DNA of 64,000 bases from Vermamoeba vermiformis (Eukaryota), in the NCBI GenBank assembly GCA_045837725.1, contig JBEWZL010000084.1, forward strand, positions 1-64,000, written 5' to 3'. A program made the position numbers and the translations under genes. The notes below the pieces were generated by a model, which saw only the letters and a list, made by a program, of their open reading frames with translations, made no database searches and was not told the origin of the DNA. Below are positions 1-64,000 of the stretch, in pieces. Numbering within the stretch: the stretch's first letter is position 1; each line of letters begins with the position of its first letter.

Positions 1-101
1 GAAAAACGCGAAAGCGTTAATGATAAATGCGAAAACTGATACTAGCATCAATTCGGGAAAAAAATCCATTTTTTTTTTTTTTCCAACTGAACGAAGTACA
101 T
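1..101 (-). other. Oxford Nanopore adapter remnant (rapid/MuA end plus sequencing-adapter motif); technical artefact
   Basis: Reverse complement of 1-36 is GTTTTCGCATTTATCATTAACGCTTTCGCGTTTTTC, near-identical to the ONT rapid adapter GTTTTCGCATTTATCGTGAAACGCTTTCGCGTTTTTC. 85-101 AACTGAACGAAGTACAT is the reverse complement of the ONT adapter ATGTACTTCGTTCAGTT. Lies distal to the telomere. Confidence 0.9.
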
Positions 102-105
102 GGCA

Positions 106-321
106 CCCAACCCTAACCCTAACCCTAACCCTAACCCTAACCCTAACCCTAACCCTAACCCTAACCCTAACCCTAACCCTAACCCTAACCCTAACCCTAA
201 CCCTAACCCTAACCCTAACCCTAACCCTAACCCTAACCCTAACCCTAACCCTAACCCTAACCCTAACCCTAACCCTAACCCCTAACCCTAACCCTAACCC
301 TAACCCTAACCCTAACCCTAA
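106..321 (+). repeat. Telomeric repeat (CCCTAA)n, about 35 units
   Basis: Perfect CCCTAA array with one CCCCTAA variant near 279; C-rich strand at contig start. Confidence 0.98.
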
Positions 322-436
322 AAGGACTGAGACTCGTGGACCTTGCCATATTATGCAAATTATCATGCAAATTATCATGCTATATTGCATGCCAATTTGC
401 ACAACATTTTACAGGCGCCCCAATCTGTTCTTGCTG

Positions 437-846
437 GGGCGTAGTTTTGAGGACTACACCCTCGTTCCGTCTGGCAAGGGCGTAGTTTTGAGGACTACAC
501 CCTCGTTCTGTCTCACAAGGGCATAGTTTTGAGGACTACACCCTCGTTCTGTCTCACTAGGGCGTAGTTTTGAGGACTACACCCTCGTTCCATCTGGCAA
601 GGGCGTAGTTTTGAGGACTACACCCTCGTTCTGTCTCACAAGGGCGTAGTTTCGAGGACTACACCCTCATTCTGTCTCGCAAGGGCGTAGTTTTGAGGAC
701 TACACCCTCGTTCCGTCTGGCAAGGGCGTAGTTTCGAGGACTACACCCTCGTTCCATCTCGCAAGGGTGTAGTTTCGAGGACTACACCCTCGTTCTGTCT
801 CGCAAGGGCGTAGTTTTGAGGACTACGCCCCCAGTCTGATTTACAA
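437..846 (+). repeat. Subtelomeric 41-bp tandem repeat, about 10 copies
   Basis: Unit GGGCGTAGTTTTGAGGACTACACCCTCGTTCYRTCTSRCAA starts at 437, 478, 519, 560, 601, 642, 683, 724, 765 and 806; the last copy is degenerate. Confidence 0.95.
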
Positions 847-919
847 GGGTGTTTTTGGTCCTGTAGAACGCATAACCCTAAACTGCAGTAACCTAATATA
901 TACTATAAAGATTGACGAA

Positions 920-1796
920 GTGTGGAGTTATTGGTCAGTTTCTAAAGTTGATGCCAGATCCATACCTGAATTACCAGAGGTCAACCTATTTAAACTCTGG
1001 TTAAAGTGCAGGATTGTGGGAGTTCAATTTGAATTTGTGTCCAAGTGCATAGACTTCACCAAACAGGATACAGAGCAATCTCTAGAGGGGTTTAATGGGG
1101 ATTGTCTGCAAAAGTGCACTGATGTAAGTTACCTTCCTTGTTGCAATGTATTTGGCCTATTCATTATTAGATCACTTCTTGGGGAAGGAGCTGGCCATTG
1201 TGTTAAAGAAAGCCATGGTATTCCAGCTGTCTACAGGAGGCTTTTTTGGCATTTGTCATGCCAATTCTTTGATGCAGAGCCCTATCAAGGACGTGGTGAA
1301 TTTGGTTTTTAAATTGTTTGAATCCAATGAGTGTCTGCTGCTGTTGGAGGCTGACCAGTTCAGAAACTTTGCTTGAGTGTGAAAACTCAAACAAGACCCT
1401 TCATCTTTTTACTTGCTTCTTTATGCTGCCATTGAAGTGGATGATAAGTTGATTGAATGAAGTATTATGAGAACAGTTACATGCTGAAGAGGCAATTGAT
1501 GAACCTCTCCAGTGAAGTAACCAAAATGGAGTCCAAGATGCACTCTGTGTTCTTCACAAGGGGTTGGCCCTGGCCCCTGGACTCAGTGTTGTACTCTGAA
1601 ACTCTCCTGCTGGTGAATATTTGGTAGTCAAAAGCCCTAGATACTCCAGGCCCCCACACACTGGTGGTCAGCAATATGCCCCACCATTGTGTAATCTGTA
1701 AGACTAGTAGCACTTTCACTTTCAATAGGCTGCACTTGAACAGAGCAAGATTCCCTTCATTTGAGGCTTATGCAATAGCTAGACACTTCTGACCTG
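920..1796 (+). pseudogene. Decayed subtelomeric coding relic of unknown product
   Basis: Plus-strand frames are broken mostly by TGA stops (e.g. NFA*V*KLKQD, EPLQ*SNQ, SVVL*NSP); region is almost devoid of CpG. Confidence 0.45.
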
Positions 1797-1847
1797 AGCG
1801 AAAAAGCTTGTCTCAATTTAAATTAAGTCAATTTACTATTATACATA

Positions 1848-3645
1848 TTAGATGGTCATTTCCATTTGATTTGTCTCAGTGCCTGTTCCAGTACCAGTGC
1901 TTCCCTTTTGTGTAATGGAAGGGTTTGAAATATGACTGCTAGAACTCTTTGAAGCAGTGATTGAATCCTTATTCAGCAAATAAGTGATTAAATGGATTAA
2001 GCTAATTAAATATAAGGATATAAACACAAAGAACCATGTCAGGGTGTAATTAACAGGCTTGACAAAGTCATCAACAAGGAAAAATGCCAATGTGATGATG
2101 AACATTACTTGAGCAACTGTTGAGAATGCTAGCAAGGTAGTAGTCTTCATAAAGTAATTAGTAAGTGATAGCAGCTCAAAAAGTTCTGTTACCTTCTGCA
2201 ACGATTTACGCTTGGGATTCATGCGTCGAATCTTGCGAATGAATAGAGCAACGCGAATTGAAGTGACGATGAAGAACACGGAGAACACAAGAGCCACGAG
2301 CAAGTAAAGAATAATGTTGACATAGGCGACGTACTGGTCGGTACCTTGGCCTCGTAAAATACTGATGACAATCTCTACTGCGAACAAAACACCGATTGCA
2401 ACGTAGAACGGGATCTGCATCTTGTTGAGGAACATATTCGCTTGCATTGTAGACTTCTTCATTAATTCGTGTCTAATTAAACTGTTAATACCAGTCCCAA
2501 CCATTATTAATGACTTACTGATAAAGGGCAATTAAAAACACCGGCGCGAAAGTGAAAGGCGCGTGTGTCGTCAAAAATACGTCGTCAACCTCTCTGTACC
2601 ATGTGCGCCTGAACATGAAGGGATTGGCCAGTGCGTAGATCGTGCGCCAAGCAGCTCCGAATGTGATGAAAATGAGCGAGAGCAGCATCGTTGTTACGGA
2701 GACCTTGCGCGAAGAACGGAATATTAAAATGATGAGATAGAGCCCAATGATAACCGACGCGACGCCAAATGCAGAGAGAAGAACCTGCCAAGCGATCATC
2801 CAGCCAGATTCGCTCATTTGTTTCCATTCGTTCACATCTGCCAAATATAAGTTAGCCGCATGATCGCGAAAGAAAAATACTGTTACTGTACAATATTCGT
2901 AAGCAAATTGAGGTTGGTTGTGTTTTCAGCCACCGATCCTCGAGATTCTTAAACTTTTTTGTTTGAAAAACTAAGTATAGTTAGCGTACACATGCGGTCA
3001 CATCCGTACTTCCGGAGACAAAAAAATTTTGACGAAATGGACAGCCGGACGAAATATTGTACAGTAACAGTAATAAACAACGGCAAGCTATTAATTACCA
3101 TAGGAATCGAGAATAACCGTTGCACTGCTTTCAACATCCAAAAACGCGCCGTTAATCGCTTCCCATTCTTTTTTCGGCAACGAATTGTAGGGCAGCTCCC
3201 ATTCATTAGATTCGGGTGTATAATCGTAAAACATCTCGGCACCGGTCACGAGGTCTTTGAATAAGTTAGAGATCGCATCCGATTAAGCAAATAATTAATT
3301 AATTGATTATTTAATATACTTACTAAAGAAATTGTGTGATTGCGATAGCAATCCTAATGCTCCTTTCCGTTGGATTGGTAGGGCTACATCGACCCACTTA
3401 AAACCACGCACTCTAGGTATTAAAACAATTTTGCTCGTGAGATCGTCCAGCGTATCTGCTTTCGCGAGTGGAATCAACTCGCCGGTTATGTTCCATTGCG
3501 TAGGACTGTTGAAAAAATATATAGGAGTTGCTGCATAATCCCCAACAATCGTCAGATTTGTCGCGGAAATGATCCGCAAGCCGGCTTCCGCATGAATAAC
3601 GAAGCAAGCAAGCGTTAAAACGGCAAAGAAAAAATAATCTTTCAT
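1848..3645 (-). CDS. Signal peptide + PA-like ectodomain + multi-pass (7TM-like) membrane protein, about 5 exons
   Basis: MKDYFFFAVLTLACFVIHAEA signal; DLTSKIVLIPR...IQRKGALGLL PA-like motif; several hydrophobic helices; Ser/Thr-rich tail; GT-AG introns join in frame. Confidence 0.75.
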
Positions 3646-3940
3646 TCGCCTGGTGTTCTACAGTTTCGTAAGTCGAAATGAATGATTAATATAACTCGTT
3701 GGGAACTACGCTTCTTCTCTTCAGGAGATATTTCCATTTTTGGAAACTATTCGAAATACGAGTAATGAGTTGCCGATAGTATCACTTCTAGTACTAACTT
3801 TGCCTCCACGAAGATAATTTTCCTTTTGTGAAACGTTGGTTAGCTGAAAATGATTGGCCTGCTAAAAATAACTTGAAAAAACAGCTAATCTCGCCATTCG
3901 CTTCTTCGATAATTTTAAACGTCAACACATAGTGCTATCC

Positions 3941-6900
3941 ATGAGTGACTTACAGGCAAATATTTACGCAACGGTCTCAATAGATCGTAAGTCTTCGGCG
4001 TTAATCTGTCACAAAATGATATCTAATTCACCTTTGCGTAGGCGTTAAAGTTACACTCGATAAATTGCACAAATTTTACTATGTATTGGAATATAAAGAC
4101 CAAAAATTCAGCTCGAGCGAAAATCCGGTGAAGACGCAAGAAATTCAATGGACCGACCTTCGATTTACCTTGTAAGTAGCACAAAAATATTTATTTATTT
4201 ATTTGAGCAATTTTAGTATTTATTTACATACTTCAATTTCAATCCACAATTTAAATTTTCTTTGTGCAGTAAACTGGACGAAAACGAAGCTAAAACCGCT
4301 TCCTTTAAATTTCAATTATGGGGCCCAGCGACAAAGTTAAAGAGAAGTGATTTTGTTATTGCTGAAGCTAACGTCTCGTTCAAAGAGTAAGTGTAACTTA
4401 ATTCAATCGATACTGTATCATTATTTTACTCGTGCATATAATCTAACATGCATTCCTATTCAGTTTCTTGGCGAAACACGCGCCAAATTTCGAGCCAGTT
4501 GAACGCGAACCTCAATACAACTTCGAAAGCGTCTTTATTCGGAAAGGAAAAGAGCATGGCTCGTTGTTATTCTCGGCAGAGGTTACAGGTAAATTTATTG
4601 ATTTTTTACTTTTATTTAGTAATCTGACCATTTTATAAGGTTGGAAAGTTATCGACGACATGCTGAAGAGCGAAGAAGCTCAACAGCGCGAGCTCGCGTT
4701 TCAAAATCTAAAGCTATTGAGCGCTACTAAAAGTAAATATATGCCGAATTAAATTAGGAATGATTTAATGGCTAACGTTTCCTCGCTCGACAGATCCGAA
4801 ACTAAACCAATACGTCAGAGCTGAAACATTTCAAACCATCAACGACGCGATCAAAAGGAGCATCAAATCTGCCAAGAAAGCTAAATCCCCTCGCAAGGAC
4901 ACGGAGAAACTGATCGAAGATGAAAAACCCGTGGTCGTCAACAAAGAGGAGAAAAAAGACGAGGCGCGCAACGGCTTTCTCAATCTTTGGGACATGCTCT
5001 GCAAGATAGGTATGCAGAGTAAGATCACTAGGGAGAACTAACTAACACGCTCATAGACGTGAACATGCGAACCAAATTGATATCACTCGGAGCCTTGCAA
5101 GCAATTAAAAAGTTCATCAAATGCGGCGACATCGAAATTCAGTTGCACTTCTTGGAAATGCTGAAACAGTTCTTCACATTGGCTGCCCACCAAAAAGAGA
5201 TTATCAAAGAAGGGCTACTGAAGAAACTGATCTCTTTAGTCTCCGCCGACGAGTTGCGAATTCAAATGAAGGCATTCGAAATTCTGCTTTACTTTGACGG
5301 TATGTTCGCTGACCCGTTACATATAACCGTATTAATGACAACCATTTAGAGGTGCATCAACCAGAAATGATTCGTTTGGGACTCGTTGGCAAGCTTATTT
5401 CGTTGCTGAAGCATTCAAATCCCTCAGTGCAAGCCAAGTCACTCGAAATCATCCAGTACTTTGATGCCAAGCACCAAGACCTGTTAATAAGCACCGGCGC
5501 CTTGAAAGAACTTACGGACTTGATTAAACTCGATCCGAAAGACGCGTTCACTCATGGCTTGATTCTCAAAACGCTTTCTGTGATCTCCCACTTTGATGGT
5601 ACGTCAAATTCGCATACGAATGTATTTTAACGCCCTTAATTAGTTCCTCATCAACGCGAGATCCTCGAGCAACAAATGCACTTACCAATCCTCGAACTTT
5701 TGAAGCTAGAAAGTGAAAAGATTAAGTTGAAGACGCTATCGGTGATTGAAGGATTCGATGGTAAGTCAACAGTGCGGGAAGATAAATGTGCATAGTAACG
5801 ATACATAAAGAGCTAACCCGTGGCATTGCAGGTTCATACGAGCAAAAATTTATGGATGCTGGACTTCTCCAGTTCATCAATATACTTCTCGACGATGAGC
5901 GCATTACTATCAAAACCAAGGCCTTTGAGACTGTGACCAAACTCAAACGTAAGACTGCTCCCCTTGTGATCATAATCTAACAAAGTCCTGCAGACCACAC
6001 GAAAGAGATTATTGAAGTCGGTATCCTCGATCGTTTGTTGAATTTGATGAACGACTCCAATGCGGTGCTGCAAATGAATTCGTTTGAATTTATCAAGAAA
6101 TTCCCAGCTACGCAACAACAACTCATCGATGCAGGCGTATTCAAGAATTTGAACGCTGTGCTCAAGTCCTCAATGGCACAATCCGCGAATATTATCACTG
6201 CGGCCCTTGAATTTTTAATCACATTCGAAGGTAGCGTACTGCAGGTGTTTTACCCGTTCAGCTACTCACCACTTCTCCTTAGCTACCTATTACAAGCAAA
6301 TTATCGACGCCGGACTACTTGCCTCCATACTTGGTATTATGTCACAAAGGCTCGCGTGGACAACTGCACCGTACAACAAGATTCTTAGCTTGTGCGTTAA
6401 AATCATTCAACTATTGTTGGGTAAGTAGCGCCGGCTAATTCTTGATGTGGCCGATTTTAACATCAGTTTATTACAGTCGACTACGAAGCCGAAATCGTTG
6501 GCAAGAACGCATTTACTGTCTTCGTTGACATGATCAGATTAAACGGAGCTAAAGTGGACGAAAGTGTCGTTTTGGACCTAATGACATCGTTCAAAAGTAC
6601 GTTGATGACACCTCCACTCTATATGTCCTAACCTAATTAGAATGGCGCGACCATCTTAAACCGGTGCTCAACACGTTCCTGCAATTCGTCAATGACGCGC
6701 GAGACAAGCTTCGCAAGCAGATTATGAACATCATTGAGAAGTATCCGCCCGAGGAGCACGGCGACTTGATGAAGGCGGGTCTATTTGAAATCTTATTGAA
6801 CTCGTTCCTTGTCGCCAATCAAAACCAAGGAGTGGCAACATCGTTCTTCAACTTGATTACTTCTTTGAAGGGTTACCAAGAGGAGCTTTACAACACGCAG

Positions 6901-9900
6901 GCTCGTTATCAAAAACTTATCAACATTGCCAAGTTGAACGAATTCAAACGCGGCCACATTCTTGATCTGTTCTCGAGCCTTGAGGGTAAGATATAATTAT
7001 TGGGAGTTTTGCAGCATCTACTAACATACAATCGATAGATTCAATTAAACCAAAGGTGTTGAAGTACAATCTTCTTGGAAACCTACTCGAATTCGCCGCT
7101 GTGGCGCCCAGCTCTTCGAAGTACTCTGGTGCTAAGCTACTCGAGATGATCAAGTCATTCGACGGCTGGAAAGAAGCCTTGCTCGAATTGAAGGCCTTGA
7201 AGAATTTGACAGACTTCCTAAACAACCCTTCAAAAGCGTTACAAATCAAAGCTATGGATTTGCTCGAGGAATTCAGCACCGAGAACCAAGTGGCGATGAT
7301 GCAAGAGGGTCTTATTCAAGCCCTGTTACAAACTGTGGTCATCAACGAAGATGAAGGCGTGCAAAGCCGAGCCCTTGATTACTTGTCCAACATCAGCGCT
7401 CATCCAACCTTCATGGAGATCATGTGCACAAGCAAAGACGGCTCGGTGGTCGATGGCTTCAGTAAGCTTCACAGCATTATTTATATTGTTGTCCCAATTA
7501 ATAACTTTTTGCGTGAAGCTGTCCGTATGGACAAGAGCACTGCTCATCCGTCGATAGTTGTCGAGGAGGGCGGAACTAAACTCTCCGTCGATGGCACGAA
7601 CAACGGCTATGCTAGTACGTAAAAACAATCTTCCAACATTGATTTTCTAACCTCATAAAGACTGGCGTACGTGCTACGGTATGGAGCCGATGACAAAAGG
7701 CGTTAAATGCTGGGAAATGGTGATCGAATCGCAGAATATGAACAACTTCATGGTCGGTGTTTGCAACAAAAATCAACGCAACACTGAATACTTGGGACAA
7801 AATGTGTACGTAATGCACCTTGACACTTGGTGATTTGTCTGACCTTTCAATAGCAATGGTTGGTCTTTGTACTATTCGTCAGGCACGACCTATTTCTATC
7901 ACGGCGGTAACTCCCAACTGCACAAGACTGCTCGTCTGAATAAAGGCGATATCATCGGTCTTATTTACGACACGGAGAACGGTCACCTTGAGATGTACGT
8001 GAAGGACGAATACGTTGGTATCGTGTACGGCAATCTCAGCGGAGGTAAGAGAATTGGGCATTTACAAATACACTGTACTCATATGTTCGCAGATATCTAT
8101 CCCGCTGTCTCGCTATACAACACAACGGACGTGGTGACCTTCAGAGCGGCTCCGCACTTGGCAATCAAACGTGAAACTGTCACAGCTGAAGCCATGGCAG
8201 CCATGAACCCCATTGAAGCTGAAGTGATAAACCAATGGGTCGGTACTCCTGCCGAATGGTACTTGGCCTACAGAGCTTCAGTCCACGGCTGGAACACACG
8301 AAACTTCCACGCTCGCTGTGACTTCAAGGGACCAATGGTGAGCATCGTACGTACGCCCGAAGCTGTTTTTGGCGGTTACTCTTCCATACCCTGGGCTTCT
8401 AGTGGCGGCTACAAGTAAGTCCAATAATTTGTCGCCCTTGAAACTGTACTTACGTTTATTTGTAGGCGAGACAACGGTGCTTTCTTATTTAGCTTGCAAA
8501 ACCCTCACGGTCTTCCACCTTCCAAACACGACTTGTATCGCAATCAACAGAACTCAGTCTATCACGATGTGAGTACTTTAAGTAATGACGTCGCCGAGCT
8601 AATAGTTTGTAGACATCGAGCGGTCCTACATTTGGCGGTGGTTTCGATTTGTACATCAACTTGTCAAATAAGGAAGCCAGCTACTCCAACTTGGGATTTT
8701 CTTACCAAAATGCCAATCCAAATCCTGCCGGTGTCAACGCTGCATATTATTTCACCGGCCGCAACAGTCAATGGAACATTACCGACGTTGAAGTCTATTT
8801 GCAACAAAAGCCAAAGAAAGTGCAACGCAAAATTCTTCTTTATCAATTTGTCCGCACTATCGAGGTACGCGAAGCAATTATCTTATATTCCTCAATCGAT
8901 ACCGACATTCTTTCATCAGATCGTTAAACCACACATTGCCAAGAAGTTCAAAGAGATTCTGTTCTCCATTGCAAGCAAGAAAGCAGTCTACAAAAAGTAT
9001 TTGCTCGCGGTGGTTCAAAAGATTTTGAGCGAATCTGGAATCCTCAAGCCATTGCAAACAACTCTGGAAGAATTGAAGGCCGGCTTCGGTGCTTCGGGCA
9101 TCGAGTTGATACCTTACAAAGTGATATCGGTTAATGGCAAGAGAGGAGACCCGCAGAAGGATTTGTCGAAGCAAGATGGCAAGTACTTAGAGAGCGAAAA
9201 CGCGCAGTTTGAAGTCGTGTTGGAAATCTTGCCAAAGAAATCCAATAAGCCTGAGGAGAGCAGCGATGACACGAACAATAATAACAATACGAACACGAAC
9301 ACCAATGTGATGCCCGCTGAAGAAGAGCTGCCTTACCTGACGCACTTTGTCATTTCAGCACCACTCAAACAGTTGTCCGACAAGCATTCTGCAGCAAAAG
9401 ATATTTTGTGCTTCCTTTCTAACGGTAAGATAATGTCTTGCAAACTGTTAGTGCTAACCTTTCATTACAGAGGAGCCGGATCCAGCTCAGTTAGCCAAAT
9501 TCAACGACCTCAAATTTGACGACCCCTCATTTGAGTATAAAGAACTGCTTGGATTAAAAGCCGAAAAACTCAACGACAAAGTTGGAACAAATGATACTCT
9601 GCTCGATTTTGATGACAAACAAGAAGATATCAAGAACAATAACACCGTTGTCGATGACAAAGACGACGAAGAGTTAAAAGCCCTCAAAAAGTTCTTGCGC
9701 GACATCAAACTCGGAGGTAAAGCGCAGCAAATTTTGGAATTAAACGTTTTCTAACTCTCTTTAGTGTTTAAAAAACCTCCTCCTGAGCCTGAACAAACCA
9801 ATCAATATGGTTATGTGTTTGTCAACGAGGCCAATGAGCGAGTTAGATTCAAAGACGAGGCAATGGTGGATTTGTCACAGTTTGCCAACGGTGTCATCAC

Positions 9901-11247
9901 TTACCGAGTCGAGTACTTGGCCAACGGTAACTTCGAATGGCTCGCTGATAACGTCGCTGTGGAAGACGTTCTGCTCGTACCACCCCGTCCCAAGAAAGAA
10001 GAAAAGGACGAGGCCAAAGAGCGCGAGGAGAAAGAGCGCATCGAAAAGCTTGAGCGCGAACTCGAAGAAAAAGAACGCGAAGAAAAAGAGCGCAAAGAGC
10101 GTGAGCAGAAAGAAAAAGGTGAAGAAGTCAAAAGAACACCTGAAGAACGTGAAAAAGAACGCACCGAAGCTATTCTCGCAGACTTACGAAGTGAAGAACG
10201 TGAAGACGTTGAGTCTCAACTGCTGCACAAGGTTGAGGAACCGTACAAACCAGTCGCGGTGATTGACCTCGACAGCTTGTCCGAGAAGCCTCTCAAACAA
10301 GCCACCATGGCTCGCTATGTCACCATCAGTACGTGCTACTTTCTATCTGAGAAACCACTTGACTAACTTTGTTTGTGTGCAGAGGTGCTTCGACCAAGTA
10401 AGCCAAACACGTGTGCTTCCCTGAGGTACGTGGCGACACTATTACGCATGTGACTTTCCGAACTTTTTCCTAATCTTCTACACAGCCACATCTCTTTGGT
10501 CGGCTTCTTCAAGTCAGTAAACAAACAGCCACTGCCACCACCCACGACCATGGTAGATGTTAGCAAACGATTTGGATTCGTAAGAGAAGGCATTAAAATG
10601 TTCAACTTTGCTTCGTAAGTGCTTTTGAGTACAAATGGCAATCTTTACTAACGGACGATACTCCGCAGCAATGGTGACACGAACGGTGTAATCTATTGGA
10701 TCGGCACGCAAGAAGGCAAATCATCGACGTGGAGCAATCCTGCTGAAAGCAAGCGCCTCACCGTCACGACGTAAGTGCACTATTTATTTTCGTCGTTGCT
10801 CAACTAGCTCACACCCGACACAGCTCGCATCCAATGTTCAACACGTGGATGAAGCCAGAACTGATCCTCGATCGAGGCACGATTGTCAACTACTGGGGCT
10901 CAGATCTGCCACTCTTCTTTACAGTCGACATGCAAAACTACGAAGTCTACCTCACGCACTTCACCATTCGTCACTCGCATAATCAGGCGTACGGCTACAT
11001 CCAGAACTTCGCCTTGTCTGGTTCGAAGGATGGTGAGACCTGGGTGCAGCTCTTCAATCAAGCCAACTCGCCCTTCGACAAGCCGCACGACTGGGCCACA
11101 TTCACCGTGCCTGAAGGCCAAGACTTCTATCGCTACTTCCGACTCACACAGCGCACGTCTTACAAAGACTCACCCAACTTCACTGGCGGCCCGTTCATGT
11201 TCGTTACTGGATTTGAAGTCTACGGCACTGTGAGATATTTTAATTAA
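3941..11247 (+). CDS. Very large multi-exon protein: ARM/HEAT repeats + SPRY + TLDc + charged coiled coil + C-terminal F5/8 (discoidin-like) domain
   Basis: ARM-like exons 5057-7440; SPRY (GDIIGLIYD, IYPAVSL); TLDc (LAYRASVHGW...FHARCD.KGP...VFGGYS); E/K-rich segment 9990-10200; GDTNGVIYWIGT...WSNP...YRYFRLTQ...GFEVYG terminal domain. Confidence 0.8.
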
Positions 11248-11414
11248 GACACCACTGATGTACATTAGAAATAAAAATAATTCTATTTTTGGTAGTGACC
11301 GTTTCCTCGTCCACCCGAACTTTTTGCCCGAACACGCAGAACCCGTCATCTTTGATTTGCACGACGTTTTATAATCTAATTCAATCAGCGCTGCAACACA
11401 TACAGTTTGTATAA

Positions 11415-12487
11415 ATGTCCAAAGTAGATGTAAAAGTCGTGCTGCTCGGTATGGCAGATGTCGGCAAGACGTGCCTCGTTGAGCGATTTTTAAATGGAAC
11501 TTGGAATCAAAATACTACTGCTGTATGTACATTAATATTTTGATATCATATTGCACGAAGGAATGCTTCAAATAATTTTCCAAATTTTCGCAAATCCGTT
11601 ATTAACTTAACTGACATAATTACAGACTGTGGGTGCAGCATTTGGTGCCAAAAAAATAATGATTCCATCCTCAACAATGCCCATCACTTTGGGTATTTGG
11701 GTATGAAAATTAAAAGTGAATCCAACACGACAAAATTTTAATTCTTTGTTTTAATTAGGATACTGCTGGCGCAGGTAATATTTCAAAAATCACTCGTGCT
11801 GTATTATGGGGAAACGGAAATTAATAATATTAATACTTTTAGAGCGCTATGAAAGTATGAGCAGAATTTATTACAGATCTGCACGCGCCGCTTGCGTTTG
11901 CTTTGGTAAATAATGATTACAACATCTATGGCAGTAAGAATCATAACTAATGCAGGATTTTATTTGTCAGATCTGTCAAGCAAAGACAGCTTTAAGAAAG
12001 TCAAATTTTGGGTCGATGAATTATTGCAAAACGAAGAACAATGCGCGATATATTTGGTCGGCACAAAGGGCAAGTATTTGCACGAATTATAGTAATTTAA
12101 ATAAGACGATTAACCGTGATATTTTTGTTTAGTCGATCTGGTCACTGACGACGGTGAGCCTCGCGGTGTAGAAGCGAGCGAAGTCGAAGCTTATGCTAAG
12201 AGCATCAACGCTATCGGTGTGTTTGAGACTAGCGCTAAGAAGGGTACTATGGTATGCATACAAGGCCAAAACATGTGTTCGATCTGGCCTGCGCTCGCGA
12301 TCCAGTTTTTCGAAAGCATATTTTTCTAATTAATTCCATTTAGATTAATGAACTGTTCCAAACTATTGCCACGCACTGGTACGAGAATGAACGCAAAAAT
12401 ACTCCTGTAGTCAAAGTCCCAACAGCCAATTTGAACAATAATAATGGCAACAGAACGAACGGCCCTGACGACAAGTGCCCATGTTAA
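11415..12487 (+). CDS. RAB24: Rab24-like small GTPase, multi-exon
   Basis: [53 protein letters not shown], ETSAK motifs; C-terminal CPC prenylation motif. Confidence 0.88.
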
Positions 12488-12635
12488 TAGTAGTCATGTA
12501 GTGTATATATAACATTAAACTGATATTATCAGAACAAATTTCGTTGGCTACGCAGTTTTGGAACGACCAAAGTGAACTCAATTTTTTACCCCGCGTCGAA
12601 AACTTTATTCTTAATTACAATTAAATACAACCACC

Positions 12636-14299
12636 ATGCTGGCAAGGAAGTGTGCAACGACTTTATTGAGAAGTTTGGCTCGTAACTCGAGACCTCTCGT
12701 CGGCAAGTCTGCTTTGGCGAAGGGCAGAAAGATCCAGACGAGCGCATCTCGAACCCAGTCCATTTTTTCCACAAATTTTAATACCCCGAGAACAAATTGC
12801 AGAAATTATTTCGTGACTCGAAGGCTACTAGATGCGAACAAGCCTGAAGAGGGATCCGAACAAGATGCGAATGTAGAAGGTGAGATAATACACCAAAATA
12901 TTTTTCTGATATTTTAAATTAATTTTTTAGTTTAATTTGACCAAAATGTTGTCGGATCTAATTTCATTAATTCCACCACAAGCAATTGCTTCCAGAAAAT
13001 ATTTTGGCTTAATTTAATACTAAAATTCTGGTTATTGACTCATAATGTGCAGATATGGGAGCAGCTTTGTTCAATAATGACGTCACCGTGATTGAGTCCT
13101 CAGATCAAGCCTTTGAGGAACATGTGCTCAACTCACCGGTGCCTGTTATCATCGAGTTCTATACCCCTGGGTACGTTCTGCCTACTAGCATAATATTGTC
13201 TCTAGTAACACTTGAATAGTTCCGTGCCTTGCAACCAGATGCACGAGAAGTTCATGCAGCGCATTAACAAATACAGCCCCGCACTCAGGTAAGTCACGCG
13301 AGTACTGCTAGTGACTGCGGTCTTAACACTCGTACTCGCGTGTAGATTGGTCCGCATCGACGTTTCTAAGAACGCCAAGCTGGCGCAAGATCTTCGCGTC
13401 CCTGCACTGCCGTTCTACTTTGCATTCTACGGCGGTCGACCTTTCAACACGATGACTGCTGTGCCTGTAAGTTCAATTCGCGGAGTGTAATGAGCAATGC
13501 GATCTAACCCAGTGCGCGTTACAGGACGATAAGCCCGTGGATCGATTCATTGACACGGCTCTCAAGATTGGTGCCAGCAGAATTGTGAATGAAATTTACA
13601 CGCGCGCAGAACAGAAGTTGAACGAGAAAGATTTGAGCGGCGCAGCTGCTTTGTTCGGTGCAATTCTGAACGAGCAGAGATTGAAGTGCGAGTCCATTGG
13701 CTTGGCTGGTTTGGCGCTCGTGGGTGTTGCTGAAGGAAAGGTCGAGGAGGCCAAAGAGATTATTGATAGCATTAAGGTAATAACAGCAACGTTAATAACA
13801 ACATACTAGTTATTTTAACATATTCGTTGCAGCAACGTTACCCCGCTGACGTCAAATTCCCGGCAGTCAGCAAGGCTATCAGCCAAGTTGAATTGGCTAT
13901 GCAAGCTGCTGGTGCTAAGGTACGACTTAACTGTGAACTTGCTGAAGTTGTGACGTAGCTAATATTTCTTTCTTAAGAGTATGGACACGACGGATCTCGC
14001 TGCTAAAGTCGCGGCAAATCCCGATGATTTGGATGCTCGATTTGATTTGGCCGTGGCTCAAAATGCTGCCGGTCAATACAACGAAGCCATTGACAGCTTG
14101 ATTGAAATTGTGAAACGCGTAAGTAATTGCGAGATAATCAGCTAAAAAACGAGGCTTATTGTTTTGAACCTTACAGGACAAGACTTGGCAAGACAGCAAA
14201 GCTCGTTCGATGATCTTGAAGATGTTCGAGACCTTGGGTGCGGATAATGAGATCACGAAGAGTGGTAGAAGAAAGTTGACTAATGCTTTGTTCCGATAA
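12636..14299 (+). CDS. cnoX: CnoX/YbbN-like chaperedoxin (thioredoxin + TPR) with predicted mitochondrial presequence
   Basis: Arg/Ser-rich N-terminus without acidic residues; FEEHVLNSPVPVIIEFYTPGSVPC thioredoxin fold; NPDDLDARFDLA...WQDSKARSMILKMFETLG...GRRKLTNALF YbbN C-terminus. Confidence 0.85.
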
Positions 14300-14515
14300 T
14301 GCGAGAGAGAGCACCGTTAGATAAGAATTAAAACACAATTCAATTCTTGAGCGTACATAAACGCTTAATTCTTACCCTTCTATTCTTTTCTTGAATTCTT
14401 CAAGAATGTAAGGATCTGATTGAATTTTACCGAAAATTCTCACTGGCTTGAATTCTTACCACGGGCTTAAAAGCGCTCGAGCAGCCATTTTTTTTCATTC
14501 CTCAAAACTAACAAC

Positions 14516-14836
14516 ATGGAGCAACGAAGCAAAATATTCAGATTCAACGCACCCAAAACTGGAGACAACAACAAGCACGTTGTGTCAACTTGGTATGTTG
14601 AAGGAGCCGAAGTAAGCAACCTCATGGTGACACACGTTTGGTTTAAAATGGAGCACAACATCGCCGAAAGAGAAGCCGCGATGCCGGTCGGACCTCAACC
14701 TGGCAACTCTGTAGCCTGGGCTAATATTGTGACTATCAACCAAGATCCCACTACCAAGAGAATCCAAATCTCCGTCGACCATTGGCTTCACGACAAAGAC
14801 TCCGAGTTCTCCTGCCAGTTCATCAGACGGGGTTAA
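14516..14836 (+). CDS. Hypothetical 106-aa intronless protein
   Basis: ATG after AAC-rich context, coding-like composition, no recognised motif. Confidence 0.55.
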   Translation: MEQRSKIFRFNAPKTGDNNKHVVSTWYVEGAEVSNLMVTHVWFKMEHNIAEREAAMPVGPQPGNSVAWANIVTINQDPTTKRIQISVDHWLHDKDSEFSCQFIRRG

Positions 14837-15264
14837 TCCACCTTAAGGCGTGTAGCTCCTTCCGAGGGGTATTTTAGCAAGAGCAATAAAACAAACGAGC
14901 GCACGAAGTGCTTTGAGTGTTCTTTGCATGCTGTTCTTGTTGCGTAAATGATGTTTAAATGCTACGAGCCTTAAAAGTACGGCAATCTTGAAATCGGAAA
15001 ACTTGAATTTTTCTCTTATCAGGCCCAATAAACTTTAAATTATTTGACATAAGCTCCCCAGGAGATAAAATCCACTGCCGAAACGCACAATTTAGCGGCT
15101 TCAAAATTAGCCTGCGAAGATAAATTACTTTCCGAGCTAAATATGGATTTCTGCGGTTATTATTCTCAGTCATCAACGCGTTTAACGAATTACATATTTA
15201 CTGTTTACAAACTACATTACTAAACTAAAACTACAAAACAATGAGGACACAACAGAAGATAGCC

Positions 15265-17138
15265 TTAAAGCGCGGCTCTGCTTCTTACAGCCTCAGGACT
15301 TTGTTCAGGTGATATCTCTCCAGTTTCGTTCGTGGTACTCGTTGGAGAAAAAGTTTTGGAACTGCTGCCACTCGATCCCTTCAGTCGGTACCGCTTCGAT
15401 AAATAAAAAGCAATCACTAAGCACAAAGAAGCTAAATGTTCTGCTCCATAGAATAATGCCGTTGTTACGACCATGATAACTGGTCCGTTGTCGCTATCGA
15501 TAAACACGTTGAATAGAATTAGGGCCACCGAAGCAATTGCCAAAAATATTCCCATAGCAAATAGTACAATGGTCATCTGAGAATACTATTGGTTAGTACC
15601 GCTTAAAGAGTATAGCCAAGGTCGATTACCTTTGTTGCGCGAGATCGAAGTGCTTCTGAATTTCGAAGGCGACGGAAAATTCGGATGGAGGTGACGACGT
15701 AAAAAATAACCAGTATAACACCGTAGAACGCTTGAACTGCCATCGAGAAGTAGACCACGTTCCTTCTTTGGATCAAGTTATACGCTTGAAAGATGACTTG
15801 TATAATTTCGATGGCCATGATGATAGACGCAAACACGAAAAAACCAATCTTGAGCCGATCCAAGAAGTAATTAATTTTCAAATTACTTTTCGACAAGCTC
15901 TCGTGCCTGGATCCATACAAATTATCCGTTAGAAAAAGAGTCAGGTTCGTTAACGAAAGGTCAACTGTACCAAAAGCACGTGATTAACAGTGCACCGGTG
16001 TAAATGAAAGGTGTGGCCCAAGTGAGTAGAAATGAGTTGGCGATGTAACTGAAGATCAGTCTCATGCCAAAGGGACTCGCAATGGTTGGAATACCAACTA
16101 TGACAAATATAGAAAGTTAATATTTCATGAAATCTAAAAATATCGTCCGTAATTACGCGTCCGAACTTACTCGCGTTTGCTATAACTTGAAGTATGAGAA
16201 CTATCAAAGGTAAGGCTGTTGCGTGAAAGCACTTATTGCGATGCGAGTAGATCAGGAGTTCGACAAGCTTATGGCAACTGAGTATAAGAGTAACGAGGCA
16301 GATTATGCCAATAAACACTTGAACGAAAATAACGACGGGCATGTTGGCGATCTCCACCCAAAGATTGACATCTGTAATTAAGGGATAGTTAGGAGAATGT
16401 TCGCAACGATCTTAATCTTAAAGAAGAATTCGCTCACAATCTTAAATTAACCTAATTTTATAGCCACGGAGATTTTCCGATAATTTGGAGTATTAATAAT
16501 TATAATTACCTTCTGAAGTGTCTATTTCAGCATACAGATTTACTCCCATGTCCGTAAAGTTCTTATACAATGAGACAAATTTGATGTAGTAGGGTTCGCC
16601 GATTTGCGTCATGACGATAGAAATATCTCCCGTAGCGTCCCAGCCGTCTTTTAAATTGAATTGGAGATTGCCTGGCACTAATTACACGGTTAATTCTATG
16701 CTAGTAGTCTTACTAAGTTCGGAAAATACCTGTTTTCCATGATTCCATAATGATTCCTGCTGCACCGCGACTTTGCAATTGTCGTGTGATATCCTCTGGA
16801 GGTACTGTTATAGGAAGCCAAACGATACAACCAGTGACGTCACTGTCCGTAGGTTTTGCAAGTTTTCCTGAAGCAATGAAACCGTTCGTTCCTACATAAT
16901 TAGGTAAGTATCCAACACAAAAAATATGTTAAAGTGATTCGATTAGTTTACCTTTGAATACTATTGGAATGCTAGGAAATTGAGCGATAATTGTATTGTT
17001 TTCTGCTTTCACGATAAGCTTGCATCGACTAAGACTGATGAACGCTAATTGACCGAATATTAGGACTGTAGGGGTTGTAATATTTTACTTACAGCCTAGA
17101 ACTAAGGCGACGACAAGACAAAGTGTGGTGAGCTTCAT
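15265..17138 (-). CDS. Signal peptide + PA-like domain + 7TM-like membrane protein (paralog of 1848-3645)
   Basis: MKLTTLCLVVALVLG signal; VTGCIVWLPI...LQSRGAAGIIM PA-like motif; THPFTFT-type loop and TM helices match the first copy; Ser-rich tail. Confidence 0.7.
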
Positions 17139-17829
17139 GTTGTGGGCGATCGGATCTCTCTTAACTGTTAAATTAAAAGTCGTTTGAATTTAATTTATCT
17201 GTTTTGTTTATAGAAATTCTATTTTTGTATTAAAGTTGCCAACTTACATAAGGACAAATATGTAAAAGCGCCAACCCTGGAGTTATTATTAAGTAGGTAT
17301 TCTTGATGATGTTAAACACTCCTGCAACGAAATGGCGAAAATAATTATTTGCCCCACGATCAAGTTATTTGTAATCATGACTTATTGAAATTAGGAAAAT
17401 ACGGATCTTACTCCAAAATTAGTAAAAAATTATAGAACACTGGATACCTCATTAGAATGGAGTCATGGCTAAGCAATTGCGATGAACCATAATTGTGCAC
17501 AGGCTAAGCATGCCCGCGAAACTAAAGGGATATTGCTGCTCGAAGGACAGCTGCCGGGCTTATTTCCGCCATCGAACCGACTCGATGGCACGTCATAGTG
17601 AACGGACATGCGTGTCCAGTAGCTCCAGGATTAGCTTCAACATCTAAAAATACATTAGAACGGGATCCGTTCGGGAACAGAGTAAGTCAAATTTACCCGT
17701 ACTGTAGGAAGCAAGTTGGATACCATCAAAATAGCAGCGCGTAAATGATGTAATAAATCAGAGGCAGCCTCTTTGCTATTCCAAATTTATTCTTTCCCTA
17801 GGTCTATTTCTCGAAGACCACATTCAAAT

Positions 17830-19260
17830 TTATGGGGTGAATGAAGACAGAACAGGGGCATGTCCTTCAACCACTGCAATTAACTTGTCCTTCACTAACT
17901 GGTAACTTGGTTCCCCCGTGTGAAAGCCAAACGTTTTGTGCGATCCCCCCGGGTAGTAGCCGTCGAAGTGGTACGCCCGTTGACCCGTCTTGCCGTCCAC
18001 TTTGTTCATCTCCAGGAAGAAACTACAGCAAGATTAGCTCGACAAGCGTCAATTCGTGACGAGCGCGTACCTGTTGGTCGTATCGTACGAGCCACAACTG
18101 AATCTGAATTGCACTTTGTCGTCTTTGGTCACGTGACAGTCGTACTTCATGGCCATGGAACCCTGTAGAATACTGTTATAAGGCTTGCTTATTGCGCTAT
18201 GACCGTACTTGTCCTTCAAGCGTGAAGTACTCGTAGACGATGACTCTGTAGCCGTTAATATCGAGCTGCTCGCGACAAAATCTAGGAGCTTTGACGTGCC
18301 CTTGACGCCAGTTCTCGAACAATATTTGACGTTGATGCAGGGCTTCAGTTTCGCGCTGAAGTGCGTAGTTGAGTTGGATCAACTTACTGCGTGCTTGCCA
18401 GTCATGAGGCGCTAGTTCTAGCACCCTTAAGAAGCATTCAATAGCTTTCTCGTGCTCCTTCGCTAGCTGATAAATCTACGCAAAGTTGAGTAATGCTGCG
18501 GCTGTTCACTGAAAATGACATGTGGCATACCTGTCCCAAATTGAAATAAGCGTTTACATACGCTGGATTGCATTCAGTAGCCTTCTTTAAGTGCTCTATT
18601 GCCTTCGCGTCGTTATGCGAACTCGCGGCTATGCTGCCGATCTGATAGTGCGCCTGAGCGTGTTTCGGATCGTGCTTGATGCATTCTTCGAACGCTGTTA
18701 ATGCCTTCTGTGTATCTTTCATATCACCTGCGTATAATACACCCAGCTCGTACCAGTATTTGGTCACATTAGGAGCCAGAGTCGTTGCTTTTTCAAAGTG
18801 ATGAACTGCCGTTGCTGTATCTTGATTATACCTATTCAACCTACATTAGACGAATACTAAATAATATATTTACATTACCTTGCAATTAATCCTCGCCAGA
18901 AGTGCGCTGCTGCATTGTTTGGATCCATTTTTATCGCCTTAGAAAAAGCTTCTATGGCCAAAGGGTCTTCTTCGAGATAAAAGTGCGCCTAAACATTTGT
19001 CAAGAATAATTAAAATAATTTCGTAATTTATTGGTCGCTAATTGATGTAATCGACCAAATTTTCAAATAAAATGTTAAATTCCAGATCGACCTACCCTTC
19101 CAATTAATACAAATGACTCAGCACTTGGGTTGTTTTTAGCACTGTCCTCCAAATTTTTGATGTAATTCTTCAGTCCCTCGAAAGTTTCAGTCCGCTTGGC
19201 TGGATCGGCTAATGATTGGACCAGCGCTTCTAACTGTGATGAGGCAGCTTCCATCTGCAT
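17830..19260 (-). CDS. TPR repeat protein with C-terminal YHFDGY...HKTFGF...EPSY domain
   Basis: TPR exons 18438-18990; terminal exons splice in frame to ...VLSSFTP*. Confidence 0.75.
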
Positions 19261-19470
19261 GTAGGCTGTTGTAACGTGGTTGTTAACAATTTAGAAAAAT
19301 CGGTCTTCTTTCAAAGAAATATTAGTAGCCCTTGCGCGTGTCAAATGTTCGAATTTAGCAAATTTAGCCTCCGTGGTCAAGGCCATGAAGCAAAGTACTA
19401 TGAAAGATATACAATTTATTGCCGGGCAACCTCAAACCAGAGCTCGCTGGCTCTCACTAGGAGTTTGCAC

Positions 19471-21352
19471 TTATTTGTCGCGCTTGCCCAAAATGAACTC
19501 TTGCGCGACTTCAACGTCACGCTTGTTGCCGACGTAGAGAGGTACTCGTTGATGCATTGACTTGGGCACAATATCGAGGACGTTTTCTTCACCAGTGCTG
19601 CCCTAGTAGTTCAAAGTATTGTTAGAAGATCTGTGTATGAAGAAACAACATTGGAGCCTCATAATATGTTTGAATATAAATGCTATCTTATACTTACGAG
19701 ACCACCAGCACGTTCGCAAATGAAAGACAAAGGAGCGCATTCGTACAACAATCTCAACTTGCCATTGGGTTCGCGCTTGTCTATTAACATTAAGGTTATT
19801 ATTATCCAACGCTAGTGTATTAAAGTGATATAGCTATACCTCTAGGATAAGCATAAACACCTCCGTACAACAAGTTGCGGTGGAAATCCGCAACCAAACT
19901 ACCAACGTAACGACCAGTGTAAGGTCTGCCTTCTTCCTATAATATTACATGACGTCAGTATAGGTCCTCGTACGAGTTAAAGGTCAACCTTACCTTGTTA
20001 GGGGTCTTGATCCAGTCAACAAATCCGGTCACGCCCTTGTCCCAGTATGATTGATAGGCCTCGTTGATGCTGTAGCACTTGGACTTGGCCGGCAACTTGA
20101 TGTTCTCGTGGGTCAAAATGAACTCACCAATTGAAGGATCGTAAGTGAAGCCTAATCAAAGTGAGCACGTGTGTTGCGGGTTCAAGATCCGATCCAACTG
20201 TCTTACCGTGAACACCGTGGTCGTGAGCAGTAGTAAATACGAGCATGCTGCTAGGACCGTAGAGGACGTAACCAGCGCAGACCATGTTGCGACCAGGCTG
20301 CAACAAGTCTTCTTCGACTGTCGCCTTTTGCGTGTTGGGTGTTTTACGCTTCCAGATGCCGAAAATAGTACCGACCTAACCGACATTAAATTAGTCTCAT
20401 AACATATGACGGACTAGTATTCGGTGCGTAGTGACGTACAGGAATGTTGCAAGCAATGTTGGAGCTTCCGTCGAGAGGATCCATAGCAACAATGTACTTG
20501 CCGCCCAAAGCGTGTTGTTCCTAATAAGGAAATATTAATTTAAAGCTGCGATATATATCCAATCGCATAGCACAGTCAATCGGCTACTAAAACATACTTC
20601 GGGGTAGATGGGTTGATCCTCTTCTTCACTGCACATCATACAGACCAAACCGGTAGCCAACAAACGGCGCTTCATAATGCTGTTCGACAAAACGTCCAAG
20701 ATCTGGACTTGTTCGCCCTAAGAAACAATTCCCTGGATGTCAGAAACAAATCGAACACTTGGCAAATTCTGATTTACGACAAACATAAAAATTAATTTGT
20801 AAACATTATTGACTGCGATCCGTTGTTGTTGGGTGGCCCAATTTTCAGCGGGATCTAACCCCCGTGATTTGTTTAATTGAACAGGAAGGCTTTGACCCAA
20901 ACAAAATAAATTAAAGTGTATGCAAATAAATAAAATTATTATTATTAGGAAATGTCAAAGTTGAATAAAGTTTCTAGACGCTTCGAAGCTAGATCTGTCT
21001 TACCTGAACATTCTTATCGCCAGTAGCGCCAACAACTTCGGCAATACCAGCCAAAGTTACTTTATCGCGGATAATCTTAGCGGCCTACAAAGATATTTTA
21101 GAAAATTGAAAAATTTTTAGATCGGATGTAGACGGCTTTAAGAGGAAATTAGATACATTAAATTAATTATATACTTACGACAACAATTTCAGAGAGCAAA
21201 CGAGTGAACTCTCCGGTTGCCTTTGGGTGCTCAAGTTGACTTTTACGAGATGCAACATTAGCTTTAATTTATCTAACGGTAAGATCCCATAAATAAACTT
21301 ACGTGCGAGCAAGGTGTTGATTGACAGTGGTACCAAGCTTAGAATCAGCCAT
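19471..21352 (-). CDS. FBP1: Fructose-1,6-bisphosphatase class I, multi-exon
   Basis: [90 protein letters not shown] motifs. Confidence 0.95.
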
Positions 21353-21628
21353 TGTTTCGTGGTGTGATGTGTTAGTGTCCGCAGTGTGGGGAGAAAAATG
21401 ATGCATTGCAACCTCAGGCACGTCTTTTCATTAAACAAACCAAAAGCGCAAATAGAAACACTTTAGCTAATGTTACATTCTTTATATATGTTATCGGCGG
21501 GATACAATTGCTTCTAGAACACCATAGAACAAGGGAAACAGAACACTAGATCCGGAGCTTCTAGATTTAGCAGCCATTTTACCAACCGCTATTTCGACAT
21601 TTTAAAGATATTATTCATTATTTTGGCG

Positions 21629-22726
21629 ATGGATTCCGCGAGGTAAAATTGTTTTTCAATTTTGGTTTTATTCGGAGTCGATCTAATTTTAATTGCTAGC
21701 ACAGGCTCAATAACATTTTTGCTGGATGGACTTCCATCGGAAATATGGCTCCACCATATTTTTCCGCACTTAGTTCGCAGCTGGATGTCGGTCTCAAAAT
21801 CTTATTTTACACTGGCTGTCACAACCGCATTCAATTCACCACGCGTGCTGCATTCACATATAGTTATATTATTCAACTCTGTTATTGCTCTGGATAATCG
21901 AGAGAATCTGGAAAAAGCGCTGAAAAGCCCGAATTTTGAAGATCTGACGAGTATCGAGTTTGACGACGGAGTTTCAATAGCAGCAAGGCTAAATAGTCAT
22001 CGATGCATGCCTTTATTATTGCAAAATAAGATGTTTAATTTACACCAACATCACGCAATGCGAGAGGCAGTGTGTAATGGAAGCCTCGAAGTGTTACGCC
22101 TTTTGTTAGCACATCCAGGCCTCGACTACAACATTTTTCGTTTGCTATTAACTGCCGCTCAACGTGGACAAGTAGCAGCCATCAAAGTCCTCGTAGAAGA
22201 CTTTCCAAATGCAGAAACCAATGAGGCAGCGTTCTCCGCAATGCTGCGCGAATCTATCAGAGAAAATCAGGTGAACGTCATGGAATACTTGCTAAACGGA
22301 GACTTTTCGATGGATATTGACTACGGAATACACACTGCTATTAATGAGCATAGAGCCGATATCGTTGAGCGATTGTATCAAGATCCACGCGCCACCGTAT
22401 CGACTAACATGCTTCAAAATGCAATCGAAGTCGACGCAGCAGATATAGTAGAGCTGTTGCTTAATTACGGCGTGATGCCTCAAACCGAGGATCTGCTGGA
22501 AGCTGTTCATGCGAATGCTCCTAATGCCTTGAGAGTGTTGCTGAAAGATGGACGAGTGGATCCAGCCAATTCGAATTATTGGGCACTCAGAGTAGCGATT
22601 GAACGCAATGAGAAGGAATTGGTCGACGTTTTCTTGGCTGATCCCCGTTTAGACGAAAGCGAGTTGCCTCAAGACCTAATAGACATGCTACATACATTGC
22701 AATTAACTATAAAAAGCGACTATTAA
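21629..22726 (+). CDS. F-box-like N-terminus + ankyrin repeat protein
   Basis: LDGLPSEIWLHHIFPHL; ankyrin repeats (AVCNGSLEVLRLLL, LLKDGRVDP); short first exon and intron. Confidence 0.75.
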
Positions 22727-22824
22727 CATACGTGTGCTGAAAATTGTTTCTGGATGTAACTCTTTTCGTTTTGGATTGGTTCTATTTATTACAAGAACAA
22801 TAGTATAACAAATAATATAATAAT

Positions 22825-24795
22825 CTATTTCTTAGCAGCAGGAGGTTTCTCGCCAGGTCTTAAATCGCCAATTTGAGTCGGATGCAAGAAGTTGACCAGG
22901 ATCGGATGTTCTTTGGTGTTGTCAAGTACAAGCAAGCCGTGCAAATAGGTTTCAAGTGCCTTGCGCTTTACCTCGTGGTCTTTTTGAAGAGGACCAAAGC
23001 TTGGCAAATCGACCTGACCGCTCTTCAAAACCTTCTTGGATTTGAGTTTTGAATGCAGATCTTTGAACTGACCATATCGTCGATAAATGGTCCATGTCTT
23101 GCCTTGCTGTGTCACTTCAATCTTGAACACCGTAATTTTCTTGCTGCTGCCGTGCATTTCCGGACGTTCTTCAGCGCTTTGCATGATAGCCATAATGGGA
23201 CCACTCAGCTGTTCGAAGGAAGCAGCGACGAGTTCCTCAAATGTAGCATTCTTTTCGTTAGTTGGTGCCGCAGTTATTGGCAGGGCCTTGACTTGCGCTT
23301 TTTCCTGAATTTTGTTGTCGCGGACCTTGACCGACTTGCCATAAGTTGACTTCAAAATGAGCACTTGGCCTTCTTGTTCAGGCCAATCGTTGCTTCGTTC
23401 GGATACCACTTTAGCTCCGTCAACTATGACGTGTGTCAAATTACAAGTACGATCAATGCTTAGGTCAGTGACACTTACGTTTGTGAGCAGCCGGCTTTGC
23501 GGCGTCAGCCTTTGCAGCATCTGTGCCGGGCTTAGCTTCAATCATTGAAAGCTTAGTCTCCGTAGTAGTAACAGTAGTAGTCGTTGTAGTAGCTGTGGCA
23601 TTACTGTTTGGTTGTTCAGTGACTGTTGTCGGCTGAGCAGGGGTCGGTTCGGTCGGAGGTTGCACGGGCTGATCTGATCCAACAACTTCGTCATCATCTT
23701 TTTCTTCTGGCCGATTTTCACGCACGGAAGTAGCGCAAATAGGACAGAAATTCCATTCGCGATTGATCGAATAATTGCACACGTGGCAGTGGAGAGGAAC
23801 GTTGGGATCGAGTTGTTCTAAGCTGTAAGTACGTTCGATAACTGTTGGTGGTACACTCGATGAATCAGATTGTCTAGTGCCGTGTACTTCGAGCAACTAA
23901 TTACATATTAGCACAATTAGGGGTTAAAAAAAAAATAATAAATTATTTGTGGATATTCGTTTGGTCGTCTAGACCTAGTTTAAAATGAATCCTTACTCTC
24001 TTGCTCTTATTTATGTCTTCAAACACGTAGAAATAATCGTCATTCTTGAATGAGTGCTCTGCTAAAATTATAAAATAAATAATTTAGAAGTGCACTTGTT
24101 ATCTACTCATAATTAAAAGGGCAATAAGCCATTAATAGTTTTAGAATGCGTTATTTAATAAAATAATCGTATTCATTGTAGTGGTTGTTTACCTTTAGGC
24201 ACTGATACGAAAACATGTTTGTCCATTAAAAATTTGCCCAACACAACGCCATATTCTTTACTTGGTGCGTAACCTTTAGATTCGAGCCAATCAACGAGCT
24301 CCTTGCCCACAAAACATTGCTTGTGAGTACTCCAACCTTTTTTTCGATCTTTAACGGATACGCCTGTCAATATTGAAATATGATTAGCGCACCGATACGA
24401 TAACCTAGTAGATGAGCAAGCGACATTGCACGGAAATTAATTAATGAAATTAATTTAATCAGGAATATTCGTATGACCGAATTATTCTAGAAGCTAAATT
24501 TACTGCACCAACTGAACTACCATGCCAAACATATAACACCATTATATTTACCTGTAGTAGGGTCTCTGATTTTTTCATTGATCTCGCCCAACTGTCAAAA
24601 AAAAATTTAGATCTTGTATTATAAACTTTCCACACGTGGGGAATTTGAGTTGTATTATTATAGAAAATAGTAAAATAAATATTTTTAATAGTATAATCTC
24701 CATCTGCAACTTACTTCGGAAAATGTCAATCTTTTCTGACCCAAGAAAAGCACTGGCTCTCCTGAGTCGGGATCACGAAGAACTTGATAGCTCAT
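22825..24795 (-). CDS. DEP domain + CxxC/CxxC zinc ribbon + PX domain protein
   Basis: GVSVKDRKKGWSTHKQCFVGKELVDWL (DEP); CHVC...FCPIC; WTIYRRYGQFKDLHSKL...RKALETYL (PX). Confidence 0.85.
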
Positions 24796-25875
24796 GTTGT
24801 AATAAATTGTGCTTGTAATAAATGAATAAAATAACCCTTTTTCATGAACAAACTTGACGCTTGACATCCGTTCATTATTTTACAGTGCACAGTTGCAAAT
24901 TGAAGTATCTTTATTGTTGGCGAGTTGCAAGGGAGGTGGGTCATAAAGCAATAAGGGCGGTATCATATTTGTAGATTCAAAGAACTCGATCTAGACTCTC
25001 CGTTCATTACTAGTTACGGTTGAAACCATTTTTTGGGTGTCAAATTTTAACTCGGGTAAACACAAAATTACAACGCGAAGGTTACTTCATTGACTTTTAC
25101 TTTTATCTGTTGCAACAAAACCCGTGATGCGATTATTGATTATTGCTCTTGTAGTAGCCTTGGCTACGACCGGAAACGCGGACTGCATCTTGGGCAATTC
25201 TACCTTGGTTGGAAATGTTACCACAGAACTCGTCAATCCATTTTACACCATTACCTTTGACGATTTGGGATTCCCTTCCTCTGGCTGGGGCTGGATCTAT
25301 TCATCACAAGGCCCTCTTCACATAACACACGGCCAACAGAACATCACGTTGAGTGGTGAAACCTGCCGCGTCTTTAATGGTTATTCTGGATTCTACACTA
25401 CTTCGTGGTCCAGCAACAATCCTTGGCAAGGCGATACAAACGGAACTATTGGAGACTTTATGATAGTTGGCTCTGGATCAGGTGCTGGAAATTGTCTCTT
25501 CGAGGTCAGTCCACCAATCTCTGCCTTCACAATGAGACTTAGCTCTACTCCTGCTCCGTCTGTTACATATATCGAAGTTTTTGATGTGCAGGGCTCACAA
25601 ATTGATTGCATTACTTCTTTACCACTTGCCCAAGGAACGAATGGATATTCTATAGTCGGTGTCTACTCTAATACGCCGATAGGCTCGTTTTCAGCAGTAG
25701 TAGGTTCAACCGGAATAATCCAAGTCGATAATATTCAACTTCTGACGTGCTCCTCTGATTCTTTCTTTTACGGCTCTGGTTGCGTTCAAAGTGTTGTTGG
25801 ATAAAATAAAAAAATTTATTTTTTTACGAAGTTGTATGCAAGTTGTACCGAAGTTGTCGGGAAGTTGTTCAACAC

Positions 25876-27150
25876 TTACTTTGTATTAAAGTGCGGTGGA
25901 AAAAATGGCATTGGCTGAGTAGGCCACATGTGTCCAGTTGGTGGAGGCGCCGAATATGATGGGTAAGTGGCGCCATGAACAGACATCGGGACTGGCACGT
26001 ACTGATACGCTATTTTCGCAGTCAGAGGATCCATGCGATCGGTTTGTTGACTAGGAGCAGCCTTAGCAACTTTGATCTCTTCTTCAAGTTGCTTGACTCG
26101 ATCACGAGCTGCATTCGCAGCTTTCAGATTTTTCTGCGAAGTTTTCTGAGCTGCAGCCAGGTCAATATCGCGCACTTGTAACTGCGCTTGCAATTCAGAG
26201 ATTTCTTCAGCAGCAGCAGCAAGTTTGTCCTCGAGCACATGCTGCTCATGTCGTGCAGTCTTCAGCTCTTCACTTGCTTGGTGCAGTTGTTGCTTCGTGC
26301 GCTTTTTCAAGTCAGTGACCTTTTTCTTGAGCTCGTCAACTTTGCTGTGGTCTCTCTTTTGACGCTTGGGAGGGTTTTCTTCGACATCATCAAGCACTTC
26401 CACGGTTCGTCTCGCAGGAGTGGTGGACTTTGGTTTGACATCATCTTCATCAACTACGGTAACAGCTTTGCGTAGTTTACTTTGCACCACTGCCCACTCT
26501 TTATCAGCAGCCTCTCCTTGAATTTTGAACGACTTGATGTTCGCAATCACAAATTTGTTGTTCATGTAGAGCAAGAGCTTTGTTTGTCCATTAGTGGGGT
26601 ACCGAAGCACTGTAGCAATATACCCCACAACACCATTCATTACGCCTTTCAACTGTGGGCGATAAACAGTCGAAGTTTCTCGGCAGAACAAGCCATCAAC
26701 TCGGGTGAACAACTTCTTTTCGTACTGAACTGTTGGAAACACTGGGCTTGCACAGTACGTGTCGTAACAGCCAGTTGATCCAACTTGAAAAAGGCCGTTC
26801 AGATACTCCTCGTCAATTGACAACTGCTTCGGGGGTGCAATCGGCTTATCAACAGGATTGATGTCCCCACTAATGCTGTCTTCGTCCAGTTCTGGTATGT
26901 GTTAGTAATGAAAAACCGTCAAAACAGAACTTACCGTAGTAGTCAATCAAATTGTCAGGAAGCGGGGCTTTTGCTTCAAGTTGAAATTCTTTTATTTTGA
27001 GCATCATTCGCCTGGAAAGAACGTAAGGATAATAATAATAATAATCTGAGTTGCATACCCTGCACTGTGCGTAAAGATAGACCAGTCTGCGATTGAGAGC
27101 ATAGAGCCAACGTGTCGCGCAGCGACTTCGGTGGCACGTGACGGGAGCAT
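25876..27150 (-). CDS. Transposon accessory/cargo protein with coiled coil, NLS-like motif and Pro-rich tail (3 exons)
   Basis: Exons about 27150-27059, 27011-26935 and 26892-25876 join in frame; PPKRQKR; long heptad region; lies wholly inside the TIRs. Confidence 0.7.
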
Positions 27151-27779
27151 AGCAGCGAGTGTACAGCGATTATCTGCCAATTCTAGGCTGTTTTTAAGAG
27201 AAAAAAAAATTAGTTTTTACCCTCGCCACTACAATTTAACTGTATTAATTTTTTAACCGAAAATGTAATGAATTCAGCAAAAAATAGTGTATAAACACCG
27301 CCCAAAAGAGGGGCGATATGCGAATTATGATTCGAATCACACTGTGGCAACGGATTTGTGATTCGAATCACATCCGCTGCAACGGATTTTTGATAATTGC
27401 TCCAGCAGTTAAAATAATTGAAATTAAATCAAATTAGGTTTAGCTAACTGTCAATAACTGCAGTGAGAGCAGCAACGGTTTGTAAAACGAATCACAAAAC
27501 GAATCACAAATCCGGTGCCACGGATGTGATTCGTTTTGTGATTCATTCGCTCCGCAGTGTGCACAGCAGTAATAACAGTTAAAAAATATAAATTTTAAGT
27601 ATTTTAAATAATTTTCTGCTTACATTTGAACCATTTCAGTTTGCAAATCCATTTCATATAAGTTCACGAGCTGTAAAACTAGTGGTCCCTTCACCTTCTC
27701 GTTGAGTATTGATTTAATGCTAGTGCGATTCATATACAGTTGTGTTGTTTAAATAAGTAGTTTATTCGACTAAAAAATT

Positions 27780-30272
27780 ATGGAAACCACTACTCGTAAG
27801 AAACAGTAAAATTATCAACCCCACACTAACATACAAAATTCAGGCAAGTGGTGGATGCAGTCAAATACTTGCAAATTGGTTGCTTCTGCAGTTCGTAAGC
27901 GAGTAAATATTTTTTAAAAATTAATTAAGTGCAACGTTATAGGAACTCCTCCTGCAGCTACTGCAGCTACCATTAATGCGATTAAACGTACAGTACTCAA
28001 TTTATTACTGTTGTACTAATTGACCTGTAGGTGAGTTGATGGTTGATCGGTTAACTGCGAAGCAAAAAAATTCATACACACCAAAGGTGCGAAAGCTTCA
28101 CACTGAAGACGAGAAACGTCCTAAAAAAATTGCAAAGCTGGTTCATTCAGCTGCAGATGCACTACCGCAGTGCTGTAAAAAATTGAACTGCACGTCCAAA
28201 TTTGACGAAGACTCAATTTTAGCCGCTGGCTACCCGTATTTAGAACTGAGCGAAAGTGAAAGGTGCGTACAAGTCTAAAATTGCACAGTGTACTCATAGA
28301 CAACTAGGCTTCAGTACTTGATAACCTTGCTGTCAAGCTGTTTACGCAAAACTGGGCCTAACCAACGCTCGTGGAAGCTCGAATACGCATTTCGAGGAGT
28401 GCGTGTGTGCCGAAAGGGCTTCTCACTTTTGATGGGAGTGTCTGACACCAAGATTGACACAGCAATTAAGTCAGTGTTCAGTGAGTCAGCAGTAGCAGCG
28501 CCGCACCTTAATGCCATTCGAGAGTATTCTTCTCCATCAACATCAGCAGTTAATGTTTGGCTTCAACAGCTGCTTGGAGTGTTTGTCGATAAACAACCAG
28601 ACAAAGATGAATGGCACTGCCCAGTTGCAGTTAACAGAAGGCACCTTTGGGGAATGTTTCATGAAGAAAATGATCAAACTGCAGTTGCAAAGCACTCTTT
28701 CTATGGAGTACTTCACAAGAATTGGAGGTGGGTGAAATTCCCAAAAAATACTCGCCTTGGCAAGTGTGACACTTGTGTAGAGATCAAGGAGTAAGTCGTT
28801 GGTTCATCTTTATTGGTGCTTACATGACATAGGCAATTAAACAAGAGACAAGCTTCACAGTTGGACCTTAACAAAATTGTTGCCAAGCAAAAAGAACATC
28901 TTGCCCTGATGCAAGCTGAGCGCACACAATATGATGGGCGCAAGGTGCTGTCTCCATTGAAAATTTGGCAGCAAATGTGGGATGGATACAGTGGCATTCT
29001 ACTGCCTCACAAAAACTGGGCAAACATGCCCAAAAGTTGGCTTCGCCTTGCTCGACTGAGGTTGCATGTCTCAGGCTTGATCAATCACAACATCAAAGTC
29101 AAAACATTGTTCGTTTCAATTGCTGAACACTTCCCACATGACAGCAACTACAGCATTAACATTTTGGCTCATCATCTTCACTACGCATTAGCTGTCGAGC
29201 AGAAGCAACCACCTCCAGTGATGTTCTTTCAATCAGATAACTGTTGGAGGGAGAACAAAAACATCTACGTGTTTGGCTTCTTTGCTGTTTTGCTGTTGCA
29301 GAGATGGACCAAGGCAATTTACTTTGGTAATTTACCACAAGGACACACGCACACAGATATTGATCAACTCTGTGTACCGTTGGTACTAGCCTTGAAAACT
29401 TTTGATCTGCTGGATGGTACAAACAACCGAGTGAACCAACTAGTTGCTTCAGCATACTCAGATCCTCCTGCAGTTCAGTACATCCATAACATCAAGGATT
29501 ATCGATCATGGCTAGCACCATTCCTTCCTTTGTTGGAGGGTCACAGCACCCCACATCTGTTTCGATTTACTTTGAACAGTGATGGAGCAGTTGAAATGAT
29601 GTGGAAAGACTACTCTGTCACCAGTAAGTACAAAAGTTACTAAAGCACTGAAATTGACAACTAGTAGATGAAGAGTGGAAGGGAGACAAAAGCGGCAATC
29701 CAATAATTATCTTGCATCAACTTCCATCTGGAACTCCAAGCAACATTGCTCCTGCAGCACTTGATAGCAAACACATTACAGCCGTGCGAAAGACGTTTGA
29801 CCTGTTAGACCAAAATGCCAAACAATACTATGAGAGACTATTCTGTGGGGAGGAGGGGCAACACTCTGATGCTGCCTTGTGGCTCCTTCAGCACACTGGG
29901 CCTTACTCAGAAAATGACTACGAGTCACTACAATTTGCACCTCCTCAAAATCAAATTGAGTGGAAGTCAACCACTTCAATCTCTGTCACACGACAGGCAC
30001 TCAGTGTTCCTGCTGCTGTTCAAGTTGAAGAATTGTCGCAATCTGAGTCTAGTAGTGGAGCAGAAATTGGGGCCCCTGAAATTGATGTCGAAAGTGAAGA
30101 ACATCTCTCAAGTGAGGAGGATTATGATGCACCTATACTGATGCAGCCCACATCACGTGAATGGATATCAAAGCAGTTCCGTCTCACACAAGGTGACTTG
30201 GATCGAAAATCCCGACGCCGAACTAATCCCAACTATTCACAAGTAAATGAAGGTAGAAATAACAATAAGTAG
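27780..30272 (+). CDS. DDE-type transposase (DUF7869/Sola-like RNase H fold), multi-exon
   Basis: VRVCRKGF, FPKNTRLGKCDTC, MWDG, FFQSDNCWRENKN, LPQGHTHTDIDQ motifs; GT-AG introns. Confidence 0.85.
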
Positions 30273-31052
30273 CTAAAACTAACATTACAATACATTTTAA
30301 CCAAGTTCAGTACAAGTTGTGTACAACTTGCGTACAACTTCGTAAGAAAATAAATTTTTTTATTTTATCCAACAACACTTTGTTCGTAAGTCAGCATTCA
30401 ATTCACGTAATCATTTCCATCATACTAACGCTTTGATATCGATTTACTGTTAAAGTTAAAAATTCCAGAAATAGACACACTTTGTGAACAACAAAATTCA
30501 ATCAATTAATCCTTTTACCACCTTCTTCTTGCCGCTGATTAACCTCAAATTAATATACTCAGTCGACCAATGTTTGGCGGGCTCTCCCTGCAGCCAAAAT
30601 GCTACTTGTCAAAACACCGAAGGCTCCTTCAACTGCACTTGTAATCCTGGGTATTTCGGCGGTGGAATTGGAGTCGACGGATGTCAGCCCGTTCACGAAC
30701 CGATTGCAGAGGTAACTCCACAGAGTGCTGATTCTCCAGTATTGGGAGCCCCAAACACTCCAAACACACACACTCCTCAACAAACGATATTTTCTTCTTC
30801 CATTCGAATTGTATGTAATGCTTCATTAGTGGCATTGTTTATGTTAATGCTGGTTGTTGTAAACGCTTGTTGAAAAATTAAACCAGTACCGCCAATCCGA
30901 TGAACATGGCTTTTAAGTTAATATATTATTAAGGCTTGTTCGCCGTAGTTCGGCTAGTTTATTAACCGTGTACGAGTCCTAACGTCACTGGGCGAACTCC
31001 ACTAAAGTGAACAACGGCATTTCCGTACTCCATACGTATATTTATTACATTT

Positions 31053-32006
31053 CTACTCGTCCAACCAAGTAGCTATATATTTGCAGAAATACAGCATTGG
31101 ATGGTCAGCAGGTAATTCCTTAACAGCTCGTTGACAAAATCTTCTGTAAAATTGACGACGGATTTCGATCATTCGCTCGAGCATGGCGCGATCGACTTTA
31201 TGACCAACGACACTTTCGTACCCTTCTAATAGCCAGTTAGTATATTCTTCTACATTTGCATGCGGCACCGGCGAGCTGTCGATCGGGGATCCAGCTCCGT
31301 GAAGCACGACGATGGTCCAGATAGGCGAAGACAAGTCGTATTCAAACCACGATTTTTGCACTTGATCCCAATCGAACATGCACGGCAAACCAAGTTCTGC
31401 ATTCCAATAGAAGTTGCTCACATTGACATCACCGTGGATAAGTCCATAGCGCGACGGATCCGATCGCAGTTTTTGGTCCATTTCGCTTACTGGAATTTCT
31501 GCCAAAACACCATCGTGCAAGTCGGTCCATTCTCTTGCTCGCGCGATCCAATCCGGATGTTCTTTCGCAAATTGTCTGGTCAAGTTGTGAAATAGTCCAA
31601 TCCACTTGCCTAAGCCAACGACAATAGCTTTCTCTGTCATGAAGCGCCATTCGGTTAATACAATAGGTTCACCAGTAGCGAATTCGAACAACGTGACTAT
31701 CATCGATCCGCTGCGCACTAGTTTCTCGCCAGTCTTCTTACTAGCAATAGCACAACATACTGGGAGATTATTTTTACGTAAATAATCTAATAGAGCCATT
31801 TCTACTTCCATGCTGCTCGATCTTTTTTGTTCTGGATCTGGTGTCACGCGCACAACAAAGCGATGGTTGTCTGTTTCACCATGAGCCATATATGTATGGT
31901 TTTGAGACGCTTTTAAGCATTGGCCAAGCTTGACTCCCCAATGTTCGTATGCTGCACGTCCGATCTCTTCTTCATCGACAGGAATTGTTTCAAAAAGCTT
32001 GCTCAT
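31053..32006 (-). CDS. Aminoglycoside phosphotransferase / type II homoserine kinase-like protein, intronless
   Basis: SQNHTY...FVVRVT, YGLIHGDVNVSNF, MFDWD, WFEYDL APH-family motifs; 317 aa. Confidence 0.85.
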   Translation of the reverse strand: MSKLFETIPVDEEEIGRAAYEHWGVKLGQCLKASQNHTYMAHGETDNHRFVVRVTPDPEQKRSSSMEVEMALLDYLRKNNLPVCCAIASKKTGEKLVRSGSMIVTLFEFATGEPIVLTEWRFMTEKAIVVGLGKWIGLFHNLTRQFAKEHPDWIARAREWTDLHDGVLAEIPVSEMDQKLRSDPSRYGLIHGDVNVSNFYWNAELGLPCMFDWDQVQKSWFEYDLSSPIWTIVVLHGAGSPIDSSPVPHANVEEYTNWLLEGYESVVGHKVDRAMLERMIEIRRQFYRRFCQRAVKELPADHPMLYFCKYIATWLDE

Positions 32007-32258
32007 GATCTAAAAATTACGAATATAATTTTAGTATTAATGACAATAGTAAATAATGACGAAGAAAAAATCGTAAAATCAAAGTTAAAATCTCGTACTG
32101 AAAATTTAGCTTACCTGGGTAATTACAATGCCTCCAATGTGGTGTCGGTAATCAAGTAAGAGTAACAATAAACAGACACGCAAATTATTGTCGCGAAATT
32201 CAGCCAAATTTCTGCACAAGGAAAAAGTTGGTAACAGCAACTCCTGACTCCAGGTTTA

Positions 32259-34552
32259 TTAAAACAAGATATGCAACTCACCGAGTATTAAAAACACAGA
32301 ATATACAAGATAAACGCCCAAGAGGACGAATCCCCACTTGCGACTGATGAAAAATTTGGAGACCGAGATCACGACGATACTGGCTGCAAGACTGCCAACC
32401 AAGAATAGAGCTGTTATTGATATTAGCCAATATGCGTTACTGCGTATGTTTAGCGCGTACCAGTTAAATAGAATAAAGGCGTAGCCTCCACTGGATAGGT
32501 TTGCGGGTACTGCTTGATGCAGACAACAACGAACGACAAGCCCAAGCCGAACAACAAGTCTTAAACTCCGTGAGTTTTGTGCGTAACATATAGATATTGG
32601 TAGTACTTACTGAAGCAAGGCCCACCGTATGTAGCGGAAATAGCTAATTATTAATTGAAACATTAAAAATTAATAAATGTTAGTCACTTCGGAAATACCC
32701 ATTTGAGGTAGGCCTTGACGTGCCATCAACACATCAGCAACCATATCTCCGATAGAGTTACCCCAAGCGAGGACAGTAGCGCCGAGAATGATGCGAGATA
32801 CGTTCAAGATGTAACCGATGGATTGCAGGAATGAGACGAGTTCGTTCGCAATGATGTAGATCCAGAAGATTGACAACACGAATGCCCAGAATGTGAAGAT
32901 CTGTCACGGACATTAGCTACCGTTACATTGATAAATATTGCGTACAGCATAAGCCTTTGGTTTCTTGTCTACTTTGGTCAACAAAGCAATGATAAGACTG
33001 ATCACGAGTCCTCCAGCTGCGGTGAACGCTGCCACTGGCACTGCTTTGCCACCGATCATGACCTCCTCGGTCAAATATCCCAACACCCACTGCGAGAACA
33101 CAGGTGAGAAAACTCCAACAAACAGCGCAGTGTACCTAAAGGTAAGTTAGAAATAGGTCAGAGGACGGGGCCGTACTTGTTCCATTGACTCGACTGTGGA
33201 ATAGTCAATGCGAGCAACACTGCGACTGGCAAGGTGATGATATAGAATGCTTTGCTCGCGCCTGATTTCTCAGACCACTCTTGTTTCCAACTCTCGAAGC
33301 TGAAGCACTCCTCCTGGGGCTTCTCATCGTCGTCACCTGAGGCCATAGAGGAATCCTCACGGCTCTAAAAGAAAGTTAGCTATCTAGCTCCAATGTTATA
33401 TTTTTCTAGACTTACAAGCAAAGGAGCTTTTTCACCCTGTTCTTCGTTTACGAGTAAAATATCCTGTGGTCCTCCGCATTTGCAATAATTTACCGCAAGA
33501 GCGATTCCGACGTATCTGCTGGTGTGTTAATAATATATTGGCATTAACATGATACGTACGTAAAATAGTATCCCAAGAAGAGAATGCTCTCGAACAAATG
33601 AACGTTACCGTCCCACACAATAATAATTACTCCTACAACGCCAAATAAGTAGAAAATTGTATCTCTTAAGAACGACTTTCGGTCTAAGAACGCTTCAGAA
33701 GCGAAGCTGACGGCTGCAACTACGGCTGTTGTAACAAACAGACCAGCACCGAGCAGCTCTCCAATAGCTATATTGAAGGTGTTTGATGTCACGGCTGCAA
33801 ATGTCGATGAAACATCAGGAGCTCCATTGCCTAAAGCTAGGATAGTCAAGCCGTGAGGAGAGTTAAAGCAATAAAAAGTGGGTACAATTTAATCAACACG
33901 CAGTTAATCGAAAGGATATTGCCACATCAGGCGACATTCTCAAGTATTCTGCAATCGATGAAAGTGATGGACAGAAGTAATCGCCCGCTGCCGCACCAAG
34001 GCCGTAGAACATGATCAACAGCCAAACGATCTGCCGGTCCAGTCAGTATAAGATCTGGTCCCGTGTTTCGCCGTTTCGTTCTCAATAAAAAAGATATAAT
34101 TTGCAACTTACGAATATTATCCATGCAATCCATTTGATGTTAGGCATCGAGCAGTAATAGATCGTAAGATAATTGATGTACCCGTCAGGCGCGCAAGCAT
34201 TTTGTAAATAATTGCATCTTTCCTCGTCAGTTGTCAAGCTTTCAAAGCTACAAATGCGTGAGTTTTTATTTGGTAGGTGCATGCGTATTTTAATTAATTA
34301 ACTCTGGATGAACAGAAAAAAATCAGAACATACCCTGGGCAATCATCTTCACCATCGCTGTCTGTAGAATTATTGGATTCTTCAAATATAAATTGCCTTT
34401 GAATATCAACTGCATCCAATTTAGGATCAGGGTGCACATCGGTTGTAAATTGACCGAAGACCGTCTCCAAAAAAGGCTATAATCAACACTATAACCGCTC
34501 CTTTAATAGCCCAACGCAGCGGACTTTGATGTCTCGCTGTTGTCGCCTTCAT
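32259..34552 (-). CDS. Cation/Ca2+ exchanger (CCX/NCLX family), multi-exon
   Basis: alpha-1 TILALGNGAPDVSS and alpha-2 LGATVLAWGNSIGDMVAD repeats; many TM helices. Confidence 0.92.
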
Positions 34553-34742
34553 TATCGCGCAAAAAACGAAAACGGACAATTCAATCGAAAATTTCCATTA
34601 GGCGTGCATTAGTTGACCAGTAATTTAAGGTTGCGCCTATAAGATCAAGACCAGATGTGACGGAGGTTTGCGCAGATCTCGGGTCTCCGTTCTTCCGCGA
34701 GCGGCAAGTTTCGGTGATTTTCACTCTCATTGCAATTCCACA

Positions 34743-35734
34743 ATGGAGAAAGACACACACGAAGTACAAATGCAAGCGCTGAAAGCAATCGTCGTAGGAG
34801 GCACTGGTGCAATCGGAAAGGTACTAGAAAAGGATGAGCCGGGAGTAATGTGTTCTTATACTCAACATTTAGGAATTAGTAAAAGAACTCAGCGAGAACG
34901 AAAATTTCGTTAAAATCACTACTCTCGTCAGAAGAAAGCCTGAAACAGAAATAAGCGGTAAATACCATTTTCCTGAAGACTAAACGCTTTATAAGCACCC
35001 ACCATGCTTTTTACACGTCAACGTAAATGATGTCAATAATTTTTAATAATTTTTTGGTGCAGGCAAAGTCGAATCTATCGTCGTGGACTTCGACAACTTA
35101 GACGAGCATAAAGACGCTTTTAAAGACAAAGATGTCGCTTTTTGTTGCTTAGGAACAACAAGAAAAGACGCAGGCTCTGCCGTAAGTTATAATAATCAGA
35201 ACAATGGAACCTGCTGTTATTGATCTACTTCACTAGGCTGCCTTTAAGAAAGTCGACTACACCTACGTCACAAACTTCGCTCAATTGGCAAAGGACGGCG
35301 GTGTGAAAGATTTTCATCTTGTTTCGTCGGTAGGAGCCTCAAAGAACTCGTGGTTTTTGTATCCTAAAACCAAGGGCGAGGTACTACTTGTGTTACCGTA
35401 ATTTCCATTGTAAATCTAACTTCACCCAGACTGAGGATTACATCACCAAGCTAGAGTTCCCTACATTGACTATCTACCGCCCTGGCTTGCTGGATCGTGG
35501 TGATGCTACACGCAAGGTCGAGAAATTTGCCTGTACGTCCACCGATGTATTATGAGTTTCAATCATCTCCTGACCGATTTTTTAGCTTACTTCATGAAGA
35601 CTATGCCCGTAAATACTCACGCAAAAGCAATGATCATTCGTGCGTTGCAACCAAACAAGGAACAGAGCGCCATCTGGACCAACAAAGAGATCTTCAAGTC
35701 CGTCAAGACTTTAGCCGAGCAGCACAAACTATAA
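34743..35734 (+). CDS. HTATIP2: TIP30/HTATIP2 (Fmp52)-like NAD(P)-binding oxidoreductase
   Basis: IVVGGTGAIGK, FCCLGTTRKDAGSA, FKKVDY, LVSSVGA...FLYPKTKGE, IYRPGLL. Confidence 0.9.
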
Positions 35735-35906
35735 GCAATAAGTACACTACCCGGCTGCACTGCAACCCATGTAAATACTAAATCTTCTAAAAATAATTGG
35801 CCAACCAGGAGCGAGCTATAAATAATCTTTAAACATGCGCGCACGATTTTGTTTTTCGGTTGTATATTCAATTTACGTATGATTTGTAACAGCACTCCAT
35901 ATATAG

Positions 35907-37368
35907 ATGAGCACCCTAAATACAGGAGCCGAATGGATCTCCCTTAATGTCGGCGGAAAGATCTTCGTTACAACAAAACAAACTCTTTGCATTGGTATGC
36001 GTAGAATAATATTCCATATTTTTTTTGTTAATTTAAATTTGGAATTTGTTATTCTTTTTGAAATTTACTCGATCTTGCATTGCGTTCTTTATTAATTATT
36101 TATCTGTCAGACAAAGAATCGATGCTGGCGAGAATGTTTTCAGCGGAAGAGAATGGCTTATCCGCGGGAAGAAAAGACGCTAACAATTGTTACCTGATTG
36201 ATAGAAGCCCTAAATACTTTGTAAGTGTTGCACCCACGAGCCGATTATAGCGCTAACTGAGATATTAGGAACCTATTTTAAATTTCTTACGCACTGGAAA
36301 AGTCATAATTGATGAGGGAGTGAATATTGAAGGCGTCCTCGAAGAAGCTCATTTCTTTCAGATTAAAGGAATGATTGAACTACTATCTCAAATGCCTGAC
36401 TTCACGAGGTAATTTGTTAAGTGTACGCGCAATGCATTTACTGAGCACAACCACAGAAAAGAGGTCATCAAACACGCGAGGTGCAACCCAGCGATGCTGG
36501 AGAGAGTTCGATTGATTGGTGTGGACTTAAGCGACCTCAATTTGAACGGCATGTCCTTCGATCAATCGAATATTACCTGTGCAAATTTCACTGGGTCTAA
36601 CATAGAAGCCTCTACGTTCACCAAGGTACGTGCCTTCGCTGCTAACCATCACTTGCTAGCTAAAGTACGATTCAAGGTGAACGGAAACCACGCAATTTTC
36701 ACTGAAGTTTTCGGCATTAAGTCCTTTTTCAGGTACGATGTTAATGATGAAATGTAGCGCCATCTAATTTAGAGATAGAGAGTCGCAATTGCGATACATC
36801 AACTTTGAGCGAGCGATTCTCTCTGACTCGAACTTTTCTGGCTCTGATTTACGCGAGGCCAATTTCACAAAGGCCGATTGCAGTAGAGGTAAGTGTTATT
36901 ATCACAATTCAACACCGTGATGTCACTAATTGTATTGATCAGTGTTGTTCCAAAAAGCAAATTTATCAGGAATCAGCTTTCGGGGAGCAATACTACGAAC
37001 AGCTAAAATGCAAGAATCAAATCTAACAAACGTAAGTATGACGTTGCGTTGATAAGCGAGGCACTGACACTTGTCACAGGCTGACTTGCGTGAAGCTGAA
37101 CTCAAAGACTGTCATTTTACTTCGTGCGACCTTCGAGGTGCAAAGCTAGATTGGGTAAGATGAGTGATCACTCCAACCTTATTCTCAGACTTGCTTCCTA
37201 ACGCATTGTCAGGACCAAGTCACGCATGTCTATCACGCAAAAGTTACACGCAAAGAATGGGACGCCATTCCACTTCCTGTTGAACGAAAGAATGACCTCC
37301 GGCTATACATCGTAGAAGAGAATTTGCCGCAAGAGGAAAAAAAATTTTGTACTATTAGCCTCACCTGA
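35907..37368 (+). CDS. BTB (KCTD-type) + pentapeptide-repeat protein, KCTD9-like
   Basis: WISLNVGGKIFVTTKQTL...SMLARMF...YLIDRSPKYFEPILNFLRTG; A(D/N)L/F pentapeptide repeats. Confidence 0.85.
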
Positions 37369-37418
37369 GTCGATCTTAATAGTTAATGCACTATAATATG
37401 ATCGTACACTGTAAATAC

Positions 37419-38423
37419 TTAAGCGCACAAGTAACTGCGCGTCTGCTCTTTAATTACATCCAACGTTGAACTTTCGATCAATTCGTGGCTGTCCTTCACT
37501 TCGATTAACTTGGCTGCACTTAATTCCGCGACATACTTGCGGCTCATGTCGATAGGCACCTATGCGATAGTATTAAGAGTATTACCGATTTGAGTAATTT
37601 CTTACCGATTCGTCTTCAGTGCCGTGGATGACTAGGCATTGAACGTTGGAAGGTACCATGGGTACTGTTGGATATTGTTCAGAGTCTTCGATAAATTTGT
37701 ATGCCAAAGGAGTTAATTTGCGATTGTTGGCGAAATTAATGAAGTCCTGAAACAGAAGTAGGTAAGAAAGCTGAAACTCTCACGCGGCGTCAAGCATCCT
37801 CGAGTCAAACATACTTTAAAACCGGTAGTCCTCCACTGCTCCATGATTTCAGGTCCGTAACGAGTGCGCCATCGGCCCGGCACATCGAAAGCAGGACACA
37901 ACAACATGACGCGATCAACTTTCTGTTGAACAAGTTACGCTACATAATACAATGCCAATATAATTACCTCAGGGTTTCGCATAGCCCATAGTGCTACTAA
38001 ATACCCACCCAAGCTGAAACCAAACAGGTTAAAAGAGATCTCTCGGCGACAAGTGTCCAGTTACCTTGATCCCATCATTCTCCACTTAACTAATAATTAA
38101 TTGCAATTAATTATTAAATTATTAACTCGAAGCTTATTTAATCATAATAATCAGAATAATAATAAATATGGAGCTTTCACAGCTAAATAACTTTTCGTAC
38201 CATTAGGATTGTTTGCGCGTTGCGTAGCGTCCATTCTATCGATCACGCTTAATGCATTTGTGATGGTGAGTTCAGTGAACGAGGGATAATTACAGTCGGG
38301 CAATATTAATTCTAATCCGTTCAGCTCTTTCTTCATAAAATCGGCTAAAATGACGCCCTTTTTGGATTTAGGGCCTGACCCAAATCCGTGAATATAGCAA
38401 TAACGATAATTTGAGTCACTCAT
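37419..38423 (-). CDS. YqiA/YcfP (UPF0227) alpha/beta hydrolase
   Basis: YIHGFGSGPKSKKG; GSSLGG nucleophile motif across an intron; IHGTED; DSHEL. Confidence 0.85.
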
Positions 38424-39113
38424 GACGGAATTGTTGTCTGCGTTGGTGTTGCCGCGCAAAACTGTTTTACAACGTTGTTTTTTTCATTTTGTTTTCTTTA
38501 CGCAACAAGCAAGCACACAGTCATAACTCGCAGATAAGATACTGGCGGTTGTATGCTCTTGTCACGCTATCTGAAGCATACACCACGTGCACGAGTAGAT
38601 CTACAAACAGACAACGCGGCTTTGGGTACTCATGCTGAAATAATTGCAATTAATTCGCCCTATTTGTGAGCAAGATGGAAACACGATTACACGTAATAGT
38701 GCAGAGAGAAAATACTTTTGGTGATGTGGGATTGCAAATCTGTTCAGAGTATTATTTTATCCTGGATATGGTCAGATATAGCAAAAGCACTGTATGGGGT
38801 TATAACTTTGCTGAAATGCAAAATCGAATGAAGAGATATTTTCTGGTGGAAACGCATCCTAAATCTCAAGTGTAGATTATTTGTTGGTGGTTCTTAATCG
38901 AAATTAGCTCTGGGGCTGCTTACTCCCTACTTATCGAACATAATCCGCAAACTTGCACGAGCAAACCCTCCTTCTAGCAGCTTCCACGGTAAAAAACTCA
39001 ATGGCTTTTTCGCTTGACGTCCCGTCACTTGTGGGCTTCCGAATTTCATTGTTTTATCTTATCTTCTTCAGTTGAGACCCACAACAGGCATTAGTTGTGC
39101 TTCTAGATTGACC

Positions 39114-42100
39114 ATGGTGCGATTACCAACCATTCTCGTGCTGGGTCTTGTTTTCCAGTTGGGTAAGCGATCAGCAGTTGAAACTAACTACCGATCCTAT
39201 TTTCAGTATCTTTAGTATATTTAAGCTAACGTCTTCAATGCTAGCTTTTGCCCAACCTGAGTGGCGTACCCTTGATGGCCGAAATAACAATAAAAATAAC
39301 CCTACCTGGGGTAAGTCATTAATCTGTCAACAAAATGATGAATGCAAACTTGACGCTGCGCGGTCCAAGCATCAAATTTACAATATATGAATTAGTTATT
39401 AAATGCTCCTGCATTAATAATTATTTATTCATCCTTTTTTCCCTTGTGATCGCACGGAGTTGGGAGTCTGTGGAAGCTCTTTTAACCTAGTTACATTGCA
39501 GGTTCAACAAATATTCAGCTTACACGTGACAATATTCGATGGTACTACGAAGATGGCATTAGCAAGCCAATGACAACTGGATATCCTTCACCCAGAGAAA
39601 TTAGCAATAGATTGTTCAGTATGCTTCCCGAGAACCCCCTGGCCGCTCAGTAAGTAGTCGGTTACTTATGCGACGCTTGATCAAATTTAATTGCAACAGT
39701 TCAAAAGATTTTTCGTTGGAGATCTGGGACCTTTCAAATTTTTCCTAAAAATAACATAATCACCGTTATTCCGAACAATATCCTAAATGTTGGTGTAAAT
39801 AGGGGCTTCAGCGATATGCACACCTACTGGGGTCAATTCTTGGATCACGACATTACCTGGTCTCCTGAGCTCGAAGACGATTTCCTTTACATTCCAATTC
39901 CTGAGCAGAATGACGTGTTCTTCAACCCTTTCAACCAACAGAACCTCACTATGAAGTTCAAGCGCTCAAAGTACGATACTACCACTGGCCTCGACCAATG
40001 TAAGTTTTCTTTAAAATGATCCCGATCTGGATCTTCTTTGCTAATTTTAACATCTCTAGCGAATCCTCGTGCTCAAATCAACGTTCTTAGTTCATTTATT
40101 GATGGCTCTATGGTCTACGGTGTCGATTCAGTCCGCGCCAACGCCTTGCGTGACTTCAATACTAAGGGCAAGTTGAAGACTACCACCATTAACGGTCACG
40201 TCTATCCTCCCAAGAACACTTTTGGCTTGCCTAACGCCAACAACAACCGCTTTGTGCCCAACGAAGAGCAATTCCTTTGCGGTGACTTGCGTTGCAATGA
40301 AAACCCCATGTTGACTGCTTTGCACACTGGTAAGATCCAAAAATATTTCTGAGTCACCTTCAGCAACATGGGCTAAATATGATTATCACAGTCTTCGTTC
40401 GCGAGCACAACCGTTTGGCTGATAAGTTCGCCACGGACCACCCTGAATGGGATGGTGAGCGCATCTATCAAGAAGCTCGTCGCTGGATTGGTGCTTTCTG
40501 CCAAGCCATCACCTTCAACGAGTACTCGCTCGCCACCACTGGCAGAGCTTTGCCTGAGTACACTGGCTACAACCCCAATGTCAACCCTAGTAAGTTGACC
40601 TCAAACACTAGCGCCGCTCTGGGCGGATGTGACTCAACGATTCCTTAACTAACTTCATCCTAATCTAGGCATTATGGGCGCTTTCTCTTCTATTGCTTTC
40701 CGCTACGGTCACTCTGAAGTCAACCAATTGATTCCTCGTTTGGACGAGAACAGAAGACCCATTCCTCAAGGCCACTTGTTGTTCCGTGACGGTTACTTCA
40801 ACCCTCCAGTGTACGTACAGTGATGGTGCACTTCATTATTAAAGTGGTACTAATGCATATTCAGTTGGGAGAGAGAAGGTATTGAACCTATGATCGTCGG
40901 ATCTGCTTGGCAACACCAACAAGAAGTAGACTTGTTCTACGTCGATGGTATGGTCCAACCTATAAAGTATTACGTTTTCTAATGCCATTTAATAGACATT
41001 CGTAACTTCTTGTTCGGTTTGCCCGGACAAGGTGGTTTGGATCTTGCTGCTTTGACTATCGAAAGAGGTCGTGACCACGGTATGTAATGAAATCAAATCT
41101 ACTACACGAGAGATGACTAATCAAATTAACAGGCATGCCTCCTTTTAATGACGTGCGTGCTGCTTACAACTTGCCTCCCAAGACTTTCGATCAGATCTCT
41201 TCCAAGCCTGAAATTAACGCTATCTTCAAGCAAGTTTACTACAACAACATCTCTTTGGTTGACACTTTCGTCGCTGGTCTTGCTGAAGGTAATATAAATT
41301 GTTTATCTAAACAAATTTGTGTTTTGCTAATTTTGGATCAAACTAACAGACAAGCCCACCGGTGCTCACGTTGGTGAGACTTTCCGTGAAATTATTTGGG
41401 AACAATACCGCCGTTTGCGCGATGGTGATCGTTTCTACTACCGCGCTCCTGACGCTGGCTTCACTGCCGCTGAAATCGCTGAAATCGACAGCACTCGTTT
41501 GAGCCACATTATTCTCCGCAACACTAACATCAAGGCCCTTCAATGCGGTGTTTTGTTCGTTTCTAACGCTCTTGACTGCGGTGAGGTCACCACTGCTCCT
41601 ACTGCCGGAGGGTACGTTACAGAATCACATTTAGTAGTTTTTTCATTGGTCAGCAACTAATGAAATTTCTCTGTGTTGTAGTGCTTCTTCTGTCGACTTG
41701 CTCGGTGGTAGCTACAACTTGGCCTGGCAAATTAACGGTGACACGATCACCATTACCATGCGCGCTAACACTAACGGATGGGTTGGTTTTGGTATCCCCG
41801 AAGCCCCTGCTCGCATGGTTGGCGGTGACGTTATTATTGGTGAGTATTAATTGAACCTGCATTATCGAACCTTCTAGAGTAACCCTCGTGACAAGTGTCA
41901 ATTTTTGACGGGTTACTTGTCGATCATGAATTTGCCTTTCTAGAAGCCTTGCAAGTCCTTGTACTGATAACTGTGGTTTAGGTTGGGTCGATGATAGCAC
42001 TGGTGAAGTTGTTGTTGACGACTACTTCATTACTGACCGCGCTGCTGGCTGCCCCAACGGTGTCTGCGAGGACACTAACCGAGGCGGAAACCGTGACATT

Positions 42101-43090
42101 ACTGATGTCAGCGGTACTCAAGAGGGCGGTGTCACCACCATCAAGTTCACTCGTCCTTTGGCCGCTTCTGACGCTGACTTCGATCGTGCCATCGCCGTCG
42201 GATCAGATCAACAGATCATCTTCGCTTTTGGCAACACTGACAGCTTGACTTACCACGGTGCTAACCGCGGTGGTTCTGCCGTCAACTTCGCCAGCGGTGG
42301 TGTGACTGCTGGTCGCGACTTCAAGACCATTGAAAAGCGCATTGCTCACGGTACTATTATGATCTTCTCTTGGATGGTTTTGTTGCCTTTGGGTATCTAC
42401 TTCGCCTCGTTCTTCAAGCACTTGACCTCATGGTTCAGGTAAGTCACAGCAGGCATACAACATCAGACAAGCGGAGTTAATACTTTATGCAGAGTTCACA
42501 TTGCCTTGCAAACCATCGGTGTTATGTTCGCTATTGCTGGTATGATCATTGCCATCGAATTCACTGCTGGTAAGTATACTTGACATTAAATACGTTGGTC
42601 GAGTAGCGCTAACAGTATTAAATTTTAGAATTGAACTCTCCTCACTTTGATGGTGTTCACCAAGCTTTTGGTTTGACCACCCAATTGATCATGATTTGCG
42701 CTCCTTACTTGGGTTACTTGTCTGATATGATGTTCGTTCCTGGTCGTAAGGCTACTCCTATCTTCCCTGACAAGGTTCACTGGTAAGTCAGATACAATCT
42801 TTCGGATCCCAGATTTGGGTTAACCGAACTTTAATAGGACTTTCGGTTACGTCTCGACCCTCTTGTCTTTCCCTACTATCTATTTGGGTCTCTATGCCTT
42901 CGGCGCTCCTCCCGTCGCCTACGCTCTCGTCGGCATCTGGAACGGTTTAATGTTGGTTGCTTACATCGTCTTGTCAGTCTTCAAGGCTAAGGGCAAGATT
43001 GGCAAACACTTCCCCATTGACGGTCATGGTGATCACGAATTGAGCGGCGGTTCTTCTACTGCTTACATGAAGTTGAACGAAGAGCACTAA
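39114..43090 (+). CDS. Animal-type heme peroxidase + DOMON + cytochrome b561 fusion membrane protein
   Basis: WRTLDGRNNN, WGQFLDHD, GDLRCNENP, FRYGHS, RGRDHG, LRDGDRFYY; DOMON GWVGFG...RMVGGD...TYHG; b561 IAHG...WFRVH...VHQ...KVHW. Confidence 0.92.
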
Positions 43091-43273
43091 GCTTGTTGAT
43101 AAAGTTTTTGTTTATTCCTTATATACCTTATTTCCATGAAATAAAATCATTTTAATACAAGTCCTTGCTTAATCTCAATGGTCTGAGAACTGCAACCCGT
43201 TTGGCGCGAAAAGTGCAGAAGTGCGCCAAATTAGATTATTGATTTAAAAATTCTAAACAGCACCACTCGATAA

Positions 43274-45743
43274 ATGGACCCTAAAAATAATCCCTTTGAT
43301 ATTATTCAATCGTTATTTAGTCAACATCACGAGCAGAATGATCATTGGCACGTCGCCTCACACTTTGACCAATTTTTGACAAATCCGGAGCTTCTGAAAC
43401 AAGTAAGGCTACCATAATTATTAATTTAATATTCTAATAATTTATTCATAGTTACCTTTGTTAAATACAACCCCTGTCGACAAAATTCCTCCTCGATCTC
43501 TTGTCCGCTATCGCTGCATGATTCAGGATATTTTTGATCAAGAATTATTCATGGGATTATTTTATCAAGTACATAAAGAGACTGGCGAAAAGGTAAGCAG
43601 CAGAATTTAAGTTGGATCGGATCTTCCTCTAAAAACAAATTTAGGTGGTGTGCCATGGCAAGTATCAGGAGACGATTGATATTAAGGTAACAATTTAGCG
43701 TTGGTGCTTACGTTATTTAACGATTAATCAGGATGGTTACGATATTGAAGAAGGGCGCACGATGGATCGACACTCCCTGTACTGCGTTCCTGTACCTGGT
43801 GAAAACGATTGGGTCATTCAAAAAATATCCTTTATATATTATAAATCAAATGCGCGTTTGTAAGCTTATTCTCTTTAACTCGTTCATACACTCGCGGCGA
43901 GGAAATGAACACATCCAGCGCGCCTTTGACTAGCGGCACTGGCACTAAACGACGACGCGAAGACCAGGAGCAAGAAGCTGTGTCTATGAACATTGACGAG
44001 GACAAGGAGAACATCAACAATTACAACGCGAATGTCCAATCCAATCAAGCCAGCACAGCCAACGTCTCGTGCACGAACAACAATCAATTTGCACAGCCCG
44101 CGAAGAAAACTAAAACAGGTAAAATACAAATTGTATAAGCGCACTATTTTTATGCAAGGTGCTCGTGCTAATGCATTTCAAGGCACCGAAAAGTCAGCAG
44201 ACAACAAAAGCGCGGTGACTTCTGTCTTGCCCGAACTTAATTTCCCGTTGCCCGCACAAGGTCCCGCGTGTATAGTCAAGTTGTACGACAGTGACGACAA
44301 CGCATTCAAATTGAACGATGTGATCGAAGTGATTGGGGTCTTGGGCAGCACGGTGCCGGGGCCTGATGTCAACGACGACAGGTACGAGTAGCTACAATAG
44401 CTATTAATATGGCCCTATACTCGAGCTAATCCTAGCAACAGCAAGTTGATGTCCATTGAAGAAGAAATTTCACACTATCCACCTTCCAGCGTCGTGCCTC
44501 GACTTCACGCATTGACCTTCAGACACGTGACTGCAGCACCAGTGTTGGACCCGCAAGTCTTGCAACAGCCCAGCATTGAAGCACTGAGAACGCAAATCAT
44601 TCAGTTCTTGGCCAGTCAACTTCACGGAGATGTTGTCGCAGCCAGTTATTTGTTGTTGAACCTCATTTCACACGTGTAAGTGTCGGCCGTCCTCGTCATG
44701 TTATAACATCAATCTAACGCATTACTAGCTATTCACGCTCTGGAGTTTTGGCCCTTGGAAACTTCTCGTTGAATTTGGTGTCAAATGACATGCAGCTCGG
44801 TTACAAATTGAGCAAGTTGGTCGCGCAGTTGTTGCCGTACAGTCATTACCTCCCCATGACTATTGAGAACTTGAACAAGGCTCCGTTTATTCCGTACAAG
44901 AACAACGTCAGTAACAAGCTGACAGCTGGTCAGTTGCAATTGCCTGGTGGCACGCATTTGGTCATTGATGAAGCTCGGTTGGCTGCCGGTCAATTGTCAC
45001 AGATTGGTACGCGCTGAACAATATTACTTACCATTGGCTTATTACTAACACGTTGCTATTGAACAGGACTTGCTAATTTGAAGGCACTGAATGATGTCGT
45101 GTTGTGGCAAAAACTTGAATATGACTTTGAGTTCCACACATTGACGTTCAACACCGATTATCCGAGCGTCATTACCTCCACGGGCAGATCTTTGTTCTCG
45201 GTAAGCACCATGAACTTTGCTGCTACAATTTTAACTAACATATCTCCATGTCCCACAGAAGGATGGCAATTGCTGTGTCTTGCCGACTGTCGCGCCACCG
45301 TCTGGACAGAACGCTCCGGAAGTCCAAGTCAACGAACAATTTTTGGAGGTGTGTCGCACTTACTTCAGCGTGGTCAGGCAAACTGACATGAAGCCTGTCA
45401 GCGAAGAAGTCAGCAAGGTAAGGAAGAATTGTTCCTAACCCTATGAAGCTGTTGCTTACATGTCTCGTGTGCAGCACATCCAAGACCATTTCGTACAACT
45501 TCGCCAAGCTAACCCAAAGGTCACTCCTGATGATTTCCACGCCATGCTGACGATATCGCGATACGCAGCGATGAGGTAATGATTGTTCGAGTGATTGCAC
45601 GAGTGCGGATCTAATTTTGTGTTGGCAGCTTTGGCGAGACTGAATTGACTATGGAACGATTCTTGTTTGCTCGTACATTGGAGGCACAACGTACTCAACG
45701 AGTAGAGGCCTTGCCTGCTTCAAGCACCAATCAGAATAATTAA
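43274..45743 (+). CDS. MCMBP: Mini-chromosome maintenance complex-binding protein
   Basis: [28 protein letters not shown]...[45 protein letters not shown]...THLVIDE. Confidence 0.92.
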
Positions 45744-45794
45744 GAACGAAGCGCGTGTAATATAGTTTTTGCTAAATAATTTACTTTTTACAGA

Positions 45795-47324
45795 TTAATT
45801 CACAATTTGGTTGTTATCATCTCGAGGATTAGCGCTCGGAGGAGTGTACTTTGGGAGGTCTCTTTCGAGTGCTTGACGCAAGTTCACAAACGAGTTATTC
45901 CGCTTTTGCATGGACTTGAAGTACGTGATTGCCAAGCGCACATCGGTGTCAAAAAATGCATCTCGTCTCGTGAACACTATGCGCGTGATGAACGTGCCAA
46001 AGATGAATCCAAACAAGACTGACACGAGCGACATGATGGAGCCCAAGTCGGTGAGAATACGCAACAACAAGCCTGTCACAGTCTCGTCTTGAATGATCGT
46101 GACACGTGTCGTGTGCACTCGGACGGCGAGCACGAGGTAGTCGACTAATATACCCGACTCTCCTAGTCTGGTGCAGTTGAATTGGTCGCAGAGGTGATCG
46201 ACTTCATCGGGCTGCAGCGGCATGAAGTGAATGTCCGTCGGAAACCTCTCGAACTTGACTCCTTCTGCGTTATATTCAACTTCTTTACGGATATCTAGGT
46301 TGTTATAACTAGGGAGCTAATGATGAGAACGCCGGTCACAACAATATGGGTTAATCTTACGTACCCTGAAGGTCTTGTAATGTAGATTGTGCTGTTGGGA
46401 AATGGCTCGTTGACATTATTGACCCAATTCATTTCGATGAACGAGAACGGCCGCTTATATTCAGCGAATGTGTACGATGCAACATATATTAATAATTCCG
46501 CTCGTTCAGTTGTTCCGTTGAATATCCAAGGCGTTTTATCGTGAGCACCAAAAGTAACGCAAGTCGCTCGAGTAGATCTATTAAACTGGATCATTGTATC
46601 GCAGGCTTCGGCGACTATAAAAGTATTAGAAAGAGCTTTTAGCTGTTAGGTAACACCTACAGCTATTGCCGAAGTTAGTTCCTTCGCAATAATAACTCAG
46701 TTTTCTTCGCTCAATTGCAGTTTCCAAAGCAACTCCAGGAAAGTAAACCCAGGGAAAACAAACCTAGAATAGTGTCAATTAAGTGAAATAAAACAAATAT
46801 GGTGGCTTACTTGAAGCATTGGCAGTTCTAGGGCACTGTGCATCGTAGTTTCGATTGAAACGACTGGATGCGTAGCATTCCACGATGAAAAGAATGTAAG
46901 CAAGCCAAAAAATGCAATAACAAGCGAAACATATTCTGCTCTTTGTATTATATTTTTTTTGCGGCCAGTGTTGTCAACAGGCACGGGGAGGGTGCATCTC
47001 TTTCTTGCTGGCGGGAAATCGAAAAGTTAATTAACGAATATTTACTTTAATTATAATTATAATTATACAAGCACACTAACATTTATCATGGATTATCAAA
47101 ATATTGCTACACAGAACTGAAATAATTAAATAAAATTGACAATGTTCAACGTGTCAGATCGTGTCATATTTGATTTGGTATGACTTGCCTCGCTTAAGGG
47201 CTCGCTTGATAGGGTGAGCGTTGGGCGATATTTCTTCGTCATCAAATTCAGCGTCGTCATCTAGATCAACCAACGGAGTGTAACCATCCTCGGTGTTGCC
47301 GTTTAATTCTGTTGAGTTACTCAT
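45795..47324 (-). CDS. Two-TM membrane protein with large luminal loop (ENaC/PAC-like topology)
   Basis: TM1 followed by HPVVSIE...LELP; beta-rich Cys-containing loop; TM2 RILTDLGSIMSLVSVLFGFIFG. The 5' exon structure is uncertain. Confidence 0.55.
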
Positions 47325-47760
47325 GCATTCATATAAAATAAATAAATATTGTGGTTATTAATTGTTGATAAATTTCGAAATTGATTTGTTGCGCAAAAAA
47401 AAAAAAGGATCGCCGATTTCATTTTAACCTAGGTGATTCTAGAAGGCACCTAGTTTCGCTCATTCTCTATCTTTGTTTACTTTTCGAGCTAACAGTACGT
47501 CAATAACGCAGTCGTTGCATAAAATAAAGGGAGGTTTCATTTGTTTTGCAAGGAACAGCTGAAACGAAATTGCTGAGACACGTCCAAAACCATGACATGC
47601 ATCTTCGGGAAGATTCTGTAAAGCTAAGCTCCCAACCACCCTTTGGAAGATCCCAATACATGCACTCTGCCTAACACCTAACTTGATGCGCTGTCTTTCG
47701 TTTTGGTTGCAGCATGGGAGGTTAATGGATCGCCAAAAAACTATTAAAATAATAAATTAT

Positions 47761-48087
47761 TTATTTCTTAAAAGAGTAATCTCTTTCAACTTTGCATACA
47801 CGAGTAATATACCCAGCGTACCAATCTTTTTTGCCTTTGTCTTGAGCTTTTTGATGAGACGTATTCTCTTTCCATTTTGTAATAGCCTCTAACGAACTCC
47901 AATACGAGATGGTAATGCCTAGCCCGTTTTCATCTCGAGCGCTTTCAACTCCTAAATATCCTTCTTGTTGCGAAGAGAGTGTAGACATGATCTCGGCCAT
48001 AGTGTCGTATCCTTTCTTATCATTGTCCGTTCTTTGAGAAGTAAAGATTACAGAGTAGTACGGTGGCTGAGGTGTGTTTGCAAACAT
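47761..48087 (-). CDS. Antibiotic biosynthesis monooxygenase (ABM, YqjZ-like), intronless
   Basis: TPQPPYYSVIFTSQR...GYLGVESAR...GITISYWSSLEAI..WK...H..AQ..GK..WY...RVCKVERDY. Confidence 0.9.
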   Translation of the reverse strand: MFANTPQPPYYSVIFTSQRTDNDKKGYDTMAEIMSTLSSQQEGYLGVESARDENGLGITISYWSSLEAITKWKENTSHQKAQDKGKKDWYAGYITRVCKVERDYSFKK

Positions 48088-48479
48088 CTTTGTTGTTTCA
48101 CTCACTAGAAGTCAAAACCGGATATTTTTTTTTGACAGATACCCAGAGGGCGAGATCGAGAAATGCCAGGAAATGCTTTTCCGGGAAATTATTACCAGCA
48201 GAGTTGCCGCTCGAAGTAGTTGGTTGGTTATCGATTAATGGATTTGGTATTTTCGCCCAACTGTAGGGAGATGAGATATCACATTGAAATTTCTGAACTT
48301 AATACTCATCACTAAGACGGGGCATTAACTGGGGTTTATTGCGGGGGTCTCGCGGATGCTGAGGCGATTGGAGCCTAGATCGCGAGCGTAACCCCCAAAG
48401 AATGAGTGAGTGATAAGGAGCGAGTGATCGCCCCAAGAGTTAAAGAGGGTTGGTAATGAAAGTAGAATAAATGAGATGT

Positions 48480-49552
48480 TTATGAGTAGAGTGTAGCGGA
48501 TGTTGCGCTTGACAGGTTAGCGCAGCGATCCCAGAACTCGTCCGTTTGCATCGCTTGGGCCACAGTGCGTGGAACTTCGATTTTTTGAGCGAAGGAGAAG
48601 GAAATGTAGCGCCTATACGCGTCCGAAACCCAATCCCCCTGCAACTTGACCATCGTTTCCGAGACGCCTGCAAGCAGGGCACAGGTGGCCCCGCCTTTCC
48701 GCAGCGAGTGCCCTGAGTAGGGCTCGGGGGCTAGGCCCGCTAGTGAGCAGTGCATCTTGATGACTAATAAGGGATTAGTGCATGCTCGATGCAAAGGTAT
48801 GGGTGAGGAGACTCACGCTTGTTGAGGTGCGAATGCACCAGGGGTGAAATGGAGCCGCTGGGGCCGCGAAAGAGGAATAGGGAGTGGCCATAATATGGCG
48901 GGCAGAGCTCCCACATTTCCTTGATGGCGCGTACTGGGCATAAGGGATTATCGTCCATTTTTACGAGCGGGATCCACAGGTCGTAATCATTGAACTGAAT
49001 CGTCTTAGTGCGCTGCAGTGTAATGGTGATGCCTACTGACGATACTGAGAGGTTATCTGGAGACACGTGGCGGAGGCTGTCGAAATTTCGCTTGGTTTTC
49101 TGTACGAGGTTGTTGCAACGCAAGTACGACCAAAACCCAACTACTAGACAGGCCCAGAACGTTCGATGTAGGGAGGATGCTGGGTCGAGGGTATTTTTCA
49201 GCTTGAGGAGCTCCACGGGGGTCAGTGGAGCTTTACTATCGGGCCTAGATCCGCGCACACGAGCAACCCCTTTGACAGTCGTTGAGATTGCAAAGACCTT
49301 CGTCGGGTCGGGAAGGCCTTTGAGCTTGTGGAAGGTGCCGATGTGTGCCAAGTAAGAGCTAATTGATGACGCTTTGACATTATGGTTGGCGAGGTAGGCA
49401 ACGTACTGACACAGCACTTCAGTACTCGCGGGAAAGAAGGGGAGGTTAGAGATCACGCAAAAGCGGGCAAAGGCAAGGACCGCTGACTCTCTAGATTTGG
49501 TTGTGGAGTCAGCGTAAGCCTTAGATTGAAGGAATTCAACCGTGAACGACAT
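48480..49552 (-). CDS. Tyrosine recombinase, 2 exons (intron 48764-48816)
   Basis: Catalytic R (SYLRCNNL), K (RTKT), HxxR (GHSLRKGG), W (GDW), Y (AYRRY); splicing gives ...HLNK-L-IKMHC... in frame. Confidence 0.9.
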
Positions 49553-51100
49553 CGATGGGCAGGTCTGCGCAGGGCACCATGGACAGATTGTGTTCGAGCA
49601 GGGGTTCGAACTGGATTCTGGAAGCAGCATCTGCTAGCTCGTTCATGAATCCTGGGATGAACTTTGCGGTCAGATGGAAATTAAATTTCGCCGAGATCCA
49701 AAACAGATCTCGAAGCATTCGCATGATTGCCAAGGACTTGCTGGAGCCCTTGTTAATTGCTGCGACTGCTGTGAAGTTGTCGCAAGCCACCACTACATGC
49801 TTGTTGCTCCACAAATGGCCCCACGTGCGGGCGGCAAGGTAGATGCTTAAGAGCTCCTTGTCGTTGATGTGCCACGATGAGGTGACCTGGTCATGGGGCC
49901 TAATGATGAAATGGTGGTCAAAGACCGCACCACAAGCCAGGTTTGAGGCGTCTGTTACAAAGCGGCGTTCGTCCACGACCGCTTCGTCAAGCATAACAGC
50001 ATGGCCGTTCCAAGTTGAAGCGAAGTCAAGCCACCAGCGTACATCATCGCGGAAACACTGGTTAAGGTACACCGTGGTGTCGTGAGACTCCACTGAATTG
50101 ACAATGTCAATCATCCTGCGCAAGAAGGTTCTGCCGCCGCGGACCACTCTTGCTGCGAAGTTCAGCTTGCCAACCAACTTCTCGACGTCCCGTTTCGTTG
50201 ATACTGTCATGTCTTGGAACGATTGCAGCAGTGACAGTAAGTCCTTTAGCTTATCTTCAGGGACTGAGAGACGCCTGCGTTGAGTATCGACCACAATGCC
50301 TAGGAAAGTGACGACTTTGGAGGGTGGGACAACCTTTGACTCGTTGATGCAGAAGCCCAGGTCGCTGAGGCAACGGCGGAAAGACTCGAAGTCGCGGGCC
50401 GCGTTCTGGGTCACCTCCTCCTCTGAGTCTCCTACTGAGATGATTAAAAAATCGTCCACATAAGGGATGACGTGTTGCACGTTGTAGTGATGCAGGGCGA
50501 CTTTGGCGATGAAGTTAGAGATCCGCCAAAAGACATAAGGAGCTATATTGAGACCAAAACACATGCGGAGGTCAATGTAGAACTTCCCGTTCCATTCGAA
50601 GCCTTGGAGGTCCCAGTGCTCTGGTCTAATTGGCACGTGTCGAAACGCATTCTTGATGTCGAATTTGCTTAGTCTGATATGCTTATACTGACGAATGATG
50701 ACCACTGCATCGTCCACAGAGGCAATTGGAAGCGCTTTGGCTCTGTGAAGGCATTCAGTTGAGTTCCATTGGGCTTGCTGAGATCGGTGATTCGGCGCCA
50801 CTTTCCTGGCCCTTTCGAGACTGCCCCGAGGGTGTTGAGCTTTCTGGGGGTAAAGGGCACCTCCACGACGAAGCCTGCATCGATCTCCTCTTGCACCTGT
50901 GCGTTCATGAAGTCGTAGCACTCTTTGACAGAACTGTAGTTGGCCACTCTTGAAGGTGGCACGGTGACGTCGGGGCCAACTATAGAAAGACCACCCCCTG
51001 GGCGAAATAGCTCCCACATGAACTCCCTGTCAGGGTCGTTGTGGAGGTACTTCTCCCAAGTGGACAGTTTCGACGTCACCGAGCTTACGGGGGCTTTAAT
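49536..51100 (-). pseudogene. Reverse transcriptase + RNase H (DIRS-type), 1-nt frameshift near 50725
   Basis: KWRRITDLS in one frame; SKFDIKNAFRHVPI, MCFGL..AP, YVDDF, FLGI, LVGKLNF, VTDAS, HINDKEL, CDN, ADAASR in the next. Confidence 0.88.
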
Positions 51101-54100
51101 CTCTATGCCCAGTTGCCCCCAGGCGCCCTGTGAAGAACTCTGGCCGGGCTGGTCTTTTGGGGGCTCGTTCGAGCGGCACTTAGTCGCTGGGTGGCCCAGT
51201 TTCGAAGACGTAGAGCATCGATGGACGTACTGGCAGGAGTCACCTCTTCTGCATTGGTCTTTGTTGAAGTTGTGACAAGTCTCACCTCCTTGTGTTGGTG
51301 AGCGCCTTTTGACGCCTGCTCCTGAGTAGTCGTAGCTAGGTGGTTTGTTCTGCAAGTGAATGCGCTCAAGCTCGGGGGGACGAATAGTCCAAGAGCGCTT
51401 GGGGTCCAGCTCCATCTCGATCCGGAAAGCTTCGTCATAAACCATGATCGATTCCCAAATGTGGTTAGCGCGTAATTTTAGGATCCAGCGAACGTATCCA
51501 ATGTAATCAATGAAATCAGAGTCAGTCATACCAGCTTCGCGGAAACGGTCTCCTGCGCGCATGCGGCTTCGAAATACTCCGCTGCAAACGGGAAAGGGGC
51601 TTGCTGGATATCCTTATATCCTTTGCGAAGGGCGTCATCAGTCAATAGGCATGGTGCCCAGAACTGGTATTTCTTCTTCGTGACGGATGGCAAGGTGATC
51701 GGCATCCGTGCTGATATCGGGGCTGCGTTGACTTGGGCATCGTCGTCCTGTGGGATGATGATGTACTGGATCGACTGTTGCGGCGCGGGGGTGTGGTTCG
51801 AGCTGGAAGATGGATCTGCTTGGAGATCCCGATTTGGGATCGTCTGATCTCCCAGAGTTGAGCCTGTCCGGAGGGAAGGATTCGAAAGCAATTTGTCCAC
51901 CCCACGAACCAAATTCTCTGATGCTGTTGATGTTCTTGTCGCGCGCTGCTTCGCTGGGTGATGGACCAATGTTGCGAGATCCATTGCTTGGAGCGGTCGA
52001 TGCGGTATCCTGTGAGGTACGGGGCGTCAAAACGGACTGGATCATTGAGGGGAGTGACTGCAGAGGCAGCAGCGAATCAAGAAGTTTCTTCAGCAACTCT
52101 GCCTGGTTTAGATCCGATGCCCTGAAAAAAATAATTCCCATGCTGGAGCTCCTCGCGCACATGGGACCGCCATGGAGCGGTTATTTTAACGATAGTAGCG
52201 AACAGACCACCATGGGTCCGTTCAAAAGTAATGTATTTTTAATGCTTCCATCGCGACCAAGAGGCGATGGAACGGAAATCGAGGAGAAATTTAGCGAGAT
52301 GGAGATGGCCAACGGATCGTAGGTATTTTTGCTTGTATATAATTTTTAATAAGAAATATTATTTATATGTTAATAACGAACACGTCTTATGTAATTTATA
52401 ACAATAAATAAAAGATTTTTAGAAAAATTCGGATTTGACTTACATTGATATATTATAACTTGAAGTAATGAAATTTGTTGTTAATATAACGTAATACAAT
52501 TAAACATATGCTAATTTTATTCAATTTTAATAGAGAAATATCCCGGCACAAATCCCGACACGATCGCGACACTTGCAAATGCTAGTGGCCCGTTAGCACG
52601 ATCTGTGCATCTAAAAACATGAATGGATCAGTAACGAAGACTCAGGCGAGTCCAAAATGGTAAGTTTTTACGTGACAGAGATCAGATCAAGATGAACGAG
52701 TATTTTTCTTCGTCATGCAAGCCGTGGACTCTCAGGGGCAACTAAACGCGTTAACTTATCATTAATTGTTTATTTTTAGTGATAATTAAACGGAAAACAT
52801 AGTTGGAGTGCTTGCTTGAAAACGGATCGACGATCCACGATCCAATTTTCTTCATCAGAATAACGAAACTACAGAACTCTTCTGGTATGTAAAAGAATAT
52901 ATATATATTATAGCATATATATGATATTCGTTTTAATAGTTAAAATCAAGGTCATGAGATCTGACGATGTAGTCCCCGATCTGGTCTTAGTTAAACGAAG
53001 TCCCTGGTGGCTCCGCGGTAAATCAATATTCTTTGATTATTATACTCATATTAATGCTTAATTTATTTAGGAACATTCGTGGTCACCCCAGGTACAAAAT
53101 GAAAAAAGTTTGGTCCCGTTTTCTCCGCGTCACGAACAACACTTGGGCTCGTATCAACAAGGTAGGTTATTTATTAAAGTTTATTAATGAATTGATCAAA
53201 ATCGATTTTTTATAATTTTTGTTAAGCGATCGCTTGACAAGATGTACGTTATTGAAGATCCAGTAAATCTTCAGACCCATCGGATCAAACAATAAATATT
53301 TAAAGGTAAGTTTATTTAATATATTAAACAAATTTGTTAGATTATAATACATATTAATATTTTCGAGTTCTTAGATCGTCATACAAAAAAATGAAGTTCG
53401 AAGTTGCCAACAGTTAATTTAGAAAGTGCGATGTCCCGAGCACCACAAAAGTCCTATTTCTTCCAACACCTGAGTCCTGGTTCATCATTATGAGGTCATT
53501 GTCGCGTATGGACTGAACGAGAGAGTGCACTAGCATCCTTGCAAGCTTCAATCTGGCCGAAATATTTGTAAGTCACTTGTTGGTCGCTACACTGCCAACA
53601 GTTAATTTAGAAATTACTTTATATATTTATATTTCCATTATACAACACATACTATCAATTTCCAAGTTTGTTTATTTGTCAAGTTTGTACAATCCGAATT
53701 TTTAATATTCTCGTTTGCAATCAATTATTAGACTACGCCATAAACTGTTACTAGAATATTATTACTATGATATAAAATTAATATTACAATTTTTGGCATC
53801 AACGTAACGTTCAAATTTGTAGGTCTTGATTAGATTCGTTCGGCGATAGGTCGCAGCACTGCTCCTTGTGTTGTAAGGTAGGTATGATTACGCTTTAGTA
53901 TATAAATACTAATACATTTCCATAGGATGGTACCATTAGTTGCAATACGATCTCCTGCTTGAGAATCAAGATCCGATCAATTACTTGTCTCGCTAAGATG
54001 AACAGCAACGAGCATGCGCCGCAGAGTAAGTGCAATTTCTTATTGTTATTGACACAGTACTGATGTTAATTATTAGCTTTCCAAAGAAACGTTAGTCCGA

Positions 54101-54848
54101 AGGCCACATCCAGGTACGTTCAACGCTTTTTATTGAGATTCAGCTTATTTACACTTTTGTTACAGGCAAGAATGAATACATCCATGCTCAAACACGAATG
54201 GGTGACTTATTGTTGTAAATCAATGTATTTGTAAATAAACAGCCGTTACTGAATATTTGTGTACTTTATGATCGTACTGAATATGTACCTGACCAATGCT
54301 GGTTCCATGACCCATTATGGGTCCATGTTCGCTATGGGTCCATACCCGTCATGGAAAAACCTGCAACCCATACCATGCATGATTCCAGGGCTCCATAGCC
54401 CGAATTATTTTTTTCAGGGTGTGGATGAGGATCCCGAAGCCATGTTTCCTGACGGGGCATGGGTCTCTTCCACTTCTCCACTGGAGGTTGCACCAGATGA
54501 ATCAGGCTGACTCGGCTCTGAGCTCGACCGAATCACATCCAACAAGTGCGCATCTTCACTAGCGATCTTCTCTTCAGCAATGACGAGGATTCTATGCCAT
54601 TGAGTATGATCTTTGGCAAATTCCTTGTCATTGAGCAAATCAGGTTCGCCAGCCAACAACGTGGCCAGCGCCAATGACGTTAACAGCTTCAGCTTCGGTA
54701 CGTCGGAAGTCTTCGCCAATTCACCCCAACGGGTGTGACCCAACAAGGCCTCAGCATAAGGTTTCCCTAACGCTGGGCTCCGCTTCAACAATTGGAGCAA
54801 GGATTCTTGAACACTGGCCCATTTATTTGGGTCGGATCGCGGATTCAT
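51101..54848 (-). pseudogene. gag-like ORF split by nested transposon and two 1-nt frameshifts
   Basis: MNPRSDPN...GSSST (54848-54420) joins SDLNQAELL... (from 52117) in frame once the insertion is removed; frameshifts near 51912 and 51563; YDEAFR and CHNFNKDQC...C..VHRC knuckle. Confidence 0.8.
52120..54419. mobile_element. 2.3-kb non-autonomous TIR DNA transposon nested in gag
   Basis: TIRs CCCTGAAAAAAA(A)TAATTC at both ends; 2-bp TSD TG; CCATG/CATGG subterminal repeats; AT-rich interior with no recognisable transposase. Confidence 0.9.
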
Positions 54849-55717
54849 TTAACGTTTTATTGACAAACGAAGAAAAAATATCGTATAATATTGGCTTGCG
54901 TGTATCAGCGCACCAATATTTGAACATACAAGTCAGGGATAATATCCTTGGATTTATCGTTGGCAAGGGATCTCGCTGATCTGGGATCTGTCGACCTGTC
55001 AGTGTGAATCGTACGTCTGTTCGTTCCTTCGCACAGTTCCGCGCTTAATTCACCCTTGGTTAATTACGCCTCGAAGTCGATTGACAACGAGTAGTGATGG
55101 ACATTGTCGAAGATAAGTAAGTGAAAAAATTGGTTATGTAGTGTTATCATCACTAATTCGATAACAACTTAGTAAATGGACTGCACTATTAACGGATCTC
55201 ATTTTTATTATTACCAGGCAGCGGATGCGAACTCTGCTTACTTCGTTCCTGTTAATTTCATCGCTCCCTCGCATCACACTTATGTCTCCAACAAGTTCGA
55301 CAATGCTACTGAGCACGTACCACGAGATCCAGCGAAGGATGTTAGATCCAAGCCTCTTTCTTGGTTTGTTGGAGCTGCCCAAACTCGAATGAGAAAGCAC
55401 TTTGGTTTTGTTCCGAAATTTCAACTGTTCTCTCATATCTAATCGCCTAATGGGCCTTACCATCGCTATCCTAACACAAATGCGACAGGTCCACAAAATT
55501 ACGCTTTACCGGGAGAATGCCCTAATTTTAACCTTCTCGAATATCGTTTTGGAGATTTTACAACGATTAGTAAAACCAGATATCTTACGCTGCTTGCGGA
55601 CACAGTTTCATTAACGTCACGCTTGCTGAAGTGCTCGCTAACCATTCTGACTCCGATGAACAACTTTTGTAGTCTCCCGTACTTTGAATTAAAGTTGGGT
55701 GCACGCCCGATTAAACT

Positions 55718-58700
55718 TTATTGCCGCTTGTTTTGGTAAGGTCGTTTCAATTGACCACGACCTCGCCCTCTATTTACATGATTGTTATTCGAAGCTGGTT
55801 TTTTGTAGCTGACTTCTTGCCAATCTCCATTCTCACTCGAGTTTTCGCTCGAATTTCCTTCCGAGGCTGAATCGGGAGCCACCGAAGAGTAGTCCAACAT
55901 GTAGTTGTTGTTCGCCAGTGCATCGTAATAGCCGCCTTGGTTGTAGTACTCATTGTCATAGTACTCGGTGTTGTAGTACGTAGTGTCCGTAGTATTGTCA
56001 TAATAACTGTTGTTATAGCCTGCGTTGTAGTAGTACGCTGGCTCTGGCGGGAAGTAGGCAGGTTGTTGATGGTAGCTACTATTGTTGCGCGCAGCGGTAT
56101 TGTTGTTGCCACTATAAGGGCTGTTCGTACCGCGTCGAATGTTATTATTGCTGTTGTTATTCGGTGTGCTCGGGGTCTTGTTCTGACCACCACTCTTCTC
56201 TCTAGACTTTCTCAAGTTCGGTGTGCCTCCGTTGTTAGTCCAAGGGTTTATTCCGCCACGAGGTGACACGGATGGCGGGGACGTGGGTAGATTGTCAACA
56301 GATCCAGACAAATTCAGCGAGTTTCTGTTGCTTTGACCACCGCCGCCAGATCCTTTGCCGTGGTACCCTCGCTTTGCTGAGATTTCAGCGGACTGCTTGA
56401 GCCATTTTGACAACTCTTCGTCGTTCGGTTGAGACATGTTTAAGCCTTTGAAAATTTCACTAATAATAACAAAAAGTCAGTACGCTACTCGACTACTTTG
56501 CGGTCATAACGTACGCCCAAGTATTGATGTTCTTAATGTGCTTGACTCCCTCCAAGAACAGCTCTTTCAGGGTATGAGTCGGGCGACCATAATGAGCGTC
56601 GTAATCGTTGGCCAAATCTTCTAATGTTCGGCCCTTTGGTCGTGCAATTTTTTCGAGGTAGAACACGTGGAAACAATTCAAGCGCAGCGACACTGAAGAG
56701 GCCAATAAGGTCTTGCCAATTCTATTTGCAGCTGACTCGTCGCCTCTTCTCTCCATATCTACGTTGCTAGGTTAGAGCTGCGTGTCTTAGCGTAACAACA
56801 AAATCTTACCCGGCCACTTCTCGATGACCCAACGGTAATTTCTAATGAAGCACTCATCGATGTAAGCTTTGGAGACATCTTGCCAAGTAATATCAGGAGT
56901 GATTGTCAAGAGTGGTATGAACTCTCCGAGAGCTGGCGTATTCTTCTTTAGCCTGTAAAGTGCGTTAGATCTAAGCACGTGCACATCTTATTACAAGACT
57001 ACAGTACCTGTTTTCTTCGTAGTTTATGAAATCCGAGACAATTTTGTTCGCTTTCTTCAAAAGCTCAGGATATTCGTTCACAAAATGAATCATCCAGCGT
57101 TGGAAGGTTAAATATCCCTCGAGGGCCTTGATCGATAAAAGAGTCTTGTTCTTCATCACTCCAACGATCCTATGAACACATTAAGGTCAGATCCGACAAC
57201 GTAATGCGATGTAAATAACTTGCATTGTATTCATGAGCTTGGGGAATATAGAGAGTGCCATATCAGGCGTGAACTTGTCATCTCGACCTGTGCAAATCAA
57301 ACTCAAGGACTTTTTCATTAACGGCAAAGCTCTTTCACCGTGTTCCTTGTTGATATCTGCAAACAAGTTAGTATTATTCTCGAAATCGCTTGACGAAGTA
57401 CGTACACACAGGGAGCCAATGCGTGTAACTGTTGTGCTTCTCGCCCGAAAAGCTGTATACTGACTCGCGCACACCCTCGTTGAAAGATGTGTACGACAGC
57501 AGATCCAAAGGACTATCAATCTCCTCAATATTGCGATTGCGTTTGCTGTACTTGATTGCGATGCCAATGCCAAGCACGTCCTCGGTAAAAGGAACGCGAG
57601 AGTGGAAGCACTTGAGTTCTTCTTTCAGCATCTCAGCCTCAGAAAGTTTCGCCTTTTGAAGCGCATCCGCCTATTCCTGCGTTAGTTCTGTGGTATCTAT
57701 CAAGATCAAGATTTATTGCTTACGTGGAAGGGAGGCGAAGGTGCACCGGGCTTGTGGGAGCAAGTTGGACACGTGAACTGATTGGCTGCTTTGATGGCTT
57801 GAGGAATCTTCGACAAATACTGATCTAAAGGACGACCCTCGCTGTCTTCCTTGTACTCCATCAAGAATGCTTGCAATTGCAACAAAATTGTCTGCACAGT
57901 ATAAGCGGAGGACCAGCCACTCGTGCGTGGGCCTGACTTGTTCTCCTCGAAGTAAGTTTGGAAGTCACTTAAGATATCCAAACAGATCTTGTTGTTGTGC
58001 ACATGAGGGTGAGGAAGTTGCGTCAAAATCGTCGCTGATGGCGGTGTTGAAGGATAGGTCGAAGGGAATGTCAATTGAATGTGGAAGATTGCTCCTGCGT
58101 ACGGTGTGTTTTCTATAGTGTGGTTAGTAAACCATGTACGGCTAGTACTCTAAGACAACTTGCCAGGTCCTTTGAGATTGCAATGCCAAACGAACATCGT
58201 GTTCTCTAGAGGCATAGCTGACACGAGAGGCAGCGGGTTCTTTTCAATTTCTTTCAAATCACGCAACAATGATCTGAGCGCTGAACTGTTTTGCGGTGTG
58301 ATAGCAGTACCTCCAGCACTCTGATCGAGCGCGTTGGCAGGCTGGTCTACTGAACGGCCGGGACGAGCTTGTACGATTCTTAGAGAAGGTTTCGTGGTCT
58401 GCAGTTCTTTAAGCGCATGAGACTGGTCCATAATCTTGTTCATGCCAAGTTGCAGCTCTTCTAAAGCAGGGAATTCTTCGACATGCTTCAGTAGATTATC
58501 AGTGACGTAGCGGCAACCAAACACGTCCAAAATCTTCAACTTCTCGCACTTGTCAAGCGCGAACATCGACTCTTCAGTGATGTATTGGCAATCGGTCAAT
58601 ATAAGCTCTTCTAAGTTAGGGCATCCGTCCGCAATAGCCACGACTGAAGTGATGCAGTAGCACTTTGAGATGTTCAAGATCTGCAAGCGCTTGGATCTTG

Positions 58701-61700
58701 ATCCGAGAGAGCTTAGTGCCTGGTTTGTCAGCAGATTGCAGCCCTTGAGGCTCAGTATAGTAAGCAATGGACAGTTGTGAGCTATTTTCTCGAGCGATGA
58801 ATCCGTCAGCTTGGTGCACATTGACAGATCCAACTCTGTCAATTGGGAGCATGCAGCGATTGCAGCAAAAGCTATTGCAACAATTAGAACATAACTTAAA
58901 CAAAAAATAAATATACGGAAACTTGCTACGAAAATCAACATGCGTTAGGCGCTGGTTTCAAGCGATATTTCCGGTGAAATTTCGATTCACGTGGTGGTGC
59001 TTACCCTTTTCAGTCAAGTTCTTGCCGCCACAAACACCAAGATAACGAAGTGTCTTTGACGAGTTCTTGGCTAACGTAACAATGATTTGATCATCAACGC
59101 CGTGACAGTTGTTCACGCAGAAATTGTGCAGATTATTATTATGGGTCACGAATTGCAGCAGCGCGGTCTTCGTGACAGAGGTGCCTTCCAAGTCAATTTC
59201 TTTGATTGCTGTTCCCTTGAGCTGATTGATGACTTGGTCGTCTAATCTCGTGAATTTGGCGCAGAGCTTTTCTAAGGCAGGCTGAGCGTTCAAGAACAAT
59301 GTCACGCTCTTCGGGTCGTTGTAAATCTTCGGGCACTCATTAATGATGAGTGATTTGAGCGTAGTAATGAACGAGCCCAAATAAGCCAAGCTCTTAGATC
59401 GCAAGCCAGCGCACTTTGTCAAGTCCAAATGTTCTAACTTGTGGCAATGCAGTGCAATCGCCTGAATTGCCTCATCAGCGAGCTGCGTGCAATTAGCCAG
59501 TGAGATGGTCTTCAGGTTGACGGCTGATTGGCTGATCAAAACCAAACAGGCCTCATTCAAGTCGACACACGAGTCCAAGATTAAGGTCTCTAGCTTTGAC
59601 AAGTTGACAGTCTTGAAGCTACGGCAGAATGTTTCTGCCAAGAATCTCGAGCCAGTAAGGTCTAGGTACGTGAGCCCCTGTGCGGCGCACTTGCTGAAAA
59701 ACGAAATGCTGTCCTCCGCAAAGGCCGTGCAGCCAGCGAATTCGAGTCTCTTCAAGTGTTGATTCTTCGACATGACGAACTTCAAACTATCGCCTGTCAA
59801 CTTGCGACAGAACGACATGTTGATTGTTTCCAAGTTAGTGCAACCACTGACCGCAATAGTGAAGCCTTTGTCAGTAATTTCGCTGCAATCTGTTTGCAAG
59901 GTTAACTACGCGTTTTAAAATCAGATTGAACTTACTTGAAAGATTAAGCGATCTGAGCAACTTGCAGTGCTTTCCAATGCTCGACAAGGCAACGTCCGTG
60001 ATGAGACTTGAAGACAAGTCGATCGCTAAGAAGTGATTGTTGGCCGTTGTGAGTTCAACAATGCAGTTGTCGGTGATGAGTGATCTCCTGAAGCATTTGC
60101 TGGCATCAAATACCAGGCCTTGGTCCCGCGTTACGGCTTCAACTACAACGCTGAGCTCGGTGTCATTGAACTTTTTCAGAACTGGCGCGAGCCATCCAAA
60201 CTCTGATAGAGGATGTAACTCAACGGACTTGCGGTAATAAGCACCTGAGCGCCTTTAGTACGCGACACGAGTAGCATTAAGTGGTCGTACGTACCTGCTC
60301 GTTTATAATGAGCTTCGTTGGATTGTCGTCTGGCAAGCTTGACTAGTAAGTCACCATATCTACGCAATGCCTCGCCGTGTAGATCATCTAACCGAATAAC
60401 CTCATCGTAGCACTTGCACGCAAGCCCCAGCAGTTGCCGAGACTCTTTTGAGTCGAGAACAAGATCGTTCAAACTCTGTAATGTATTTCCAAGCTGTAGT
60501 AATCCTTCAAGGTTACGGGCAACGTTGTACTTTTGGAACGCTTTCTCAAAGTACGGGTATGATTCTTCACCAGCACGAGCCTTTCTGTCTGCCAATGTTA
60601 TCAGCACTTGGGCGTAGTGATTCAACATTGATGTGTTGTCAGGCGTCGAGCGAATGGCTTGCTCGAACCTAAGAGGTTGTTAATTATTGTGCTGCGAAAT
60701 TTGTGGAGTTCAAACTTACTTATCCATAGCGAGCCGAAACAATCTGTCGTGGTGAGAGCCGAATTCCGATGCCTCATCTATTGCATCCATGGCTTGAATG
60801 GCGAGTGCATTTCCCTCAGCTAATGAAATGATATTCATGCGCTTCACTGAAACGCCGATCTGCTTGAAGATTAGAGGACCATTAAAGGTGCAACGGCGGC
60901 TATCGTACCTTTTTGATATCTGCGACTACCAGCTTTACGGACCGCGGGTTGTTCTTTAATTCGTTTTGAGCACGTTTCGTTAACCGAATGCCAGTCAATT
61001 GCTGCACTCGTTTGAATAGCAGCCACGTGCAATGTTGTTTGTGGTGCAACTCGTGCTTTAGATCAAAGTCTATTTGCTTCTCTGCGGGTTCTAAACTATT
61101 TCTGAAGTATTTCTCGACCTCTATTTTCAAAATGTCCCAGAATAACGGTGCTTCTTTGGACCAGCACAAAATTTTGTTGAATGTATCTAATACTATGTCC
61201 ATAAAAGGATCTTCGCCTAACGTGGGTGTCTTCTTGACTGTAATTCGGAATCTTTCTCCGATTTGATTTTTAACGACTCTGTGTACAACCATCAGACTAA
61301 GTGCCATGAATAATGTGGGAAACATACCTGGCCATCATTTCTAACAGCAAATAATTGCGCAGCTCGGCGTTGTCTTTGCTTAGATGTCCTCGAATGACAC
61401 CGAAGTAACGCACGTTAATGCCTTCACGGTGAATGAGTTCCGTGAGTGGCGATAAGCTTTCATGTAAATTAAGTTCTTTATAATACTCCTCGAGCCATTT
61501 AGCAAATCGAGGAATGGCGTGCTCGAGCAAGTGTTGTGTTGCTTGCTGAACCTCAAGATTATCGGTTTGTTCGCCAGCGTCACCTTGATATTAATGTTAG
61601 TTGTGGCATACTAAACGAGCCGGACATTACCTCTATTAAAAGGTGAAAATGCGTCCGAAGACAGTGGCTTTGAGTAGTTCTTCACGAACTCGGGTCTGAA

Positions 61701-63144
61701 TGTCCTGTACAAAAATGTCTTGCGCACGCCCGCCTCTGCTGTGGGAGGGAACACTCGTGCAAAATCAACGACATAGTACCGGCCATCCTGCGCCATTAAC
61801 GGTCAGCCAAACAGTTTGAAGTACGAACAGATAGACTTACAGTTCCAAGATGACCTTCAATGTCAGTAGGACCGTACAAGAACTTCTTTGTGTTTGTAGC
61901 TGATCGACCGCACATGTGACCTTTAATGTTCAGTCTTTCACCAGCCAATCGCATTGCTCTACTCAGTTCAGGAATTAGATCCATCACTGTTTGACCACCG
62001 TCGTGAGAGCCGTAAGCTAGTGAGCTTTTAGTAATCGGCAGAAAACTCTCTGCAATAAGTCTAAAACCACGATAGTCGATCTAATTGCATAAATTAGAAG
62101 TTGCTCGAGCTTGTGATTGAATGATGATGCGAACTTACAACACACATCAGTGGCACGTGCAAGTTCTCGCAGCCGTAGTATCTCATCAAACCTTTCAGCT
62201 CGAGACCGCCCGCCTTCATAGCGTAAAAATCACCACCGTAAATGCCCATCCAGTCTGTTTGGAGTTTGAAGAGGATCCTGGAACACAGTTAGAAATCGCT
62301 TCGATAACCTTATTTTCCACCGTACCCGTTGTACATATATTTCTTTCCTATAAAAGAAACTTGTTAGACGAGGTTCACTATTAATAAATACATATTTTGC
62401 AGTTGATCGGATTAGATCCGATCTGACTGGTTAAGTGATGATAATAACATGATTAAGCGTACCTCCTGCTTGTCCGCCTATTTGCGTGGCTGGAATAGTA
62501 AGCTGGTCATTTAAATAAGCTTCTGAGATGATGATCTTGCCCAGACGTTTAGCCATTGACACGAAACGACGACTGAGCGAACTAATCTTTAAATTCTTGC
62601 GTAACTTCTCTTCTTTAGTGTTTTCTGGCAATTTTAATAGCTCCTATTAAATATCGGGGTCATTAACATCAGACAGAATTAAAATATTATGTCAATTCTT
62701 AAACAGTCCATTTTTAAAAATCATTATTACCTGAAAATCTTTATTCCAATCGATAGAGTACCCACGTCGCGAATCTTGAACTTGATTAGAAATTGTGGAT
62801 TGTTTATTTTGTTTTTGATCTCGATCCTTGGAGTCGTTATTTTCTTCAACAGCTCCGCCTGCAAATACTCATATTAGTGGTGAAAATATGACATGCACGC
62901 GCATACCATAATAAACGTTGCCGTCCTTATACTCGAATTGTGGATTTGGGGCCTCTTGGTGACTAGGCAAATTTGATAAATCTTCAGCTCTATATCTGGG
63001 ATCTTCGTTTTCGATATCCTCTAGATTTGTATTACTATAGGGGTCAATTTGGCCGTAGCTGTCGGCTCGGGGTGAGATTGGGTTACTGTCACTGCCCTGC
63101 TGACCCTCCTCTGGTTGCTTATATTCATTTAAGTTTAACTCCAT
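55718..63144 (-). CDS. Giant multi-exon protein: Clu domain + TPR-like + LRR array + ubiquitin-conjugating (E2) domain + C-terminal domain and N/Y/RG-rich tail
   Basis: IDYRGFRLIA, GPTDIEGHLG.DGRYYVVDFARVFPP, RPEFV, IHREGINVRY (Clu); Cys-containing LRRs 58400-60100; LLRDLKEI...WHCNLKGP...FPSTYP...HPHV...ICLDIL...GWSSAYTVQTILLQLQ (UBC). Confidence 0.82.
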
Positions 63145-63474
63145 GAATATATTTTAATTCGCAGCGACATTAATATCTGTGGTCGTATGCAAATTAACAA
63201 GCATCAAAAAAGATCCAAACTTTTCTGGCCACAAAATGTCCGTCCATGAGTTCTGAGAGAAAAAAGCAAGAATTAAAATGACAATTCTCAGCACTCCATG
63301 ACTGCCGAGCAATACCACAAGCACAGTCTAACCCCTGGACCTCTGTTGCGCTCACTCTAGGATCTGCACCTTTCGACGTCGAGACCAGTTTACATTAACA
63401 ATCGTTTATTTGTGGCTGAAAGTACGTCTGTAGCATAACTTTGGCATATTCATCAATATTGTGCGAGTGGCTCC

Positions 63475-63971
63475 TTATTTTTTCTCCACGTTGACAAGGC
63501 GCAAATAAGGCTTGACAGTTTGGTAGCCTTGAGGGAACAGCTTCTGGGCTTCTTCCTCCTTAACTGAGGGCAAGATGACGGCAGGATCTCCGACCTTCCA
63601 GTCAGCAGGAGTGGCCAACTATAACAAAATGTATTAGAGCACGGAAGAATACACGCGCAAGAAGAAATTGCAATTTCGTCAGGAGAAAACAGATTTACAA
63701 GTATGACTACCGAAGATTGAATTAGCATATTAAGTACTTACTTTTTGGTTATCAGTGGTCTGAAGAGAATCGACAACACGAAGAATCTCGTCGAAGTTAC
63801 GACCAGTGGAGGCAGGGTAGGTCAACGTCAAACGCAATTTCCTAGCAAATAATTGGGTCAGGCACTACACAATAAGATTATGTATGTCGTACTTGGCGGG
63901 GTCGATGACAAAGACAGATCGGACAGTCAACTTTCCAGCCAAAGTGTCAGGGGCATTAGGGGCGACCATGC
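63475..63971 (-). CDS. PRDX6: 1-Cys peroxiredoxin, 3' part; 5' end lies outside the window
   Basis: LTVRSVFVIDP, LTLTYPASTGRNFDEILRVVDSLQ, LATPADWKVGD...ILPSV...KPYLR. Confidence 0.9.
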
Positions 63972-64000
63972 CTACGAATGTTTCAATTAGTTCACTCAAA

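Follow-up and report, generated by a model that had tools for sequence, protein, structure and literature searches.

The window, i.e., the whole 64,000-nt stretch of Vermamoeba vermiformis DNA that was analyzed, carries a copy of a tyrosine recombinase (YR) retrotransposon. The explanation that best fits the observations, and that we consider probable, is that this copy is defective, that its recombinase gene is split by a genuine 53-nt intron of the U2 type, and that the copies of its clade descend from templates that contained the intron and were in practice unspliced. Such an element would combine two known kinds, a YR retrotransposon and a retroelement that retains an intron.

A defective retrotransposon copy in the subtelomere

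The element is subtelomeric, with a (CCCTAA)n chromosome end ~48 kb away, and has a GC content of 0.51-0.55 over positions 48500-52000 versus 0.33-0.48 in its flanks (Table 1). It encodes a gag-like ORF, an RT/RNase H and a YR in this order on one strand. The ORFs overlap, with the YR ORF starting 17 nt ahead of the RT stop. A methyltransferase (MT) domain is absent, and a Pfam search of the window element gave no match to one at E ≤ 0.1.

Table 1. Features of the retroelement copy and of its recombinase gene, in window coordinates
Feature	Position	Strand	Basis or remark
Retroelement copy, approximate extent ~3.9 kb	48300..52190	-	GC-richer than flanks
Upstream ORF (~174 aa from first ATG) or 5' leader	51641..52162	-	ORF map
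Gag-like frame, weak CCCH zinc finger (codons ~51283-51221)	50672..51613	-	zf_CCCH_4
RT/RNase H ORF, 497 aa stop-to-stop	49539..51029	-	RVT_1 ~50690-50292, RNase H ~49958-49620
1-nt deletion versus relatives, RT frame shifted	50721..50727 (near 50724)	-	Frame switch
YR exon 1, 245 codons + 1 nt, N-terminal SAM-like DNA-binding domain	48817..49552	-	ORF map, alignment
Catalytic residues in exon 1	Arg 49120-49118, Lys 49006-49004	-	Alignment of homologues
Predicted intron, 53 nt, phase 1, GT-AG	48764..48816	-	Host-like signals, conserved position
YR exon 2, 2 nt + 93 codons	48483..48763	-	Stop at 48482-48480
Catalytic residues in exon 2	His 48710-48708, Arg 48701-48699, Trp 48632-48630, Tyr 48608-48606	-	Alignment of homologues
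AATAAA, candidate polyadenylation signal	48335..48340	-	~140 nt past YR stop, near 3' end of GC-rich block

The RVT_1 domain (E 3.3e-14, 53.5 bits, cut-off 29.6) and the RT_RNaseH domain (E 1.6e-05, 25.5 bits, cut-off 24.8) are located directly upstream of the YR gene on the same strand, which bears out the retroelement context proposed in the preliminary description. The RT has 178 homologues at E ≤ 0.001, the best of which is 93% identical. Relatives at 52-93% identity carry intact RT/RNase H ORFs of 449-524 aa, and reverse transcription is therefore under selection in those lineages. The window copy reads ...RFQLPLWTMQ in one frame at the RT lesion and ...IASVDDAV in the next. The same point is continuous in all six relatives fetched, five of which (P0022, P0023, P0024, P0027 and P0038) read ...FQF[AE]S[VI]D[DN]A.... 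Judged by this 1-nt deletion, the window copy of the retroelement is defective.

The gag-like frame continues into the first RT motifs and is cut short by the RT frameshift. Toward its C-terminus it can be aligned to the N-terminal end of relatives' RT ORFs, and its zf_CCCH_4 match (E 0.0005, 20.5 bits) does not reach the cut-off of 29. The upstream ORF matches no Pfam family at E ≤ 0.1. A second intron joining this ORF (52162-51641) to the gag-like frame was considered and rejected, since the sole candidates have weak signals. At the other end of the element, the AATAAA may act as a polyadenylation signal.

The ends of the element are approximate because terminal repeats were not found. A repeat search and a blastn comparison at word size 7 returned no split direct repeats (A1 ... 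B1 A2 B2) joining the element ends, and the score of the direct local alignment between 5' and 3' regions was reached in 99 of 200 shuffles. Inverted terminal repeats are likewise missing from the ends, with an alignment score that was reached in 12/200 shuffles. The window copy may be truncated. Contigs from the X1 DNA break near the element ends (48336-48361 and 52149-52187). Short stretches resembling the two ends (48295-48396 and 52120-52187) are also present at other places in the genome, where the AT-rich sequences on either side are unrelated. As for copy number, k-mer depth in this genome is 385-425 over the element versus 485-516 over its flanks; by this measure the element is single-copy there. 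Both the RT defect and the absent terminal repeats had escaped the preliminary description.

The element resembles Ngaro, of the DIRS order, in having a gag-like gene, RT/RNase H and a Cre-like YR on one strand, with overlapping ORFs and no MT. An excerpt of PMC13465315 describes Ngaro as lacking MT and as found in fungi. The split direct repeats that define Ngaro were not found in the window copy, however, and the YR gene of the window element differs in having a spliceosomal intron. Two other assignments were rejected. A DIRS1-like element does not fit a copy with neither inverted terminal repeats nor an MT domain, and a Crypton DNA transposon does not fit an RT/RNase H directly upstream of the YR on the same strand, both here and in relatives.

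A 53-nt segment at a conserved position in the recombinase gene

The YR ORF begins with MSFTVEFLQSK at 49552 and reaches ...PLVHSHLNK, with exon 1 ending in ...CTC AAC AAG C at 48817. In the unspliced reading, a stop inside the segment closes the frame (289-aa stop-to-stop ORF, 48764..49633), and exon 2 lies in a different frame (ORF 48480..48812). The ORF was said to end before its HxxR motif, and this is the case: the stop falls inside the segment and the part with HxxR is in the other frame. The segment opens with GTGAGT (48816-48811), carries ACTAAT 11 nt before its 3' end and closes with a TTAG ending at 48764, exactly as had been described, coordinates included. ACTAAT is a candidate branch point. 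Joining 49552-48817 to 48763-48480 yields 339 codons with one terminal stop and no internal stop, and the spliced junction reads ...HSHLNK/LIKMHCSLAGL, with GHSLRKGGAT further on. Removal of the segment restores the frame, as claimed, and the product is collinear and gap-free against uninterrupted homologues. Pfam matches of the YR exons to Phage_int_SAM_4/5 are weak and below the cut-off.

The proposed resemblance to host introns also holds, in size and in signals. The host gene at 43990-45383 on the plus strand gives one ORF of 407-409 aa after removal of three GT-AG segments. These inferred introns are 54 (or 60), 53 and 60 nt long and have a CTAAY box near each 3' end. A host-intron-like pattern matches the window 43 times, mostly at lengths of 44-90 nt, versus 10.6 ± 3.1 times in 100 dinucleotide shuffles. 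The 5' sites of the 43 matches are GTAAGT (26), GTACGT (11), GTGCGT (3) and GTGAGT (3), so the GTGAGT of the segment is a minority site in the window. On the sense strand of the element, the 53-nt segment is the one match versus 0.195 expected over ~3.9 kb (~5e-5 per position), and at least one chance match arises on this strand in ~18% of shuffles. The match to the splice pattern alone is weak evidence; what counts is the exact position at the gap-free junction.

A protein search with exon 1 returned 16 relatives (P0001-P0016), and a profile search of 1.84 billion representatives returned 20,986 homologues at E ≤ 0.001. The 14 closest relatives (P0001-P0014, 50-99% identical) are all interrupted right after the residues aligned to LNK. 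In an alignment of 47 rows (the window and 46 homologues), each of the 15 close-clade rows, i.e., the window and P0001-P0014, breaks or carries an insert after LN[KDEG], whereas all 32 other rows are continuous at the junction codon. The junction LNK/LIK aligns gap-free to the continuous P0015 and P0016 and to 30 further continuous rows. Among 29 distant metagenomic loci (23-48% identical), which served solely as an outgroup, 12 have a tblastn match to P0016, and in 10 of these a single HSP crosses the junction. A profile search of genome contigs with the family alignment gave no loci.

The insert itself varies. It contains a stop in nine of the 14 relatives, within 2-22 codons. In P0005, P0006, P0009, P0010 and the cluster member P0300, it is in frame and 18 residues long (54 nt) and is followed by IK[LR][HQ]C...GHSLRKGGAT. 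Mean pairwise identity among these five variants is 0.74 in exon 1 and 0.79 in exon 2 versus 0.26 in the insert core. The exons are constrained at the protein level and the insert is not, which is the signature expected of an intron removed before translation. The in-frame insert of the five is free of stops, and read-through is possible in principle.

Splice sites and intron lengths of the close relatives were inferred from read-through translations, not from DNA. In 14/14 relatives the first read-through codon encodes R, S or C, which can end in GT, and the next residue is E, K or T, as a GT[GA]AG or GTAC start predicts. The last two codons of the insert fit NNA-G/TC, i.e., an AG end, in 5/5 in-frame variants. 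P0292, P0293 and P0294 belong to one 90% cluster and are nearly identical in exon 1, with frame-changing indels confined to the tail. P0004 (with a stop) and P0300 (in frame) also fall together in a 90% cluster. Separate exon-2 ORFs occur in three lineages (P0142, 99% identical; P0143, 82%; P0144/P0301, 62-63%), and all of them keep HSLRKGG and GDWVSDAY. The contig of P0143 is of the same length (4192) as that of P0002. The preliminary description had called the segment a canonical spliceosomal intron, and the comparison supports this strongly: the position recurs in 15/15 close-clade rows, and the insert diverges where the exons are conserved.

Public gene models P0003, P0011 and P0292 (JGI or NCBI) stop inside the insert and are not spliced. 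The JGI model P0017 has a different end (...PLVQLTAEQT) and speaks neither for nor against a splice.

Catalytic residues, history and sequencing reads

The residues R-K-H-R-W-Y form the catalytic set of tyrosine recombinases, and their roles are known from the literature on Cre. Across 117 homologues, R145, K185 and H264 never vary (numbering of P0015), and conservation is at least 90% at R267, W290 and Y298. The window has all six, and there the intron separates R and K from H, R, W and Y. The family profile matches Cre with E 3e-9. We see the two-domain Cre/integrase fold in a structure model of the relative P0015 (48-49% identical to the window protein; pLDDT 93, pTM 0.84), not in one of the window protein; an earlier model from a 7-sequence alignment (pLDDT 48.6) was discarded. 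Cre chains are the top matches of the P0015 model (~330 columns, TM 0.71-0.78, E 8e-13). Cre of phage P1 is thus the closest solved fold to this model and has the same R-K-H-R-W-Y set, but identity is 17-21%, and the window element differs in its eukaryotic retroelement context and its intron. The junction lies four residues into the helix 240-253 of the P0015 model, just ahead of the helix that bears the His. The protein made from an unspliced message would lack four of the six catalytic residues. The in-frame read-through of 18 residues would, according to the model, break a helix of the catalytic domain.

In a tree built from exon-1 columns only, the 15 interrupted rows and four continuous ones (P0015, P0016, P0020 and P0147) make up a well-supported clade of 19 (SH-aLRT 99). 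At least two state changes are needed on this tree, and a single clade of all interrupted rows is not rejected (AU p 0.217). As judged from the alignment and the tree, the intron is a derived trait of a single sub-clade. In P0015 it may have been lost secondarily, as copying of spliced RNA would bring about; the continuous relatives come in part from run assemblies that might be RNA.

Several observations on contigs bear on amplification. P0292 (exon-1 ORF), P0301 (exon-2 ORF) and P0037 (RT) are each identical on eight contigs and have the same longest contig. P0006 is found on six contigs, identical ORFs of relatives recur on 2-8 contigs, and several relatives are on contigs of 1-5.5 kb, about the size of the element. 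The interruption seems to survive amplification, although the eight contigs could be eight assemblies and not copies in one genome.

A search for sequencing runs that contain the stretch returned no RNA run. RNA runs X8, X9 and X10, which carry the same species label, have 5, 0 and 10 reads, respectively, on 8.8 kb at 95-99% likeness. Depth is zero on the YR gene (48504-49679) and almost zero on an intron-bearing host control gene as well, and there are no joints. The X1 DNA contigs have no differences from the window in this region; this agreement is not independent, as the assembly may itself derive from X1. Neither an intron-less joint nor an excision product occurs in the X1 contigs, and contigs can miss rare forms.

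Intron retention and its meaning

We infer that splicing removes the intron in vivo, that the template is unspliced RNA and that splicing also serves regulation. Translation of unspliced RNA would yield 262 aa that include the DNA-binding domain, Arg and Lys but lack His, Arg, Trp and the Tyr nucleophile. This truncated product would at most bind DNA and would be catalytically dead, and active Cre-like recombinase would come from spliced RNA alone. The interruption is kept down to ~50% protein identity and through apparent amplification, so new copies would normally arise from an intron-containing template. Reverse transcription of the unspliced full-length RNA would pass on the intron. Splicing would divide the RNA into two pools, one serving as template and as gag-RT messenger and the other as recombinase messenger, and this division would limit the amount of recombinase made.

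Splicing could even be a built-in switch, in which unspliced RNA is the sole template, a minor spliced pool gives the active enzyme, and spliced RNA is barred from reverse transcription. We put this forward tentatively and think it somewhat more likely to be wrong than right. One way to exclude spliced RNA might be nonsense-mediated decay, set off because an exon junction follows the RT stop; another might be cis-preference of the RT. A counterpoint is that copied spliced RNA should give intronless forms, yet such forms have not taken over. Retention of the intron across a diverged family, with perhaps eight identical copies, is compatible with both mechanisms offered in the preliminary description, one in which unspliced RNA alone is copied and splicing gates the recombinase, the other in which the element would spread partly as DNA.

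Spread as DNA by the recombinase itself is the main rival. The intron would then be real, and the family would move largely by Crypton-like excision and reintegration, by recombination or by segmental duplication, with no RNA step. YR enzymes can excise and integrate, the intron is kept through divergence and apparent amplification, and we speculate that the look-alikes of the element ends could be footprints of such events. We nevertheless judge this improbable, as the same lineages keep RT/RNase H ORFs intact at 52-93% identity, RVT_1 lies upstream of the YR within one protein in four of six long, more distant homologues, and the X1 contigs hold no excision product or joint, rare forms of which they can miss. 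An explanation that needs no special retention mechanism is that the intron-bearing sequences are immobile, either vertically inherited relics or a domesticated gene. The single copy in the window's own genome agrees with this. Against it, the RT frame is broken in the window copy but intact in a relative 93% identical to it, unlike what selection on a host gene would give; GC differs from the flanks and the site is subtelomeric; relatives are found, as repeats are, on contigs of 1-5.5 kb and as identical ORFs on 2-8 contigs; and gag, RT and YR are all retained. Immobility therefore strikes us as very unlikely.

We give the least credence of all to the idea that there is no intron, and consider it scarcely believable that the 53 nt are a lesion or insertion in a dead gene, or are crossed by ribosomal frameshifting or bypass, with GT...AG arising by chance. 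The pattern does appear somewhere on the sense strand in ~18% of shuffles, and spliced RNA was not seen in X8-X10, which had almost no reads even on host genes. Yet the position is nucleotide-exact relative to gap-free homologues, and 14/14 close relatives are interrupted at the same codon by inserts of variable length and content that conserve the GT start. Exon 2 is 62-99% conserved where the insert holds stops, and host introns share the size and signals of the segment. A genuine intron transmitted through unspliced templates remains the reading that we prefer.

Copying through RNA is expected to strip an element of its introns. Penelope-like elements are retroelements that likewise keep spliceosomal introns, and an excerpt of PMC4209133 presents them as exceptional among retroelements in this respect. 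They differ in belonging to a telomerase-like RT clade, in their GIY-YIG endonuclease and target-primed integration and in having no YR, whereas the intron of the window element lies within the gene equivalent to an integrase and splits its catalytic residues. Spliced LTR retrotransposons and retroviruses use splicing to keep RNA for translation apart from RNA for replication, as we suppose the window element does. For BARE, an excerpt of PMC3735527 describes distinct RNA pools and a subgenomic RNA made by splicing. These elements have a DDE integrase, however, and use splicing to raise Gag or to make env, whereas in the window element splicing would be needed for the recombinase itself. Ogre is a further spliced LTR retrotransposon. 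Cryptons have a related YR enzyme and often contain introns but lack the RT/RNase H that the window element and its relatives possess. Intron-rich Crypton variants are discussed in an excerpt of PMC13465315. According to Dumesic 2013, cited in an excerpt of PMC6643885, spliceosomes that stall on the transcripts of transposons feed into RNAi in at least one basidiomycete yeast, and the intron may therefore also be a liability for the element.

Neither "intron" nor "splic" occurs in the DIRS/Ngaro surveys PMC3783388 and PMC3266345. No DIRS/Ngaro recombinase gene is reported to have an intron in the full-text literature searched; the scope of this literature does not extend to Goodwin & Poulter 2004 and Poulter & Butler 2015, and an earlier description is possible. 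In public annotations and in the output of gene callers, these recombinases are split or truncated, with the closest models ending inside the intron. Surveys of intact YR ORFs will therefore miss or misjudge the clade.

One argument that YR elements such as Cryptons move as DNA has been that they contain introns. An RT-encoding YR clade that keeps an intron in its recombinase gene weakens this argument. In replication of the DIRS/Ngaro type, the mechanism of which is poorly known, the intron also offers a natural way to tell which RNA undergoes reverse transcription. The arrangement suggests host splicing as a control of recombinase dosage. The open surveys checked describe no introns in tyrosine recombinase retrotransposons; if splicing does act as a switch, the clade as a whole would make retrovirus-like use of host splicing in elements of this kind.

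Coding capacity of the element

The retrotransposon copy encodes a reverse transcriptase (RT) ORF that has lost one base relative to related RT ORFs, so a full RT could not be made from this copy. In the comparison with relatives, the ORF is intact in P0022, a related RT that is 93% identical to that of the window. Upstream of the gag-like frame lies a further ORF that is separated from it by three stops, and the GT...AG candidates able to join the two are all weak. Two readings apply to this upstream ORF: a 5' leader, or a first ORF of unknown function.

Features of the element and of the chromosome end
Feature	Position	Strand	Remarks
Telomeric repeat region	70-330		(CCCTAA)n
Tandem repeat	355-928		41-nt unit, ~10 copies, after (CCCTAA)n
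Deletion in RT ORF	about 50721-50727	minus	1 base, relative to related RT ORFs
Upstream ORF	51641-52162	minus	~174 aa; no Pfam family found

Chromosomal position and element ends

A repeat search of the window identified a chromosome end at its start, with (CCCTAA)n from about 106 to 320, which places the element ~48 kb from the telomere. Short variants of both element ends (48295-48396 and 52120-52187) occur at other genomic places in contigs of the DNA sequencing run X1. They have a depth of ~276-309 and unrelated, AT-rich flanks, and could be what is left of other copies, or footprints.

The window also carries a pair of 93-nt inverted repeats (25780-25872 and 30297-30389) that are 85% complementary and enclose 4.4 kb. 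The pair is possibly the sign of a terminal-inverted-repeat DNA transposon.

DNA contigs, RNA runs and gene models around the recombinase intron

The X1 contigs break exactly at the 5' splice site of the intron with a 30-nt overlap (48811-48840), which means a branch in the assembly graph at either 48810 or 48841. Depth is slightly higher in the 3' piece (425 versus 385). The RNA sequencing runs X8-X10 contributed 0-10 reads over positions 43800-52600, every one with 95-99% similarity. Their species label is identical to that of the DNA run, and they scarcely match even the host genes in this region. The RNA probably comes from a strain or species other than that of the assembly.

Public gene models (JGI or NCBI) of related elements (proteins P0003, P0011, P0292, and P0017) terminate within the intron or deviate close by. 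As a consequence, annotation presents the recombinase as truncated hypothetical proteins.
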